Source: Spizellomyces punctatus DAOM BR117 (lineage: Eukaryota). From it: a stretch of DNA of 64,000 nt. The position numbers were made by a program, and so were the translations under genes. Location: assembly GCA_000182565.2 (NCBI GenBank), contig KQ257456.1. The stretch is one strand, 5' to 3'. This document shows positions 1 to 64,000 of the stretch, one piece after another. Every line of letters begins with the position of its first letter. The stretch's first letter is position 1. The notes under the pieces are model-generated. The model made no database searches. It was not told the DNA's origin and was given only the letters and a program-made list of their open reading frames with translations.

Positions 1-1343
1 TTGGTGCAAGGTTAACCTCCGTGAGTAGTCCATTACACCTTGGCCGATATGCATAAAGACCGCTTCCGCTGATTCATCCTCGCCTTATACGATAGCAGCA
101 AGCGCCAGTTGCACTACTGTGACGCCCTCAAAGCGGCTGCGAAACCTAACGTGACGCCTACCAAAGTTATGTAATTCCCGTTGCTCCCAGGCTTCCCCTT
201 ATTGCGGGTATCAAGGGAATGGGGTAGTGGAGTGTAGAGCTTTATCCAGCATGATAGCCCTAGGGAGTTAGACTTTGCGACTTTCCTGAGCATTGGCAGG
301 TAAGTAAGTCTATGTAAAATCTCTTGCCCCAAATCAGCTCCGACGAGATCCATATGAATCCCGGACCCAGGTCTGCGGACCTGATTGCAAATATTGACTA
401 ACACTCCCAAAAATACCTGCGCTTATTTACAATCAGGTCCACCCTTCACAATTGGTACCCCTAGTAGCCACTGCGAGAATATATGTTTCCGATCTAGTAA
501 GTTCATTGGAGCCAATATACATCAAACCAAAGAACACTGATAATATTCTGGATCAGCCGACTCCGATTGACAGGTTCCCAAGTGCTGACATACCCCAAAA
601 AAATAGCCAGTATAACTCCTACATGTCCGATAGCAGGGTGTATCGTAATTCCAACAGAATAACTTGGGGTGGCCTGAAATGCATGTGTTACTCACACATG
701 ACTGAATGAACGACTACATGACCTTCGTTGTGCTGATGCCATACAGGATGCCATACACACATCTCAAAAGCCCTGCCCGGCTGCCTTTGTCTTACACATG
801 GGCAATTATATATGGCAGTGTTCCATGTTAGATCTCATGGTGGTTTACAAATACTTGCCTGTAATCAGAATAAAGGACTTTTTACCGGGATATACACATA
901 CTATAGTAAATGGAGAAGTATTTTCATAGGATATAAATAACAATAAACTGGATCATCTGTATTTGCCTTGTGTCTGATTCATTTTCAGGTCTTTTGTCAA
1001 GTGCGTTGCATGCACGGAGGGCTCAACCTGGCATTCGCTGTAAACAAAACAGCTTTTGTAGTGATCGTCAGCACATACCTGGTTCGATCACATATGCATT
1101 CGAATGCAGCTTACGCTATCCGAACTGTCAACTGTCGCCTGCGCGTTCCCACGTCGCCCCCAGCAGGAAGCTTTTCTGCCCATCAATTGGCGCTGTCCAA
1201 AACTCATTGCCTTTTACGTTTTGTTTGAAGTGTGGCAAGGCGTATAGTGCTGCTTGAGCCTTTATTTTGATCATCACCAGCTGACAAGAGGCCCTATTAT
1301 CTCACCTTCGATTTTACGCTTAACTTCTTCCCGTAGTGCGACC

Positions 1344-3167
1344 ATGGCCATTGAGAATGGAAGGAAGAAGCGCATGCCCTGGGATACGCTGCTTTCTGAT
1401 AGTGAAGAAGATCACGCAGGCCTTATGCCAACCCCGCTCGGCGAGGCACGCTCAAGCGACAGAGAAGTAGCATCCGATCATTCGCAACGTGCCGAAAACA
1501 AGATGGAGACAGTTATCAACAAATTCAAAACCTTTGCTGAACAGGTTGCAACCCAGAAAAGCAGTTGGATTGCTGGCTATGCCTAACGTTCCTTTTTCCT
1601 ATAGTCCTCGTACAGTCCACATCCAGCGCTGAAGGATGATTACATTGGGGAGGGCGAATCCTATCGTAGCGGCAGTAACTAGTACGTGTCGTGCAAAGTT
1701 ATAACTCCTGCGGACAATGGCGGAATTCAGCTCACGTTGTTCTCGCCTGTGCTTAGTGTCCCCAAGTCAAGTCAGGGAGGATCGTTTGGTCATAGCAATA
1801 GCACGAATATCAGTGGAAGGGGGAAGACGTCCAATATTCGTCACACGTTTCCAACATTGCGAGGGGGGTTGACCAAACCTGTAACACTAGACCGGACCAA
1901 GTTCAAAAGAACCCTTCAGCAAAGAGCTCGGGATTTCGAGTTTACGGCACCCGGACCTACTACGGTCTGGCAAAATGGGGTGCCTGCACAGGATGTCCCT
2001 CAAGGTACAAAGGGTAAATCACTTGCCTCGGTTCCCAAGGGCTCGTCGAAGGTGCCTCAGACCAAAAAGGAGCTGAAAGCCCGCTTGGATTCTTTTGAGC
2101 TTTCTCTGGTGTGTGGAGTAATTCATCTGTCGTATTGATGTTTGGAATTGAGACACTGCTGATACGTTATCTTCATCGTCCTTTACTACCCGTAGCCCGG
2201 TCCCACGCAAACATGGATTAAAGGCAAGGCAATTCCGCCAAATCCCGCACCCACAAGGTCGGAGCCACCGCATGTGAAGGATGCTGCACCGCAGGCCGCC
2301 AAAAGTATACCGTTTTCAGTACCTCACACGCCACAAGACGTTAGCAATTCGAGTACACGCTCCCTCCAGGCAGCCGCAACTGACCGGCGTACAGACTCAA
2401 GCTTCGAGGTCATCTGTGATGCCCGACCCAGTCGCTTGTCGCGGGTCCAATCGCACGCCGTGCCAGATAAAAAGTTGGCCAATGGACCTACGGCGCAGAA
2501 TATATCATCTGAAGTGAAGCAACTTCAACAAGACAGTAGCGCAAGCAATCTGGCGTACGCTGATAATGAGGGTGTGCCGCCGTTCTCCAATTCAGCTGCA
2601 ACTATGGAGAACCCCGCTGCGTCGTTGACGGATCTGTCTGCCGCGACATCCCGTATGTCATCAACCACCTCGCATCCTATCGTTAAAATCTTGCCTACCG
2701 ACAACGCGGAATGCGCCAACGAGCAGCCAATGACGGGATCACCCGTGATAGGCGGTAAAAAAGGTAATGGGGTGCCAGCACATGCGTCATTGTGGCCGTC
2801 CTGGACCGGGATACAGACAGTGGGAGAACAACCAAACTGGTCGCACCAAGGATTGCGGCCGTATGCTTTTTCGGCAGAATTGCTCCCCGGCAGTTGGGGC
2901 TACCCTACTCCCTATCCATCAGCATTTCAATTCGTTGGGACATCGCAGGGCCCTCGTCCTGGCAACAATAAAACTCAAGACAATGGAGAGGTTCAGATTA
3001 GGGTGAAGGACAGAGATGGAAAAATGTTAACCCTCTCTCTTGCTGTGGACGACACTGACCCGTCTGCTACCATTTCGCAATTTTGCAATGATCACAATAT
3101 TGGTGGCTATGTGGACTTAGTGAAGAGGATTGCAGAACAGAAGCTGGCGGAGCGCAAGGGACAGTAG
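1344..3167 (+). CDS. Hypothetical multi-exon low-complexity protein with a small C-terminal folded domain
   Basis: ATG in good context (accATGG) at 1344; consecutive + ORFs 1254-1586, 1686-2138 and 2274-3167 separated by short GT..AG gaps; Ser/Pro-rich body; C-terminus VQIRVKDRDGKMLTLSLAVDDTDPSATISQFCNDHNI. Confidence 0.6.
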
Positions 3168-3319
3168 ACGTTAGCGGTGATTCCAAAGAGGTTTCCTTCC
3201 GTCATGTTAAATTGTAACGTCCGATTGATTGTGCAAGGTTGTAGTTTATTGGCCAATTTAACTGAAGAAGCCTCATACTAGCAACAAAAGCAACATGGTA
3301 GATAATCCGTAACCCTTGA

Positions 3320-4052
3320 TCATTTGCTGCCAAGTGCTTTCGCAAGATCCTATAGTATTTGAGCACAAAGATTGCAAAGTGTAAATGCATGCATGACGGC
3401 AGACGCCTGGCACAACCGATGTCTGACCTGAAGGGCTTCCTTCTTCTTGAGGCGCGAATCTTCAACAACGCTGGCAGTCTCGTTGCCGCTACTGGAATAG
3501 TCTGACTCCCATTCCACAAGTGTACTATTATCCTGTGAAAGAAGAATCAGACAAAGACTGTGGAATTGCGCATAGCTGCCCTTTTAGAGTAACGTACATG
3601 GGTGATCTTTCTCAATTTGATCGTGTGAAGAGCAGCCGACGATTTAATGGGAGGGTTGCTTTCAATCATTTCATATGTTATAAAGTACGCCAGGTCTTGG
3701 ATCAATGTGAAAATGAGTTTCGAACCCCACGCACAAACACTTCTTGGGTGGCATCCCATCCAAACACTTCAAGTACCTGACAACTCAACAATCTGGTAAC
3801 GCTGAACAGTTCCATCTTTGAAGGTAACCTTGCGCTGAGAGCCAACTGTAGAAACAGATTTCAGCGTCATTTGCCATCCGTTACCCGACTTGTAAAAGTG
3901 AGCTGACCTTCACCGGGTAGGCCACCTTCGACTTGCGTCTCCTTGACTGCACTTGTCCAGAACTTGAAGTCGGCGGGACGTACATGGTTCCACACAACAT
4001 TGATGGGGTGGGGAAAAACCCGGGATTCTTGAACACGAGTAGCAGAGTCCAT
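3320..4052 (-). CDS. Bet v1-like / SRPBCC (polyketide cyclase-like) small protein, about 5 exons
   Basis: Spliced reading MDSATRVQESRVFPHPINVVWNHVRPADFKFW..|VGSQRKVTFKDGTVQRYQIVELS|DLAYFITYEMIESNPP..LHTIKLRKITH|..LVEWESDYSS..EDSRLKKKEALQ|DLAKALGSK*, a typical SRPBCC pattern. Confidence 0.75.
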
Positions 4053-5065
4053 ATCGAGTGATGTTGAGTTGGTGAGCCGATGAACAAAGAGTGCCTTGGG
4101 GTGGGCGAGGGAGGGGTTGATGCGACTGACGCTGATGACACAACTGAACGAACGCGTCAAGGCACGTGATGCGCAAGACCCCTAACCATCACGGCAGGAG
4201 CGCCTAGACTAGCTCTTTCAGCAGAACAGTTCGTGATCACATTCCTTTTCGGTACTTTGACTCGACGTTCGGCCTCTTGCACCGAGTCTACTCTTTTGAA
4301 ATGCCAAAGAATCTTGTCAACTGCCAAGACAGTGAATGCAATCAATTGTTCATATAGTCTGAATAGTCAAAGGGACTCGTGAAAAACGAAGGATAAACGT
4401 TTGGAGGTTGTCGGAGGGTGGAAATTGGAAATTATGACATGTCTTATCAGGAATAGTGGGCTCCCGCTCCAAGCTCCTGACAGTCAAAGAACGACATGGC
4501 CTATAAGCATTCGCTGCACAGCCTCGTTAGGAGCCAGCGTTTCCGTTGATTGCTTTAGCCGCACTTCTTGCATTTGGAACAGGTTTGGACGGGAACGGCA
4601 GAGGGATGCTAAATGAAGGTGGTTTTTCTTGATTTCACTGTGATGGGATGGATGGTGGTTGCCTGTCGGGAGTTCACACTGTCGCAGCTCGTCGCCGTGT
4701 TTCCATTAGAACATACATGCATGCATCTAGTATTATTTTGTATCTATTAAAACATGCAAGGTTTCTGATATTCTTGTTTTGTGGTGAGCACAATGTCGTC
4801 AAACTTTTCCAACGTAACTGAACCCGCTCATGGCGACAAACAAAGCCAATGTGCCCCTTTTCCCGAACTCATTCGACCTGGACAGTGGCTTGTCTCCATC
4901 GTGAAGAGCATATCATTTGGCGAGAAACCTGCGAAAAACGAATGTCATTTCCTGCGTGGACGCTGCTGGGGTTGGAAGTGCAACGCTCCAGCTGGGGCCA
5001 CGTGATCAAGCGATCGTCCTCCAGCCTTTGTTTTCACACTCAAGTGGGAGCGACAACACCCCACA

Positions 5066-6986
5066 ATGGTAGACGCCGTTCACGGTGATGTCAATATCCG
5101 AAAGGATGTTCCCACAGCTGCAGAACCTGTCATCAAGCAGGAACCCCAGGAGGACGCGCTATGGCCTGCCGACGAGACAAGACGAATACGCACACCCAAT
5201 GGTCCTCCCCCACATCTCTCCAAAGGCACCTCCAGACCAATCCCCCAGCCAGAAGGGTTCAAACTCTTCCAAGGCATGGCTGCTCCCTTAAATTCCAACG
5301 CCAGTGGAACCCTACCTACCACAAGAGCTCGACCGCCACCAGGCCGAGAAGAACGACCATCCCCACCACCATCAGAATGTAAGCTGTCGATCCAGACTTT
5401 GTTCGCGTGCCGAGATAACATACTTTAATATATATGCAGTGAATGGTGCGAAATATGACCTCAGTTTGCCGACCGACTCGGAAGTGAGAATAAAATCGGA
5501 ATTTGGCTTAGTTAATGAAATGGGTACGCCAACTCAGATAGCCAGCACAGCTTTACCAGGCACTATTCAAAGCTCCAGAGAGCGCACCACCAGCCCCTCT
5601 CCGGCTCACCTTTTTCCTGCTGTCGGGGTGAATAGTAACAGGCTGGACAATGCAGAAGCATTCGTAGCGGAACGTGTACTCCGGAGAGCAGCTTCCCATG
5701 AATGGCAGCGCAGAAGCCCACCACCTAGACGAGCAGGATCTCCGGTGCGGTCAAATTGCGAGAGCCTGAGTTTTGGTGGTCCTTTGCCCCCGCCCCCGCT
5801 ACCCGTAGTCGATGTTGCATATGAGGTCCATTCAGCAGTGTTAAAGCAGTTACAGATGGAGTATGCCGAAGGTCAGACGGAGCTTTATAAGCTTGAAGCT
5901 CAATATGCGGAAGTCGCAGAGATTTCAGATCGCTTGGCTAGGGATGTGGATGAGCTCTCCCAGATACTTGCGAGTAAAAAAGCGTCGTTAGAACGGACTT
6001 TGAAGGATAGACATGGATTAGAGGGCCTCCTTATATTTATGAGAAGGAAACAGATGCAGAAAAAGGAAGAATGGAGCATTGGACTGAGAAAGGCCGAAGA
6101 GATGCGGAAAAGGTATCCAGCAGAGTTCTTGACAACCGGTCCTTCACGATCTAGAGCGGTCACTGTTCCACCGGCGACACTGCCACGCACGATGAGCGGG
6201 CCGTTGGAGCCAGTACATGATAGTGCAGAAACCGTATTTGCATCAAGTGTGCGCGGTGATTCCAATAGTCGTCCATGCGCCGGCAGCTCGAAACCTGATG
6301 ATAGACAGGAAGAGCCGTTTACAATGCGTCAGCACCATGCAGCGGGCACCGTTTCCGTTGGCACGTTCAAGCGGTCACGGTCAACCGATGGCGAAGGTGG
6401 TGGCGTTCCTTTGGGAGGCAGACCTGATTCTATCGAATCTATTGGTGGTGATCCCCCTGCTGGAGCCATTTTGCATTTTAGACAGGTGTCCGGAAACGGG
6501 GAGATATGCTTCAAATACAATCAAGCAGAGTGTCCCGAAGGTCAAAATTGTTCACGACGACATGTTTGTGTGGCTTGCATGGGCTCTCATCCATTTTATG
6601 TCTGTGCTGCAAAGCGTACGAGTTGCTTTAGGTTTAACAATGAGGAGTGCGGGCCTCATTGTCATCGCGAGCACCGTTGCCTCCGATGTGCGTCCGGTCA
6701 GCATAGACTACCAGAATGTCATATACCCCCCGCCCCAGAGAATGGAATCGAGTATTGCCTCACATGGAATTCATCGCAGAACTGCCATAGCGGACCGAAT
6801 TGCGAGCGACGGCATCAGTGCCTGCGATGCCGAGGAAGTCACGCTGTCATCATCTGCCCGGAGAATGTGTTGAACTATTTTCAGACTGTTGACGGTAGAG
6901 TTACTACTACCCTACCAGTCGCGCGCCAAATGATGCCTTGTCTTGGAAGAGAGGAGCATGGATCCAAGCGTTCCCGTTTGGAGTAG
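5066..6986 (+). CDS. Coiled-coil protein with three tandem CCCH+CCHC zinc-finger modules
   Basis: Exon 1 from 5066 (ORF 5066-5428), intron ~5379-5439, then long ORF to 6986; three repeats of C-x2-[FYW]N-x3-4-C-x3-5-C-x-R-x-H-x-C-x2-C-x3-4-H-x4-C at 6507-6857. Confidence 0.75.
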
Positions 6987-7636
6987 TTTAAGTGCGGAAA
7001 ACTATTTTTACCATGAGCAGATATTGGCTAACGCGTGAATTTACAATAAGTATTTAAAAGCCTTGAACTATTATGTATGACAGAAGGCATCCATTGCCAA
7101 AGACTCGTTCGTATATCTTAATGAAGATTTTTGACAAGGAACACGGCCTGAACCTGTTGTAATGATTTTTCCAGGCTAATGTTTGGATAGCACTCTTGTG
7201 AGAAATTTCAGAAAGACCTTGTTATTGACTCTCGGAAGGGAAGCAGGAAGGCACTCGAAAAGAAAGAGCATTGGGTAGGCCTCTCCGGATGGAATTCTTA
7301 CTACCAATCAACCCATCAGACCTGCTGGCTGAGCCCCCACTGTACTGCATGATGATAACCTACAGTAGTATCAGATACTACACCATGTGAATCTGCATTT
7401 CGGATTACATGAAGTCAATTATATGAAGTCAGCCCTTCGAGGCTTGTAAATGATCCACCAGCTGATAGGTTACTGGAAGCTTGGAAGCTACTTCTTCCAT
7501 TCTTCAAAGCTTATCACCTACCTGCATCATCACCTCCCACGTTACTTATGCGCCCTCATCGGCCACAACAGAGTGATCCACATTTTTTGTTAACATAGCA
7601 TAGCTGACCATATAGGTTATTGCTTCCAACACCTTT

Positions 7637-8515
7637 TTGCCGAGCATGCCAGATCTCACCGGCCATAAACACAGCATCAATGGAGCAGCTGCTGCCCGTC
7701 AACCTACCAATTTATGGGGGACGCCCATCACCGATCAGCCGAACCTAAAACTCAAAGACATTGACCGAGAAATTGAAACCTTGCAGTACATGAAGCAGAC
7801 CGAGATGAAAGAGAAGCACGGTCAAGAGTATAGATATATGAAACCTATATTACATCGGCCACCAAAGGTTCACCATACTGCACCCCGTCGAACATCAATT
7901 CAGCCTGCTCGAACGACTTCGGTGAAGCCACATACAGGGTTAAAATCAACCAACGCTTGCCCTGCCCAGCAGCTCCACGAAACTGTGCGGGACAGGTTTG
8001 GTTGGGGGGCACATATATATGATTACCCTGTCATCATCTCGCAACCGCCTTTGCCCCCCAATTATGTCATTCCGGATTCCAAAACCACAAAATTGGAGGC
8101 CGAAGCTGAAACAAATCTGACAGATGGATGGACGTCTCCACCACCGGCAGGAAATAGGGAATCGCTCGAAACGAAACGGGCCCGCGACAGTTCAGGTGTC
8201 ATCATAGGGCGTGAACGTGCTTCTGTTGCCAATGAGCATTCTAGCTCACCTGCCGAACCAAAGTCCCAAATCAACAACATCCCAGGATCGGCACCCTTAG
8301 TCCGCGCTAACATCACAACTGCCTGCGGCGAGCAGCAAACGCTTGAGATATGGCCCGGAGAGGTTCCCCTACTCACGGTGGAAAAGTTCTGCGAGGTGGC
8401 TGGCATTAGGGAACACGCTAAATATGTGTGGGAAGCTTTGAAGCCCGTCGTTGACGTAGAACTAAAGCGGCAATGTTGGCCTGATGGACTTGATGAAAAG
8501 GACTACAATGCTTGA
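7637..8515 (+). CDS. Hypothetical protein (5' end uncertain), Pro-rich, with a small C-terminal domain
   Basis: 292-aa ORF; C-terminus LVRANITTACGEQQTLEIWPGEVPLLTVEKFCEVAGI. Confidence 0.6.
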   Translation: MPSMPDLTGHKHSINGAAAARQPTNLWGTPITDQPNLKLKDIDREIETLQYMKQTEMKEKHGQEYRYMKPILHRPPKVHHTAPRRTSIQPARTTSVKPHTGLKSTNACPAQQLHETVRDRFGWGAHIYDYPVIISQPPLPPNYVIPDSKTTKLEAEAETNLTDGWTSPPPAGNRESLETKRARDSSGVIIGRERASVANEHSSSPAEPKSQINNIPGSAPLVRANITTACGEQQTLEIWPGEVPLLTVEKFCEVAGIREHAKYVWEALKPVVDVELKRQCWPDGLDEKDYNA

Positions 8516-9145
8516 TCCCTGCAAATCTTGTTGTTTGGAGATGACGAATAACCATTGCAAAGCTGGCTTGACATGGTGGGATATATTATTGCATCTTTTC
8601 TCTTTCTTTTTTTTTTTTTTTTTTTTTGTAAGGGGCAAATCGCGACAGCTGTCACAAAGTCGCTTGAAATGCAAATGCTTAGCGTTATCGATAAATCCTG
8701 TTTGAATTCATAACTTTATTTGTCCATACTTCTGCGCTCAGTATTGGATGCGGTTGCACGAGTAAATAAACAAACATGATCAAAAGACCTACTGACCAGC
8801 TGTATGCGATGACTGACCCAGCCAAAAGCAAATGATGAGGACAATACCAGTGGGGTTTTCTAAGAGTCATTGTCGCTAGTTCTCATCTGATGATGAAAAC
8901 CTGTTGTAAAGCTATGGAAACTACAAGAGGCAATGTGCTACACATTTCGTACTGGGCGTACCAACCCCATATGCCAACCATACTACAATACTCCGTAGTG
9001 GCTTCCGTGTCATAGTCTCTTCTTAGAATAAATCGCATATTGGTGTTCAAATTCAAAGCGGCGGCGGCAATCAAAGCACGCTTCATGTATTAAGTTCGGT
9101 CTACCCGCGATTCGAGTCACATGAAGTGCAACCTGCGTCTGATTC

Positions 9146-11135
9146 TTAAGTGGTACTCATAATGGATCCACGAGTGGAACTAACAGATCGCGATGACCGC
9201 CGATCTATATAGAATTGCTCAGTAAGCGGTCCCTGTATGATGCAGACCACATTGTCTGACATACCCCATCTCAGCGACGGATCCTGTGGCCCCACTGACG
9301 TCTCTGACGGCGATCGGCGAACTGAGGTCGAACTGGCAGATCGGGAGCGGTCATTGACAGAGAGGCTAGATGAAGATCGGCTGCGTTGTACAAGAGCCGG
9401 AAGCACTTGTGGGAATTGTCGGTCAATGTCGTCAACAGGTAACGACAAGCGACCTCGAAGAGCAATGACCTCTTCCCGCAGCTTGCTGTAGAGTTCACCG
9501 CATGTGTTTGCACCGTCCTCGTATTCTGTTTCCATATCGTGTATTCTGGTTTTTAGGGAGTTCACCTGGGATGGTACTAACGATAAGTCTCCTTCAAGGG
9601 GCGTCAGCGTCACAACCGCTCACCTCAGCTCGAAGCACTTCGGCAACCCCCGGGGACACCGGAAAGTCGACCATAGATGCATTTGGACTGTGCGTTGGAT
9701 GCGACATCTTTCTCCTAAATGCTTCCGTGTCAGTATGGGCTCATCTGCTCGTTAAGCGCAGTCTGATAGTCCATTCTGCTGGGTGCGAAGCCCGCCATCA
9801 GCACTTACGGAGTATTAGCAGATGTTTGCTGAAGGCGTAAACTCTCCAGCTGTTTTTGCAGACGATTTACAATAAATTCTTGCTCCTGCTCTAGAGCAAG
9901 CTCCATATCGATTTTCTCTTTCTGCAACTATTTCACAGATAGTCATGATCGCCATTAGCTTTGGCGGCCGTGGCCAAAATCGTAATGTTCATCCGGTATT
10001 ACCCACCTGGGATAGTTTCTTTTGTAATGTATTTGTGATCATTTCCTCCTCTTGCTCAACCTCCGGAAGACGTAAGTATGCCATATGCTTATCTTATTAA
10101 GCTCATCTAAGATTACCTTCAGCAGAAGCTCTCCCTTTTCTTTTTTGAGGTGGTTAATGCGTTTCATCAATTTATTAGCAATATACTCTTCTTCCTGTTC
10201 AGCAGATGCTTGCTGGGGTAGGTATGAAGTTCAGAGCAGTGCTATCCTCATACTACTCGCACGCAATATTACCAGCTCCACTGTCATTTGCCGCAATTTT
10301 TGGTTTTCCGCCCTGTTGATGGCCCGTTATACACAATCAGATAGCATTGATACAATGAGATAATCCCGTCATTACCGCAGTATGTTTACATGACCGCACT
10401 CCATGTCAAGCTCAAACTTCAGTTTTTTGATCAGAGCGTCTTGTACTGTCACGCGGTCTTTCAGTTGCTTAGCCAAGTCCTTGATGTGCTGTAGATCATC
10501 GGATTCGATGGCTTTGGAAAGTGATACCAAAAGCTCATCCTCATTGGGGCTGCTTCAGGAGATAGCTCAGGCCACAATATCTCCGTGGCCCAAATACGGC
10601 AGCTAGCATCATACCTATCCCCGGGTGTGCGTAAGGTCTCCAGTTGCTTTTGAAACTCTTCAGAGCGAACCTGCTGGTCTTTCTTGAGCGAAGCTAGAGA
10701 TGTTTCCAAACGTGCCTTCTCCAATGTGGCCTGACGGACGGCGGCAAATCAGCGAACGAGTCTGCTTTGGCGAAGATTTTCTATTTGCATTATACTGACA
10801 CTGTCAAGGTGCAGCTGAAGCGCCTCTTTATACGTCTGTTCATTCGCCTCCACCTTGTTTAATAGCGCTTCCTTCTCCTGTACGTGTACGGAGCCCGAAA
10901 GATAAGTCATTGTCAGATGGTCTGCAAGTACTCTTGCGACGCGTGAATTGTCATCGGCACCCTAGTACAACAATTCACACGCCTTTGGGGCGGGAAGCGG
11001 CCAAACAGCGCCTCCACCAGTGACCAGGCGTTACGGACGACTTACAGCAGTGATTTTTCTCAATTCTGCCGCTTGACGGCGCACTACATCTTGGAGTTCA
11101 CTGGGATCCGATGGTATGCTTTCTGTCCCGCTCAT
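9146..11135 (-). CDS. CCDC6/H4-like coiled-coil protein (DUF2046)
   Basis: Spliced reading includes QASAEQEEEYIANKLMKRINHLKKEKGELLLK|VEQEEEMITNTLQKKLSQ|LQKEKIDMELALEQEQEFIVNRLQKQL, the DUF2046 signature; start MSGTESIPSDP at 11135. Confidence 0.8.
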
Positions 11136-11512
11136 TATTGTTTTGCGCCGCAGATATAGGCTACTACAAAGAAGCTTGAAGTCACCCTCCGGCCGTAATA
11201 AAGGAGAGCTGTCGGTCGGACAAAGCGGGCTATCTGTACACAAGGGAGGGGGATGGAGGGAGAATGTCGAACGCGAAGCCGTATGCGTCTCGCGGTGTTG
11301 GCGGATTGTCACGCTCGAGCATTTCGAACCGAGTCCATCCGGCGTTGCAACCAACTTTACAGGTGTTTGTTCATGTTACACTGGACGTTCAATAATAAAG
11401 AATAGGCCCGATCATAGAAAATTAGCCAACAATTGGATTGCAATGACGGTCAAATAAAGCGATCGGCATTCTAAGAGCCACTGCAATGTTGGCCTGTAAT
11501 ACCCAGACTAAA

Positions 11513-12642
11513 CTAACTACTCAAAGATGACAGGAAACTTTCTACAGCTGTACAAAACCGATCCCGTTCGACTGGATCTTCGATTGCATGATTCGCCTGC
11601 GCATCGAGGATGCAACAGTCGAGGGGATTGTTGCGGGACTTGACAAATCGCTTATGTAGGGCGTGTAAATCGACAAAAGGTGGCACGTACTCGTCTTGCC
11701 CAGAAAGATATATGAGCAGTGGACACTCGATGGGAGCGTATAAGCGGTCCCAGCGCTCGGCCCCCATGGTTGACGTAAACATATCATCGTCCCCACTTGC
11801 ATTTGGTCAGTACAGATTGAGCGCAGAGCGTGAACTCAGGGCCACATTACTTTGGACCATACAACGACCTGTAGCGGTACGCTGTAATTGGAGCCGGATC
11901 CGCCTGCATCTTGAACTAAGTACTTGAGAAGTTCCAGTATATCGCGTCACACAAACGCCACTACCTCTCTAGGCATCAGAGCTTGGTCCTTGCCGTCGGC
12001 AATTAAAGCTTCTGCTATTTGAAGCCACCGCTGTGTTCCATCTGGGTCCATCCAAAGGGCATACTCGTTATCGCTCACAGGACCTTGCAGGATTCCTGCA
12101 TGTACTTGTTTACGAAGGCGGCCGTGATGGAGGAACCATATTACATCCTGTAACTAGTCACGCCACAGGTTGGTTACAGGGAGCACTGCTGGACCGTTAC
12201 CTGAGCCCCAGTTGAATGTCCAATCAACACAATGCGCATCTTCCCTCGTCGTTCTCGCAAGTAATCCACCAGTAAATCGATCTGGTCGCTATCGCTTTGC
12301 AGACTGCTGGTCCCATACCCATGGTATGAGGAAGATAAGATCGGTTGAACAAAGGAATAGCCATTGTTCTCCAGCCCCAGTCGAGAAGCTAGTGGTGTTA
12401 CGTATGCCACTAGATGTCTTGTCAGAGTATAGGACAAGTAACGCTGCAACGACGAAATGCAAGGGCCCAACCTCCCAATGGCCCGTCCGTTAATCCGCCC
12501 AGGAATATCTGGGATAGCCATGTAAGTAAGTTACAAAACACGGCTGTAGAAAGGACTGTACCACGGCGTTATGGTGTTGAGGATACGCCTCAAAGGCTGC
12601 CAATCGCCTGCTTTCGTCATATATGAACAGAGTTCCCTCCAT
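11513..12642 (-). CDS. DUF1749/UPF0613 alpha/beta hydrolase
   Basis: MEGTLFIY.., FVQPILSSSYHGYGTSSLQSDSDQIDLLVDYL, nucleophile motif LIGHSTGAQ, SGQDEYVP, ANHAI. Confidence 0.85.
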
Positions 12643-12769
12643 CGCGAGCCAGATCGCGCGTGTTGATGCCTTGGATGACCAAGCAAACGTGCAGCCTGGA
12701 GATTCATGGAATGAGTCATACAACATCTCATCTCAGCTCTCTACGACGATACAACGCCAGGCAGCCTCG

Positions 12770-13970
12770 ATGGACTTGAAATTGGAAGGAACACATGTGC
12801 TTATAACTGGCGCGAGTGGTGGGGTTGGTGTAGTCACAGCTCGACTCTTTTTAGGTTAGTAGCTGCAGAGAGACCTGCTCACAGTGTTCCATGGGATGAC
12901 TCTCACACGGAACCATTACTTAGAGGCAGGGGCTAATGTGACGCTTCAGTACAACAGCACAAACTTAACGCTTTTACCCTTGCAAACATCATATCCAAAT
13001 CAATGTCACGCTCATCCTGCTGACGTTACTTCCGAGGGCGATATAGTCACGCTCTTCCAAGCAGCAACGTCCCGATTTGGGCCAGTCGAGGTCCTTGTCG
13101 TAACTCACGGTGTTTGGCCTTCGCAGGATGTTGGAGTCAAGGACATGTCACTGGAACGTTGGAGAAACACCATGAGCATCAACTTGGACGGGACGTTTTT
13201 GTCCTGCAAATACTTTTTGAAAGGCATCGAAACTGCCGTCCAAGAACGGAGGAGCTTGAGTAACGTGTCAATTGTCCTGGTTGGGTAAGCTTGGCGGCAC
13301 GGCTGGACATATCCGAAGAATGAATTGTGACCCTGGTTGTCAGATCAACAGCTGGTTAGAAGAACAGTAATCAGATACGCACCGCTCATCAGTCATGGTG
13401 TCCTCAACTCATTGAACATAGGAAAGTTCGGCGAGGCCTGGCATGCCGACTATGCCTGCACAAAGTCAGCAATGATGCAAGGCCTTACCTTAAGTTTAAA
13501 GAATGAAATCGTAAAAACCCATCCAAAAGGGCGGGTTAATGCTGTTGCCCCAGGTGAGTACTGAAGTAAGTCATTGAACACCTCTGCCACCATGACACAT
13601 TTGGATTGCTCTGTCAGGTTGGATCCGAACCCCCATGGCAGAACGAGCAATGCAAGATCCAACCCTATTGTACCAAGCACTGGCCAGGTAAAACACAGAA
13701 GGAGAAAGCACTCGATTGCATCCTAATTCCTCTGCTTTGCAACCAATTAGCACACCACTTAAAAAGGTGTCTGAGCCCAGCGACATTGCAAAAGGTAAGG
13801 TAGAGATCTTGCGAACCCTTATAGCGTCGGGTTTGAACTCATCCCCTACCACGTCAGCCATTCTCTTCTTGTCGAGCGAAGCTGTATCCGGGAATATGAC
13901 TGGGGTTTGTTTGGATCTGAATGGGGGAATGGAAGGGAGGCTGTTAAACAATCCACAAGATTTCGCGTGA
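12770..13970 (+). CDS. Short-chain dehydrogenase/reductase
   Basis: LITGASGGVG Rossmann motif, INLDG, YACTK catalytic YxxxK, RVNAVAPG, TGVCLDLNGG; several short introns. Confidence 0.9.
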
Positions 13971-14236
13971 TTGGATCATGGTAATGGATAATCGCTTGAA
14001 GGACGATGACGAGATTGCGATAGGGGTCAGCATTGGTTTCAACTATAGGGACAGTTGTCATCATCAGTAACAAAAAGTCTGATGTGCTATTGTAAGAATC
14101 TAGTTCAAATACAGTTCCCAACGTTGGACACATTGGATGTGGTAATCACCCACGTGATGGCGATCGTTCCCCTAAGAATTACGCAAGACCCGAGGGCATT
14201 TGGTGCGCGGAATCTTTTGGATTGCAAACTGATTCT

Positions 14237-15388
14237 ATGCCATCGCTTCGTAATATATTCTCTCAACGACATAGATTTGTGCACATATTCGTAAAAAGCA
14301 TGCTGGTTTTGCCTGTTCCAGTCCTATCGGACAACTATGCATATGTCTTGGTGGATGAGGATTCAAAAGAGGTGGACGCCAGCTATCCACAGTTGCAAGT
14401 TGCACACGTTTCCACTGACGATAATACCGTGTAGGGTGTAGTAGTGGATCCGGTAGAACCCCACAAAGTGCTGCCCGTTATTGGCCAGAAGGGAATCACC
14501 CTAAATGGAGTCTTAACCACGGTAAACTGAGGAGGAGAGCAGCAGGGTATCACTATGATCTTATACTACCTGACGGGGCTCTTCTAGCATCACCACCATG
14601 ACCATGCAGGAGGCAACACGAAGCTGCTGCAAGAGAAGCCCAATGTAACAGTGTGGGGTGGAGACGACCGGATTCCGCAGCTCACACATCGAGTCAAAGA
14701 CCAGGAGGTATTCCGTATTGGTCGCTTGGAGGTTACAGCCTTGTACACCGTTTGTCATACTAGGTGAGTTAGGTCAGCCATTGCCGTTCAAAGAAATGGA
14801 AGCCTGATGCAAGATATAGGGGCTCAGTTTCCTACTACGTCGTGGATCCAAGCACAAATGACAAAGCCGTCTTCACTGGCGATACGCTGTTCATTGGCGG
14901 GTAAAGACTCGGAGAATTGGGTACTATGTGATCAATTGCCTCCCTGACATTAACACGGAGAATATGTTCCAGATGTGGCAGATTCTTCGAAGGGGACGCG
15001 AAACAGATGTATAACTCTCTGCATAATGTTCTTGGTCGTCTTCCGAAAGATACCAAAGTCTATTGTGGTCACGAATACACAAAGGTTGGTGTATTGCTTG
15101 TGCTCATCGTTCACCCATTGCTCATCGCAATATCTTTCTGAACCAATGCAGTCAAATCTTCGTTTCGCGGCACATGTTGAACCCAACAATTCTGTCATAA
15201 AAGACAAGCTTGCCTGGTGCGAGACTCATGAATGCACGGTTCCTTCGACAATTGGCGATGAATTTGAGTATAATCCATTTTTGCGTCTGAGTTCCCCTGA
15301 GATTCGAAAAGCAGTTGGATTGGATGCCCAAGCCGATCCAATCGAAGTTCTTGCCCGACTGCGGGCAATGAAGGATAATTTCAAGTAG
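14237..15388 (+). CDS. GLO2: Hydroxyacylglutathione hydrolase (glyoxalase II)
   Basis: [21 protein letters not shown] metallo-beta-lactamase motif, [49 protein letters not shown]. Confidence 0.93.
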
Positions 15389-15835
15389 AATTTGCCTTGT
15401 AGCGGTATATAGGTTGCTTGTGGACAAAGCAGAAATGGTAGTGCAAATGGACGAGGACCTTGGACAGTAGATATCATGCAGTAGGATGATGCCTATAGCA
15501 GGCTATGAGGGATCAGCTCCGGACTCTGGGGGACTTCTTGAGGTAGAGCTTGTACACCCTAACATCAAACACTTTCCAACTTTGATCTCGCTGCTAGTTT
15601 GCTTCTATTAACTACCCATAATTATAGTACCAAGATCACAGCTCGGTATCATATTGATGAGATGTCATGGAAAAGTAGTGGCAGAAACATATGCTGTTTC
15701 ATTATCGATAATATACTTTACAGGCTCAACATTAAAAAGTGGAAAGTGTTCACTGTCACGGGCGCTTAGTAAAGTGACATCCACCAGGATTTGCCTTCTT
15801 TGACCAGTTCAATCGCGATCTTGTAGACTGCAATC

Positions 15836-16913
15836 ATGCGACATTTCCTTCGGTTTCTGCCAACAACAAGGCAGCTGTCGATTCGGCAGTTCTCCTCCTG
15901 GAATTCCTCGCCTCGCTCCTCCTCACCAGCAACAGCACTTGGCATCCCGTATGTGATAGAATCCTCCGTAAGTACATGACTGAAAAAGTAGAGTTTACCG
16001 TCCGTTTAACAAGAAGACGTTTAGCCACGGGGCGAGCGAGTGTTTGACATCTTCTCCCGTCTTCTAAAAGAGCGGATTGTGATGTTGAACGGGGAGGTTC
16101 ATGATGGTGTGGCTGCTGTTATCGTCGCCCAGCTTCTGTTTCTCGAGGCAGAGAACCCCGAAAAGCCTATCAACTTTTATATAAATTCACCGGGAGGAAG
16201 CGTCACCGCGGGAATGGTGGGTTGACGCATGTATGTCTCGAAGTGCTTAACTATGGCTGCTAACCTATTGCGTGGTGGGTCGCCCTTCGTAGGCAATCTA
16301 TGATACGGTGAGTTTCGCAGAGTCGTAGACGACGAATTGCTGTCTGCTAATCTGTCCCACCATCATTAGATGCAGGTATGCCGCTCCTCAGGTAGCACTC
16401 ACGAGTATCGCATTTCTCTGACATCCTTGTAAAGTATATTCAATCGCCTGTTGCAACCGTTTGCATCGGCCAGGCTGCGTCCATGGGTTCGCTTCTGCTC
16501 GCTGCAGGTGAAGCTGGACAGCGCTCTATTCTTCCCAATGGACGAGTTATGATACATCAGCCGAGGTATGTAACCGCGGATCGTTCAAAAACGACATTTA
16601 TTAATTTGGCAATTCATTTGGCAGCGGCGGTGCTACGGGGCAAGCATCAGATATCGCAATTCACGCGAAAGAGATCCTCGAAATCAGAGCCCGACTAAAC
16701 CAGATATATCACAAGCATACCAAGCAACCATTGGAGTGGATAGGTACGTTCGAATAGTCGGCGAATTAAAATGTTATGTCGTATCAATGCGGTTGCGACC
16801 TCTCGACAGAAAAAACCATGGAGCGGGATCATTTTATGAATGCGGAGACTGCCCTGAAGTTCGGCCTCGTAGATAGAGTATTGGAGAAACGGGAAGTGCC
16901 AAAAAAGGCCTGA
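15836..16913 (+). CDS. CLPP: Mitochondrial ATP-dependent Clp protease proteolytic subunit
   Basis: [66 protein letters not shown]-terminal presequence-like segment. Confidence 0.95.
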
Positions 16914-17219
16914 ATATATGAAACCTAACCTCGACCGATCGCGATTGATCTTTATTATTCAATTATAAAAAAGTATGTTATATACACAAGTTCAAACGAA
17001 GACCACCGATACAACCACCTATTCCCCTTTGAAAAGCATACCGATCCAATGGATTCCTCTGAATTCAAAAGCACTAAATGCAACTGGACATGCCATCATC
17101 GCATCCTGATCTTCCCACACCGTACTTCTGCACCATAATCCCACACCACCAATGACACACATAAAATTCATAAACGAAGAAGCGGTATAATCGACAAAGT
17201 GAACCCCCGTGAGTCTGCT

Positions 17220-17906
17220 TTACGCTGTCTCCATGTCCATCCTCTCTTCCGTCGCCATGACCTTCTGCTCCATGACCTTCTCTTTGAGAGAAGGCTCGCC
17301 GATCAGTTGGATGTTGCGTTGGATTTCCAACACATTTTGTTGTTTCTCGTGTTCCTTCTTGCCACTTATTCTATACAAAAGATGTTCAGTTATATTTCAA
17401 CGATCAGTGCAGGACTGCATATGTAGACGCACCTCTTTTTGTAGAATACACGGTCCCGACGTGCTTTGATCTCCGCCACTCGTTTCATCGCTTTCAGAGT
17501 TGTCGCCATCAGCTCCCGATCGTAGCGTACTGGAATATTGCGTCGCTTCTCAAATTCAAGAGTCGCATCCTGAATAGGAGGAAACCAACTGGCTGAGCAT
17601 ATGAACCAAATATGTGTCCCAACAACAGCTCTCCAAGCGGAGAGACACCTACGATTGTCATTTCTTTTCCAGCTGCTCTTCTGAACGCCTTTGTCCAACG
17701 AACTTTGCGTGGGTTACGCTTCATTTTAAAGTTCTTGTGGCATTTTGATCGGCACTGGTACAAGCAAGAAATGATTAGTTGACAGCTCAATATCTTGCAC
17801 ATGCCCTACTTACAAAACGGAAAGTTTTGCTGTCATTGCGCACAAACATTGTGCCATGTCCAGGGTAAACTGTGCTTGAGCAAAAGTAGCACTTTTCTAA
17901 CCGCAT
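17220..17906 (-). CDS. RLP24: Ribosome biogenesis protein Rlp24 / RSL24D1
   Basis: [84 protein letters not shown]. Confidence 0.95.
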
Positions 17907-18173
17907 TGTGAAATGTGTGCTTGTGGTAAAATGAAATGGGGAAACGGACGAAAGACCCGAAAGTCCGCACTGTGTGCTGCGCGCCCAGCAGAAACACGTG
18001 TGGATTTCACCCAACAAAAAAAATTCAATGTATTGGGTAAGGCTTTCATAAGCAGATGACTATGCATCACAGTCACGTAACTTTGCTCCAGACAGGTGCA
18101 ATCGCTGGTCACCACGATCAAAACGGGGAAGATCTCCAAATCTTATTCTCACTACGCACAAAAAGCATAAAGC

Positions 18174-18737
18174 ATGTCCATCCCACCGGTATCAGGAATC
18201 CGCGAGTCTCAATCCGGCGATCGTGTAATACCCGCAACCCGCCGTCCAGATGGCTCTGTTCGCAAGGAGCGCAAAGTTCGTCCTGGCTATGTTCCTCAGG
18301 AGGACGTTTCCAGATATACAAACGCCAAGGTTGAGGCCACCCGTGTTCCAGAGGGATATGTGCCTGGTATAGGAGTGGTTCAGCCATCGGAAGCATCGAC
18401 CGTAACAAGCAAATCAGCAAAGAAGAATGCCAAACGAAGAGCAAAGAAAGCAGGCGAAAAGGACCAGCAAGACGGGCCCGCAGAGAAGGTCACCACGACA
18501 CCCGATAGCAAGGCGCTGTCTGATACTCCGGCAAAGACACAAGCAACAGCCCCTGTGGATATAGAAAAGAAACTCAAAAACCTACGAAAGAAACTACGGC
18601 AAATTGAAGAGCTGCAGGAAAAGCAGGCAAAGGGGGGGAATTTAATTCAAGAGCAAAGAGACAAGTTGTCTGGGAAGAAGGACGTGGAGAAAGAAATAGC
18701 AGAGCTGGAGCAAAGCTTGAAGGGATTTCACGTATGA
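18174..18737 (+). CDS. PYM1: Partner of Y14 and Mago (PYM/WIBG)
   Basis: IPATRRPDGSVRKERKVRPGYVPQEDV Mago-binding motif; C-terminal KKLKNLRKKLRQIEEL..EQRDKL. Confidence 0.9.
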   Translation: MSIPPVSGIRESQSGDRVIPATRRPDGSVRKERKVRPGYVPQEDVSRYTNAKVEATRVPEGYVPGIGVVQPSEASTVTSKSAKKNAKRRAKKAGEKDQQDGPAEKVTTTPDSKALSDTPAKTQATAPVDIEKKLKNLRKKLRQIEELQEKQAKGGNLIQEQRDKLSGKKDVEKEIAELEQSLKGFHV

Positions 18738-19273
18738 TGGTTTGCATTAATCATGACGGGAGGACGGCGTAGATACTGTGCATAGGGCTGTATAGCTGTC
18801 TACAATCGTGGTGCGCTGGGGCCAGTCACGATCGACTTGTCCAGATGTACTTTACTCCAGAAGCCTGAATCTGATTGGACACGGGCCGATTTTTGGACAA
18901 GACTAGATTCGCAGGCATAGATCTTATGCTGGCTGTTACTTCCGGTGCTGGGTATTGTATACTATTTACGCACTATCCTCTTCAATTTGATTGGTCATCT
19001 GTCGTATATTCTTGCTCTCTTCGATCATACGAATCTCACGCTTATGAACATGATTGGAATCTATATTGCGACATTTCAATGGACATAAATCTAGCTTTCT
19101 ACAAACTGCCATAGTCCCATGGCAGTATCGGAGGCCAACTCGGCAGCGTTATGCCTTGTTAGTCTATAACTTGTCAAAAGCACCGGTTCGAATGCGCTTG
19201 TCAGCAAGTGACGCGATGTCAAGATCGCTGGTTGTCAAAGATCATCCATCTATCGCTGAACCACCCAGAACAA

Positions 19274-20036
19274 ATGGAAACACTGCCCCATGTCAGAGAA
19301 GCTGAGATATCTCTTTCGGAGGATGAGCTTAATGTAAGGTCACATGAATGGTTGTTGGAGCACTTGTGACTGTCTTCACATTCGCTGGCAATTACTAGCT
19401 CCTCCGCGACAACTACCGTTCAGAAGGGGCCAAGCCGCGCCCACAAACAAGGTTCAACTATGCTTGGGCGCTTGGTAAGCTGCTGTGATTTCAAATGCTG
19501 GTTGTGCTGTTCCTAATTGTCCGGCCTCAAAGTACGAAGCCGAACAAGACCTGACCAAGAGGAGGGCCTCCAGTTACTGCACCGTATGTATCAAAGATAA
19601 TTTGTTAGATATGATTGAATACTGACCTGGTGCTATTACAGAAATGTATAGTGAACTTCCCAGTCGACGGCGCGAATGTCTTTATTACCTCGCATTAGGA
19701 GAATACAAATTGCAGAACTACAAAGTACGTGGAAAACCCCCCGTCCTATCAGCCCGGGGGCGACTAATGAGCCATTTTTGAAAGAATGCACGGAAATACA
19801 ATCAAACACTTCTGGAACATGAACCTCATAATTCACAAGCACTGGAACTAGAAAGAATCATCAACCGAAAGATCAAAAGAGGTATGGTATTCCTTCCTGT
19901 TGGGCGAGAGTCGCATCAAGTTAATCTAGGTTCTGCAGAGGGATTTGTTGGCATGGCCATCCTGTTTGTAACGGTTCTTACAGTAGGTTTAGTTACCGCG
20001 GTAGTTGTGAAACGCCGACAGCCCACTAGTACATAG
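19274..20036 (+). CDS. FIS1: Mitochondrial fission protein Fis1 (6 exons; absent from ORF track)
   Basis: Hand-spliced [53 protein letters not shown]|..[48 protein letters not shown]..|[30 protein letters not shown] motifs plus tail anchor. Confidence 0.92.
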
Positions 20037-20335
20037 ATCGGTCATTTTATATTTACATTTTGAAGCAGCTAAATAGCATTCATTGATCCGATAATCAAAC
20101 TCAAGCTTGATTTAGTCCTATGGTGAGCATCAATCCGAACAATTGCCAGTAGAACGGCTGCATTACCGTAGCGGTTTCCTGTACATGTATATAGAAAGCA
20201 TACTGCACGGATGCGCAGATCTCTACCTTTAACTTTTCTCGCATAAGAGATTTTCCGCATGTGCTGGTATAAAGGTGATGATTGACCAGTGGAGAACGCA
20301 AAAACAGATTACAATAACCGATTTGGATGCATGCT

Positions 20336-21184
20336 TCACTTTTTATTACAGCACTGCATGGCCCATTGCATTCCTTCCTCGATCCCTTCCCCCGTTTTTG
20401 CCGAACACGGTTGAATCTGCCACTGACGGTCCCTTATTGCATTTAAATTCAGACCTGTCGCAATCTGTGAAAATATTAGGGTTCTTATTTCAAAGCAGGG
20501 CAATTCTAATCTGAGAACCGGCATCTTACTTCGTGTCCTGGTAGTGCGTTGATAAGATCTTGCTTGTTGGCAAAAACCAGTACTGGAACACCGGCTAGTT
20601 TATTCTCTTCCAAGAGGTTGTGAAGCTCTTCTCCCCTAAAGGAACAGATGTTGGCACTGACTCTCTGCAGTAAAGTATGGGGATACTCACGTTTCCTCCA
20701 GTCGTCGCTTATCTGCGCTGTCTATAATGTAAATCTGCTCGACATGTAGGCTTTTAATTGGAGACTGCCTATCATTTCCTTCCAGGTTTACATACCAACA
20801 CATCTGTGCTCTCGAAATAATTTCTCCAATATGGTCGAATTGATTTTTGCCCTAGGAGAGACCAGTCCAAACGGTCAGAAATGAACATTAGCTCAGCCAA
20901 AAGTTTCAAACTTGAATACCTCCAATATCCCAGACATTCATTTTAAACCCCTCTTGCTGGACACTTTTGATATTGAATCCCTGTGTCGGCTTAATTTCTG
21001 TTATGTCCTCCGATGCCAAACGTTTTAGAATGGATGTTTTGCCGGCATTGTCGAGGCCGAGTAGTAGAACCCGAATCTCTCGGTCTGTGCGCTTTAGCTT
21101 GCGAAGAAGCGAAAGGAGACCCTTTGGATCATGTTAGTACTGGTGAATGTGAATTTGCAGCGCAGATGGTCTGTGACGTACCAT
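20336..21184 (-). CDS. ARL3: ADP-ribosylation factor-like GTPase 3
   Basis: ATG-only first exon (21184-21182), then [90 protein letters not shown]. Confidence 0.95.
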
Positions 21185-21509
21185 ACTCGGATGGTGGTAG
21201 ATGGGATAGAATCTGGATACCTTTGCTGTAAGATGGTCGCGTCGCGTACAGGACGCCTTCCGTAAGCAATGGACACAGTTGGTGGAAGTCGCGCATCTCG
21301 GGGACCCAGCGCCTTACAGTATTAAGACTAGGGAACATTTTACTTATGCAGGACAGCACAGGCAATTACACAATGACGGGACAGTAGAATATATGTATAA
21401 GAAGGTCCACGTGCAGTACTCTAATTATCGAACAGGTTGATCCTCCAGCTCTAGTAGTCCAATCTAACAACAAAATACAATGGTAGGAAATACGAGAGAG
21501 GATTCATGC

Positions 21510-23481
21510 TTAAAACCTTCCCAAATCAAGCCATAGAGCAATCCAGAGACAAATAAGCGCAAAAATAACCACGAATGCGATATTCAGGACCTCCAGAATG
21601 GGATCGCTTCGTCTTTGAGCTTTCAGAACCGCTTCGGGGGTGTGTTCGATATACTTTGGTTTTGCATGCGTGTAGATTGTCACACCTTTCTCGGTTGCCC
21701 AGCTCGGTGGGACGATGGGAAGTCGTTCTGTCGGAAACCCACCATTGAGATGGACCGGAAAGGGGCATGTGGCGCCCAGTGAGATGGATGCTAAAAGGCC
21801 GGACGTTAAACCGTCCTCTGTTACCCAGACAAAAAGCAGCGTTACAAAATATGCAGCCGGGATGTCCATGAAAAACTCGACTCTCCTTACCATGGAATCC
21901 ATAGTTGGTCCACGCGCCACAAAAGGTTACCCCATTCTTATTTTGTATCTCCTGTAACTTATCTTGCGCGGAAATTGTCTGCGGAGCATATAAAGGATGT
22001 TCATACTCCCACTCCCCAAAGACCATATCCGAGCGTGGCTCAATGAGTGGGTTGAGTGTGGCAAACACGGGACCACATTCCGCTTCTTTCACAAATGGTT
22101 GAAGACGGTTCATCCAGTATGTAAGGCATACGGTTGGAGACTCGGTTTCCGACTTGGTGCGTGTGAGGTAGTTCCATGCTGCCCAGGCTTTGCGAGATTT
22201 GGGCATAAGCTGAGGGATTATGAGTATTATACCCTCAATTCCAGTGCAAGATTGAATGAGAACGAATACTGTACCTCTGGATCCCTGTGCAACACCAACC
22301 TATTCTTCAAATACTTGATAGCTCCCAAAATTTTCCTCTCTTCACTCGTGGCGCTTTCACCCAAGATCTTGAGGGCCTGGTCGGTATGTGTTGCCAAGAT
22401 GACGTGGTCGTATGTTTCACGGTTTCCGCTGGCGTCTACAACTACGAGCTTGCCGTCTTTTTGACGCTCAACGGACACCACGGCTGTGTTGAGGCGGACG
22501 TCCGTCACGTTTTCAAGGATTTTGGTGACATATGTGCGACTATATATGCAGATAATGATGAGAGTTTGGTAGCATGTTGACAAACGCTGTTCCATTGCCA
22601 AAAATACCTTCCATCTACCACGGTTCTCCATTTTGGTCGCCTTCCAATTTGTAACAATTGATGGTTTCGCATAAACCGCAAAAGCGTCAAAACAGGGAAT
22701 TTGTCAAATGTCATGTCAGCGGGTGTTGACCAGATAGCAGCGGTCATCGGGACAATGTAGTTTTCGTAAAAGAAGCTCGAGTAATTTCGTTGCTTAAAGA
22801 ATTCGGCTAATGTCAAAGTCGCGAAAGGATGCTCTAAAGTGGAATGCGCATGGTAATCGTTGATAAGCAAAGTAAATTAAATACTGGTAATGGACGACTT
22901 ACCTCTCTCTTGTGGCGTTGTTCCCGCTCTCACTCTCCCTTCATCATCAAATGCGAGCCGGTCTGCCTCCACAGCAATCCTCTTGGCCTCATTATGAAAT
23001 CTAATAACATCCAAAATCATCCTCCACATGCCCCCTCCATTCTGTCCAAATGGCATTAAATTCCTTCGCTGTGCAAATACAGTATCGATGTTATCTCCAC
23101 ACCATTCAAACTCTCCGCCGTTTCGGGAGACAGAAAAGCTCATATCAGTGATGGCGAGAGGGACTTGAAGTTCTTTGAGGAGAGCGAGAAAATTGGGATA
23201 GGTCACTGGATTGCATACTATGAAACCCGTGTCCACTGGGACGGTTTTGGTCGGGTCAGATAGAGTTGGAATGTCGACAGTGTGCGTGTGGCCTCCTGGA
23301 TAGGAGCCGGACTCATAGAGCGTTGGAGAGAAGGAAGGGTCTTTGGAGAGGAGCCATGCGGCGCTAAGGCCAGAAATGCCTGAACCCTGACGCCGAGAAC
23401 GGGAAGGAGGTTAGGATTAGTGTGGTCGTGATCTTTACCGCACGAAACTGGACTAACAATAATCGCAACTCTAGTAGGCAT
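21510..23481 (-). CDS. FAD/NAD-binding flavin oxidoreductase (COG2907 / amine-oxidase-like) with C-terminal TM anchor
   Basis: RVAII|GSGISGLSAAWLL, GGHTHTVD, VDTGFIVCNPVTYPNF, DMSFSVS, PMTAAIWSTP, AWAAWNYL, YEHPLY, FCGAWTNYGFH|EDGLTSGL. Confidence 0.88.
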
Positions 23482-24462
23482 CGCTGCGCAAAGTGGACAG
23501 AACAGGCGAGTCGGGAGGGATGAATGAGTCTATTTAACCACTGTCGCCCGTACACAACCTTGGTAACGGTGCATGCGGATAAAAGCAGAAGCGATAGCCT
23601 ATATCGCCGCGCGTGGGAATACTCATCGGTCATAGCAACGCGGTTGCTAGTGTGCTGGCTGGACGGACACCCACAGCAACAATACATAGCATATTTTGAC
23701 TTTACATTCTCTTGCGCCTAGTCCCTCAATGCACGTTCAAAAGATGAGATGCTACATGCGACTTGTTTGCACAGTGGAGGCCTCACATTTGTGCGTCGTA
23801 AACGTGCGATGGATTGCAAGACAATCCTTTAATAATCTGAATATCAAAGCAAGCAAGCTTGCTTCAAGATGCTCTATTACGGCAAACCAGTACAAGTGCC
23901 CAAAATGATTCCAATTCACTTGCCGAAAGCAAAAACCTTGGAACCCTCCAAAGCCTTCAAAACCTTAAATCGGCGGAATGCCGTCATGGCTTTGATAAGC
24001 AAGCTCCGTGGTCGGAGGTCTCAAAACCTTGGTACAAAATTCTCTTTTGCAGGGTCTGAAACGCAAGTTTCACACGTGACGTCATGACAAATTTGTTGCG
24101 GTGTTGCGGCTGGGCTACAACCAATCCCATTTTGTGGATCTCCAAATTGGGGGCGGGAAAAGGCCGTCGTTGGTTAGAAGTCTTCCATTGGAATGATCGC
24201 GTGAACCGCCACGAACGGCCAAGCCTCGTCTTTTGTCGGTTTTCTTGGCTGCTGACGTTTGTTCTGGCCTTGGCAGTTGAATAAAAAGAGAACGACGACG
24301 ACGACGATCTGGGGTTCACCTCAAAGCATTTTGAAAACGGCACTGGCATTTTGAACGACGACCATTGTTGGGACCTTAACTCATTACTCAAGTTTTTTTT
24401 TCTTACCTCTCTACACGGCACTCTCGTTACCCTCATTTTTCAATCCGGTCTCGCACGACAAT

Positions 24463-25288
24463 ATGTCGATAAAACAGGGATTTAGCCTGCAAGCCATCCT
24501 CTTGTGGCTGCTGGCGGGCTTGACACTCGTGGCTGCCCAAACAGACGCGATCAATGGTAAGGATCAAAGGGACGATATTTGCAAAAGCCATTCCTGCTTA
24601 CAACTTTCCAAAACCAGATATTAAGGAAGCCATCACAGCACAAACAGCGGTTGCGGGTGCCCTTGCCATTATCCTTGGTTTCGTTCTACTCTTTTGGGGC
24701 CACAGACTCTTTTATCCAACACTCTTCCTTGCCGGATTCTTCGTTTTTGGGACCTTGGGGTACTCCATTCTCCTCAATTTGGAACCACAGCCAGATGGAT
24801 GGTCTAATCGTGACACGATCTTGTTACTCGGGTCTTTGGCGTGTGGTATTGTCGGAGGACTATTGGCAGTGTGCCTGGTCAAGCTGGGGCTGGCATGCAT
24901 CGGAGCTCTCGGCGGGTTCTCGTTAGCAATGTTTATCCTCTCCTTCCAATCCGGCGGTGTAATTCAGAGCGGTCTCGGACGTACCATCTTTATCATTGCA
25001 ATGGTCGTGGTTGGGGCTATTGCTATCTTTTTCCTGGTCAAGCCGGTACTCATTGTCTCGACTGCTGTGGCCGGAGCCATGTCCATTGTTTTGGGTATCG
25101 ACGTGTTTGCTCGAACCGGATTTACCCCGGCTCTCCGACTCTTCTTGACAGGCAACCGATTCGATGTGTCGATCTTTACGAGGGACAACAAGGTCCTCGC
25201 CCTGCTCATTACAGCCGCCGTACTTGCCATTGTGGGCATATTAGTACAGTTTAGAACCAACCGTGGTCGCACCTTTGGACACAAGTAG
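24463..25288 (+). CDS. TMEM198/TM7S3-like (DUF4203) multi-pass membrane protein
   Basis: Signal-peptide exon MSIKQGFSLQAILLWLLAG..; GFVLLFWGHRLFYPTLFLAGF, STAVAGAMSIVLGIDVFARTGF, GILVQFR. Confidence 0.85.
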
Positions 25289-25494
25289 TTTTCCTTCAGT
25301 GTAGAACGTGGTTTATCTACAAGTTTGTATGTATATATTAATGATGCGAATGAGTTGTGAATAGAAATGAAAACCAAGCGTTGAATTGTGAAACAATTGC
25401 ACCAGATATCATTTATAAATATATAAAGAGTTATATACGCAAAGTAAAGCTAATGTACACGGAAAAAAATTATCTGCCAACCCGGGGTATCTGC

Positions 25495-27400
25495 CTAACG
25501 CCCATATCCTTCAATATGCAGCAGTACTCGCACGCCTCGTCGGATCCTTCCGGCACGTCCCCACTCTGGATCCATCTCTACATTGCCATCGACGTCCGAA
25601 CCCCCATCCGAGCTCGTCTCAAACCCATCACCCACAACCCGGCCCAGCCTTCCTACCTCATTCCGTATATCGTCCATCAAACCGACAGGCCCACACCCGT
25701 ATACAGAGACAATTTCACCGGGTCGAGTGTCCAGTTGTGAAAATATGCTTGCAACAGAGAGGCGGCGTGTACCCGTTTTCGGGTTGGTAATGACAAGACG
25801 CGGGACGAGAAGGGAAGTAGCACGAGGATGAGCCAAAAGATCTTGGTATAAGGAAAGTTGTGATGCATTGGGAGCTCGACAGGTCCACCAAAAGTGGATC
25901 TTTTGTATTCGTGGTGGAGGATTTTCGAGTATGGAACGCGCAATGGCAAGACCTCCAGGAATGCCGCTTCCACCGACAACAATAAGAACGTGATCAGAGC
26001 GTAGAAATCGTGGTGGGAGGTTACCATGTGGTCCGTCAATGTAAACTTGAATGTTTGGAGTCCCGCTCTCGGGATCAGTGTTTTCTTGCCATGTCCGCAC
26101 AAGCGATTGCGTCCACGAAGCATCGTGCGCCTGCGGTTTGATGATCAAACTCAGTCCAGGTGCAACAGGAGTGGACCTCGCCAACAAATATTCCATCTCA
26201 GGAGGTCCGCCCCTTCGACGTGGAGGAGAGCTGTTTGCGACAGTAAACGGATGCCATTCCACGTTTGAGACGGCTGGTACGCAGATGGAGACCCACTGTC
26301 CGGGGGCAGCAGGAATGTGACAATCTGCGATATCCAATCGCACATATCCGCAATCCTCCATCGTCAATGATGTGACATTATACGCTCGACGTCGATTGAA
26401 CACTCGTACGCATGAATCGATGATATACAATGTCAAAGTCGGCAAAGCATAGTAGAGCATGGGCGAAGCATGCACGAATGACAAAAGGATGGCCCCCAAC
26501 ACCGCGAAATGATTGAACCAGAACCAATTGAACCGTGTTCGGCGGATAGACTCGAACGAATTCAAAGAGACCCAGAGAAAGAGGAGTAGAGCCACGAGTC
26601 CCACCGGCCCCAACCAGCCTCTATACGAAGCGATCCTCTCATGTGACGCTCCAATCAGCAGCGTTGTTTTCCAAAACTGGGCCCATCCGCTTCGAGCGAG
26701 GCAGTAGGCTGCGAATGCACCAACATGCGCCCCAGCCAGTAGCACCGTCAGTGCTCCAGACCATCTATGAAAGGAGAGAGAATGGTCGTATCCGATTCCA
26801 AACAACGTGGATAGCAATCCATTGCGGGATGTCGGCAATAGGGTCAAGGACAGTTGAATGCCGGCATTGAAAGCAATGGCTTTGTAGGTAGCTCGCCACA
26901 TTCGCTGGGTCGGAGAACTTGAAGAAGAGCGGGAATGGTATTGCGTATACCAATAACAAAATTGAAAGAGCTGATGTCCCAGTACCAACAGCCACACGAT
27001 AATCTCTGCATAGGACCACTTTGTTCTGCGAGAGAGGGATATGTAACGATGTTTCCAAGAGTGCCCATGACCCCATGAGGTTCGTTGCGCCAGAGCAAAT
27101 ACGACAGCAACAACCGCAAGCCAACCATAGAATGCGACGAGACTGGACAACCAACGAGTTGTAAACAGTTAGAGAATTGTGTGGGCTGGCACAAATTCAT
27201 TATCTCTCTTACCTGTTACGCATCTCCGTATTCAAGTGCTCCTTCTCTGGACACACTTGTGACCAACACTTGCCCCCTTTAAACATAACATAGGCGGATA
27301 CGAGTAAACTTCCAGGAAGGACCGTCGCCGCTGTGAATATGGCAATGTGCATTGTCTTGAAGCGGAAAGTATCTTTTCTGGAATCTGACGGAGAAGCCAT
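25495..27400 (-). CDS. Ferric reductase / NADPH-oxidase-family transmembrane flavocytochrome
   Basis: Heme His motifs FHRWSG..H and NH..LSFVH, FAD motif EWHPFT, DGPHG, VGGSGIPG, CGP, terminal HIEGY; short first exon 27400-~27213 then an intron. Confidence 0.9.
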
Positions 27401-27453
27401 GACGGCGTCGTTGTCCTCGTTGCCGTCGTCGTCGTCGTTGTGAAATTACGCAT

Positions 27454-27548
27454 GGGCTTGTCGTTCTAGTTCTTAGTGCGGAGCCGATGGGTATTGGCCC
27501 TAGCACCCGCACCAGGGATTGAACCGCGCGACAACCGGTTCGGAAAAC
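27454..27548 (-). ncRNA. Fanzor omegaRNA: ~75-nt scaffold (27548-27474) plus guide from flanking DNA (from 27473, 3' end approximate)
   Basis: Minus strand GUUUUCCGAACCGGUUGUCGCGCGGUUCAAUCCCUGGUGCGGGUGCUAGGGCCAAUACCCAUCGGCUCCGCACUA|AGAACUAGAACGACAAGCCC; lies ~20 nt after the Fanzor stop, spans the element end, has clear stems, and closely resembles the SpuFz1 omegaRNA scaffold as I recall it. Confidence 0.88.
27476..27506 (+). repeat. Terminal inverted repeat, downstream (omegaRNA) end
   Basis: 31-bp imperfect inverted partner of 29603-29633. Confidence 0.92.
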
Positions 27549-27567
27549 CTAATCTAACCAATCTACG

Positions 27568-29469
27568 CTACGCTACCGCTGGAACACCCCTCCTGAACAC
27601 CTCTGGTCTGCCGTGTCCATCCAACATTGATTGCACGATCGTTACCATATTGCAGGTGCTCAGCGTATCTCGATTCCAGTAGCGCATCGTCCAGGCTTGC
27701 TGCAAACAGTTAGGGTTGGTACAACCCAGCAATCCGTGGACTTTTTCAATCTTGCCTTCGCGTCGCCGCCAAGGTCTTGAATGAGGTCGTGTTTTGAAGC
27801 CTTTTTCAACGCCAGAGGAACAGCAAGGGCAAACAGATGAGGTCTTGTACTCGTCGAGAAGGAAGCAGTTGATCCTGTTGCGCTTAAAGAGGGTGCGCCA
27901 GCCTTTCGTCCTTGATGAGGTCTGAAATCTTGCAGTTCGACCGGCGTCGCTCCAATCACCCATCACAACAGTAAAGTTTTCGCCATACTTGTTGCGCATG
28001 TTGCTTATGAGGTCCGATTCACTTCGCTGCCGATTGATGAAAGAGTGCCACTTCCACCGCGTGTGGGCAGGATGTGAGTAGAACTCCTTTCGACGATCCG
28101 AATCTGCATGATGGCGAACAAGAAGGTAGCGAGTAAAGTCCATGAGGTTCATCGTCTTGTGAGATGGTATTCGTGATTCTATGAGGTCAACTCCAGCTTC
28201 TTTCTTCATTGCTTCTCGTCTCTTTGCAAATCGCCGGCTGCCTGTCTCCATGGCTCGCTGGTTTGCGGTGTAGCGAAACGCTGTACCATTGCTGTCTTGG
28301 CAGTAGAGAATGTCACGCTTGTTTGGGTCGATAACAATGACATTCTCTGCTGCTCGACAAGCAGGTAAGTTTTTCTCCACATAAAGCGCTTTAACCTCTG
28401 CCTCCATCGTGTTTGCTGACTTTTTTCCTCCGCTGCGCTTTCCATACTTGTCTGCTTCTGGGTGCTTTAGGTATACAGACACCGAGGTTCCGTCCGTCGT
28501 GATCGAGCCTTCAAAACACATTCCATGACGAGATCTAAAAGCCTTGTTCTGCAGATTACAGACGCGCAACCATAAATCGACGTTTTCAACAGTTTCCGCT
28601 TCTCGTCGCGTGATGCAAAGAACGTGAGAGTAGAGGATGACGGTGTCGATCCGCACATGGCTTTGGATGAGAGAGCGGCGCAGAGGTATTGCGCTGAACT
28701 GTCGGAATCCATGCTGTTCATATAGGCTTGACAACTGACAATAAGCAGGGAAGAAGGCGAGAGGGTCTACAGCAACTGAATATGCGAGCAGCTGGTCGGA
28801 AAGGGGAATGAAGGACCACATCTCTTCTAGAAGCTCACTCTCTTCAGCGGTCAAGTCATCGAGTGACTCAGGCACGATATCAAAAAGGAAAATTGACTTC
28901 AAGTAGCGAAGACGAGCAAAGAAAGCGTTTCGCGCATCGCTTTTCAGTGGCAGTCGCTGCTTCTGTCCCTTCACATCAAGCCGCAGATTAATGTACCGGA
29001 GCAGCATCATCATGAAGTGTTCCTGGACATTGACCTTCAGATTCGTCATCATACTCGCTGTCAGATAATTGACTGATTGCTGCTCTTTTTGTAGATTTGG
29101 ATGAACGAAGCCGACGATGTTGCAGTACCGTTGGATGTATGGCAACAAGGATTCGCGTAACGCCTTCTTCGCACCGGTTTTTGGTTGCCATGATTCACCT
29201 TTGTTGAGAAGATAGAGGATGGCTTCAATCGTCTCTTGATTTACTGTGGGAAAAACTGGCGCTGATGATGAAAGGAGATAGAATTTCAGCGCGTGGGAAG
29301 CGTGGTCGGCGAGTTGATGGATGATGGCGATGTAATCTAAAAGCCGTTGGCAGTAGATGTCGTTTGGCAGGAAAGCTTTTGCAAAGGAAGTCTTGTTGCA
29401 GGTATGTAAGCAAGTAGGTTTGTCGAGTTTTTCGAGTCTTTCGAGCTTTTGCTTCTTCTTTGGTGGCAT
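27568..29469 (-). CDS. Fz1: Fanzor1 RNA-guided DNA endonuclease (TnpB/Cas12-related RuvC), SpuFz1-like, 633 aa
   Basis: Intronless ORF; N-terminal NLS-like PPKKKQK; SITTDGTSVSV; RuvC-I VIDPNKRD (D381); VVMGDWS; RuvC-II LLDEYKTS (E540); Zn ligands CPCC..CTNPNC; RuvC-III WNRD (D601); very similar to Spizellomyces punctatus Fz1 as recalled. Confidence 0.96.
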   Translation of the reverse strand: MPPKKKQKLERLEKLDKPTCLHTCNKTSFAKAFLPNDIYCQRLLDYIAIIHQLADHASHALKFYLLSSSAPVFPTVNQETIEAILYLLNKGESWQPKTGAKKALRESLLPYIQRYCNIVGFVHPNLQKEQQSVNYLTASMMTNLKVNVQEHFMMMLLRYINLRLDVKGQKQRLPLKSDARNAFFARLRYLKSIFLFDIVPESLDDLTAEESELLEEMWSFIPLSDQLLAYSVAVDPLAFFPAYCQLSSLYEQHGFRQFSAIPLRRSLIQSHVRIDTVILYSHVLCITRREAETVENVDLWLRVCNLQNKAFRSRHGMCFEGSITTDGTSVSVYLKHPEADKYGKRSGGKKSANTMEAEVKALYVEKNLPACRAAENVIVIDPNKRDILYCQDSNGTAFRYTANQRAMETGSRRFAKRREAMKKEAGVDLIESRIPSHKTMNLMDFTRYLLVRHHADSDRRKEFYSHPAHTRWKWHSFINRQRSESDLISNMRNKYGENFTVVMGDWSDAGRTARFQTSSRTKGWRTLFKRNRINCFLLDEYKTSSVCPCCSSGVEKGFKTRPHSRPWRRREGKIEKVHGLLGCTNPNCLQQAWTMRYWNRDTLSTCNMVTIVQSMLDGHGRPEVFRRGVPAVA

Positions 29470-29521
29470 GATGATATCTGTATCTGTGGAAAAGATGAAA
29501 GCCTGGGAAAATGGACGATGA

Positions 29522-29529
29522 CTTATATA
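29522..29529 (-). promoter_or_regulatory. Candidate TATA box for the Fanzor mRNA
   Basis: TATATAAG on the minus strand ~53-60 nt upstream of the Fanzor ATG, inside the element; CCAAT motif further upstream (~29587-29591). Confidence 0.4.
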
Positions 29530-29602
29530 GGATTTTTTGGATCAAACCATAGTTCATGAGTCTAAATCGAGTAAAATTATGATTAAATTGGTTAGAATCT
29601 TT

Positions 29603-29633
29603 GTACTAGTGCCAATACCCATCGGCTCCGCAT
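29603..29633 (-). repeat. Terminal inverted repeat, upstream end
   Basis: 31-bp imperfect inverted partner of 27476-27506. Confidence 0.92.
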
Positions 29634-29637
29634 TATG
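29634..29637 (-). other. Target-adjacent motif 5'-CATA abutting the element's upstream end
   Basis: Plus-strand tatg at 29634-29637 reads CATA on the minus strand immediately before the TIR; CATA is the reported SpuFz1 TAM. Confidence 0.88.
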
Positions 29638-29991
29638 TCCGCATTGTCATCGATCTCCATCATTCCGGTGTCGGAATCACAATCCAGGAAGGCTTACAAA
29701 ATCATTTCAGCTTATCCGATTGGATGAATTCCCCGCGATGAGATTGCACGTGCATCGGTCTCGTGATATCACGCGGCCGTCAGTTCGGCTCTCTGGGTGA
29801 AGCCTCCAACACCATCGGGGATCTCCACCCATTGCATTTCATTGCTGTTCATCTCCAGCGTGCCTTTTTTGCTCGTCTTGATACGTCTTTTATGACCAGA
29901 ATAATCAAATGAATGTATTATGATAATATGGGGCCTAAATTTTACATCTGCAAACTATTATGACTCGCCAACGTCTGTTTTTCTAAACCCA

Positions 29992-31396
29992 TTAACGACG
30001 ACCTCCTGCGGCAAGCCGGTCGGGATAGGTCCGCACTAACTCTTGTCGCAGAATGTCCATCCATTCCGCTCCGTCTCTCCGCGCAAACGTACTGTTCTGC
30101 TTAAAATTTACAATAGATGTTGTCCCGGTCTTGAAGGGATCAATCAGATCAGCATACTGTTGCCGAATGGCAACTGCTTCTGCTACATTCTCCACAAAGA
30201 GCCCATCCATGCCCAGTCGCATAAAGTAAAACAATTCTACGCGCCGGTCCTGTGTCGGTGGGCATCCTTGGACTCGATCACAGTTCAACAGGGCCTTTTC
30301 ATAGCTGCTGTAGAACGTGTACGGAGTTTGCTTCAATCCTCGCTTTTTGATCTCCTTACTCAAATTTTGGGGTGCAATCAGTCCTCCATTGGCTTTAATC
30401 CGAGTCTGAACGTCAGCGGGAATAGGTGCAAGCACTTCGTACTTGTACATATTCTCCGCTCCGACAGTGTAAAGCTCCTTCCATGGCCCGATTGCGGCGG
30501 CGTATTTTGCCACGTCGTCCAGACCCTTTGGAGTAAGCAGATCCACATTGCCATAAATAAGCTGAACGACGGGAAGCTTGGACTTTGTGCCAATGTATTT
30601 GGCGGCTCCTGCCTCAAAGGACTGGATCATGACGGGACCACGCGTCTTTCCGTTTGATGGGTATCCGTACTTGTCGAGGATAGCCAACAGCTTATCTTCC
30701 ATAAAATGAGGGTTCTGGTTCTTGTAGTGCTCATTGTGCCAGGCAGGATGCTTGATCTCGGGTATAATACCGATTTCACGTCCAAGTTTGGCAGAATCTG
30801 CATGGACCAAGTCGAGGTACTCTTCAAACGTGGGGATCGTAAACATGCCGTCAAAGAAGGCAGGTTTCCGCATGTTCCGATTGTCCGGGCCTCCCCCAAC
30901 GACGTTGAGACGGAGTGTTTTAATTTCAGCCAAGGTAAGATCGTGGATCAACCAGTCATTGGTGAGAGTTAAGTTGCCACCACTTCCGTCAATGTCTGGA
31001 ATGGTGACGTTTTTTATGAGGTGAGCGAATTCTGGATGTGCAGCGACATCGGTACTTGATTTAATGGAAAGCTGGATTCTCATTTTCATTAGTCATGTAT
31101 GTGGATCATTTTTATTTCAAGCTTCAACTCACATCGTGATAAATCACAAAATGTCCGTCCTTTGTCAAAACCAGATCCGGCTCGACAAAATCCGCATGCT
31201 CCCAGATACCCATATGGTATGCAGGAAGAGTATGCTCAGGGAGCGAAAAGGCCCTCTCCCCGCGATGACCGATGATCTGCGTCGGTTTGCCATCGATCGT
31301 ATGCCATTTTTTAAGGGAAAGACTAATGGGACTGGCAAGGATCTGTGATGAGGCGATCCAAGCATACGCTGCTGCTGCCAACACCTGAGATTTCAT
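29992..31396 (-). CDS. Secreted glycerophosphodiester phosphodiesterase (GDPD/GlpQ-like)
   Basis: Signal peptide; IIGHRGE..PEHTLPAY..ADFVEPDLVLTKDGHFVIYHD; IPTFEEYL, PEIKHP, IQSFE, MDGLF; one intron at ~31070-31131. Confidence 0.92.
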
Positions 31397-32275
31397 GTTT
31401 CCGATGCCGCTTGCCAATGCGACGACAGCTCTTCATCCTCGCCGTTCCTCCCCTTTTTATAGCTCTACTTACTATTTAAAAACTCCACTTTTTTTTGTCG
31501 AGTGTAACTCGCAGAATTTCAATGGCAAAAATGTCCCATCCAAATGTCCGAAGCACGTTCATGTCCGATCACGCACGTGGACAATAGGCGTGCTTTTAGT
31601 CTTGAACCTCGATTTGCTTACAATCCAACCTCATTCCAATGCTGATCGTGAGCATTACGTAATGCTTTTAGTATTTCTCCGACGTTCATGCACGGGTTGC
31701 ATGTCCAAGGGAACGAGTGGACAGAATGACAGTTGAAAAGCACGAGCAATGGTGCCACTGGTGGGGACGCAGGGGGAAAGGGGGGGAGGGGTGGAAAAGA
31801 CATCTGGTGATTGTAACGTCACAAAGAGACGTTACGCGAGCTTCAAGATGGCGTTCAAAGCCAAGAGTCCAAGGCATGCGTGAAGGAGCATTGTTTTGGG
31901 ATCAAAAAAGAGAGAGTGGCCTTGAAGTCTGACGGCCCATCATCATCATCTCGAATGGAAAAGCAACGGCCCCCTTCAGAACTTGCATTGACTATCACGT
32001 AGGATTGAATCAGTAGTCCAGACATGATTTTGGTAGTTCATCAACGGGGGGCCTTTAAGGTTATGTTCCATTATTCTTTATTTGACGATGAGAATTCGAT
32101 ATTTGGGGGTCATTTTTAATTCGTACCGTGACCGAACATCGGAGATTTTCAACATTTCACACCCTGAGATACTATTATTATACGTTCTGAAATGATCCAC
32201 TCACACACGCATTCACGCATTTGGTATTAACGCTTAACTGGCACATGTTGCCGATCCGCTCACATCACACCAAAA

Positions 32276-33710
32276 ATGCCACCTAAGAAAAAAAGCAAAG
32301 CAAAAGGCAAGGGTGGCAAGAAGAAGCGATCGCGATCGCGGTCTCGGTCTCGTTCCAAGGGCCGTGGAAAGAAGATGGGAAAGGAGCAGGCTAGTGCCGT
32401 TATGGTCTTTGTTATGTTGGTAGACGATATGTGTTTCGCTGGGAGAGACTGAGGAATGACGTATAGTTGTTTTTGGCATATTAGGGTGGAAGCTCGCAAG
32501 CAGTCAATTCTCTTGTATAGAACCTGGTTACTGGAACAGTTGAGTATTCTGCTGTTCCCAGCGCCCACCCATTTGATTTTGACACAAGCCTAAAACAAAA
32601 CCCATCACAAAATAGAAAGGAAGAAGCCACACGTCTTCGCCAAAAGCTTCGACGTGTCGAGAAAGAGCGGGTAAGGTCCTTCCGCTTCCCATTTCTCTTC
32701 CTCTTCTCACGTATGTCTTGCTCCAGTACAGCCATATGCGGAATCTCATTGACACGACAGACGCCATGTCAACCAAAATCGATAAAATGCATGGAGAAAA
32801 GTCTATCGGTAGAGCATTCGACACCAACCTGGACGCTAAACTCATTCAACAGCGAGAAGACATTGAAGGTAAAGGAACATTTTGTTTCATCCTCCAAGAA
32901 TGCTCACTAACATGTCATCTCTCTCATCTCTATTATACGACAGTTCTCTATGACACCCTCACCAGACATTCCAACCGCCTCTCGGCCTTAACCACAGAGT
33001 ACTCTAGCCTCCTTATAGCAAGCAGAACCTCTCTTGAAGACGCCATGGCCGGCCTCCGCGCAACCCACGCAGTACAAATACAACGCCATCAAACGGAAAT
33101 TGACCGTCTGTACAAAAAGCACGAACAAAGCATTGAAGGTACCCGCCAAAGAGCAGATAAAATCGTTCTCGGGGTCGAAAGTGTGGCCAGTCAGCAAGAG
33201 TTGGATGAAATGTCCGTACAGACTCTCCAAACGATCCATCGAAACAGGAAATTGCACGCTCAAGTCGCGGCTGCAAAGGTGGAGATCGAGCGACTGGAAA
33301 CGATTGTGGAAGAGTTTGAGGAGAGGAATTTGGAACTCTCTAAGGAATTGAATCTATCTGTGGACTGGAATTTGGGGTTGGGGTTAGTCGCTGAGGCTGA
33401 GTTGGAGGAATGGGAAGATGACATGGACTCTGAGGTGGAGCGGGGCAGGAGTCCGAGCGTTCGACGTCCGAAATCCAAAGCATCAACAACACCTTCATCC
33501 CCTCTGCCACCTCTACCCGTTTCGAAATCGGGAACACCGTCCCCAAGCTTATCCCACCTGACTCTAACTGAAGTTCTTCACCGAGAGGCCAAACGACGGG
33601 AGGTGGAAACCAAACGATCTGGGCTGGGCGTCACGGGCAAAAGCGTCGATATGAAACCACCCGACCCACGACATGCTGGTGGACTTCTCTATCAAACCCT
33701 TTGTATCTGA
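32276..33710 (+). CDS. Coiled-coil protein with a basic MPPKKK N-terminus (possibly ciliary CCDC-type)
   Basis: MPPKKKSKAKGKGGKKKRSRSRSRS first exon; downstream coiled-coil ORF 32718-33710. Confidence 0.6.
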
Positions 33711-33855
33711 TACGATGATTTTTATTCATATACGTAAGCGCAACAGTTCTCTAGATACAGCATGCTCAGCAAGTGCTTGATACAGACATCCGAATGCCGA
33801 CAACAGCCCGGCCAACTCGCACCCCCACAAATGTACATGTACCAATTCACATTGA

Positions 33856-35590
33856 CTATACTGTCCAATACCTTTCTAAAATAATCAAATCAGCCACGAC
33901 CCACGCTGTCAAAATGGGTACACTAAGGAGATAGGACCAAAAGAGGAGCCTAGCAGTCACGGTCTCGTGGTTGCGGTGGGCTTGGCTTATGTTCATGAGA
34001 TTTAGCGCAGTGGGACAAGCTGCCAAGAGTAGCATGGCTAATATGCAGGGCCGGGTTAGCTATCATGTACCACGTAATGAACCGATAATACGAGGAAAAT
34101 GGTGCATACCCATTGCAAATGTTGGATCCTGGACCAAAGGAACAAACGGCTTCATGCCTAAAATCATAAGCAACCCGACCGCTGGTGTCAAGATCATTTT
34201 CACCAAAATGACCAAGGCAACGTCTTTGCCTTCCGCCGCGGTATCGACATGCTCCACTTTCCCCATACTCCCAAGCTGTCCTCCAAGCGTCAAGATGATG
34301 ATAGGCACAGACGCTTCACCAAGACTGTACAGAGGGTCCGTGACGATCTCTTCAAGAGGGCCAGTGTTGCCGTGATCTGGACCGAAAAAGAGGCTCTTTA
34401 CGGGCGGTATCAGGCCGATTATGAGGGCCAGCAGGGCGGCATACAAAGGAGCATTCATAAGATCGTACAAACGAGTGCCCAGCGCTCGTAGACGACTGCG
34501 TGGTGGAATATCTGGCACGGACTCTGTGGGTGAGTCTATCAGTTGGGGCCCCGGAACGGGGTTGGGTAGTATGAGAGGCGTTCGCTCTGTGGGGCTTGCC
34601 GTGTGTGCGGAGCCTGTCGCGGCAAAGGAATCAACGTCGGCAGAAATGCTGAAGATCTGAGAGCGGCGTCGGAGGCGTGTTGCGTGAACTTGAGGATCCG
34701 CGTCTGGAATCTCCGCAATGACTACATCCGTCAAACCTATCAGCTGTTGATTGCCAATCACGCAATGTTCATTATCCTGATACAATACCTGCATCCCCGG
34801 GAAATACCTCCTCTTGTTTTGCAATCAAGTCCGTTACTTGTGCATCCCCTTCATGCTCCTGAACGGCGGCATGCTCCTCATCTCCAGGACATTTGGCAAG
34901 CAACTGATAGCAAATTGTCCATCGAAGAATATTGGAGAACAAACTGAAAAATAGGACAAAGGCGATTCCTCTCCGTGCCACTTCGTCTGCGTCGCTCGCT
35001 TTGGGATTCAGAACTGCCCGTGAGCCTGGGTCGCGGGCTAGACTGTGCATCAACGCAACCTACGAAGCAAACATGGTTAATCTTGGAACTTTTCAGGCAT
35101 CCAAAATGTTCACTTACTGGTAAACTGTTTGTGTTGCTCATCATGGCTGCAGATGCTATGAAGTGCGACCGACTACGGGGGATGCGGAAGAGGAAAGAAA
35201 GTACCACCGCAAATATGAAGGAGGCCAGTGTCAACGCGCAAAACAGCACTAGGTTCCCGAAATTCAGCACCGAATCCAACATACAACGTAATGAACTAGT
35301 CAACCCACCTGGAATTGGCCACCAGAGATGAAATGACTCCCAACTAACAGTATGGGCAATAGAAACCAACAACAAACACGGCGCCAAAAGTTGGACCACC
35401 AAGCGCGCCAGATCCTGCAAACCAGAAAGTGAGTTCTCCCGCGATAGTATCGCAGAACAGAAGCTCTTACCCTCTGCATGGAGAGAGGGAAATAACCGTA
35501 AAGAGCATATACCCATCCTGCAGCTACTACAAAGGCAACAGCACCAAGGGATTGCAACGCAGCAACTGCCAGTTCCAACATGGATGACAT
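33856..35590 (-). CDS. Auxin-efflux-carrier-like (Mem_trans; PILS/ECM3-type) transporter
   Basis: LLAPCLLLVSIA, MSNTNSLP, NILRWT, NAPLYAALLALIIGLIPPVKSLF, GEASVPIIILTLGGQL, DPTF, AACPTALNLMNI. Confidence 0.88.
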
Positions 35591-35836
35591 GGCTACAGTG
35601 AGAAATGTTAGTGTCGCAGAAACTGCTGACGGATTGTTGAACAAAATAAAAGGCCCCCGTTCTCTTCGAGATGTCGTTTTATTTGCAGTTTTCCATTCAA
35701 AATGGCGATAAGATCCCACCCAAAAGCCCACCACCCTTTGCCTCATGAATGGCGACGCGCTCCGAATCAAAAGACATGTGAGATTTGAGGTTTCGTTTGG
35801 AGATTTCTTTCATTTTCGTTTTGAATTCTTGGAGCG

Positions 35837-36949
35837 ATGCCGCCTGTAACCGCTCCAACGCTCAACTATCATGGTAAGCTTATTATGTTCCAAAACAGTT
35901 GATATCATTATGTGTGCTCAATACGTTGAATAACCAGAATTGGTCGGTACGTTCTGCAAGCATGGTTTACTAGCAGTTCATGCAATTCCTAACAAGACGA
36001 ACACTACCCAGACACCCTTCTCGAGTTCCTCGAAGTTGCCATACACTACGTGCTATACGTGAGAGAGATCTATCCCGCCGATATCTTTGAACCACGACGG
36101 AAATATAATGTTCCCGTTCGAATGTCACGGCATCCCGTTCTGAATGGGTATATACGGGACGTTCTGGCTGGGATCAAACCGGACCTGCAAAAGGTCGTTG
36201 GAGAGGTTCACTTTTGAATGTGTATTTGAGCAGAGTTAATTGTTTTTACCATCCACCACAGGGAGTCGTTTCAAAAGTGTATCTAGCGATACATGATCCA
36301 GCACGGAACGTTGTCGAAAAGTTCACGTTTCAGATACGGTCCTTGATGGAGGGCATTGAGGAGGGTGTAAGGAAACAGTATGTACCGCTGGCCACCGTTT
36401 ATGTTCTAGAACAAGTTTGTCATTTTTCGTCTCTACAGCGCCCAAACCACGATCAATACATCCGATGTGGAAGCATACTTGCGCTCGTTTCTGCTCAAGA
36501 TTGCCGTTTGCGATTCAATGTTGAATCCCAATCCTCCAGGTAAGCTCGTCCGGTCATGATCTTTTCCACTTCACTGTATTAATAATCTATGCACAGATTG
36601 CTCGTTTGTATTATTGGTAGAACTGGCAGGGGACCATCCAACTCCGACCAGCGTATCGACAGTATGTAATCGAGCATCTATGTTCTCCACTGCTATGATT
36701 TACTTACTCGCGCATGATTCTGTGTATTGTGCAGGGAGCTCCTTGGGTGCCTAGTGAACCCACGGATGTAGAAGTCACATCACCCTCCCTTATCCCTCTG
36801 AAAACTATGGATGCTGGGTTGCTCAAGGTACGGTGGTATCTCTTTCTTTTCTGTGCAATAACATTTGCTGATAGTGCCTTTTGGTACGGTCTGGATAGAT
36901 GCAGCTATACGTCGAGGAAAGCGATGCGAAGCAATCTTCAACGGGATGA
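35837..36949 (+). CDS. REV7: HORMA-domain protein Rev7/MAD2L2 (DNA polymerase zeta accessory subunit)
   Basis: [78 protein letters not shown]. Confidence 0.88.
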
Positions 36950-37354
36950 GAGTGGAATCTGAGTGTTTCCTTCAAACTTGTTTGCGGAATGCGTGTAGGC
37001 TTCCAGATGGCTTATTGCCTTGACGGTCATCATACGCGCAGAACAGCAAAAGCATTCTGTTGTCGCTATTCAGCTGGAAATCCATAAGTTCCTCTCCACT
37101 CACTCACTCGTGATTGATTTCGTCGCAGCCCTCGTGGTATCTGGTTAAGCTTTTGAGTGTGCATAGAAGTGTGAATATAGTGACTGCCCGAGTAGAGTAC
37201 TTTTTAGTTGGTTAGGGTGTAATTCTCTAATAGATACCAACTATGTGGCGGGGAATGACTTATCGGCCTTGGTTACCGGCCATCGCAACCCAAACGCGGT
37301 GATTGCATGATACTGACTTTGCACGGCCCACTGCTGCCGATTCGTTCGTCCACC

Positions 37355-38153
37355 ATGTCGGCACTACCAATGCGACTTCCAATATCTCAAACCCGTCAAC
37401 TCATTCGGCTCCAACCATGTTGCGCACGTTCCCTCTCCACTTTCTCAGAACATAGCGAGACTCCCCGACCCCGGGTGAAGCGGCCGCTCACCGAAAAGGA
37501 AAAGGATCTCATCGCAGCGATGCTTCGAGTAGACCACGCAGGCGAACTAGGAGCCAACTGGATTTATAAGGGACAGATGGCGGTTCTGGGTAAGGACCCT
37601 AAAGTGGGGCCTGTAGTGCAGGTGTGCCGTGAACTATAAGTTTCCAATCCTGTCTAAACATTACTCACCCTTACTCTAAACAGCACATGTGGGACCAGGA
37701 GAAATTCCATCTCAAGGTTTTTGACGACATGATTGCTGCAAATCGAGTAAGACCAACGGCGCTGCGACCTTTCTGGGAGGTTGCAGGATACGCTCTAGGA
37801 GCGGGCACCGCGTTGTTGGGCAAGGAGGCTGCCATGGCGTGCACAGAGGCTGTTGAGACGGTGATTGGGGAACATTATAATGAGTATGTGAGCTAGCCAT
37901 ATGTTTGGCTGACATATCTCAGGGCGCGATCTAAGTTTATGTTCTTTTCAGCCAGCTAAGAGAGCTATTGAAGATCGACCATCCTGAAGTAGATAAACTC
38001 AGGGAAGTCATCAAACAGTTTCGTGATGAGGAGTTAGAACACCTGGATACGGCTGTGGATCATGAGGCAAAGAAGGCGCCAGTCTACCCGGGGTTGACTG
38101 CAGTGATTCAGCAGGGCTGTAAGGCGGCGATTTGGATTGCCACCCGTATTTAG
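37355..38153 (+). CDS. COQ7: 5-demethoxyubiquinone hydroxylase, mitochondrial
   Basis: [72 protein letters not shown]. Confidence 0.96.
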
Positions 38154-38348
38154 ATTTGGACTCGTCATGAAGCAGGTGTATATAAGGAATACCGGAATGC
38201 ATTTCAATTCGGGGAGTAGGACATCATTCATTGCACTACAGCATTTTATACAGATGGAACCTTAGCGGTAAAATAGGGTAGTGGGAAATTGGGATATTGA
38301 GATATAAGTATTCCTCCCAACAAATGTACAAAAGTGGCTAAAGTATGT

Positions 38349-41300
38349 TCAGAATGCATCATCATCGTCATCGGGCTCTGCACCGCCTTCATCGTATGAC
38401 ATGGCATCGTCGGAAAACACTATCTCCCCGTCGTCAATGTCCTTATCATCCAGTTCAATCTCGTCATCTGTGTGTCCCGCACCAAAATCAGACGAGTACT
38501 CGTCGTCAGCTTCCGACTGCTTTTTTTCTAGACCGTGATCACTGCCATTCGCACTCAACGGGGGTATGGTGTTTTCCGATTTAAGCCATTTGGATCCCGC
38601 GGAAGTGGTATTTTTTATGCCCCTAGCTCCCTCCTCGTTATCTCCAAGGGGCAGCGATTCAATATCTTCATCGCTGAAATGCAAACTTTCCTCGTCCTCA
38701 CTAGCCAAGCGGTCATCGGAAGGTGGACCTGGAACACGAGGAGCGTTCTCAATGTCGGAGAGCCATCCTCTGCTGCCTTTAACCCATGGCGACGAGTTTG
38801 GACTTTTATCCAATGATGCCCGATCCGCAACAGGTGATAGAAGACCTGGTGGCGCTAGCTTCTTTGGAGGTTGAATAGACTTTGCTGACGTCTGGGATTC
38901 ATGGTGGGATTCGCTTTCGTTGGCCGAGGCTACATCCCTCTCGTCTTTCTGTATGTCGTTCTGTTGAGCAGATTCCACTACGTGCCCCTTGGCTGTGTTG
39001 TCCACATGCTCGTCATCGCTTGCTTCATGTGCTTCGTCTTCTATTTCTTCTGGTACGATTTCTTCTGCGATCTCGTCATCAATTGGTTCCTCCGATGATG
39101 TGGGTGCCTGTGGAGAGGGCTCTATTGTCAAAGCGGATACGGGTGCAGGAGTGGTTGCCGAGACAATTGGAGCGACAGTCAAGAGTTTGGGAAGTCCCAC
39201 ACCCTTGGTAGCTGCTTTGGCCTCTACATCTGCGTCTGGAAGCAGCGGCACAGGAACGGTTTCCTCAAGTTCGCCTTCGCGTTTCTCGGGTAGCTGTAGG
39301 GGCGATGGACGATGTCTGTAGTTGGAATCAGAGATTCCGATTGCATCAGCCTCTTCTCGCCCAAGTGCAAGCGGTCGTCTGCCAACACTTTTGCGAGATA
39401 TTTCGCTGACGGAACTGGTGCGCCTACTGCCCTGGACAATGTGTGAGGAGAATGGCCGATGTTCCTCATCGTCTGAATCCAACATGTCGAGTACCGCATC
39501 CAGATCTGCGGTTGATTGAGTTTCTGCTTGTTCGCCGATATCACTGGGAACATGGGAGGACGGTCTACCAGAGTTGAGTTCTTCCATGCTCGCACTTACA
39601 TTGTTGTCATTGGCGAGTGGCTCGCCCTTGAAATCTTGGACAGACATTTGCGGCTCTCCGTTTCTTTTTTCCTCTGAATTGGCTTCAGAATTGTCTTCCT
39701 TCTCACTCGGTTCATCTTCATCGCCTTCTTCTTCGCCCACGTCGTTCAAGTCCGACGACCACTTGTGAGAGAGCTCCTCAACAGATTCGGCATATAGATT
39801 CTTCTCCTCACGGGAAGCGACCGAGACGCGGCGACGCCTATACGTCGATTCCTCCTGTTCTTGCGGTTGTGGAGCATCTTCCTCCTGTTCGTCTTCTTCG
39901 TCTTCTTCGTCTTCTACCTCGGCTTCCTCGTCTGCCTCTTCCCCAAGCTCGGCCGAAAGATCGCCTTCGTTCTCGGAATAGTTGTACTTCCTTTCGGAAC
40001 CTTCTACTTCTTGTTTGTCAAACTCACTTCCGCTGGCCGAGACATTATCATTATGATTGGAGCTTTCCCCTTTCCTACTGTCATCCTCTTCATTGTTCTC
40101 CAGGATTCCCTCGTCAATATCCTCTATATCCTCTTCGATATCAAAATCTTCGCCTTCCAGCAGATCATCGACGTCTTTGAGTACCTTGCCAGTCGTGGCT
40201 GGCTTCAATGTGGAAAGAGATGGGAAGGTAGCGTTGTTTGCGATGGGCTTGCCAGCGTCGGTTTCTGATTCCTGGTCCCATTCGTTGTCTTCAACGGGTG
40301 GACCGAAGGATTTCTGATTTCAAACGTGGGCAGCGGAACACTTGGGTAATGTGCATTTAACTGATTACCTGAACATCATAGACGTATCCTGGATCACCAG
40401 GTTTTATCCGGGTTTTCTCAAAATCATCATTCATGGATTTCTTGATCTTGGCTAGATCCTCGTCCCTTTGAGCATCTTCTTTAACGAATTGTTGGCCAAG
40501 AAGGAGGAACGCGTTCTCTTACCCAAGTTTGTTCAGATCCAAATTTCCATCAATCTGATGGGCTTTCGCGGCAACTGTTTCTACCTCCGCATCGGCAGCT
40601 GGTTGCTTCTTCTCTTTCTCGACTGAATTGGATAGTGGGGGCAATTCTCGCGCAGGTGGTTGCAGGGTGGTCAAAGGGGTTAGCTTCTTGGGTAGTGGGA
40701 GAGCTCCGAGGTGTGAGCCAGTGTTGACAAGAGAAGGGCCTTTTGTTAGCCACGCGGGCGCTTCTGTTGCGAGACCTTGTATCGGGACACTCCCAGGTTC
40801 TTTGGAAGCCTGAGGTCGACTTTCCACCTCTTCGGCGTATATGCGGTCAACAATCCGCTTCACCTGAACCGAAAGCACGCGTTGATCAGCGTCCATCCCA
40901 TTCCCGATGAAAGGGAGGAATATGAAAATACCTGTTCAACTTTTACAGTGCCCAGATATTGCTGATGCCTATCATAGATATGTTGCACAACATCGGTGAC
41001 ATTGTTCTTATCCAGTCCTCGCAGTGGCATGCTTCGTCGCCGTGATTTACCTGATCACAGAGTAATTTGATCCATTAGTTCCATTTCAATGCATGCTTAT
41101 AGTTCATGCAGCCATCACCTACCCGTATCCTCCGCGACATAAAAAAGGACTAATACTGGCCTTTGGTAACGAATTGCTAGTTTTTTGGGTGAAACCATTC
41201 TGTTGGAAGGCCGCCAGTTCGCAGAGTGACCAGTCTTTGCGGCGGTGTTCTGGGGGAAAGTGGAGTATGGGCGTGATGGGTCAGAATGTCTCGGCAGGAT

Positions 41301-41444
41301 ATCATCTAGGTTCATGCTTTCCAAACTTGAGCCCGCCGAAGACGTAAGGCTGCTAAGACTGCTGGCGGAGCTTTGGTTGCTCCGATCAAACGAGGGGCGT
41401 TTCCCAATTGGTAATGGAATAAAGGATGTTGCCACAGCAGTCAT
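38349..41444 (-). CDS. CEP19: CEP19-like centrosomal/basal-body protein with a very long acidic C-terminal extension
   Basis: PKKLAIRYQRPVLVLFY, KSRRRSMPLR, DLNKL|..KKSMNDDFEKNRIKPGDPGYVYDVQ|KSFGPPVEDNEWD CEP19 motifs, continuing into the Asp/Glu-rich ORF ending at 38349. Confidence 0.8.
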
Positions 41445-41672
41445 TGTTTACAGGGAATGCCAGAGACGGAAAGGTTTAAATCCGGGAAGGTGGAATGCGT
41501 ATGTGTCGTATTTACGTCTGACTATGTGTGTGTGATAAGTTTGGATCTGCCAATTTAAGGATTGTGAAGTTGGATTGGGACGGGCCTATTCGATCAAATG
41601 AGGGGATATTTCAGGGTCAAGATCAAGACCATATCGAAAGGACTTAAAGCAGATCAGAACAGTATCAAAATC

Positions 41673-44518
41673 ATGTCCACGGTAGAGTTTGGGACCAGAT
41701 CCCGTCCACTCTCTCCTTACAGATATGTCAACAGAAGTGGTCAAGGGAGTCCTCAAAATGCGAATCGGAGCCGGCCATCAAGTGCCAGATATATTGAGGA
41801 TGATAATGGCAACCGGGAACGACGGGCAATGGAGAAGGTTCTCACAGAAGTCGAGAACTCCAGGACCTACCTTTTACGAGGATTGATTCTTGCTGATAAA
41901 AGTAATCAGACGGAAGACAAAGATCTTCTTCCATTTGATGAGATGGATCGGATGGTGCAGACTTTTCACCGGGTGAGTGTGCCCACACAAACGTGCATCC
42001 ATTATATTGTTGAGATGGACTCGTATGAACCGATGGACTGCTAGGAACTGGATGTGATACGGTGTATGCTGCAAGTCAATCAAGACTCAAAGATCCAGAT
42101 GCTGGTCGATCAGGTATACGATACAATCAAAGATCGTTTACAGACATTAGAACAAAATCACCGTGCTGAGGTGGATAGAGCGAGACAGGACTGTAAAGCT
42201 CAGCTCAAAGGGGCTGTAAGAGAATTGCTGCAAACACATAAGGTATACTGCCACCCCAATGCCTTGAGACCACCAAGGAATTGCTAGACAAACTCTTGAA
42301 TACAGAATTACAATGCATACGCTCTGCATCAAGCCGATGAGCAGCTGGGAGACGATATCCGGCGCGGAGAGGCAAGGGTCGAAAAGGTTGCTAGTAAACT
42401 CCGACAGATGGAGGATGAAGAGGAGCGCCTGCGATATTCCATCGCGAGAGCTTATTTGCTGCTCAAAAGGAAGGGCCTTCTCAGCGAAGCGGAAGTGAGT
42501 AGGACAAAGCTGACCTAGATATTTCCAATTGACTGAGTATGATTGTAGATCGCGGTGGCAGATGAGGCACGTATGAGAACGGTGGATGTGGTTGACCAAT
42601 ATCAATCCATGCTCTCAAAGCGGGATGACGAGATCTTCTGGTTGCGAGGACAAATATCAGAGCTTGAAGAATTTTTAGACGAAGACGTATCTCCGGATTC
42701 CAGGCCAAGGACGCAGACTACACAGCATCATCGAACCTCCGTCAGTGGGAGCACTGGGACGCTACGACTGGGCAGTTCGAGAACCGCAATGATGCGGAGC
42801 ATGTCAACAGCATTGGATACGCTCATTGAAGATACATCGCAGCCTTCCGAAGACGGGGGCGATCAAGTGGAATCTGATGCAGAAGATGAGGACGAACTTG
42901 CAGTCGTGGATGAATTGGAACGTACATACGAAGAGAAAATCCGTGTGTTGGAAGAGGAACACATGAAGGAAGTTGCTGCAGCCACAGCGGAGCACGATCG
43001 TATCCTACACGGATGGGAGGTTCGACTATCCAGCCTTCTACAGCTGCAAGACCAGGAGCACGTTAAAAGAGTGACAAAACGACAAGAAGAACTGCTACAA
43101 CTTGCAATGCAAGTATACAAACCCCGGCCACCTGCCGATAAAGAAGTGACTGCATATACCGCAGGACTGACCTTGCAAATGTTACTAGACGAAGAGGCAC
43201 GTTGTAAAGAGATAGAGGAAGAGGAAAACAGGAGAAGGCAAGAGGAAAGAGAGGAAGAGGAAAGAGCTGAACAGGAAGAATTACTACAAGGTCATGGGTC
43301 CATGGAGTTTGCGATATATATGCGCGGTCGAGCTGTCTCCAACAGATTTAGCAGTGTAAGTGCGGAGTAACGACCTTGCATTTTCGTTTTTCCAATGTAA
43401 CTTCATGATTTTCAGGAGGAGCTTGACCTTGCCTTGGGTAGTGAACTGCCGCCGTACTCCATGGGAGCCTTCCGAGGTCATCCCGCACCCCTTCGCCGGG
43501 GAACAAGTAACCGCTCAATAGAAAACGCGGAGCATCGACACTCCACCAATAGTTTTGCGAAATCAAGAAGCCTAAACCTATCTAATGACGGAATATCGTC
43601 AGGAACCGCTAGTAGGGTTTCGGTGTCACATGCTGACAGCAAGCAGGCAACGGTCAAAGGACACGGCCGTCGAACTATATCTGAGAGCAGACGATCCTCA
43701 GCCTGTCAGCGAGCGCCTTCAGCAGGAAAGCTTGCTCTCGGATCGACTGTAACTCGCAGGAGCATTTCACGGGCGGAAGTGCCGAAAAGTCAAACAGATC
43801 CAAAGGCACGGGTATCAATATGGCAACAGAGTAGGCTCCTCACGACAGCCGACACTGAAATACAAGGGATGAACGTAAGGGGCCAATCCCCGTCCTCTCC
43901 ACATGATGCAGATCATGAGGTATCTTGTGGAACACCGATGATGTTATTCCCGGAAGCGACCAATGTAGCCCAGGAAACGAGACCATTGCAACCGAGTATT
44001 GTGAGCAATTCTATGGTTACTACTGCGAATGACATTGAGATGGAGCTGAATCATAATCAAGGGATAATGGATAAGGTGGGCAAACGGTTTCTGGCAACAA
44101 TAGTACTGGTTACTAATGATGAATTCCACCGCCGCATGTACAGCCTGTGATCGGGCGGTCATTGATGTCCGGAGGCACATCGACGCAAGTCGCAGGCCCG
44201 GTGACACCTTCCATTTCCTTCATTCCGTCCAGTCCGTCTCGCGATCGTCCCACAAGCAACAGCAAATCATCCAAGCCATCATCTGCATCACCATCGCCGA
44301 GCCGATCTGGCACAGAAGAAGAGCTGATTGACGCGATCAGCGTACGACCATGGAGTGCAACATCTGAGGGAGATGTTCTTTCCAGACTGAACAGGGCGAG
44401 AGTCAGTCACCCTGGTAGTGCGCCATACTTATCCAAGCCTATACGCAGGCTTGCGTCGGGTGGTAGTGTTGCAGCAAGGTCCCCACCCATCCGAACGCCG
44501 CCTAGGAAATCCCAATGA
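41673..44518 (+). CDS. Coiled-coil protein, N-terminus resembling DUF4709 (C10orf67-like)
   Basis: ADKSNQTE..QVYDTIKDRLQTLEQNHRAEVDRARQDCKAQLKGAV; chain of + ORFs 41598-44518 with short introns. Confidence 0.6.
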
Positions 44519-45372
44519 GGTATACGGAGTAGATAGATAGATGATGTAGACTGCTCATAGTATCGTCAGTATCAGTAATAGCTTCAAGGGGCAGCTTGTG
44601 GGGAATAGATGTTTCTTTGCGTGTATTGGCAGATGCGATAGTGCACGCCGATACCCAGATTGCTCCCATCTGAAACGGATACAGTGTCCTCGAACGCAAG
44701 TGCAGGGGCAAGCGAAATAATTGTATTGGAGAAATGCAAATACAAGACATGTAGGGGCTACAAACTGAGTGTGCATGAACATTCTCGAGTAAACAGAACT
44801 TGTCGTACCCTGGTAGTGGGATAAGAGTAGATTTGAATTAGTATTCAAGCACACATAAAGTCGTCGGTGGGCTGCCCGCCGGCAATTGCTCAGAGTATAT
44901 TGCAATCTCTCCTCAAAAGGTTTCAGAGTAGCGATTCTTTTTAACTCTCATCACCGCACACAAAGGTCTATACTATCGCCATGGGACCGCCTCGAATCTC
45001 TCCCCAACAATCCGTACGTACCTTTGGGTCTCATCAGTGATGGGAGGCCTTTGGAGAGCGAGACGAGAAGAAAACCTTGCAGATTGTTACCCTGGAATGG
45101 GTTCCAGTGCGGATGCAATTCTGCTTAGCTGCTTAGCATAGCACTTTTCCGACATGCCCCAAAGTCTTTTCCTGCCGTACCCTTCTCGTCGAACGATCGA
45201 ATATCTGCTTGAGGATGATGAAGCTCTGACCGATATCATTTGTCAGTGCATGATAGATTGACTAGAAAGACGTGGAACTCATCAGCCAGTGGGCGGCCGT
45301 TCCATTTCTATTGGCAAAGCTTCCTGGCAAAGCCTGTGTCCCACAACGCAATATATAAGCGCTAAGCACACT

Positions 45373-47740
45373 ATGCTTGGTAAAAGACCATCTGGTCTAC
45401 TGCAGTCTTCTGGGATCAGTCCCAAACTCCATTTGGTTGTTCATGTTCATACAGTGCACTCAATTTCCTCTCCAACCTGGGCGGAGGAGCCACTACTGAA
45501 AGAGCCCGCCTTCATTTGTTTATCCGATCCGGGTTTAACAGTAGAGGATTTACGGAGTAGCTTTGTAGAATCTGGCCTTGGAAAGCGGGTAACCCTCTGG
45601 AACGAAGACGGCAGCGTGGTTCCGGGCTCTTGTACCGTTCAAGATGCTTTCCATGATGGGGAACGTATTCTCGTTGGAGTTCACTCACCGGTCAAAGCCG
45701 AAAGGAAGACGACCTTTATAGATGGTATGATGCATACATAGCACTGTGAACAACCAGCCGCACGGATCTCAGTGTCTTCGTGTAGATTGTAGAGCTGCAC
45801 AGAAACGTCCACGAGAGGATGATTCAAAAAGTCTGATTGGCGAGGATGTGGGACGACAGAGGACCAAACGAAGGAAACAATCGGTCGGTTCGTTCGATGA
45901 CTGTTTTGAGAGAGGGAACACGGTAAAGCGGCCACACAAAGTCGCTCTGGGCAAACAACCTGTTCGCACGACATCCTCTACTTGTGCTGAATTAGGTCGA
46001 GATACACAGCCTACAACTACGGTATGCACTAGTGTGGGGATTGAGGCCAGTGACGCTTATTATCTTTATACACTAACAACGCGATTACCGCAGACCAACT
46101 CCTCCGACATCATCGCCGGGACTCCTCAGAAGGAGCGCAGTAAGAGACGAAAGAGGCCACAAATACTTGGTTCGCCTTCCAAGAAGATACTAAACAACAA
46201 TCCTGTTTCGGCTTGGACGCCTCCACACCCACAATTACCTTCACAGTCACCCAACAGCCGCATGGCGAGTGCATCCGCGCCGTCTCATTGTGCAATCGTC
46301 AATCGAAAAGAGTCAGAAAAGCTAGAGTTCCGGCAAAAAGAGACTCTGGAACGGCAATCTTTCGAAAATGCATCTGAAGCATATACTGGCTGTAAAGATT
46401 ATGTAGATGCAAACGGTAAAGAGATATCTGGTGGGGTGCGCGCTACCTATGAAGCGACAGAACACCAAGAACATCAAGATGCACATCCATGTCAACTCAT
46501 AGATGACAGCCATCTGGACGAATTCCCCCTTTCTCTACCCGCATCTTTTGCCGCATGCCTTGATAATGCAGAGTTGATCAATGATTTGGATGATTGCGAG
46601 CGGGCTGCTGACGAAGAAGCGCTCGCAAAGGAACTGGAGACTGTAATGGCTGCGACCTTTCAGATGGAATCCTGGCAACTACAACACGCACCATCGCCAA
46701 ATCCAAAGGGGGCGCAGGATGGCGTTTCAGAGAAGCAGTACGATGTCTGGGATCAATTGGAGCATTGCCGCGAAACAGTTGTCGCACCACCAAAGAAGAC
46801 GGCACCTACGCCGGATGGTCAATCTGCCAACCGATCTGCCGAAGATGACGGCGTATCGGCAGCATGCTTTGGGAGTGCTGCGAGCAAGATGAAGTCAAGA
46901 CAGAGATCCCATTTGGAGCAGCATGACTTCAATCCAGTCAATGAGGGTGAACTGATAGGGAGTTCTGTGAAACAGAAAACATCAACGGAAGGACACTCCA
47001 GTGTTCCGACAGGAACCAAGGTACGAGGACGAGCTTTACGCAAACAGAAGAGCAATAACGGAGCGACAGCGGCGCGACTGCACGTGAATATTGGGAGTGC
47101 TACAGGCAAGATGCAGTCAAGAAATGTATCTCCTCTGGAACAGCATGGCTTCGATCCAGTCAACGAGAGTGAGTCAATGGAGGGTTCTGTCGAACAGAAA
47201 ACGTCAACGGAAGTACACTCGAGTGTTCCGACAAGAGCCAAGGTACGTGGGGGAGCTTCACGGAAGCACAAGAGCAAAAAGGGAGCGACAGCGCCACGAA
47301 TGCACGTAAATGAAAATACAGAAGCTATCGATAATAGTGCGAAGGAGAATGACCGCCGAGAGCGCATGAAACTTACTCTAAAGCGTTTTCACGATCGTGA
47401 AAGGAGATATTTGGACCGACTGGAAAATCGTGCTGTCCGGGAAATTAGAGCCGCTAGAAAAATCGCAAAGTTGGATGCAGAAAACGCTTGGATGGAAAAG
47501 CAATGCGGCTTTCTGCAAGAGGAAATAACCCAGCTGGATGAAGAGCGAAATGATTGGGATGAAATGAGACGACGTCAGTCAGAGCTGATTGCTACGTTGC
47601 AACGAAGTATATCTGAGGCCAGAAATAAGCGTGAGAGGCTAGGACAGGAAGTGCTCGCATTACATACGCTTTTCGGGGATCGTGTCAAGAAAAGCATGAT
47701 GAGGGTTATGGGTAAGTCGCTGCAGGAAGGAAACGGCTGA
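45373..47740 (+). CDS. Hypothetical protein: possible N-terminal ubiquitin-like fold, disordered middle with internal duplication, C-terminal coiled coil
   Basis: ORFs 45289-45741 and 45746-47740 joined by a short intron; TATATAAG at ~45351 upstream of ATG 45373. Confidence 0.65.
46868..47311 (+). repeat. Two diverged tandem 222-bp (74-codon) copies inside a CDS
   Basis: ..GGGAGTGCT..GCAAGATG units start at 46868 and 47090; peptides FGSAASKMKSRQRSHLEQHDFNPVNE.. and IGSATGKMQSRNVSPLEQHGFDPVNE.. Confidence 0.9.
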
Positions 47741-48331
47741 GGACGTATAGCCACAGTCTTTATCCGATCAGCAGGAGCAGGACACAATGTGCCGGTTAGA
47801 TCATCCCCGAATCATCCAAATATGTACCTACCAGATATCACATGAAGCTCGTGATTTGTAGCAAGGGCCCTTGAGAGGGAAGAGACACTTCCAGCGTCCG
47901 GTAGGCGACAAGTCCTTTTGAGGGAGGCCTAGATGGGATGCGCTGATATCTACTGTTGCGGCGTAGAAACTGATTCGTGTACAGTTTTTTTTATTCGATA
48001 GTATGTAGTTGATTTTAGTCGAAATCCTTTTCAATACAATCTGTCATTATGATGATGGAACTGACGGCGGCTCATGCCAGCATTTTTTGAATTTTTACGT
48101 ACGTATTTATGTTCTTACCATCAAAAACTTCATTGTGTTCTTCCCGTCGAGGGAGTTGTCAAACTACAAAAGCTTTTGCTGACCTAAAGAAATAATGCCT
48201 TACATAAGCCGATCGTCTCCTACATCCGACACCCGACCTCAAAGTGCTTTTGCCATTCGATTCCTATGATATATCTCTAGATATCACACAAAATTTGCAA
48301 AAGGAGTTTCTAGGATCTGTCCCATTCCATA

Positions 48332-49863
48332 ATGGTAGGTCATAACCGTTCACCGTCGATCGCCTTGTCGTCAAGTCTCACTTGAATTTCAATGGGGAAT
48401 CATGCTGCATCGGATTAGTCCAAAACTCTGACATGGTATGTGAAAGCCAACACAACAATCTTGCAGACATTAAGTTAAACTTATTTCATACAGGAAGCAT
48501 CTCTCGATGAACCAAGTGTACGATTTCTACACGATCAGCACCGGTGAAGAGGCATTGAGGTATCTAGGCACTGATGTAAATATTTGTAATAATTCGCTGA
48601 TTCGGTCTGCACGCTGGCCTCTTGTAGATATCTAGCATCAATTGTGGAGATTGGCGACGATCCCCAGAGGGGCGCTATTCTGTTAGACTTTTATTACTAT
48701 AACCTCAGGTTGGGTCACATTGCAGGAATATTCAGAGCTGTCAAATGGCTTACCTTCTGTGCAGGTTTGCCAAAGACCAACACTTCTCCCCTGAGCAAGC
48801 ATCAGCTTTCTTCTCTATAATGAAGACGACGCACGACAAAGCGATGGGTGTGTAACCCCAAGGGATTTTACTTGCCATTATTTGTATAATTACTCACAAG
48901 CAGAAGACTTTCTTAGCTTCACCCTTCATTAATCTCGATAAGGATTATACCTTCTTCAAAGATGTACTTTTGCACCACTCCGTCCATCGCCCGCCATACA
49001 GTCAAAAAGTATTTTCCCTTGCGGAGGTGAAAGCCATTACCGAATATGCCGTAAACACGTAAGTTGCGTAGAATTTCGCTGCCTTGCCAGTTGATCTCAA
49101 CTTTCAATGACCGCAGGTACTTTCGGCACTATCTAATGTACAAGTACGCATTCACAAAGAAATTGAGATTGGAGCTATCCTTTGATAATGATCTGGTGAA
49201 CGAAGAGCCAGATAAGAAGCAAAGCGAAGAGGAAATAGCGGGCAGTGCTGGTCTAGAGGCGGAAGGGACATTGCACACCGAGGTTGGCTTCGTTCGTGAG
49301 AAGTACCGAAAAGATTTAGCGCTAATGAATGCATTGCAGTCCACTCCAGAAGAGAAGCAACAAGGAGCCCAGCACCCTGCCATCGACAATTCCGGGGTTG
49401 ACGTGCAACAATCCGAGCAGCCCCAAGTTGAGGTAGTTGGCAGTGGAGGAAACCTAGAAATCCCACCTGTCAAGGAACCTGCAGCAACACCACAACATAC
49501 TGATGCGAAGGAAACTGTTGTGAAAGAAACGGAACAAAGTGAAGTTAAGGGAACGACTCCGGAGGTGTCAGGTAGGAAAATTTCGCAAATGGAGCGCATA
49601 GGTATCGGCTCAAACTCATAACTCTTCTCTCTCATGTACCAGGACAAGGACGACCTACTCCGCAAGAAATCGCCGCGAGAGAATTGAGCGCGTTTGTTAC
49701 TGCCACGTTATCCACCAAAATAGACGAGCTACGAAAAACGCTGTTGACTAGACTACAAACCCAGGAGGACCAGATCAATTCAAAGCTGAGAAAACTGGAA
49801 GAGAAGGAGGAGGAGAGAGAGCGATCCGTGAAAAGCAAAGATGCGAAAGGGAAAAAGAAGTAA
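48332..49863 (+). CDS. Flagellar central-pair C1a-32 family protein (CFAP119/CCDC189-like)
   Basis: LLDFYYYNLR|FAKDQHFSPEQASAFFSIMKTTH|..FFKDVLLHHSVHRPPYSQKVFSLAEVKAITEYAVNT|YFRHYLMYKYAFT; start position approximate. Confidence 0.85.
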
Positions 49864-49945
49864 CATTTCGGTTGAATAAAATAATAGTATTCTATATACA
49901 GTCGCACTTCTATCTAAAAAAGGATAACTTATCGGTTGCTGATAT

Positions 49946-50480
49946 TTATGCTGAACAGCACCGTTGAGGCGCATTTCCGGTCCGTTGGGCAGGTTGCCGC
50001 TGTCCAGCAAGCTTTATGGTATCATTAGAGTTTATCTCCTTCTCTTCATCCAACTTCAGAACTAAGTGAAGTAGAAAGATATCGGTTAACACATGAGCGC
50101 CCTCAAAGATGCAGGTATCCTCCAATGACTCGGCGAGTTTCCAAACATGTAAATGCCTACCATAGGTTTCGTCGGCTTTCTCTTTCTTTACACCTTGTAC
50201 AATGTTCTTTCGGATGATAACCGCAGCCTGCTGTGCCGTCTTTACCAGTTTCGCCAGTTTTTCAGGATCTGTTTCGTCCTTTTGCTGAAGGAATTGTTGG
50301 CGAGTGTACAGCCGAGCATCTAGCAAGACAATAACAATTATTAAACTATGCGACAAATACGGAGTGTCGCAACGAGTACCAACTTTTTATCTGAGCAGCA
50401 TCCGCGTCGAAGGTCTTCCTTTGAGCTTTAAGAAGATCCTTGTAAGCCCTCAAGACTTGTGATCGCATCGGCGCCGACAT
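49946..50480 (-). CDS. MZM1: LYR-motif complex III assembly factor Mzm1/LYRM7
   Basis: VLRAYKDLLKAQRKTFDAD..ARLYTRQQF..AAVIIRKNIVQG..Y|VLKLDEEKEINSNDTIK. Confidence 0.8.
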
Positions 50481-50827
50481 TGTGCAGCAGTTCAAATGCA
50501 CTGGCAAACCTTTGAACAAAACGCTTCGACTGTTGGTTGAGTCATTGGTTGTTATGGCAACTAAAATGGCACGTGGGGCGATGAATCATCATCCAATTCC
50601 ACCTCAAATTCCGACAATGCGCTCTTCCGCCGACGCATCACGCACGATCTGGCACGGCGACCACCGAAAGACTCGACTTGTCACTCCCGCAAACGAACAA
50701 AAACTCATATGGTCATCTCAGCCTATCTTCTAGTGAGGTCCAGAGTAGGTTCGCATTTATTTTATGGTCACGGCCAGTTGTCTAATTGACTGATTTTGCC
50801 AGCACGAAAGCGGTTCATTGTATTAGC

Positions 50828-51757
50828 ATGGGCAAACTTTTGTGGTCATCCGGTGTTCGCAGTATCCGATTTTGCAATGTAGTTATAGCACATGGTGAAT
50901 GTACGCGCACCGCCCGAACGTGGGCTCACTCCCCTCCGTTGCCCGCAACATGCTTGCTCTATCAACATCGTAGAAGGCATACGCACCACCGAAGCGTACC
51001 ACCCATAACTCTTCCCGCCACTCTCCATTCTTTGAACTCCTGTCTGGCTCAACGAAAGAACATGTATTCACGGATGGTGAGCCATCGTCAGGCTACATCT
51101 CCCGCGTCTGCCTCCCCCGATAAACACGATCCCGATTACTATATCAACATTGGAACAGCCACTCGCATCCTGCGAGACGATCTACCAAGTTTCATGGAGC
51201 AAGGGCTGACCACGTTTGATATTTACTCGAAAGAAGTGGCTTTCACGGAGCCTTACCACTTGAAATTCTGCTGTCGTGGTCGGCGATGGTACAAGTTTCT
51301 TGCTGGCTCCACCCGAACACTATTGAGGATGTATTTTGCCGAGGGTGAATTGAACATTATCAAGATGCAGCAGATGCGTGGGCCAGAAAGGGCCGCTGGC
51401 GACAAAACCCAGGATGCTGAACCTGAGCAATCGGAACTTGATGGGGACGGAAGTGGAGTGCGATTAGTTGTGCGATGGATATTCGAAGGCACCCCTCGGC
51501 ACCAGCTGATTGCCAATAACATGGATATCCTGGCCACTCCACGATCAGTATATGAAGGAGTGTTCGTCTATGTATTCGATGATGAGGGATTGATAAAGGA
51601 ACATCGACTAGAAGCTATTCATCCCTCGCCACCATTGTTTTCGGGGTATAGGTGGTGGAAGGGCTACCGTGCGCCAGTAGAACCGAATCTCAGCATGAGA
51701 GCAGAGGCCGTAAAGATTCCAGTTCGAGGGCGACGAGTGGATGATGATAAAGGATAA
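50828..51757 (+). CDS. Conserved hypothetical NTF2/SnoaL-like (DUF2358-like) protein
   Basis: NIGTATRILRDDLPSF..FDIYSKEVAFTEP..GRRWY..LVVRWIFEG..YEGVFVYVFDDEGLIKEHRLEAIHPSP. Confidence 0.65.
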   Translation: MGKLLWSSGVRSIRFCNVVIAHGECTRTARTWAHSPPLPATCLLYQHRRRHTHHRSVPPITLPATLHSLNSCLAQRKNMYSRMVSHRQATSPASASPDKHDPDYYINIGTATRILRDDLPSFMEQGLTTFDIYSKEVAFTEPYHLKFCCRGRRWYKFLAGSTRTLLRMYFAEGELNIIKMQQMRGPERAAGDKTQDAEPEQSELDGDGSGVRLVVRWIFEGTPRHQLIANNMDILATPRSVYEGVFVYVFDDEGLIKEHRLEAIHPSPPLFSGYRWWKGYRAPVEPNLSMRAEAVKIPVRGRRVDDDKG

Positions 51758-52030
51758 CGAGAGGAGCTGATGCCAAGTGTTTACAGACCTACTATAGATG
51801 AAGAGACCTCTACCGATTAAATGTGGGCGGTACTACAGGGATCACAGACAGCCCAGCAACCCTTGCTGTTCTCATTACAGTCGGTGGACCCGAAGCCCGG
51901 TTATCCGAGATACAGCGAGTACGTCCTCTATGCGACTCTGTCATGCTCAGTAACATAAATATCCCACGTAACGCATACGTTCTGCCATAATATCAAATTA
52001 TCTATACAAAAATGCACCACTAAATATATG

Positions 52031-55000
52031 TTATTCTCTCTCCAATGGTTTGCTCCGCTCCAGTTCCAGCTTCCGCTCGCCATCCTGGCCCAGCATACCC
52101 ATATCAAATCCCCATCCCATCTTTGCACTCCCTTTTCGCCTCCCAGCTCCTTCTCCATACATTTCATCCCATTTGCGCAGTTCGACCAATGTCTGCATCT
52201 CATCAGTCAAGCTGGGGGGTACTTCTTTCAATGCCACGTCAAAATGTGAGTGTTTAAGTGGACCGAGCTTCGAAGCCGCAGAGGGAACAGTAGTGGCACG
52301 GGAAGCCGATTTTCGACCCATAGGTGGAGTTCGACCCACAGTAGTAGATGTCGTTGCGGATGCAGCAACAACGCTGGCAATATCCTCAAACTTGTCCAGT
52401 TCTTTCAGTAAATCCTCTGTAGTTGCCTGTTCATCTTCCGCAGTACCCGCTTTTGCTTCCCTGACTAGAGACTCTTTGACTCGCGCGGTTGCCGCAGCGA
52501 CGCAAAGGTTCTTCAGGTCGCTACCAGAGTAGGACGCAGTGCGCTTAGCCAGATCAACGACATCTAAGGATGCATCAACATCTTCGCCGCGGAGGTGCAG
52601 ATTTATGATTTTAGCACGTTGTTCTTCGTTAGGTAGGTCGACTACAATTCAGAGTCAGCATATTGGAACTAGTGACTACAGACAAATGAACATAAAAATG
52701 TCGCACCTAATACACGTCGTGGCATCCTTCGCAGGATAGCATCATCTAGGTCGAACGGCCGATTGGTTGCTAGTGATGATGTCACCTTAGTACCCCGGTG
52801 CGCTGAAATCAAATATACCCATCTATCTAATTATACACACCTCCCATAATGAGGATTCCCGCATTATTCGACGTCAACCTAACAACGTGTCAGCTCAACT
52901 CTCAGTTGCATATTCATTAAGGCACGCTACTCACCCGTCCCACTCGCTCATAAACTCGTTGATGATCTCCCGTCGACTAGCGTGGGCCGCATCGCTCCTT
53001 CTTGCTCCAAAAAGCGCATCCACCTCATCCAAGAACACGACGCAAGGAGAGAGCTTCCTAGCCAGTGTGAAAACAGCTTTGACATTTTTCTCTCCTTCCC
53101 CAACATATTTATCAAAAACGTCAGAAAGGGCCACACTCATGAAGCGGGCTCCCGAGCTTTTCGCTACAGCTTTGGCCAACATGGTTTTTCCCGTTCCCGG
53201 CGGTCCAAACAAGAGGACACCGTTTATGGCATTTCGGGACAGAATGCCTTGCGCGAAATAATCGGGTCTGAGAAGAGGTAGCGTGACGACAGTTTGAAGC
53301 ATTAGCTTCGTTGAGTTTGGAAGAATCAGGTCGTTAAAGCTTGTTTTAATGGCATCTTAATAAAGATGACCACAAGTAAGATCATCAAGGTCGATTCGAC
53401 ATATGAATTGTGCAATGCCTACCTGGATTGACAACAGTAGAGACAAGACGCTTCTCACGCTGATTCAACCCGTATCCCGTCCTTTTTCAGCTGCTGTAGA
53501 ACAGTGTCCGAATCTGCTACCTCAGTCTTCGCCGCTTGTTCCTGCTCCTGAACGGCGTTTGCATCCTCATGCTGCTCTCCAGTCCTCGCCGGCACGACGC
53601 GTTGCTCTGCACCTTCAACCGATTTGCTCGATGGCCTTTGGGACGCCCCATTTCGCATCAATTGGAGTGCCTCAGCAAAGTGTCTCGCCGACAGATCCAA
53701 AGGTCCTCGCAACATATGATCGTCCCGTCCCGAAGACTCACCACCACTAGCAAGCTCTAGCCTGAAGCCCATCGCCAAGGACACCAGTCTCTCGACACGA
53801 TGACGAGGCCAGATGGACTGCTCCAACAGGTGCAGCCCGCCTTGCAAAGAAGGCGGTACAACATTGCGATCCGCGTCCTCTGTTGTGACAGCAGATACAT
53901 CTAAACCTCGTATTGTCACACCTCTTTGGCCGCAGATTGCCTCCACCCTTTGCCAGTTGACCTCCTTAATTCGCCGGCGTAAATCTTTTTGCATTGTTTC
54001 CAGCCAGATCCCAAGCTTCTCTTTGTCAGCCGTTGTTGCAGTATTTTCACTGTCAGACAACAAGTAAGGGGCCGGAGGCAGCATTTCCACTTTTTCAAAA
54101 TCTTTCGTCATTCGGTCCAAAGGCGTGCGGAAGAGGGTTCCTTCAGTCCAGATACGTTCCTGCTCTGGTGAAAGACGTCCCGACGCTCGCACAGACCCTT
54201 CAAATAAGTCTTCATAAAATTCCACCGTTCGATCAAGGTTGCCCGGATGGAGTAGTGTTGGTGAGCACCCGCCGATGAGCACCACGGGAATGTTATGTCT
54301 AACACGAGCCACCACATCAAGAAGGCTCAGTACTACCCGCTTTCCGCTCTCGCCTCCTACTTCCAAAATATCCGTCATGTCTTTCACATAGATAATTAAT
54401 CGACGAGGGTATCGTAAATTTGTTAACAAGGACTTTGGAAAACTGGAACATGTCGTCTTGATGAAGTCTACGAGGGCTTTCGATGCTTCACGCAGCTCCA
54501 AGCTAGTTAGAGGTTCCTCATAATGAGATCCTTTACCAAGCGCATCCTTGTGCATGTTGGCGAGAAGAGTGTCCACTGGAAGTGCTGTGGGCGGAGACGG
54601 TGCGCTAGCAACAGATATCTTTATAGGTAATCCGGCTATAGGACTAATATGGGCTTCCGATACCCGATTTGACGAAGGTGCCTCGGAGGTACCACTCATG
54701 GTGGAACAATCTTCCGTCTTTCCGTTCCGCTCCCCCACATTGAAAGTAACCACCAGAGGATGTGTCGGTTCAGATGCGCGATAATTGCCTACCCATGGCA
54801 AGTTCCGTGAACCAGAAGCGACAGCATGGTAATCTACATCATCGTCATCTTCTTCGATATCATGCTCATCATCAAACTCCTCGTCTTCATCATCAATACC
54901 CTCAGCTTCCTTCGCGGTAACTGTGTTGAACATTGCAGGGGAAAATGATTCGGAAACTTGCAGGTACTCTGGATTTTCTGTACGGCCTGGTGTTACAAGT

Positions 55001-55889
55001 TTCGTAAGTTCACCTCACATTTGGTTCAGACGACGACTGATGTGACCGTTAATGTAGTCAATAACTCACCTGTCACAAAACTGCTTCGTTCTCTGCCCGA
55101 CGGTTTTGGGGACTCTTTGCCAGAAATCTCGCGGACTGCTTGAAGCATGGTGTGATAATCGAGGGTCAATACGTCTGCTCCAAGATCGAAAGCCACGGCT
55201 TTGACGGTGTTTTCCAGAAACAGTGGAGCCCCAGGATGTGGCGATGCTAGAATGATATTTCTGCTTGCGTATGGAGATAGCTCTACATGCGTTATCGCTT
55301 TCAATGTTCGGCGATTTGCGTCAGAAATATAATAGGGGTATGTTGTCTCGCTTGCAAAGGACTGTTGGAGCTGACTATGAGGGATGAAGTTGCGCCGAAA
55401 CGCAACGACTGGGCGGACATGACTCTCTTTTGATGCGCTTGTGGAATGTGGAAAATTCGCTTCTCCTGCTGTTGCTTGAGACTTTGTTTTGTGCCCAAAA
55501 TCGGCCCAATGCGCCATTCCTCTTATCCCGCCTCGACTCCATCGCGAATGACGAATGATTGAATGGAAGTTGTATCGCATGCCTGCTACCCCAAACACGC
55601 CCGCTCGATGCGCAACTCGTCCTGCTACTTCGCCCCCAGAGTTTCCCGTTTTCACAGGCACCTTCCCTCTACATCCTTTGCTTAATAATGGAAACTCTGC
55701 CTGATCTGTCGTCTGTTTAATCCTCTCGCCTATTCGTCCAGGAACGCCGGAGAGGTTACGCTTACAAATGCACTGAGGCCATGAGCGACGAGCACCAGCG
55801 TGGATATAACCCAAGGGAGATTGTTGGCTTTTACGAAAAAAGCGCTGTCGAATGTCGCCTTCCCGGACTCCAATTCTGTGAGCAGGCAT
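52031..55889 (-). CDS. AAA+ ATPase, Msp1/ATAD1-like with long N-terminal region
   Basis: GVLLFGPPGTGKTMLAKAVA Walker A, VVFLDEVD Walker B, TNRPFDLDDAILRRMPRR, YSGSDLKNLC, LRKWDEMYGEG; start uncertain. Confidence 0.88.
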
Positions 55890-56228
55890 TTGGCGGCTTG
55901 CCGCCTGGCAATCGCTGAAGAGTAGGAAAAACGCTTCTGAGCCGGCAATCGGTCGCACCCAAGCCTACCAATATCGCTACTCTGCTTTACCGATCTCAAA
56001 GTTGCAAACCCCTCAAAGCGATATTGTTAACCGATAATTTCTTGGAGCTCCGCAAGATCCTTTGAGCATCGAGGTGATTTTTGGGAAAAGCACGAGCGAT
56101 GAGTCACAATCCAGTCCACGTGCCTGTCGGACCCTGACGTCAGCAATGATTCATCAGATCCGTTTGCCTTCAAAGCTTGCACTCGACCATCTTGCGCTCA
56201 ACTTTCCTCTCATACAAAGGCCGTCGAT

Positions 56229-57034
56229 ATGCCGCCGAGGACCACCGAGCATCAACCGCTCCTCCCACGAGCGGCCGAAATGGCACGCGAAGTGACTCGG
56301 TCAAACTGGGAGGACTTTAAAGTAAGTTCCCTTTGAAAAAAAAAAAAAGAAAGAAATAGCAGTCCAGACTTCTATATTCATTTCTTCGCCGCAGGAATTC
56401 ATCAATCGTGGCAAAGTAGTTGACTTGGCCGTTGGTATTGTCATTGGTGCATCATTTTCTTCCATTGTCACTTCCTTGGTGGACGATCTCTTGTCCCCTA
56501 TCCTATCTTTGGTTGTGGGCAATCAGCTGGAAGATGCGTTCATTCTTCTGAAGGCCCCTGATATGAATTCGGAAGCGTGCAAGCAACATGAAGAATTGTG
56601 TCTAGATCCAAAGACCCCACAGCAGGCACATGCAGGTAGGTATCCGAAATTCTTGGCATAGCTTCAAGCCAGCAGAATGTCTAACACGAGAACATTGGCG
56701 ACCAGTCGGTGCAATTACGTTCAACTAGTATGTACGAGTGTTCATATATTGTCTAACTGTCTCACCATTAAATTCTTGTTACAGCGGGCATTTTATCCAA
56801 CGTATCATCAATTTCTTCCTTATCGCAGTGATACTATTCTTTCTCATAAAGGCATACACAAAGCTTTTGCACAAAGGATCCAAGTTCTTGAAGAGATATC
56901 GGGATTGTCCTTGGTGCTTAGAAGAGATTCCCGAGAAAGCCAGGAAATGTAAATATTGTGGAAGCGAGGTAGTGCCATTAAACCATGGTGTGGAACTCGC
57001 CATCGACCGCCCTCCTCCTGGAGTAGCGCATTGA
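56229..57034 (+). CDS. mscL: Large-conductance mechanosensitive channel (MscL family) with a C-terminal CxxC..CxxC ribbon
   Basis: [90 protein letters not shown]; three GT-AG introns. Confidence 0.9.
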
Positions 57035-57151
57035 CTGATTTCGTGTTCAATGTGGGTAGATTGCAAGAATAGCATGTACATAGGCGAAAGAGAGGGTCTT
57101 GGTTGGTTCATTTTAGGGAAAGTTTAGAACCAAGGTTGATGGCCATAGCCG

Positions 57152-59401
57152 TTATTTCGTGTGTATCTCATTGCTTAGGCGTCGGCAATAAACGATTACA
57201 TCGCCTCTTCTTCGTGGATCATCGTGAAAATGCGAGTTGAAGAATCGTTCACACTAGAATACATAGCCCGTTAGATACATATATATATCACTGCTCCGGT
57301 ACCTCTATCTGACCTCTTCATAGTTCGACCCTTTGAAAATATCGAGCATATCCCTCGATAGTGCTTCAAAAATGACAACATGACTCGGCCAGTAAAATCG
57401 TTGTATTCGCCAATGTTGACCAGGCACAGGTATGGTGTCGTCATGGTAGGCTGTCGTGGAGACCCCGATGCTCCTCATATTGGGATCAAAATACTTCTCT
57501 ATAAATGACTTGGGGCTTTGATAAAAGATATCTGCCTCATCTTGGTACGTGCTTGGGTCAATCCTAAAGAATCAGAACTGCCTGTGAATAAGCTAATTAA
57601 ATATGCATTGGAGCAATACATCATACCCGACAGGGGGCTCACAGGTCAAAAATCGCATCGACACATTTCGGTGTAGATGGCTATAAAATGGGGTCGAATG
57701 ACATGGCATGAGAAACAAAATTCCGTCGATTCGTTCATGAGCCGCTTCCTCTCGCAACCAATTCATCACATCTACGACTCCACGTTGATGAAGGATGCCT
57801 AAATAGTACCCCGCTAATCCATTCGTAATCACCAGGAACGTGACGAGCAGCGGAATCCGGTTCCGATAAAGACACCTCCTTGCTTTAGCCTTGTCCGTCC
57901 AAGACTCAATCCTATGGATAGCCGCACCAGTTAAGGCAATGGTAGGCGGTAGTATGGGAAAAATGAAGCGGAACTCCTTATGCGGCAAGAGGGTGTAAAC
58001 ACTGAGTGTCCACAACACTAGCCTCAGTAACCTGCCTCTCATTGGAGCTTGGTGACCTTTGGTAGAGAGGGTGTCCCACACAAGGAGAGGGAGAAAGCTG
58101 AAAGTGATGACAGGAAATCCTTGCGAAAAGTACCAGTGCCAAGCATGGTTCCCGTAAAAGGATGCGATGCCCTCCACAAGATTTTGCCGGATAAAGTTGT
58201 ACGGGACAACAGTCCATTCTTTATAAAAGATATAGTCGATGAGGACGGACGTTTGCAACGCAAGGAACCTGTCGTAGGGCTCGTTACGGATGTTCCAAGG
58301 ACAATACATTAAAGAACGAGCTTACACCAGCGTTAAAGCGTCTAATGCAATTGTCTTCCACATTCTGATGTTTTTCCAAACGAGGTTGACGCCCAGGTAC
58401 AACCAGATGATTGCGTTCGTAGGGCGAACAATACAAGCAAGGGATGCAACCGCTAAAGCTACTCGAAAATGCCTATACCAACCCAAAATGATTAAACTAT
58501 TCACAAAAGTCATTGATTCGGTCATGTAACCGTCATACTTTCGGTGCATATGATTGAGGTTCCCCTCACTAGTCCACGGCCAATAGTAGAGAGCAGCCAC
58601 AGTGAGGACCGATTCCATGCTATTCGAATAAGTCCGAATCCCGCAGAAAAACGTATACCAGGACAACACGGAACACATGAGCTACATCAACGATGGATAT
58701 AGGAACATCAAGATCCAGTGTCAGGTATCCCATCACAAACCGTACATACCGCCCATTTGGCAGCACCATGACCAAAGAGTCTGTATGCCAACAAATACGT
58801 GTAGATATCACCCACGGCAGCGAATCCCGCTTGGACGAGACGTGGTGCTACAATCTATACCAAACCAAGTATCAAAGACTTATTGGTTGACGAGCAAATC
58901 AGAACATGGCTCGTTACCAAAAGTTCTGTCTCATCCAATCCCAAAACCGCCAGCGTTTTGTAAATGAAAGTGAAAATCAATGGATGTGCGAATCCGCGAA
59001 TCTTATGTGTCCATTCCCACGTAAGATACCCGTAAGTGTTCGATCATAACAAAAAAAGGAAAAAAGACAAGGCTCTGGTTAAGGACATTTACTGCTTATA
59101 TTTAGAGAACTAGAAAATATCAGAAAGGATATCCAAAGACCAGTTTATGAGCAACTTCTAGTGCCTGCCAATACTCATCGGGATCATAATAAGTACGAAC
59201 GAAAAGAGCATTGGCTGCACGATAGCAAAAGAGTAATAGGTAGAGCTTCAAGAGTCTTCGCTGTGAGGGTCCTTCTTTGCGACTCGTAATCTCATCGTCA
59301 TGCTTGTCGCCGGCGTCGTGCTGAAATGAGGACCTGGGTCCGACGTGGTTCAAACTCTTATCAGCTCGAGACGCACGGTCCCGCTTGGACGATCGTAGCA
59401 T
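57152..59401 (-). CDS. GPI10: GPI mannosyltransferase 3 (PIG-B/Gpi10)
   Basis: RTYYDPDEYWQALEVAHKLVFG, RTYSNSME, RPTN, FYGNHAWHWYFSQG, HKEFRFIFP, LMPCHSTPFYSH, FLTCEPP, FNSHFHDDPRRRGDV. Confidence 0.93.
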
Positions 59402-59690
59402 GACATGAACCAGTAGGATGCAACTCGCAAGATGCGTAGAGTCCGCTTCATGAGCGAAGCGCGTTCCTCGTTACCATGGGGATACTGAGTCATCTCACCA
59501 CAATTGAAAGTCTTTGACTTGGGAAGATGCAACTCCAGCCGCGAGGGATTCCAACTGTAAAGGAAAGCAAGGTAGGGAATACATGCTTCCGTATTGCCCA
59601 TGCGGTGTAGATGGCACCTTGCTATTATGCATTTGGTTTATGTTTTTTCTAATACGAACGTACTTTCACCCTTGAAGCAGAGCGGGCATC

Positions 59691-60256
59691 ATGTCGACTC
59701 CAAAAACGCTTATCAAGAAGCTACAAGAGGCAGGTCTGCACAAACGGATCCTTCCACCAAAGGTACGGTGAGGAAAAGAGGAGGAAAGGATAGGAGCATC
59801 TCTCATTCATGTCTTTTTTATCAGGACTTGACGTCACGAACGCACAATGGTGCAGGTGGTGCATTCGTACCTCAAATAACTAAACTCACAATTCATTACG
59901 ACCACCCTCGTATCGACGCTGGTGGAAACTCTCGAGGAATGGTCAAATTTCTCTTGGATCGACTTCCAACATTAGCAGCCGAAAGACCATACGTTGAGAT
60001 TTGCGTTCAACCCCGCCGAGCGTCGCCCCCAAAGCTCGTTGCCACGTACGCCAACGGAAAGGTGAAGGCAATTTCGTGCTCAAAGTTCACTCCGGAGCAG
60101 ATTGAGAAACAGGTGGCCTTTTTATGCGATTCGATGGACGGCGAGGAGAAGAGAGTAAAACGGGGTCAACCAGTGATAAAGGGCGGGAATAAAATGGCTG
60201 GTCGGGTGGAGGGTGTGTGGGATCCATTCACGGCGCGGCAGACTTTCCGACCGTAA
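59691..60256 (+). CDS. Mitochondrial large ribosomal subunit protein mL43 (yeast Mrpl51-like)
   Basis: NGAGGAFVPQITKLTIHY..GGNSRGMVKFL..LAAERPYVEICVQPR..PKLVATYANG..VEGVWDPF. Confidence 0.8.
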
Positions 60257-60435
60257 AATGGTGCTTTGGTGATGGGCTCGGCCGTTTATATTTATATACA
60301 TTGAAATTAGAACTTGAACCTTCTGGATCATCGCAGCCACAGTTTACATATCATGAGCACTTTCGCCGCCAAATGATTACCATGTCATATTTTAGTATCA
60401 ACGAGGTCCAATGTACAAGGCACTAATTGCATTTC

Positions 60436-61499
60436 CTAACTCGACTTCCACGCAGTGTAAAGCTGGGCAATCGCCGCGATGGTACCGCAAATCCCAACGC
60501 CCACATCAGGGAACGAGCTAGTTTCCAAAGACCAGTGCACAGTCAATGGGAAGTAGGCCGCATTAATGATGGTGTTGACAAGCAAGCCCTTCCTTTCGTT
60601 CTTCAAAGCCTGTCTCTCCACAGCAAGCTCCTTTGCATCAACATCCTTATCGCCGCCCACCTTCAACTTTTTCTTGGCCAGGGCCCGTTCGCGGACAGCG
60701 AGCTCCTTGTGCTCCTCCCATAGCTGAGCAAAGTACAGAACAACGTAAGCAGCCCAGAATCGACAGGACCAAATCCCAATCTTGTCTCTAGTCTCGGGCT
60801 TCATTGGAATCACATCGTGAAGACCGAGCCAGTAAGCGTGCTCCAGAGGATAGTAGCAAAAGTTGGAGAGATTCTGAAGACGGCCCAGGAGTTGCAGTTT
60901 GCGTGTTGGGGCAGGATTTTGTTCCGAATAAGCGGTCCATTGCAACAGAGGAATGAGACCATAGTAGCGGAGGAGAATCCTAAAGTCAGCGACTGGGCCA
61001 GCCAGGTTGAGAATACGTGTAGCAAGGGTAGAGGAAGGATCCTTGCGCTTCAGGTGCCACATGAGGATTTTCGAGACATATTGGACCAGCTGTATACACG
61101 ATAGAAAAGACATCAACAAACTCTCCTCCGTAATACCGCGAGCTGCATCACCTCACCATCAAGACTTTGTCGGTACCCCTGTAAGATAAGAACAAGAGTT
61201 AGTGATCACACCACTGCAGAACGTTGTCCCAGCTGTGTACTGCAGACCTAACAGAGTTAAGGAAGCGACAAAGCTTGTCCAACGTTGGGTTCGGTTTCAA
61301 CACCTGCATGTCGTCGTTTGTTGAATTTCCGCGATGAGAGCAAGTGAGCCCCAAAAACCACACGACGAGACCAGCGATTTCCAACCGATGCATGACTGTG
61401 CCACCATACGTTGGGAAGGCTTGAAAGGGCATCAAGATAAACAAAGAACACTCGTAACCTTTCATGCCGCCAACCACAGATTTTGAAAGTATCTACCAT
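60436..61499 (-). CDS. PEX11: Peroxisomal membrane protein Pex11 family
   Basis: LCRFLNSV|RGTDKVLM|LVQYVSK, ADFRILLRYYGL, YYPLEHAYWL, WSCRFWAAYV, AYFPLTVHWS. Confidence 0.88.
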
Positions 61500-62273
61500 A
61501 TGCTTTCATTCTCTCTCCTTCCTTGTCTTTGCACTATACAGTACCTTTTGATTCCACTGCTTCTTTCCTGAAAGGAAGCAAGCATCAATTTCACATCCAT
61601 CAAAAAGGTCGGATAAGGATTCAGCACAATGTCTTGCCGGAAGTGAGCTGTCACTGGGGACCAACGGATCGTTTCCGTCTAAAATATATTGTCTTAGTGC
61701 CTGATTTGTATAAGGATAGTAGCATTCCTAGTTGCCCAACTACTGTGATTTCCTTCGTTGGGCAGCCAAGCTGCTATGGAAGAGAAGAGACTGTACTCTG
61801 CCTGAATGCATCTGTCAGTAGCGTGCTTCGATGGTTGGCGAGAGGATTTTGCTGTGTAGAATTCACTAGCATATCTGCAGACAGCAAATACGCCCCATTG
61901 AGATGAAGAACAAATTAGGTACTGTCAACATCTAGGACGACCATTAGATAGCTCAAGAAGAACTTGATAACCTTTGGAGGGTGAACGTGTGTGCTAGAAT
62001 CACTGCTTTCTAGTTTTCAACTTCTGGCCTCTTCAGTGTGCTTCCCATTCAGCCATATGAACTGTGTCAATCCCGCAACCACTGTATATTTTTTTCCAGC
62101 TTTCACCATGTTGAGAGATTGCGAGTACATGTCTTTTTGCTCGACCAGCACTATGCTCGACTGGAGCCATTTGCGAAAGCGCCAAAATGATAGTCTTGAA
62201 TTTACATTGTTTTTTTGGAGGTCCAGTCCACCAGACCAAGACTAGAGAGGAATCGAACCTCTATGGTACGATC

Positions 62274-62437
62274 CAGGTCCTCCCTCCGCCCGAAGGCATC
62301 ATCGGGTATAGCAGCCGCCCCAACCAACGCGACTGCAGTCCATGCAACCACCCACTCAGGCCCTCCCTCCGCCCGAAGGCCTCATTGGGTATATCCCCTC
62401 AACCCGAAGGCATCATTGGGCATATAGCAGCTGCCCC
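62274..62437 (+). repeat. Three diverged copies of a ~25-37-bp motif (CCCGAAGGC[A/C]TCAT[C/T]GGG[T/C]ATA)
   Basis: Copies near 62289, 62372 and 62403. Confidence 0.8.
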
Positions 62438-63255
62438 ACGCCATCGCAGCCCACAGTCCATCTCAACCACTTGCGGGGGAACGGGGGGACGAGGGAAGGG
62501 TGCCTTTTTATAACCGAGCGCGACTGCGCGTTGTGGCTGGGGAATGCCACGTAAGCTGGTCTGATGATCTTCTAGCCCCTTGAAAGTAGGACCAATCGTC
62601 GTGGATTTGTAGAAGCACGTTCTACCCCTAGCTTCCCCTTGACGCGCTCGTTCTTCCGCAAGATCCCGTTAAATCCCGATATGATGATGAACCTTCTCGA
62701 CTGGACGCCGTCACCAGCAGCTGGACATGGTCAAGACGACATTGAAGCATTGAAGGCCCGTCCATATTTCTGCATTGGCTGCTGTTGATCTGTGCAATAA
62801 CGGTGGTCGTGTTCCGCCAAAGCGATAATCTTCAAAAAGGTAATATCCATGGTTGACACCCATCTCCACCAAATGACTCCTCTTTTGGGGGATAGACCTC
62901 AATGAACTTTGCACATGGGCTTTGCCGATGTAAAGGCTGTAGATGATCTATAGTTCGCTCAATACTTGGTTCAATCTACTCAACTGCTAGTCAGGTTGAC
63001 TGTGGAAACGTAGACTTTTTGCGAAACCAAACAGCAGAGTCTAATTCACATATGCTGTTCTTCTTCTTGCCAGCCACAAGTTACTGCTGCTACAGGGGGA
63101 CATTTTAGGAAGCATCTGTTACTGCATTGCTGGAATGGTGAACAAAATAGTGGAAAGCGCACACACCATGATTGATTCGTAAGCTCTTAGTAAGCGACAA
63201 GTCCGATCAGCGCTATGCAATTGAAATTATCCTGGGGATGACTGATCACTGATCT

Positions 63256-64000
63256 ATGCCTATGATGTCTGAACAACTGGCAGATACGGCTGGACAAGAT
63301 GTTGAAGCTGATGTCCCCGCAGATGGAACTTTACCTGAACCCACGCTGGAAGCGGAGGAGCCCACAAATGCAGCCCTTATGACTGAACCCATCGAGAGCT
63401 CTGCAGTTGAACCCACGGGTGACGCTATTGGAAGTTTACCTGAACCTATACCGGACGCAGACCAGCCCACAGATTCAACAATAACGAGTGAGCCCATCGA
63501 AGCCTCCGAAGTTCAACCCACGGATGAACCTATTGGAACCTTACCAGAACCGACACGGGAAGCTGAACAGCTCACAAACGCAACCCTTGACACCGAATCC
63601 GTCGCAAACTCAGAAGTTCAACCCACTGATGAACCTATTGGAACTTTGCCAGAACCAATACCGGAAGCAGACCCGTCCACAAATACGACCCTGATGACTG
63701 AACCCGTCGAGGCTTCCGACGTTCGACCCGAGAGTGAAGATGTTAAAACTTCACTAGAACCGACGATGGAAGGAGAGCAACCCACAATTACGACAAGCAT
63801 GACTGAACGTGCCAAGAACTCAGAAACTCCTGTTAATAGAGACGTTGGAACGCCGATTGGAGCAACTGTCATGGAAGTCACAGAGATGGAGCAGATGAAC
63901 ATTGGGGTCGTGCAGGAAGAGCATGTGATGGAGGTCACCGCGGTTGAGCAGATGAATATTGGGGTTCTGCAGGAAGAGCAAATGCTAGAAACTGGAGAGA
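63256..64000 (+). CDS. Acidic Glu/Thr/Pro-rich tandem-repeat protein, truncated by the window end
   Basis: Open frame from ATG 63256 to the window end (MPMMSEQLADTAGQDVE..); not in the ORF track because it has no stop within the window. Confidence 0.7.
   Translation, partial: MPMMSEQLADTAGQDVEADVPADGTLPEPTLEAEEPTNAALMTEPIESSAVEPTGDAIGSLPEPIPDADQPTDSTITSEPIEASEVQPTDEPIGTLPEPTREAEQLTNATLDTESVANSEVQPTDEPIGTLPEPIPEADPSTNTTLMTEPVEASDVRPESEDVKTSLEPTMEGEQPTITTSMTERAKNSETPVNRDVGTPIGATVMEVTEMEQMNIGVVQEEHVMEVTAVEQMNIGVLQEEQMLETGE
63325..63849 (+). repeat. Five diverged 105-bp (35-aa) tandem units
   Basis: G[TS]LPEP units at 63325, 63430, 63535 and 63640, plus a degenerate KTSLEP at 63745. Confidence 0.88.
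63868..64000 (+). repeat. 57-bp (19-aa) tandem units, at least 2
   Basis: VMEVTEMEQMNIGVVQEEH at 63868 and VMEVTAVEQMNIGVLQEEQ at 63925; a third possibly begins at 63982. Confidence 0.85.

What the first reader, a model, noticed from the sequence alone, without database searches (positions are those of the whole stretch)
27454..29637. Complete eukaryotic RNA-guided nuclease system: Fanzor1 + omegaRNA + TAM in an intact element
Seen: an intronless 633-aa ORF among intron-rich genes, with all three RuvC acidic residues (D381 in VIDPNKRD, E540 in LLDEYKTS, D601 in WNRD), a Zn-binding CPCC/CTNPNC, an NLS-like PPKKKQK start, a structured ~75-nt RNA just after the stop, and CATA directly outside the upstream end. 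Known: Fanzors are eukaryotic TnpB descendants, and SpuFz1 cuts dsDNA next to 5'-CATA using an omegaRNA from the element's 3' end. From memory this copy is close to, but not identical with, published SpuFz1 (slightly shorter, many substitutions). Inference: it may be an uncharacterised natural variant or ortholog usable for genome editing.
Basis: partly seen in the sequence, partly recalled or inferred. Interest (0 to 1): 0.92.

Follow-up and report, generated by a model that had tools for sequence, protein, structure and literature searches.

The report
Known Fanzor1 transposon copy, Spizellomyces
This is an intact copy of the already published SPu-1 element of the soil fungus Spizellomyces punctatus, carrying a sister gene (85% identical) of the RNA-guided DNA cutter SpuFz1 with its guide RNA, so it is real but not new.

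Summary
A 633-aa uninterrupted ORF (27568-29469, minus strand) lies inside a 2.16-kb element with 33-nt inverted repeats. It has CA+TA (CATA) at the 5' end and a 75-nt omegaRNA scaffold (27548-27474) at the 3' end.

The protein matches the solved SpuFz1 structure (8GKH) at E=0, with 538 of 630 aligned residues identical. All four metal-binding residues (D381, N383, E540, D601) and four zinc-finger cysteines are kept. All 18 omegaRNA nucleotides named in Saito 2023 are matched in one register only.

It is not an orthologue from elsewhere. Removing 67 nt (27988-27922) and translating gives exactly the NCBI protein SPPG_09210 of S. punctatus DAOM BR117. That is the genome SpuFz1 came from. The database model carries an unsupported intron that frameshifts away E540, the four zinc-finger cysteines and D601.

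Bao & Jurka 2013 described SPu-1 (633-aa protein, 33-bp TIRs, TA, 17 full-length copies). Saito 2023 counted 19 full-length Fz loci, with IRs, the CA motif, the omegaRNA and the CATA TAM. So the kind is already known.

Activity of this copy is inferred, not shown. The RNA reads laid here came from sister copies. Interest is low.

The parts
29634..29637 (-). CATA: the conserved CA just outside the 5' inverted repeat, plus the TA that begins the repeat. This is the published SpuFz1 TAM.
   Evidence: One search prints CATA at 29637-29634. Saito 2023 reports CA conserved upstream of the 5' IR and a 5'-CATA TAM.
29603..29635 (-). 5' (left-end) terminal inverted repeat, 33 nt
   Evidence: pair I1, 91% complementary; the core occurs twice, 0 expected.
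29523..29529 (-). TATA-like motif about 55 nt upstream of the ATG. A possible Pol II promoter inside the element (inference only).
   Evidence: Read by eye. Not tested.
27568..29469 (-). Fanzor1 ORF, 633 aa plus stop. A paralogue of SpuFz1 and the unspliced reading of locus SPPG_09210.
   Evidence: 8GKH, E=0, 1217.6 bits; 538 of 630 identical; model pLDDT 82.5; TM 0.82-0.89 to four SpuFz chains.
27922..27988 (-). 67-nt GT..AG stretch that the database gene model treats as an intron. Removing it shifts the frame after residue 494.
   Evidence: the spliced translation equals P0007 (SPPG_09210, 580 aa) exactly. The stretch encodes part of a RuvC core strand (E499-505 in the model).
27474..27548 (-). 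omegaRNA scaffold, 75 nt: stem-loop 1, a 6-nt linker and stem 2. Its last 33 nt are the 3' inverted repeat.
   Evidence: 18 of 18 nucleotides named in Saito 2023 section 10 match in this register, against 2-6 of 18 in ten shifted registers; the fold boundaries are 8-28, 29-34 and 35-75.
27474..27506 (-). 3' (right-end) terminal inverted repeat, 33 nt, ending in TA
27459..27473 (-). Predicted 15-nt guide, read through from the scaffold into flanking DNA
   Evidence: Position inferred from Saito 2023 (scaffold plus a 14-15-nt variable extension). It is unique in the window at up to 2 mismatches.
27515..27525 (-). B-box-like 11-mer within stem 1 and the linker of the scaffold. Noted only, and probably chance.
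   Evidence: 2 matches in the window against 0.54 expected. The other match is not a tRNA.

Best explanation
The stretch 27474-29637 is one full-length copy of the SPu-1 ('Spu-1') transposable element of Spizellomyces punctatus DAOM BR117, at locus SPPG_09210. Its single intronless gene encodes a Fanzor1 RNA-guided DNA endonuclease 85% identical to the characterised SpuFz1.

Proposed working, by analogy with SpuFz1. The 3' end of the element is transcribed into a 75-nt scaffold (27548-27474) that runs about 15 nt into the flank (27473-27459), and that flank segment serves as the guide. The protein binds this omegaRNA. It reads 5'-CATA on double-stranded DNA through its REC and WED domains, pairs the guide with the target, and cuts with the RuvC site (D381, E540, D601, with N383).

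The element is bounded by CA-TA on the left and TA on the right. A site without the element would therefore read CATA followed directly by the guide-matching flank. That is exactly the target this copy's own RNA would specify, which fits the TnpB-like 'cut the empty site, get copied back in' logic.

Shown here: an intact ORF, conserved catalytic, zinc, RNA-contact and TAM-contact residues, the scaffold sequence and its register, the inverted repeats, the CATA motif, and identity with the named locus. Inferred: expression, RNP formation and cleavage by this copy, and the homing role.
For: Protein homology; phmmer against the PDB gives 8GKH (SpuFz1) at E=0 and 1217.6 bits over residues 2-633, and PpFz1 at 2.5e-45.

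Residue mapping; 538 of 630 aligned columns are identical to P0002, which is SpuFz1 (638 aa; all 48 residues named in Saito 2023 fit its numbering). In this copy the metal ligands are kept in 4 of 4, TAM contacts in 5 of 6, omegaRNA contacts in 21 of 25 and heteroduplex contacts in 12 of 13; the four zinc cysteines are present, and only 6 substitutions are private to this copy, none at a named functional residue.

Fold; the AlphaFold model has pLDDT 82.5 and pTM 0.73. The best PDB matches are four SpuFz chains (TM 0.82-0.89), then PpFz, GtFz, Cas12f and TnpB.

Element ends; 33-nt inverted repeats, with the core found twice against 0 expected.

Scaffold. CATA at 29637-29634 and TA at 27475-27474. 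18 of 18 published omegaRNA nucleotides match in register 0, against 2-6 in shifted registers; the fold boundaries coincide with the published stem 1, linker A29-C34 and stem 2.

Identity of the locus; the window equals SPPG_09210 of DAOM BR117.

Literature. describe this element family, its copy number, omegaRNA and TAM.

Metagenome relatives; relatives with 49-55% protein identity keep a hairpin right after a UCC motif. 4 of 5 of its pairs change on both sides (only 4 sequences, so weak). One internally deleted relative (L008) has the same CA-TA left end and ...ACTA right end.
Against: There is no locus-specific RNA evidence. In the one RNA run with raw reads (X9, about 6% of it read), 949 reads were laid and 922 fitted only in part. 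All 36 of 36 reads covering 27499 carry A where this locus has C. 124 reads diverge from the locus just upstream of the scaffold. So the pile over the scaffold comes from sister or ghost copies. Depth over the body of the ORF was below 1.

Named functional residues are no better conserved (42 of 48, 87.5%) than the protein overall (85.4%).

One TAM contact is changed: SpuFz1 R96 is K97 here. It is R in 16 of the 18 sequences that have a residue at that column, and K only here and in SPPG_02771. Two private substitutions (R127Q, G128K) sit next to the TAM-reading glutamines.

The fold energy of the scaffold is only modestly better than shuffles (z -2.10).

No transposase lies within the repeats, so how the element moves is unknown. 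Saito 2023 says the same.
Confidence: 0.85

Rival explanations
1. A silent or crippled copy. The ORF is intact by recency of duplication, but the copy is not expressed, or the protein is weakened by its substitutions, so the locus is a relic rather than a working system.
For: No read could be assigned to this locus over the scaffold, and ORF depth was below 1. One TAM contact (R96 to K97) is changed. Four of 25 RNA contacts are changed or deleted: R550 to C, M607 to T, K483 to R, and S598 deleted. Bao & Jurka found only 9 of 17 full-length copies with intact ORFs, so decay is common in this family.
Against: No stop or frameshift occurs in 633 codons. All metal ligands and zinc cysteines are kept. 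The S598 deletion, C549 and T602 are shared with other paralogues and with distant relatives. Only 6 substitutions are private. The inverted repeats and scaffold are intact. The RNA sample read was small and its mapping ambiguous, so silence is not shown.
Confidence: 0.2
2. The database gene model is right. A 67-nt intron (27988-27922) is spliced out and the product is a 580-aa protein without RuvC-II/III and without the zinc finger, so it is not a nuclease.
For: The stretch has canonical GT..AG ends, and the NCBI model SPPG_09210 uses it.
Against: 67 nt is not a multiple of 3. After splicing, the tail is an out-of-frame reading with no similarity to any Fanzor. The removed codons encode residues conserved in SpuFz1 and in relatives ('VVMGDW' was one of the two conserved peptide patterns), and they form a RuvC core strand in the model. 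The unspliced frame stays open for 139 more codons and aligns to the end of SpuFz1. No joint was seen in the reads, but depth there was only 0.1-0.7, so this was not a test.
Confidence: 0.03
3. An orthologue or strain variant from another Spizellomyces or another chytrid, and therefore a new natural source.
For: The exact 633-aa protein is not in the 15-billion-protein collection, and the best full-length hits are only 81-86% identical.
Against: The absence is explained by the mis-spliced model. The window, spliced as in the model, gives SPPG_09210 of DAOM BR117 letter for letter over 580 aa, including an 86-aa out-of-frame tail.
Confidence: 0.02

Closest known systems
SpuFz1 (SPPG_07727; PDB 8GKH, 9CEU-9CEZ), Saito et al. 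2023 and Xu et al. 2024
   Same: Same genome and same element family. 538 of 630 residues are identical, and the D/N/E/D metal site and zinc finger are the same. The 75-nt omegaRNA scaffold is identical at all 18 published positions. CA-TA sits at the left end and the inverted repeats are of the same kind.
   Different: 633 aa rather than 638. One TAM contact differs (R96 to K97), and there are two private changes beside the TAM-reading glutamines. CPCC replaces CPRC. An SG and an SEF-region indel are shared with other paralogues. The guide differs because the flank differs. This copy has not been assayed individually as far as I could see.
SPu-1 element and SPu-1-1p, the prototype Fanzor1 of Bao & Jurka 2013 (PMC3627910)
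   Same: A 633-aa single-ORF protein, an element of about 2.1 kb, 33-bp terminal inverted repeats and TA at both ends. All are as found here.
   Different: Their protein comes from a family consensus of copies about 92% identical to it.
TnpB with omegaRNA (reRNA) of IS200/IS605, e.g. ISDra2
   Same: A RuvC nuclease with a zinc finger. The guide RNA is encoded at the right end and extends into the flank. The TAM sits at the left-end junction, and the logic of targeting the empty site is the same. Fold matches to TnpB and Cas12f are weak but significant (8H1J E=1e-3, 8IAZ E=9.6e-5).
   Different: No TnpA lies in the element. The ends are terminal inverted repeats rather than subterminal hairpins. 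The REC lobe is much larger. According to a figure legend in Saito 2023 the omegaRNA has no pseudoknot. The host is a eukaryote and the N-terminus is basic.
PpFz1 and GtFz1 (PDB 9CF0, 9CER)
   Same: The Fanzor1 fold (TMq 0.76 and 0.66). PpFz1 is also found by sequence search at E=2.5e-45.
   Different: 15-20% identity. Different TAMs and omegaRNA lengths are reported.

Membership tests
Fanzor1 (SpuFz1 / SPu-1 family) | Full-length sequence homology to a characterised Fanzor1 | tested here: met
   8GKH at E=0 over residues 2-633; 538 of 630 identical; 17 of the 32 hits are S. punctatus DAOM BR117 proteins.
Fanzor1 (SpuFz1 / SPu-1 family) | RuvC metal-binding residues (SpuFz1 D383, N385, E541, D606) | tested here: met
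   D381, N383, E540 and D601, 4 of 4.
Fanzor1 (SpuFz1 / SPu-1 family) | Zinc finger (CXXC ... CXXXXC) in the NUC/TNB domain | tested here: met
   C547, C550, C583 and C588 are present and aligned with those of SpuFz1.
Fanzor1 (SpuFz1 / SPu-1 family) | Bilobed REC/WED/RuvC/NUC fold | tested here: met
   pLDDT 82.5. TM 0.82-0.89 to 9CEY, 9CEU, 8GKH and 9CEZ. This is a prediction, and at about 82% identity to solved structures the match was expected.
Fanzor1 (SpuFz1 / SPu-1 family) | [quoted passage not shown] | tested here: met
   18 of 18 published nucleotides match in one register only; the stem, linker and stem boundaries are as published.
Fanzor1 (SpuFz1 / SPu-1 family) | 30-33-nt terminal inverted repeats with CA (CATA) at the left end | tested here: met
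Fanzor1 (SpuFz1 / SPu-1 family) | The omegaRNA of this locus is expressed and bound by the protein | tested here: inconclusive
   the reads over the scaffold carry a sister-copy letter at 27499 (36 of 36), and none could be assigned to this locus.
Fanzor1 (SpuFz1 / SPu-1 family) | Guide- and TAM-dependent dsDNA cleavage | not testable with these tools
   This needs a biochemical assay.
Fanzor1 (SpuFz1 / SPu-1 family) | Match to a curated family HMM | tested here: inconclusive
   no Pfam hit for this protein; none for SpuFz1 itself either, so the held library is blind to the family. In one search, 31 of 32 homologues carry a precomputed PF26935.1.
IS200/IS605 TnpB OMEGA element | Associated TnpA (Y1) transposase and subterminal hairpin ends | tested here: not met
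   the only long ORF inside the repeats is the Fanzor gene; the others are overlapping alternative frames of 84-110 aa; the ends are inverted repeats.
Tc1/mariner-like TA-targeting DNA transposon (non-autonomous) | TA at both ends, terminal inverted repeats, and a DDE transposase | tested here: inconclusive
   TA at both ends and TIRs are met. No transposase is in the element. A partner acting in trans was not sought, because no genome is held.
tRNA-derived / SINE-like Pol III unit | A box and B box at tRNA-like spacing, and a tRNA-like fold | tested here: inconclusive
   There is a B-box match at 27525-27515, but the window holds 2 matches against 0.54 expected. The A-box likeness was judged only by eye. 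ARAGORN and Rfam find nothing. The motif is not conserved in position in L004, L006 or L008.

The most novel reading that the evidence does not exclude
The omegaRNA may be its own small Pol III gene rather than a by-product of the Fanzor mRNA. A perfect B-box 11-mer sits in stem 1 and the linker (27525-27515). An A-box-like stretch begins at the stop codon (27570), 45 nt upstream of the B box, which is the tRNA spacing.

If this is real, guide RNAs could be made without the nuclease gene. That would explain how the 134 ORF-less 'ghost' elements are expressed, and would make them SINE-like. The consensus motifs are recalled from memory and come from no call.

A second, tamer possibility is that K97 together with the private Q127 and K128 changes shifts or relaxes TAM reading in this copy.
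Probability: 0.06. Interest if true: 0.5.

Novelty: already known. Interest (0 to 1): 0.13.

Why it matters
It mostly serves as a positive control for the scan.

Scientifically the locus adds little, because the element family, its copies in this genome, the omegaRNA, the TAM and the structure are all published.

Two modest practical points remain:
- The public gene model SPPG_09210 is mis-spliced and hides an intact nuclease. In addition, 10 of the 17 annotated S. punctatus paralogue models lack at least one catalytic column. Protein-database mining, such as homologue sets used for engineering SpuFz1, therefore under-samples natural full-length variants.
- This copy offers natural variation at the TAM-reading surface (K97, Q127, K128) that could be tried in engineering.

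Tried and rejected
Whole-genome search of the window's own assembly: no genome is held. Paralogue DNA, ghost loci and any transposase acting in trans could therefore not be examined.

Rfam: no match in the region at E<=1, and none in the whole window at gathering scores.

ARAGORN: no tRNA in the region or in the window.

Pfam: only a chance-level hit (E=0.19) for this protein. The published SpuFz1 also gets none, so this negative says nothing.

Exact-sequence look-up: the 633-aa protein is not in the collection. The mis-spliced model explains this.

Sequencing runs: no RNA holder was listed.

Laying four runs:
- X10 and X11 laid nothing.
- X1 laid two 151-nt contigs without differences on 28786-28933 and 29021-29171. 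Its kind is only a guess, so this is not evidence of expression.
- X9 reads could not be assigned to this locus.
- No joints were listed, but depth over the supposed intron was 0.1-0.7, so splicing was not tested.

Other copies in the window: blastn of the element against the rest of the window found only one 24-nt hit at E=0.033. tblastn found only E=0.75.

Inverted repeats around the metagenome relatives L002, L003, L004 and L006: none convincing. Only L008 has them.

Multiple alignment of five downstream regions: stem 1 was mis-registered, so I used a shorter four-sequence alignment instead. L002 was dropped from that count because its hairpin lacks the UCC lead and the conserved loop.

Earlier findings of this scan: none for this genome.

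Paper searches:
- 'Fanzor' with 'polymerase III': judging from the titles and abstract beginnings in the listing (none of these papers was opened), none concerns native omegaRNA transcription.
- The locus tags SPPG_09210 and SPPG_07727: 0 papers.
- The 2026 SpuFz1 engineering paper (passages) does not mention paralogues.

Supplementary data of Saito 2023 and the additional files of Bao & Jurka 2013 list the individual loci and sequences. They were closed, so I cannot say whether this copy is one of the four loci with native small-RNA evidence.

Full report
THE OBSERVATION

On the minus strand, 27568..29469 is an uninterrupted ORF of 633 codons starting MPPKKKQK. It lies inside a pair of 33-nt inverted repeats, 27474-27506 and 29603-29635, which are 91% complementary. 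Their 20-nt core occurs exactly twice in the 64-kb window, where 100 shuffles gave none. Base composition is unremarkable: GC is 0.47-0.51 around the locus and 0.44-0.51 across the window.

Just outside the 5' repeat stands CA. The repeat itself begins with TA, so 29637-29634 reads CATA, and the 3' repeat ends with TA at 27475-27474. Only the CA half of CATA is outside the repeat. The structured RNA starts 19 nt after the stop codon, not at it.

WHAT THE PROTEIN IS

A sequence search of all PDB chains returns the SpuFz1 cryo-EM entry 8GKH at E=0 (1217.6 bits, residues 2-633), and Parasitella Fanzor1 at 2.5e-45.

The large protein search returned 32 relatives, 17 of them labelled Spizellomyces punctatus DAOM BR117. 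One of these, P0002 (SPPG_07727, 638 aa), is the published SpuFz1. All 48 residues that Saito et al. 2023 name by number in their structure section (read in full) are found at those numbers in P0002.

Against P0002 the window's protein is identical in 538 of 630 aligned columns. It keeps:
- 4 of 4 metal ligands (D381, N383, E540, D601);
- 5 of 6 TAM contacts (R96 becomes K97);
- 21 of 25 omegaRNA contacts;
- 12 of 13 heteroduplex contacts.

That total of 42 of 48 is not better than the overall identity. The four zinc cysteines are in place.

Most departures are shared with other paralogues or with distant relatives: the two-residue SG gap before the catalytic helix, C549 and T602. Only six substitutions are private to this copy. 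None is at a named functional residue, although R127Q and G128K sit beside the TAM-reading glutamines.

K97 is shared only with SPPG_02771. The other 16 of the 18 sequences with a residue at that column have R.

An AlphaFold model built on a 13-sequence alignment has mean pLDDT 82.5 and pTM 0.73. It superposes on four SpuFz chains at TM 0.82-0.89, then on PpFz, GtFz, Cas12f and TnpB. With about 82% identity to solved structures this outcome was expected.

WHERE THE WINDOW COMES FROM

The exact 633-aa sequence is not in the 15-billion-protein collection. However, P0007 (SPPG_09210, 580 aa, DAOM BR117) is identical over residues 1-494 and then runs into another frame.

I removed 27988-27922 from the window and translated the result. 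That stretch is 67 nt with GT..AG ends. The translation reproduces P0007 letter for letter, all 580 residues, including the 86-aa out-of-frame tail.

So the window is that genome, which is the source of SpuFz1, and the locus is SPPG_09210. The database model's intron is not a multiple of three. It removes a conserved RuvC core strand, and after it the frame loses E540, the four zinc-finger cysteines and D601. The unspliced frame stays open and aligns to the end of SpuFz1. I read the intron as an annotation error.

Of the 17 annotated paralogue models, 10 lack at least one of the four catalytic columns. Only 4 are both longer than 600 aa and complete. For the others I cannot tell a bad model from real decay without the DNA.

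THE RNA

Saito 2023 section 10 names 18 scaffold nucleotides by position: U5, C6, C7, U16-G20, G22, A29, C32, C34, U35, G37, C40, G70, A72 and A75. Numbering the window from 27548 downwards, 18 of 18 match. Ten shifted registers give 2-6 matches.

The minimum-energy fold of these 75 nt is stem-loop 1 at 8-28, a linker at 29-34 and stem 2 at 35-75. These are the published boundaries. The energy is only modestly better than shuffles (z -2.10; 10 of 200 as good). By the paper's description (scaffold plus 14-15 variable nt), the guide is 27473-27459. It has no other match in the window with two or fewer mismatches.

Rfam has no family for it.

As outside support, a scan of metagenome contigs gave 10 related loci. 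In three of them (L004, L006, L008; 49-55% protein identity), a hairpin with a conserved loop follows a UCC motif just after the stop codon. On a four-sequence alignment, 4 of 5 stem pairs change on both sides and 80% of cells pair, and the covariation score is reached by 10 of 500 shuffles. With four sequences, and one of them shifted by one base, this is suggestive only. L002 and L003 were left out of that count.

L008 is an internally deleted element. It retains the last roughly 147 codons, the RNA region and 26-nt inverted repeats. Its left end is again CA-TA and its right end again ...ACTA.

EXPRESSION

No run is on record as an RNA holder of this stretch. I laid four runs, and only X9, with raw RNA reads, was informative.

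About 6% of X9 was read. 949 reads were laid, and 922 fitted only partly. Reads pile on 27468-27551 and on 29316-29651. However, all 36 reads covering 27499 carry A where the locus has C, and 124 reads diverge just upstream of the scaffold. At 29594, 121 of 129 reads differ from the locus.

These reads therefore come from sister or ghost copies that share the element ends. Depth over the body of the ORF was below 1, and over the supposed intron it was 0.1-0.7. Neither expression of this copy nor splicing could be tested.

HOW IT MOST LIKELY WORKS

By its near-identity to SpuFz1 in protein, scaffold and ends, the copy should form an RNP that reads 5'-CATA and a 15-nt guide, and cuts dsDNA with the RuvC site.

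The element sits between CA-TA and TA. A chromosome lacking it would therefore present CATA followed at once by the guide-matching flank. This is the TnpB-style arrangement in which the element's own RNA targets the empty site.

No transposase lies inside the repeats. Saito 2023 found none in any Spu-1 element, and Bao & Jurka 2013 read the TA as a target-site duplication.

Expression, binding, cleavage and homing are inferences for this copy.

COMPARISON WITH WHAT IS KNOWN, AND NOVELTY

Bao & Jurka 2013 (passages read) introduced Fanzor with exactly this family. They described SPu-1 as about 2,100 bp, with a single ORF, a 633-aa protein, 33-bp TIRs, putative TA duplications, and 17 full-length copies of which nine have intact ORFs.

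Saito 2023 (passages and section 10 read) reported the following for DAOM BR117:
- 42 Fz loci, 19 of them full-length, plus 134 ORF-less ghost loci;
- about 82% identity among the proteins;
- 30-nt IRs with CA upstream;
- an 88-90-nt RNA in four loci;
- the CATA TAM, the structure, and editing in human cells.

Xu 2024 (passages) added the conformational states.

The locus is therefore a member of a described set in a described genome, and I file it as already known. I could not see the supplementary lists, so I cannot confirm that this very copy is on them or whether it was one of the four loci with native RNA. Its locus tag appears in no paper of the searchable library.

OTHER THINGS SEEN

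The scaffold contains a perfect match to the Pol III B-box consensus (recalled, from no call) at 27525-27515. An A-box-like stretch starts at the stop codon, 45 nt upstream of the B box. However, the window holds a second such B-box match that is no tRNA, with 0.54 matches expected by chance. ARAGORN and Rfam see nothing tRNA-like. The motif is not at a conserved position in the relatives. I keep it as a long shot.

The 8 bases that follow the TA at the start of the 5' repeat are also found once more, 4 nt upstream of the CATA (print).

The element's right end lies about 74 nt upstream of the likely start codon of a ferric-reductase-like gene, and a GDPD-family gene lies on the other side.

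Noticed in passing
window 27922-27988 (-): The NCBI gene model SPPG_09210 (580 aa) splices out a 67-nt GT..AG stretch. This frameshifts the protein after residue 494 and loses E540, the four zinc-finger cysteines and D601. The unspliced 633-aa frame is the one that matches SpuFz1 end to end.
   Followed up: yes
proteins P0002-P0021: Of the 17 annotated S. punctatus DAOM BR117 Fanzor paralogue models, 10 lack at least one of the four catalytic columns. Only 4 are both longer than 600 aa and complete. Saito 2023 counts 19 full-length loci, so several other models may be mis-spliced like this one.
   Followed up: partly
window 27515-27525 and 27558-27570 (-): A perfect B-box-like 11-mer sits in the omegaRNA scaffold, and an A-box-like stretch starts at the stop codon, 45 nt upstream of the B box (tRNA-like spacing). 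A second B-box match at 62249-62259 is not a tRNA, and 0.54 matches are expected by chance, so this may be coincidence.
   Followed up: partly
window 29638-29645 and 29627-29634 (-): The 8 bases that follow the TA at the start of the 5' inverted repeat are repeated directly, 4 nt upstream of the CATA in the flank. This could be a footprint of an earlier end, or chance; my rough estimate is about 3 in 10,000 for an adjacent 8-mer.
   Followed up: no
L008 1469-2035: A metagenome contig holds an internally deleted relative. It has 26-nt inverted repeats and only the last roughly 147 codons of the Fanzor gene (52% identical), with the RNA region intact. Its left end is CA-TA and its right end ...ACTA. 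It resembles the 'ghost' elements described for S. punctatus.
   Followed up: partly
window 29316-29587 (+): In RNA run X9, reads whose first mate lies on the plus strand (antisense to the Fanzor gene if the first mate is sense) pile up here. 17 reads continue into poly(A) after 29587. This may be an antisense polyadenylated RNA over the 5' end of the element, possibly coming from sister or ghost copies.
   Followed up: no
window 27398-27474 (-): The element's right end and predicted guide lie about 74 nt upstream of the likely ATG (27400) of a ferric-reductase-like gene (Pfam Ferric_reduct, FAD_binding_8, NAD_binding_6). That places them in its promoter or 5' UTR. The start codon and first intron of that gene were read by eye only.
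   Followed up: partly
P0001 residues 97, 127, 128: The TAM-reading surface carries K97, where all but one other family member have R, plus two private changes (R127Q, G128K) next to the TAM-contacting glutamines. The copy's own flank still reads CATA.
   Followed up: partly

Follow-up and report, generated by a model that had tools for sequence, protein, structure and literature searches.

SPu-1 is a non-autonomous inverted-repeat transposon of the chytrid fungus Spizellomyces punctatus, and the only protein that it encodes is the RNA-guided nuclease Fanzor1. The available part of its original description (Bao and Jurka 2013, PMC3627910) reports a length of ~2,100 bp, a 633-aa protein (SPu-1-1p), 33-bp inverted repeats, and TA duplications that are termed "putative". 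A later survey (Saito et al. 2023, PMC10432273) recorded Fz genes, complete or partial, at 42 loci, of which 19 are full-length, as well as 134 ghost loci; no transposase was detected in any SPu-1, and the biological role of Fanzor was stated to be unknown. The reference locus of SpuFz1 (SPPG_07727, "ID16", PDB 8gkh) is ~2.1 kb long, with TA flanks, repeats of 30–33 bp, and a single Fanzor1 ORF; its left end is preceded by CATA, and its right end is followed by a variable guide. For this nuclease, the same study determined 5'-CATA as the TAM, and the legend of its Extended Data Fig. 3a describes a locus architecture that is drawn with TAM regions. The 75-nt SpuFz1 scaffold ends in ...CGCACTA (Supplementary file 3, sheet "OmegaRNA sequences"), and small-RNA sequencing identified the native omegaRNA as this scaffold followed by a variable guide of 14–15 nt. 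Furthermore, Fz as well as ghost loci were reported to have a conserved CA ahead of the 5' repeat (Saito et al. 2023).

The best understood relatives of this arrangement are bacterial. In IS200/IS605 elements with TnpB (ISDra2, IS608-type), as far as the available portions of the sources describe them, the TAM is a motif of the left flank, the guide corresponds to the right flank, and both adjoin each other only in the vacant site. However, these elements are mobilized by the HUH enzyme TnpA through scarless single-strand moves, they have neither inverted repeats nor a target duplication, and their scaffold ends at the element boundary, whereas SPu-1 has inverted repeats, TA on both sides, and a TA inside the scaffold, and homing is ascribed to it by analogy only. 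The precedent for such homing, as laid out in the accessible parts of PMC10690162 and of a 2026 review (PMC13565253), is that cleavage by TnpB drives retention of the element via recombination. The same portion of the review places Fanzors under "transposon restorative homing" and assigns the 5' duplication to the TAM and the 3' duplication to the scaffold. Similarly, the sections available from Yoon et al. 2023 (PMC10711439) describe that in IS607 TnpB and other Fanzor1 reRNAs the bases imposed by the transposase at the right boundary are absorbed in the scaffold and the guide lies beyond, so that Fanzor1 RNAs include the target-site duplication; the material covered there consists of IS607 elements and Fanzor1s of insect viruses, not SPu-1, and Spizellomyces is not mentioned in these sections. 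Moreover, for some Fanzors the TAM corresponds to the site of insertion, according to the part of Jiang et al. 2023 (PMC10530073) that is available. In our literature search, no experiment demonstrating homing by a Fanzor was found.

The copy described here lies within a window of 64,000 nucleotides, the whole stretch of DNA that was analyzed, on contig KQ257456.1 of Spizellomyces punctatus DAOM BR117 (Table 1). On the plus strand, the flank on the left extends to position 27473 and is followed by TA (27474–27475), the element (27476–29633), a further TA (29634–29635), and TG (29636–29637). Read on the minus strand, which is the sense in which left and right ends are named below, this corresponds to CA, TA, the 2,158-bp element, TA, and then 20 nt from 27473 down to 27454. 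The coordinates and letters of the preliminary description of this locus proved correct to the base. The ends of the element form an exact 22-nt inverted repeat (27477–27498 and 29611–29632), which was matched twice in the window and in none of 100 shuffles, and which extends to 33 nt at 91% identity when the TAs are included. Both the TA flanks and the inverted repeats agree with the descriptions by Bao and Jurka and by Saito et al. It should be noted that, since TA is palindromic, a duplication cannot be distinguished from terminal bases of the element. The left terminal base (29633) is T, i.e., A on the minus strand, whereas the 17 other left ends examined have G; in mapped DNA reads, the same position is C, the consensus base of the family, in 127 of 134 cases.

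Table 1. Features of the SPu-1 copy SPPG_09210 and of the adjacent gene, with positions in the 64,000-nucleotide window.
Feature	Position	Strand	Basis or remark
GT..AG intron of the ferric-reductase-like gene, 70 nt	27143..27212	-	Spliced joint 27142 to 27213 in X4 and X10 contigs
Right-end flank, predicted guide/target	27454..27473	-	20 nt; at the native 14–15 nt ~27459–27473
Right-end inverted repeat arm including TA	27474..27506	no strand	Repeat search
omegaRNA scaffold, 75 nt, with the right-hand TA (27474–27475) as its last bases	27474..27548	-	Match to published scaffold
Fanzor1 ORF, 633 aa, uninterrupted	27568..29469	-	phmmer against PDB 8gkh
Left-end inverted repeat arm including TA	29603..29635	no strand	Repeat search
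CATA (flanking CA plus left-hand TA)	29634..29637	-	Equals published SpuFz1 TAM

The protein encoded between the repeats is matched end to end by SpuFz1 (PDB 8gkh), with residues 2–633 aligned at 1217.6 bits (phmmer), and Pfam yielded no match for it at E-values up to 0.1. All other ORFs listed between the repeats are short (up to 110 aa) and overlap the Fanzor ORF. The residues D383, N385, E541, and D606 named for SpuFz1 (Saito et al. 2023) align with identical residues here, namely D381 (28327–28329), N383, E540 (27850–27852), and D601 (27667–27669). Thus, the RuvC D-E-D triad, the E six residues ahead of the C4 zinc finger, and the RD motif are all present (E540 in LLDEYKTSSVCPCC, D601 in WNRD), and the zinc-finger cysteines are found at positions 547/550 and 583/588. 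Five of the 6 TAM-contact residues named for SpuFz1 are identical (Q129, Q130, N133, R291, and Y345), and the sixth, R96, is replaced by K. Supplementary Data 1 of Saito et al. 2023 (PMC10432273; Supplementary file 5) contains the N-terminus of the protein a single time, under the locus tag SPPG_09210, and the same file also contains the exact right junction, consisting of the repeat end, TA, the predicted 20-nt guide, and the same downstream sequence. Judged by these matches, the element is an intact copy of SPu-1 (SpuFz1 family) that has already been catalogued as SPPG_09210. Its protein has the length reported for SPu-1-1p in the available part of Bao and Jurka. Compared to SPPG_07727, it occupies a paralogous site and differs in length (633 vs. 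638 aa), in many substitutions including the K at R96, in 3 of the 75 scaffold positions, in the left terminal A instead of G, and in its guide. CATA-dependent, RNA-guided DNA cleavage has been demonstrated for the ID16 paralog and is predicted for the SPPG_09210 copy. Owing to the left terminal A and the exchange of R96, this copy may be less mobile or may read the TAM slightly differently, i.e., it may be impaired.

The scaffold in the window is identical to the published one at 72 of 75 positions when the two are compared by eye. As the published scaffold has TA as its last 2 bases, the right-hand TA is to be counted as scaffold, and the guide begins directly after it. This is where the preliminary description had placed the start of the guide; the length of 20 nt given there was an assumption, the native guide having 14–15 nt. 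The predicted guide has no further match in the 64-kb window, neither as a 20-mer with up to 3 mismatches nor as a 15-mer with up to 2. The fold of the omegaRNA is not clearly better than that of shuffled sequences (z = -1.8, with 8 of 200 shuffles folding equally well), and Rfam returned no family for the region at E-values up to 1. In the RNA run X21, a sharp peak in minus sense covers the scaffold bin 27455–27565 with a depth of 369, whereas the bins on either side reach 48 and 1.7. The strand of the first mate can be taken as the RNA strand in this run, since 2 neighboring minus-strand genes yield minus-strand first mates. Variants that belong to other copies and are absent from this one predominate among these reads (position 27519, 457 of 537; position 27521, 462 of 547; position 27553, 393 of 490). 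The peak fits abundant omegaRNA-like transcripts, with expression assignable to the family as a whole.

When the element is removed together with one TA, CATA is left directly before the sequence running from 27473 to 27454, as the preliminary description had it, and this motif matches the published SpuFz1 TAM. Its further point that the duplicated TA acts in 2 roles is borne out by the published scaffold: the left-hand TA provides the last 2 bases of the TAM, and the right-hand TA is the end of the scaffold. In the filled allele, the right end contributes its last bases, ACTA, immediately ahead of the predicted target. That this allele is protected, as also claimed before, follows from this arrangement, more exactly because ACTA takes the place of CATA, and since the right-hand TA mimics the last 2 bases of the TAM, only TAM positions -4 and -3 separate the filled from the empty state.

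Whether this geometry is particular to one insertion can be judged from the other copies, a tabulation that the preliminary description had proposed as a check. For this, we used the supplements of Saito et al. 2023, in which ends were sampled by their terminal 10-mer, so that copies with a mutated 10-mer are left out; within Supplementary file 5, the sample comprises 15 of 24 occurrences of the left motif and 11 passages for 21 occurrences of the right motif. The left ends are those of the window copy and 17 others from the supplementary GenBank records (15 full-locus, 1 inverted partial, and 1 ghost locus), and the 14 right ends include SPPG_09210, 2 omegaRNA rows of Supplementary file 4, and 1 ghost locus. 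Among the matches listed, CATA precedes 16 of 18 left ends and TATA the remaining 2, with A at position -3 in all 18. Among the right ends listed, all 14 have TA followed by variable, unrelated sequence, and the mirror dinucleotide TG follows this TA in only 1 of the 14. Within the window, CA occupies the TAM position at 454 of 5,862 oriented TA sites (7.7%). The CA at one locus is weak evidence; across the SPu-1 family, it is clearly beyond chance, in agreement with the conserved CA reported by Saito et al.

The difference between the sides bears on the origin of the CA. The SPPG_09210 element resembles Tc1/mariner transposons in its TA duplication and inverted repeats. It differs from them in that the only long ORF between the repeats encodes the Fanzor and not a DDE transposase, and in that the flank preference is asymmetric. 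A symmetric, Tc1-like palindromic target preference was therefore rejected as the source of the CA, given CA at 16 of 18 left ends vs. TG at 1 of 14 right ends among the matches listed. A one-sided CA beside a palindromic TA and near-symmetric repeats is not what would be expected from an ordinary cut-and-paste transposase, and it points to either an orientation-specific choice of target or survival only of those insertions that are flanked by a TAM. Together with a guide that equals the right flank, this TAM-like, one-sided CA corresponds to the homing geometry of OMEGA (TnpB-like) systems. We put forward tentatively, as a possibility that we regard as somewhat doubtful, that SPu-1 and its ghosts persist only where the left flank supplies a TAM, which would be a survivorship signature of eukaryotic Fanzor homing, or else that target choice is coupled to TAM recognition. 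The 2 left ends with TATA would then be decayed or doomed copies.

Four public runs (X22, X21, X4, and X10) were mapped on positions 26900–30200 at 90% likeness, with differences listed from 2%, and searched for an empty allele. No joint skipping 27476–29635 was found in the X22 raw DNA reads, in X21, or in the X4 and X10 contigs. The sensitivity of X22 for an empty allele is poor, since its reads are only 38 nt long at a flank depth of about 30–130 (summed, ~90–134 on the left and 28–87 on the right). Across the 4 runs, only 2 joints were observed, namely the intron of the neighboring gene and a deletion variant of a paralog (27969 to 28043), neither of which spans the element. X4 and X10, which are labelled "DNA?", carry the spliced joint and are thus RNA-derived and uninformative about an empty DNA allele. 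Metagenome contigs that were scanned with 15 nt of each flank, allowing a gap of 0–12 nt, gave no match in a search of low power. The reconstructed empty site is therefore neither confirmed nor contradicted by an observed allele.

Several pieces of this picture are firmly established, here or in print: the anatomy of the element, the identity of its protein and the catalytic residues, the end of the scaffold, the TAM in vitro, and the family-wide CATA at left ends. We consider TnpB-like retention or homing by the SPu-1 Fanzor to be the best-supported reading, with a probability of roughly 0.6. According to this proposal, the right end would be transcribed into an omegaRNA, with the 75-nt scaffold running through the inverted repeat and the TA, and the first 14–20 nt of host DNA past the right-hand TA would serve as the guide. 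As the Fanzor is expected to need 5'-CATA adjoining its target, the TAM would meet the target only at an element-free site, in which the CA of the left flank, a single TA, and the right flank are contiguous. The nuclease would cut such a vacated or naive site, a TnpB-like function that we judge most likely, after which a filled sister chromatid or homolog would serve as the template for repair, so that the element would be restored or copied in. Three steps of this scheme are inferred: the formation of an exact empty site, its cleavage in vivo, and the return of the element through repair.

Tc1/mariner excision usually leaves footprints. If the mover of SPu-1 is a TA-duplicating cut-and-paste enzyme, excision would likewise produce a break or a footprint, and the target of the nuclease would mainly be the naive allele or the product of a rare precise excision. 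This caveat was overlooked in the preliminary description: excision by such an enzyme usually leaves a break or footprint rather than a precise empty site. The accessible part of the review PMC13565253 likewise states that cut-and-paste excision itself makes the break. From this, it could be argued that the nuclease adds little to a break that is already present, and that CATA is no more than the motif at which the SPu-1 mover integrates, with the Fanzor acting otherwise, e.g., in trans via full or ghost guides. Such a role would be in line with Saito et al., who saw no transposase inside SPu-1 and proposed help in trans, the guides being provided by 134 ghost loci. However, every guide examined is the variable local right flank (14 of 14 among the matches listed), that of SPPG_09210 matches nothing else in 64 kb, and a target motif that is confined to the left and equals the TAM of the nuclease is the arrangement of bacterial homing; we therefore regard this alternative as unlikely. 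Even less probable, in our view, is that the SPPG_09210 copy is an inert relic that has preserved the geometry and is no longer excised, so that the logic never operates here. The left terminal A, in place of the G of 17 other left ends, would fit a relic, as would the reads at 29633, which nearly all carry the consensus base, the predominance of other copies' variants among the X21 scaffold reads, and the lack of an excision joint in the mapped runs. Yet the 633-aa ORF is intact with all catalytic residues kept, the scaffold is nearly identical to the active one (72 of 75), and any of the 19 full-length copies could provide the protein in trans.

The remaining alternative concerns the boundary itself. 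If the CA or the whole CATA were owned by the element, there would be no target duplication, and the true empty site would be without a TAM and could not be cut. This would agree with the fact that no empty site was found for any copy examined, with the CA being kept about as well as the sequence of the element (16 of 18 among the matches listed), and with the TA duplications being only "putative" in the available part of Bao and Jurka (PMC3627910). On the other hand, the symmetry of the inverted repeats ends at the TA, the mirror TG is absent from 13 of the 14 right ends among the matches listed, and the nuclease would need the 4 bases of the left edge by coincidence, which together make an element-owned CATA very improbable. 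A milder version, in which only the right-hand TA is owned by the element, as in an IS605-like insertion 3' of CATA, is compatible with retention by homing, since the empty site would still consist of CATA and guide.

The feature described here is real, ordinary, and already known for this family and locus, with no empty allele found, and the points made in the preliminary description are re-derivations of published anatomy and of a published hypothesis. As a catalogued copy whose geometry follows from published facts, SPPG_09210 adds nothing new to the question of what role Fanzors play. It is useful as a clean test site: its guide is unique, its nuclease gene is intact, and it is located 73 nt upstream of the start codon of a ferric-reductase-like gene. 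This neighbor, which carries the Pfam domains Ferric_reduct, FAD_binding_8, and NAD_binding_6, has an in-frame start at 27398–27400 after splicing, the frame having been worked out by hand. The geometry given in the preliminary description is correct, and a homing function at SPPG_09210 is plausible. If Fanzor homing in vivo is true, it would settle what purpose eukaryotic RNA-guided nucleases serve for the transposons that carry them and would constitute a natural gene-drive-like mechanism in fungi.

The Fanzor element, a copy of SPu-1 at 27476-29633, lies on the upstream side of a ferric-reductase-like gene, the 551-aa ORF of which contains the Pfam domains Ferric_reduct, FAD_binding_8, and NAD_binding_6. 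The element and the start codon of this gene are separated by 73 nt. Since the spliced ATG is in frame with the ferric-reductase-like ORF, both the Fanzor element and the guide target are located in the 5' UTR or promoter of the gene.

Features of the ferric-reductase-like gene next to the Fanzor element (plus-strand coordinates)
Feature	Position	Strand	Evidence
Intron, GT..AG, 70 nt	27143-27212	minus	removed by splicing in contigs from two runs
Start codon, ferric-reductase-like gene	27398-27400	minus	in-frame ATG at 27400 once the intron is spliced out

Within the element, the public model SPPG_09210 interrupts the Fanzor ORF by a predicted intron (join 1507..2987, 3055..3316 in the copy contained in Supplementary Data 1 of Saito 2023, PMC10432273). 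When public runs were aligned to 26900-30200, no RNA joint was seen at this predicted intron, and the alignment of the uninterrupted 633-aa ORF (27568-29469, minus strand) with the solved paralogue SpuFz1 extends to the C-terminus. The predicted intron is probably an annotation artefact.

At the left end of the element, plus-sense reads of the RNA run X21 cover 29231-29674 at a depth of 46-150, antisense to the Fanzor 5' region. Past the left end, 78 reads of this run continue into assorted flanks, which suggests that outward transcription over the left end is a family-wide property; the reads may derive from any copy.

With respect to sequence, the left inverted repeat ends at 29633 in T on the plus strand, corresponding to A on the minus strand; the base that would result in perfectly complementary repeats at this terminus was found in the 17 other left ends examined and in 127 of the 134 DNA reads aligned at 29633. 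This change of the terminal nucleotide might impair mobilisation. Furthermore, 2 of the 18 left ends examined, both outside the window (Saito 2023, Supplementary file 5, PMC10432273, near parts 4 and 52), are flanked by TATA instead of CATA, the end near part 52 additionally harboring a small deletion just within the repeat. These two ends could either have lost the TAM through C-to-T decay or stem from insertions lacking it from the outset. At another locus in the same file (near part 12), only a few bases separate a right end and its TA from an inverted left-end fragment of approximately 60 nt, which again carries CATA in its own outer flank; the SPu-1 end is nested or rearranged here.

Changes between the window copy and reads from other copies were tabulated over 27476-29633. 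The change was C>T at 106 places and G>A at 89, more than for T>C (56) and A>G (51), and each type of transversion occurred at 11-22 places in the DNA run. Divergence within the SPu-1 family is transition-biased and may have run in either direction.
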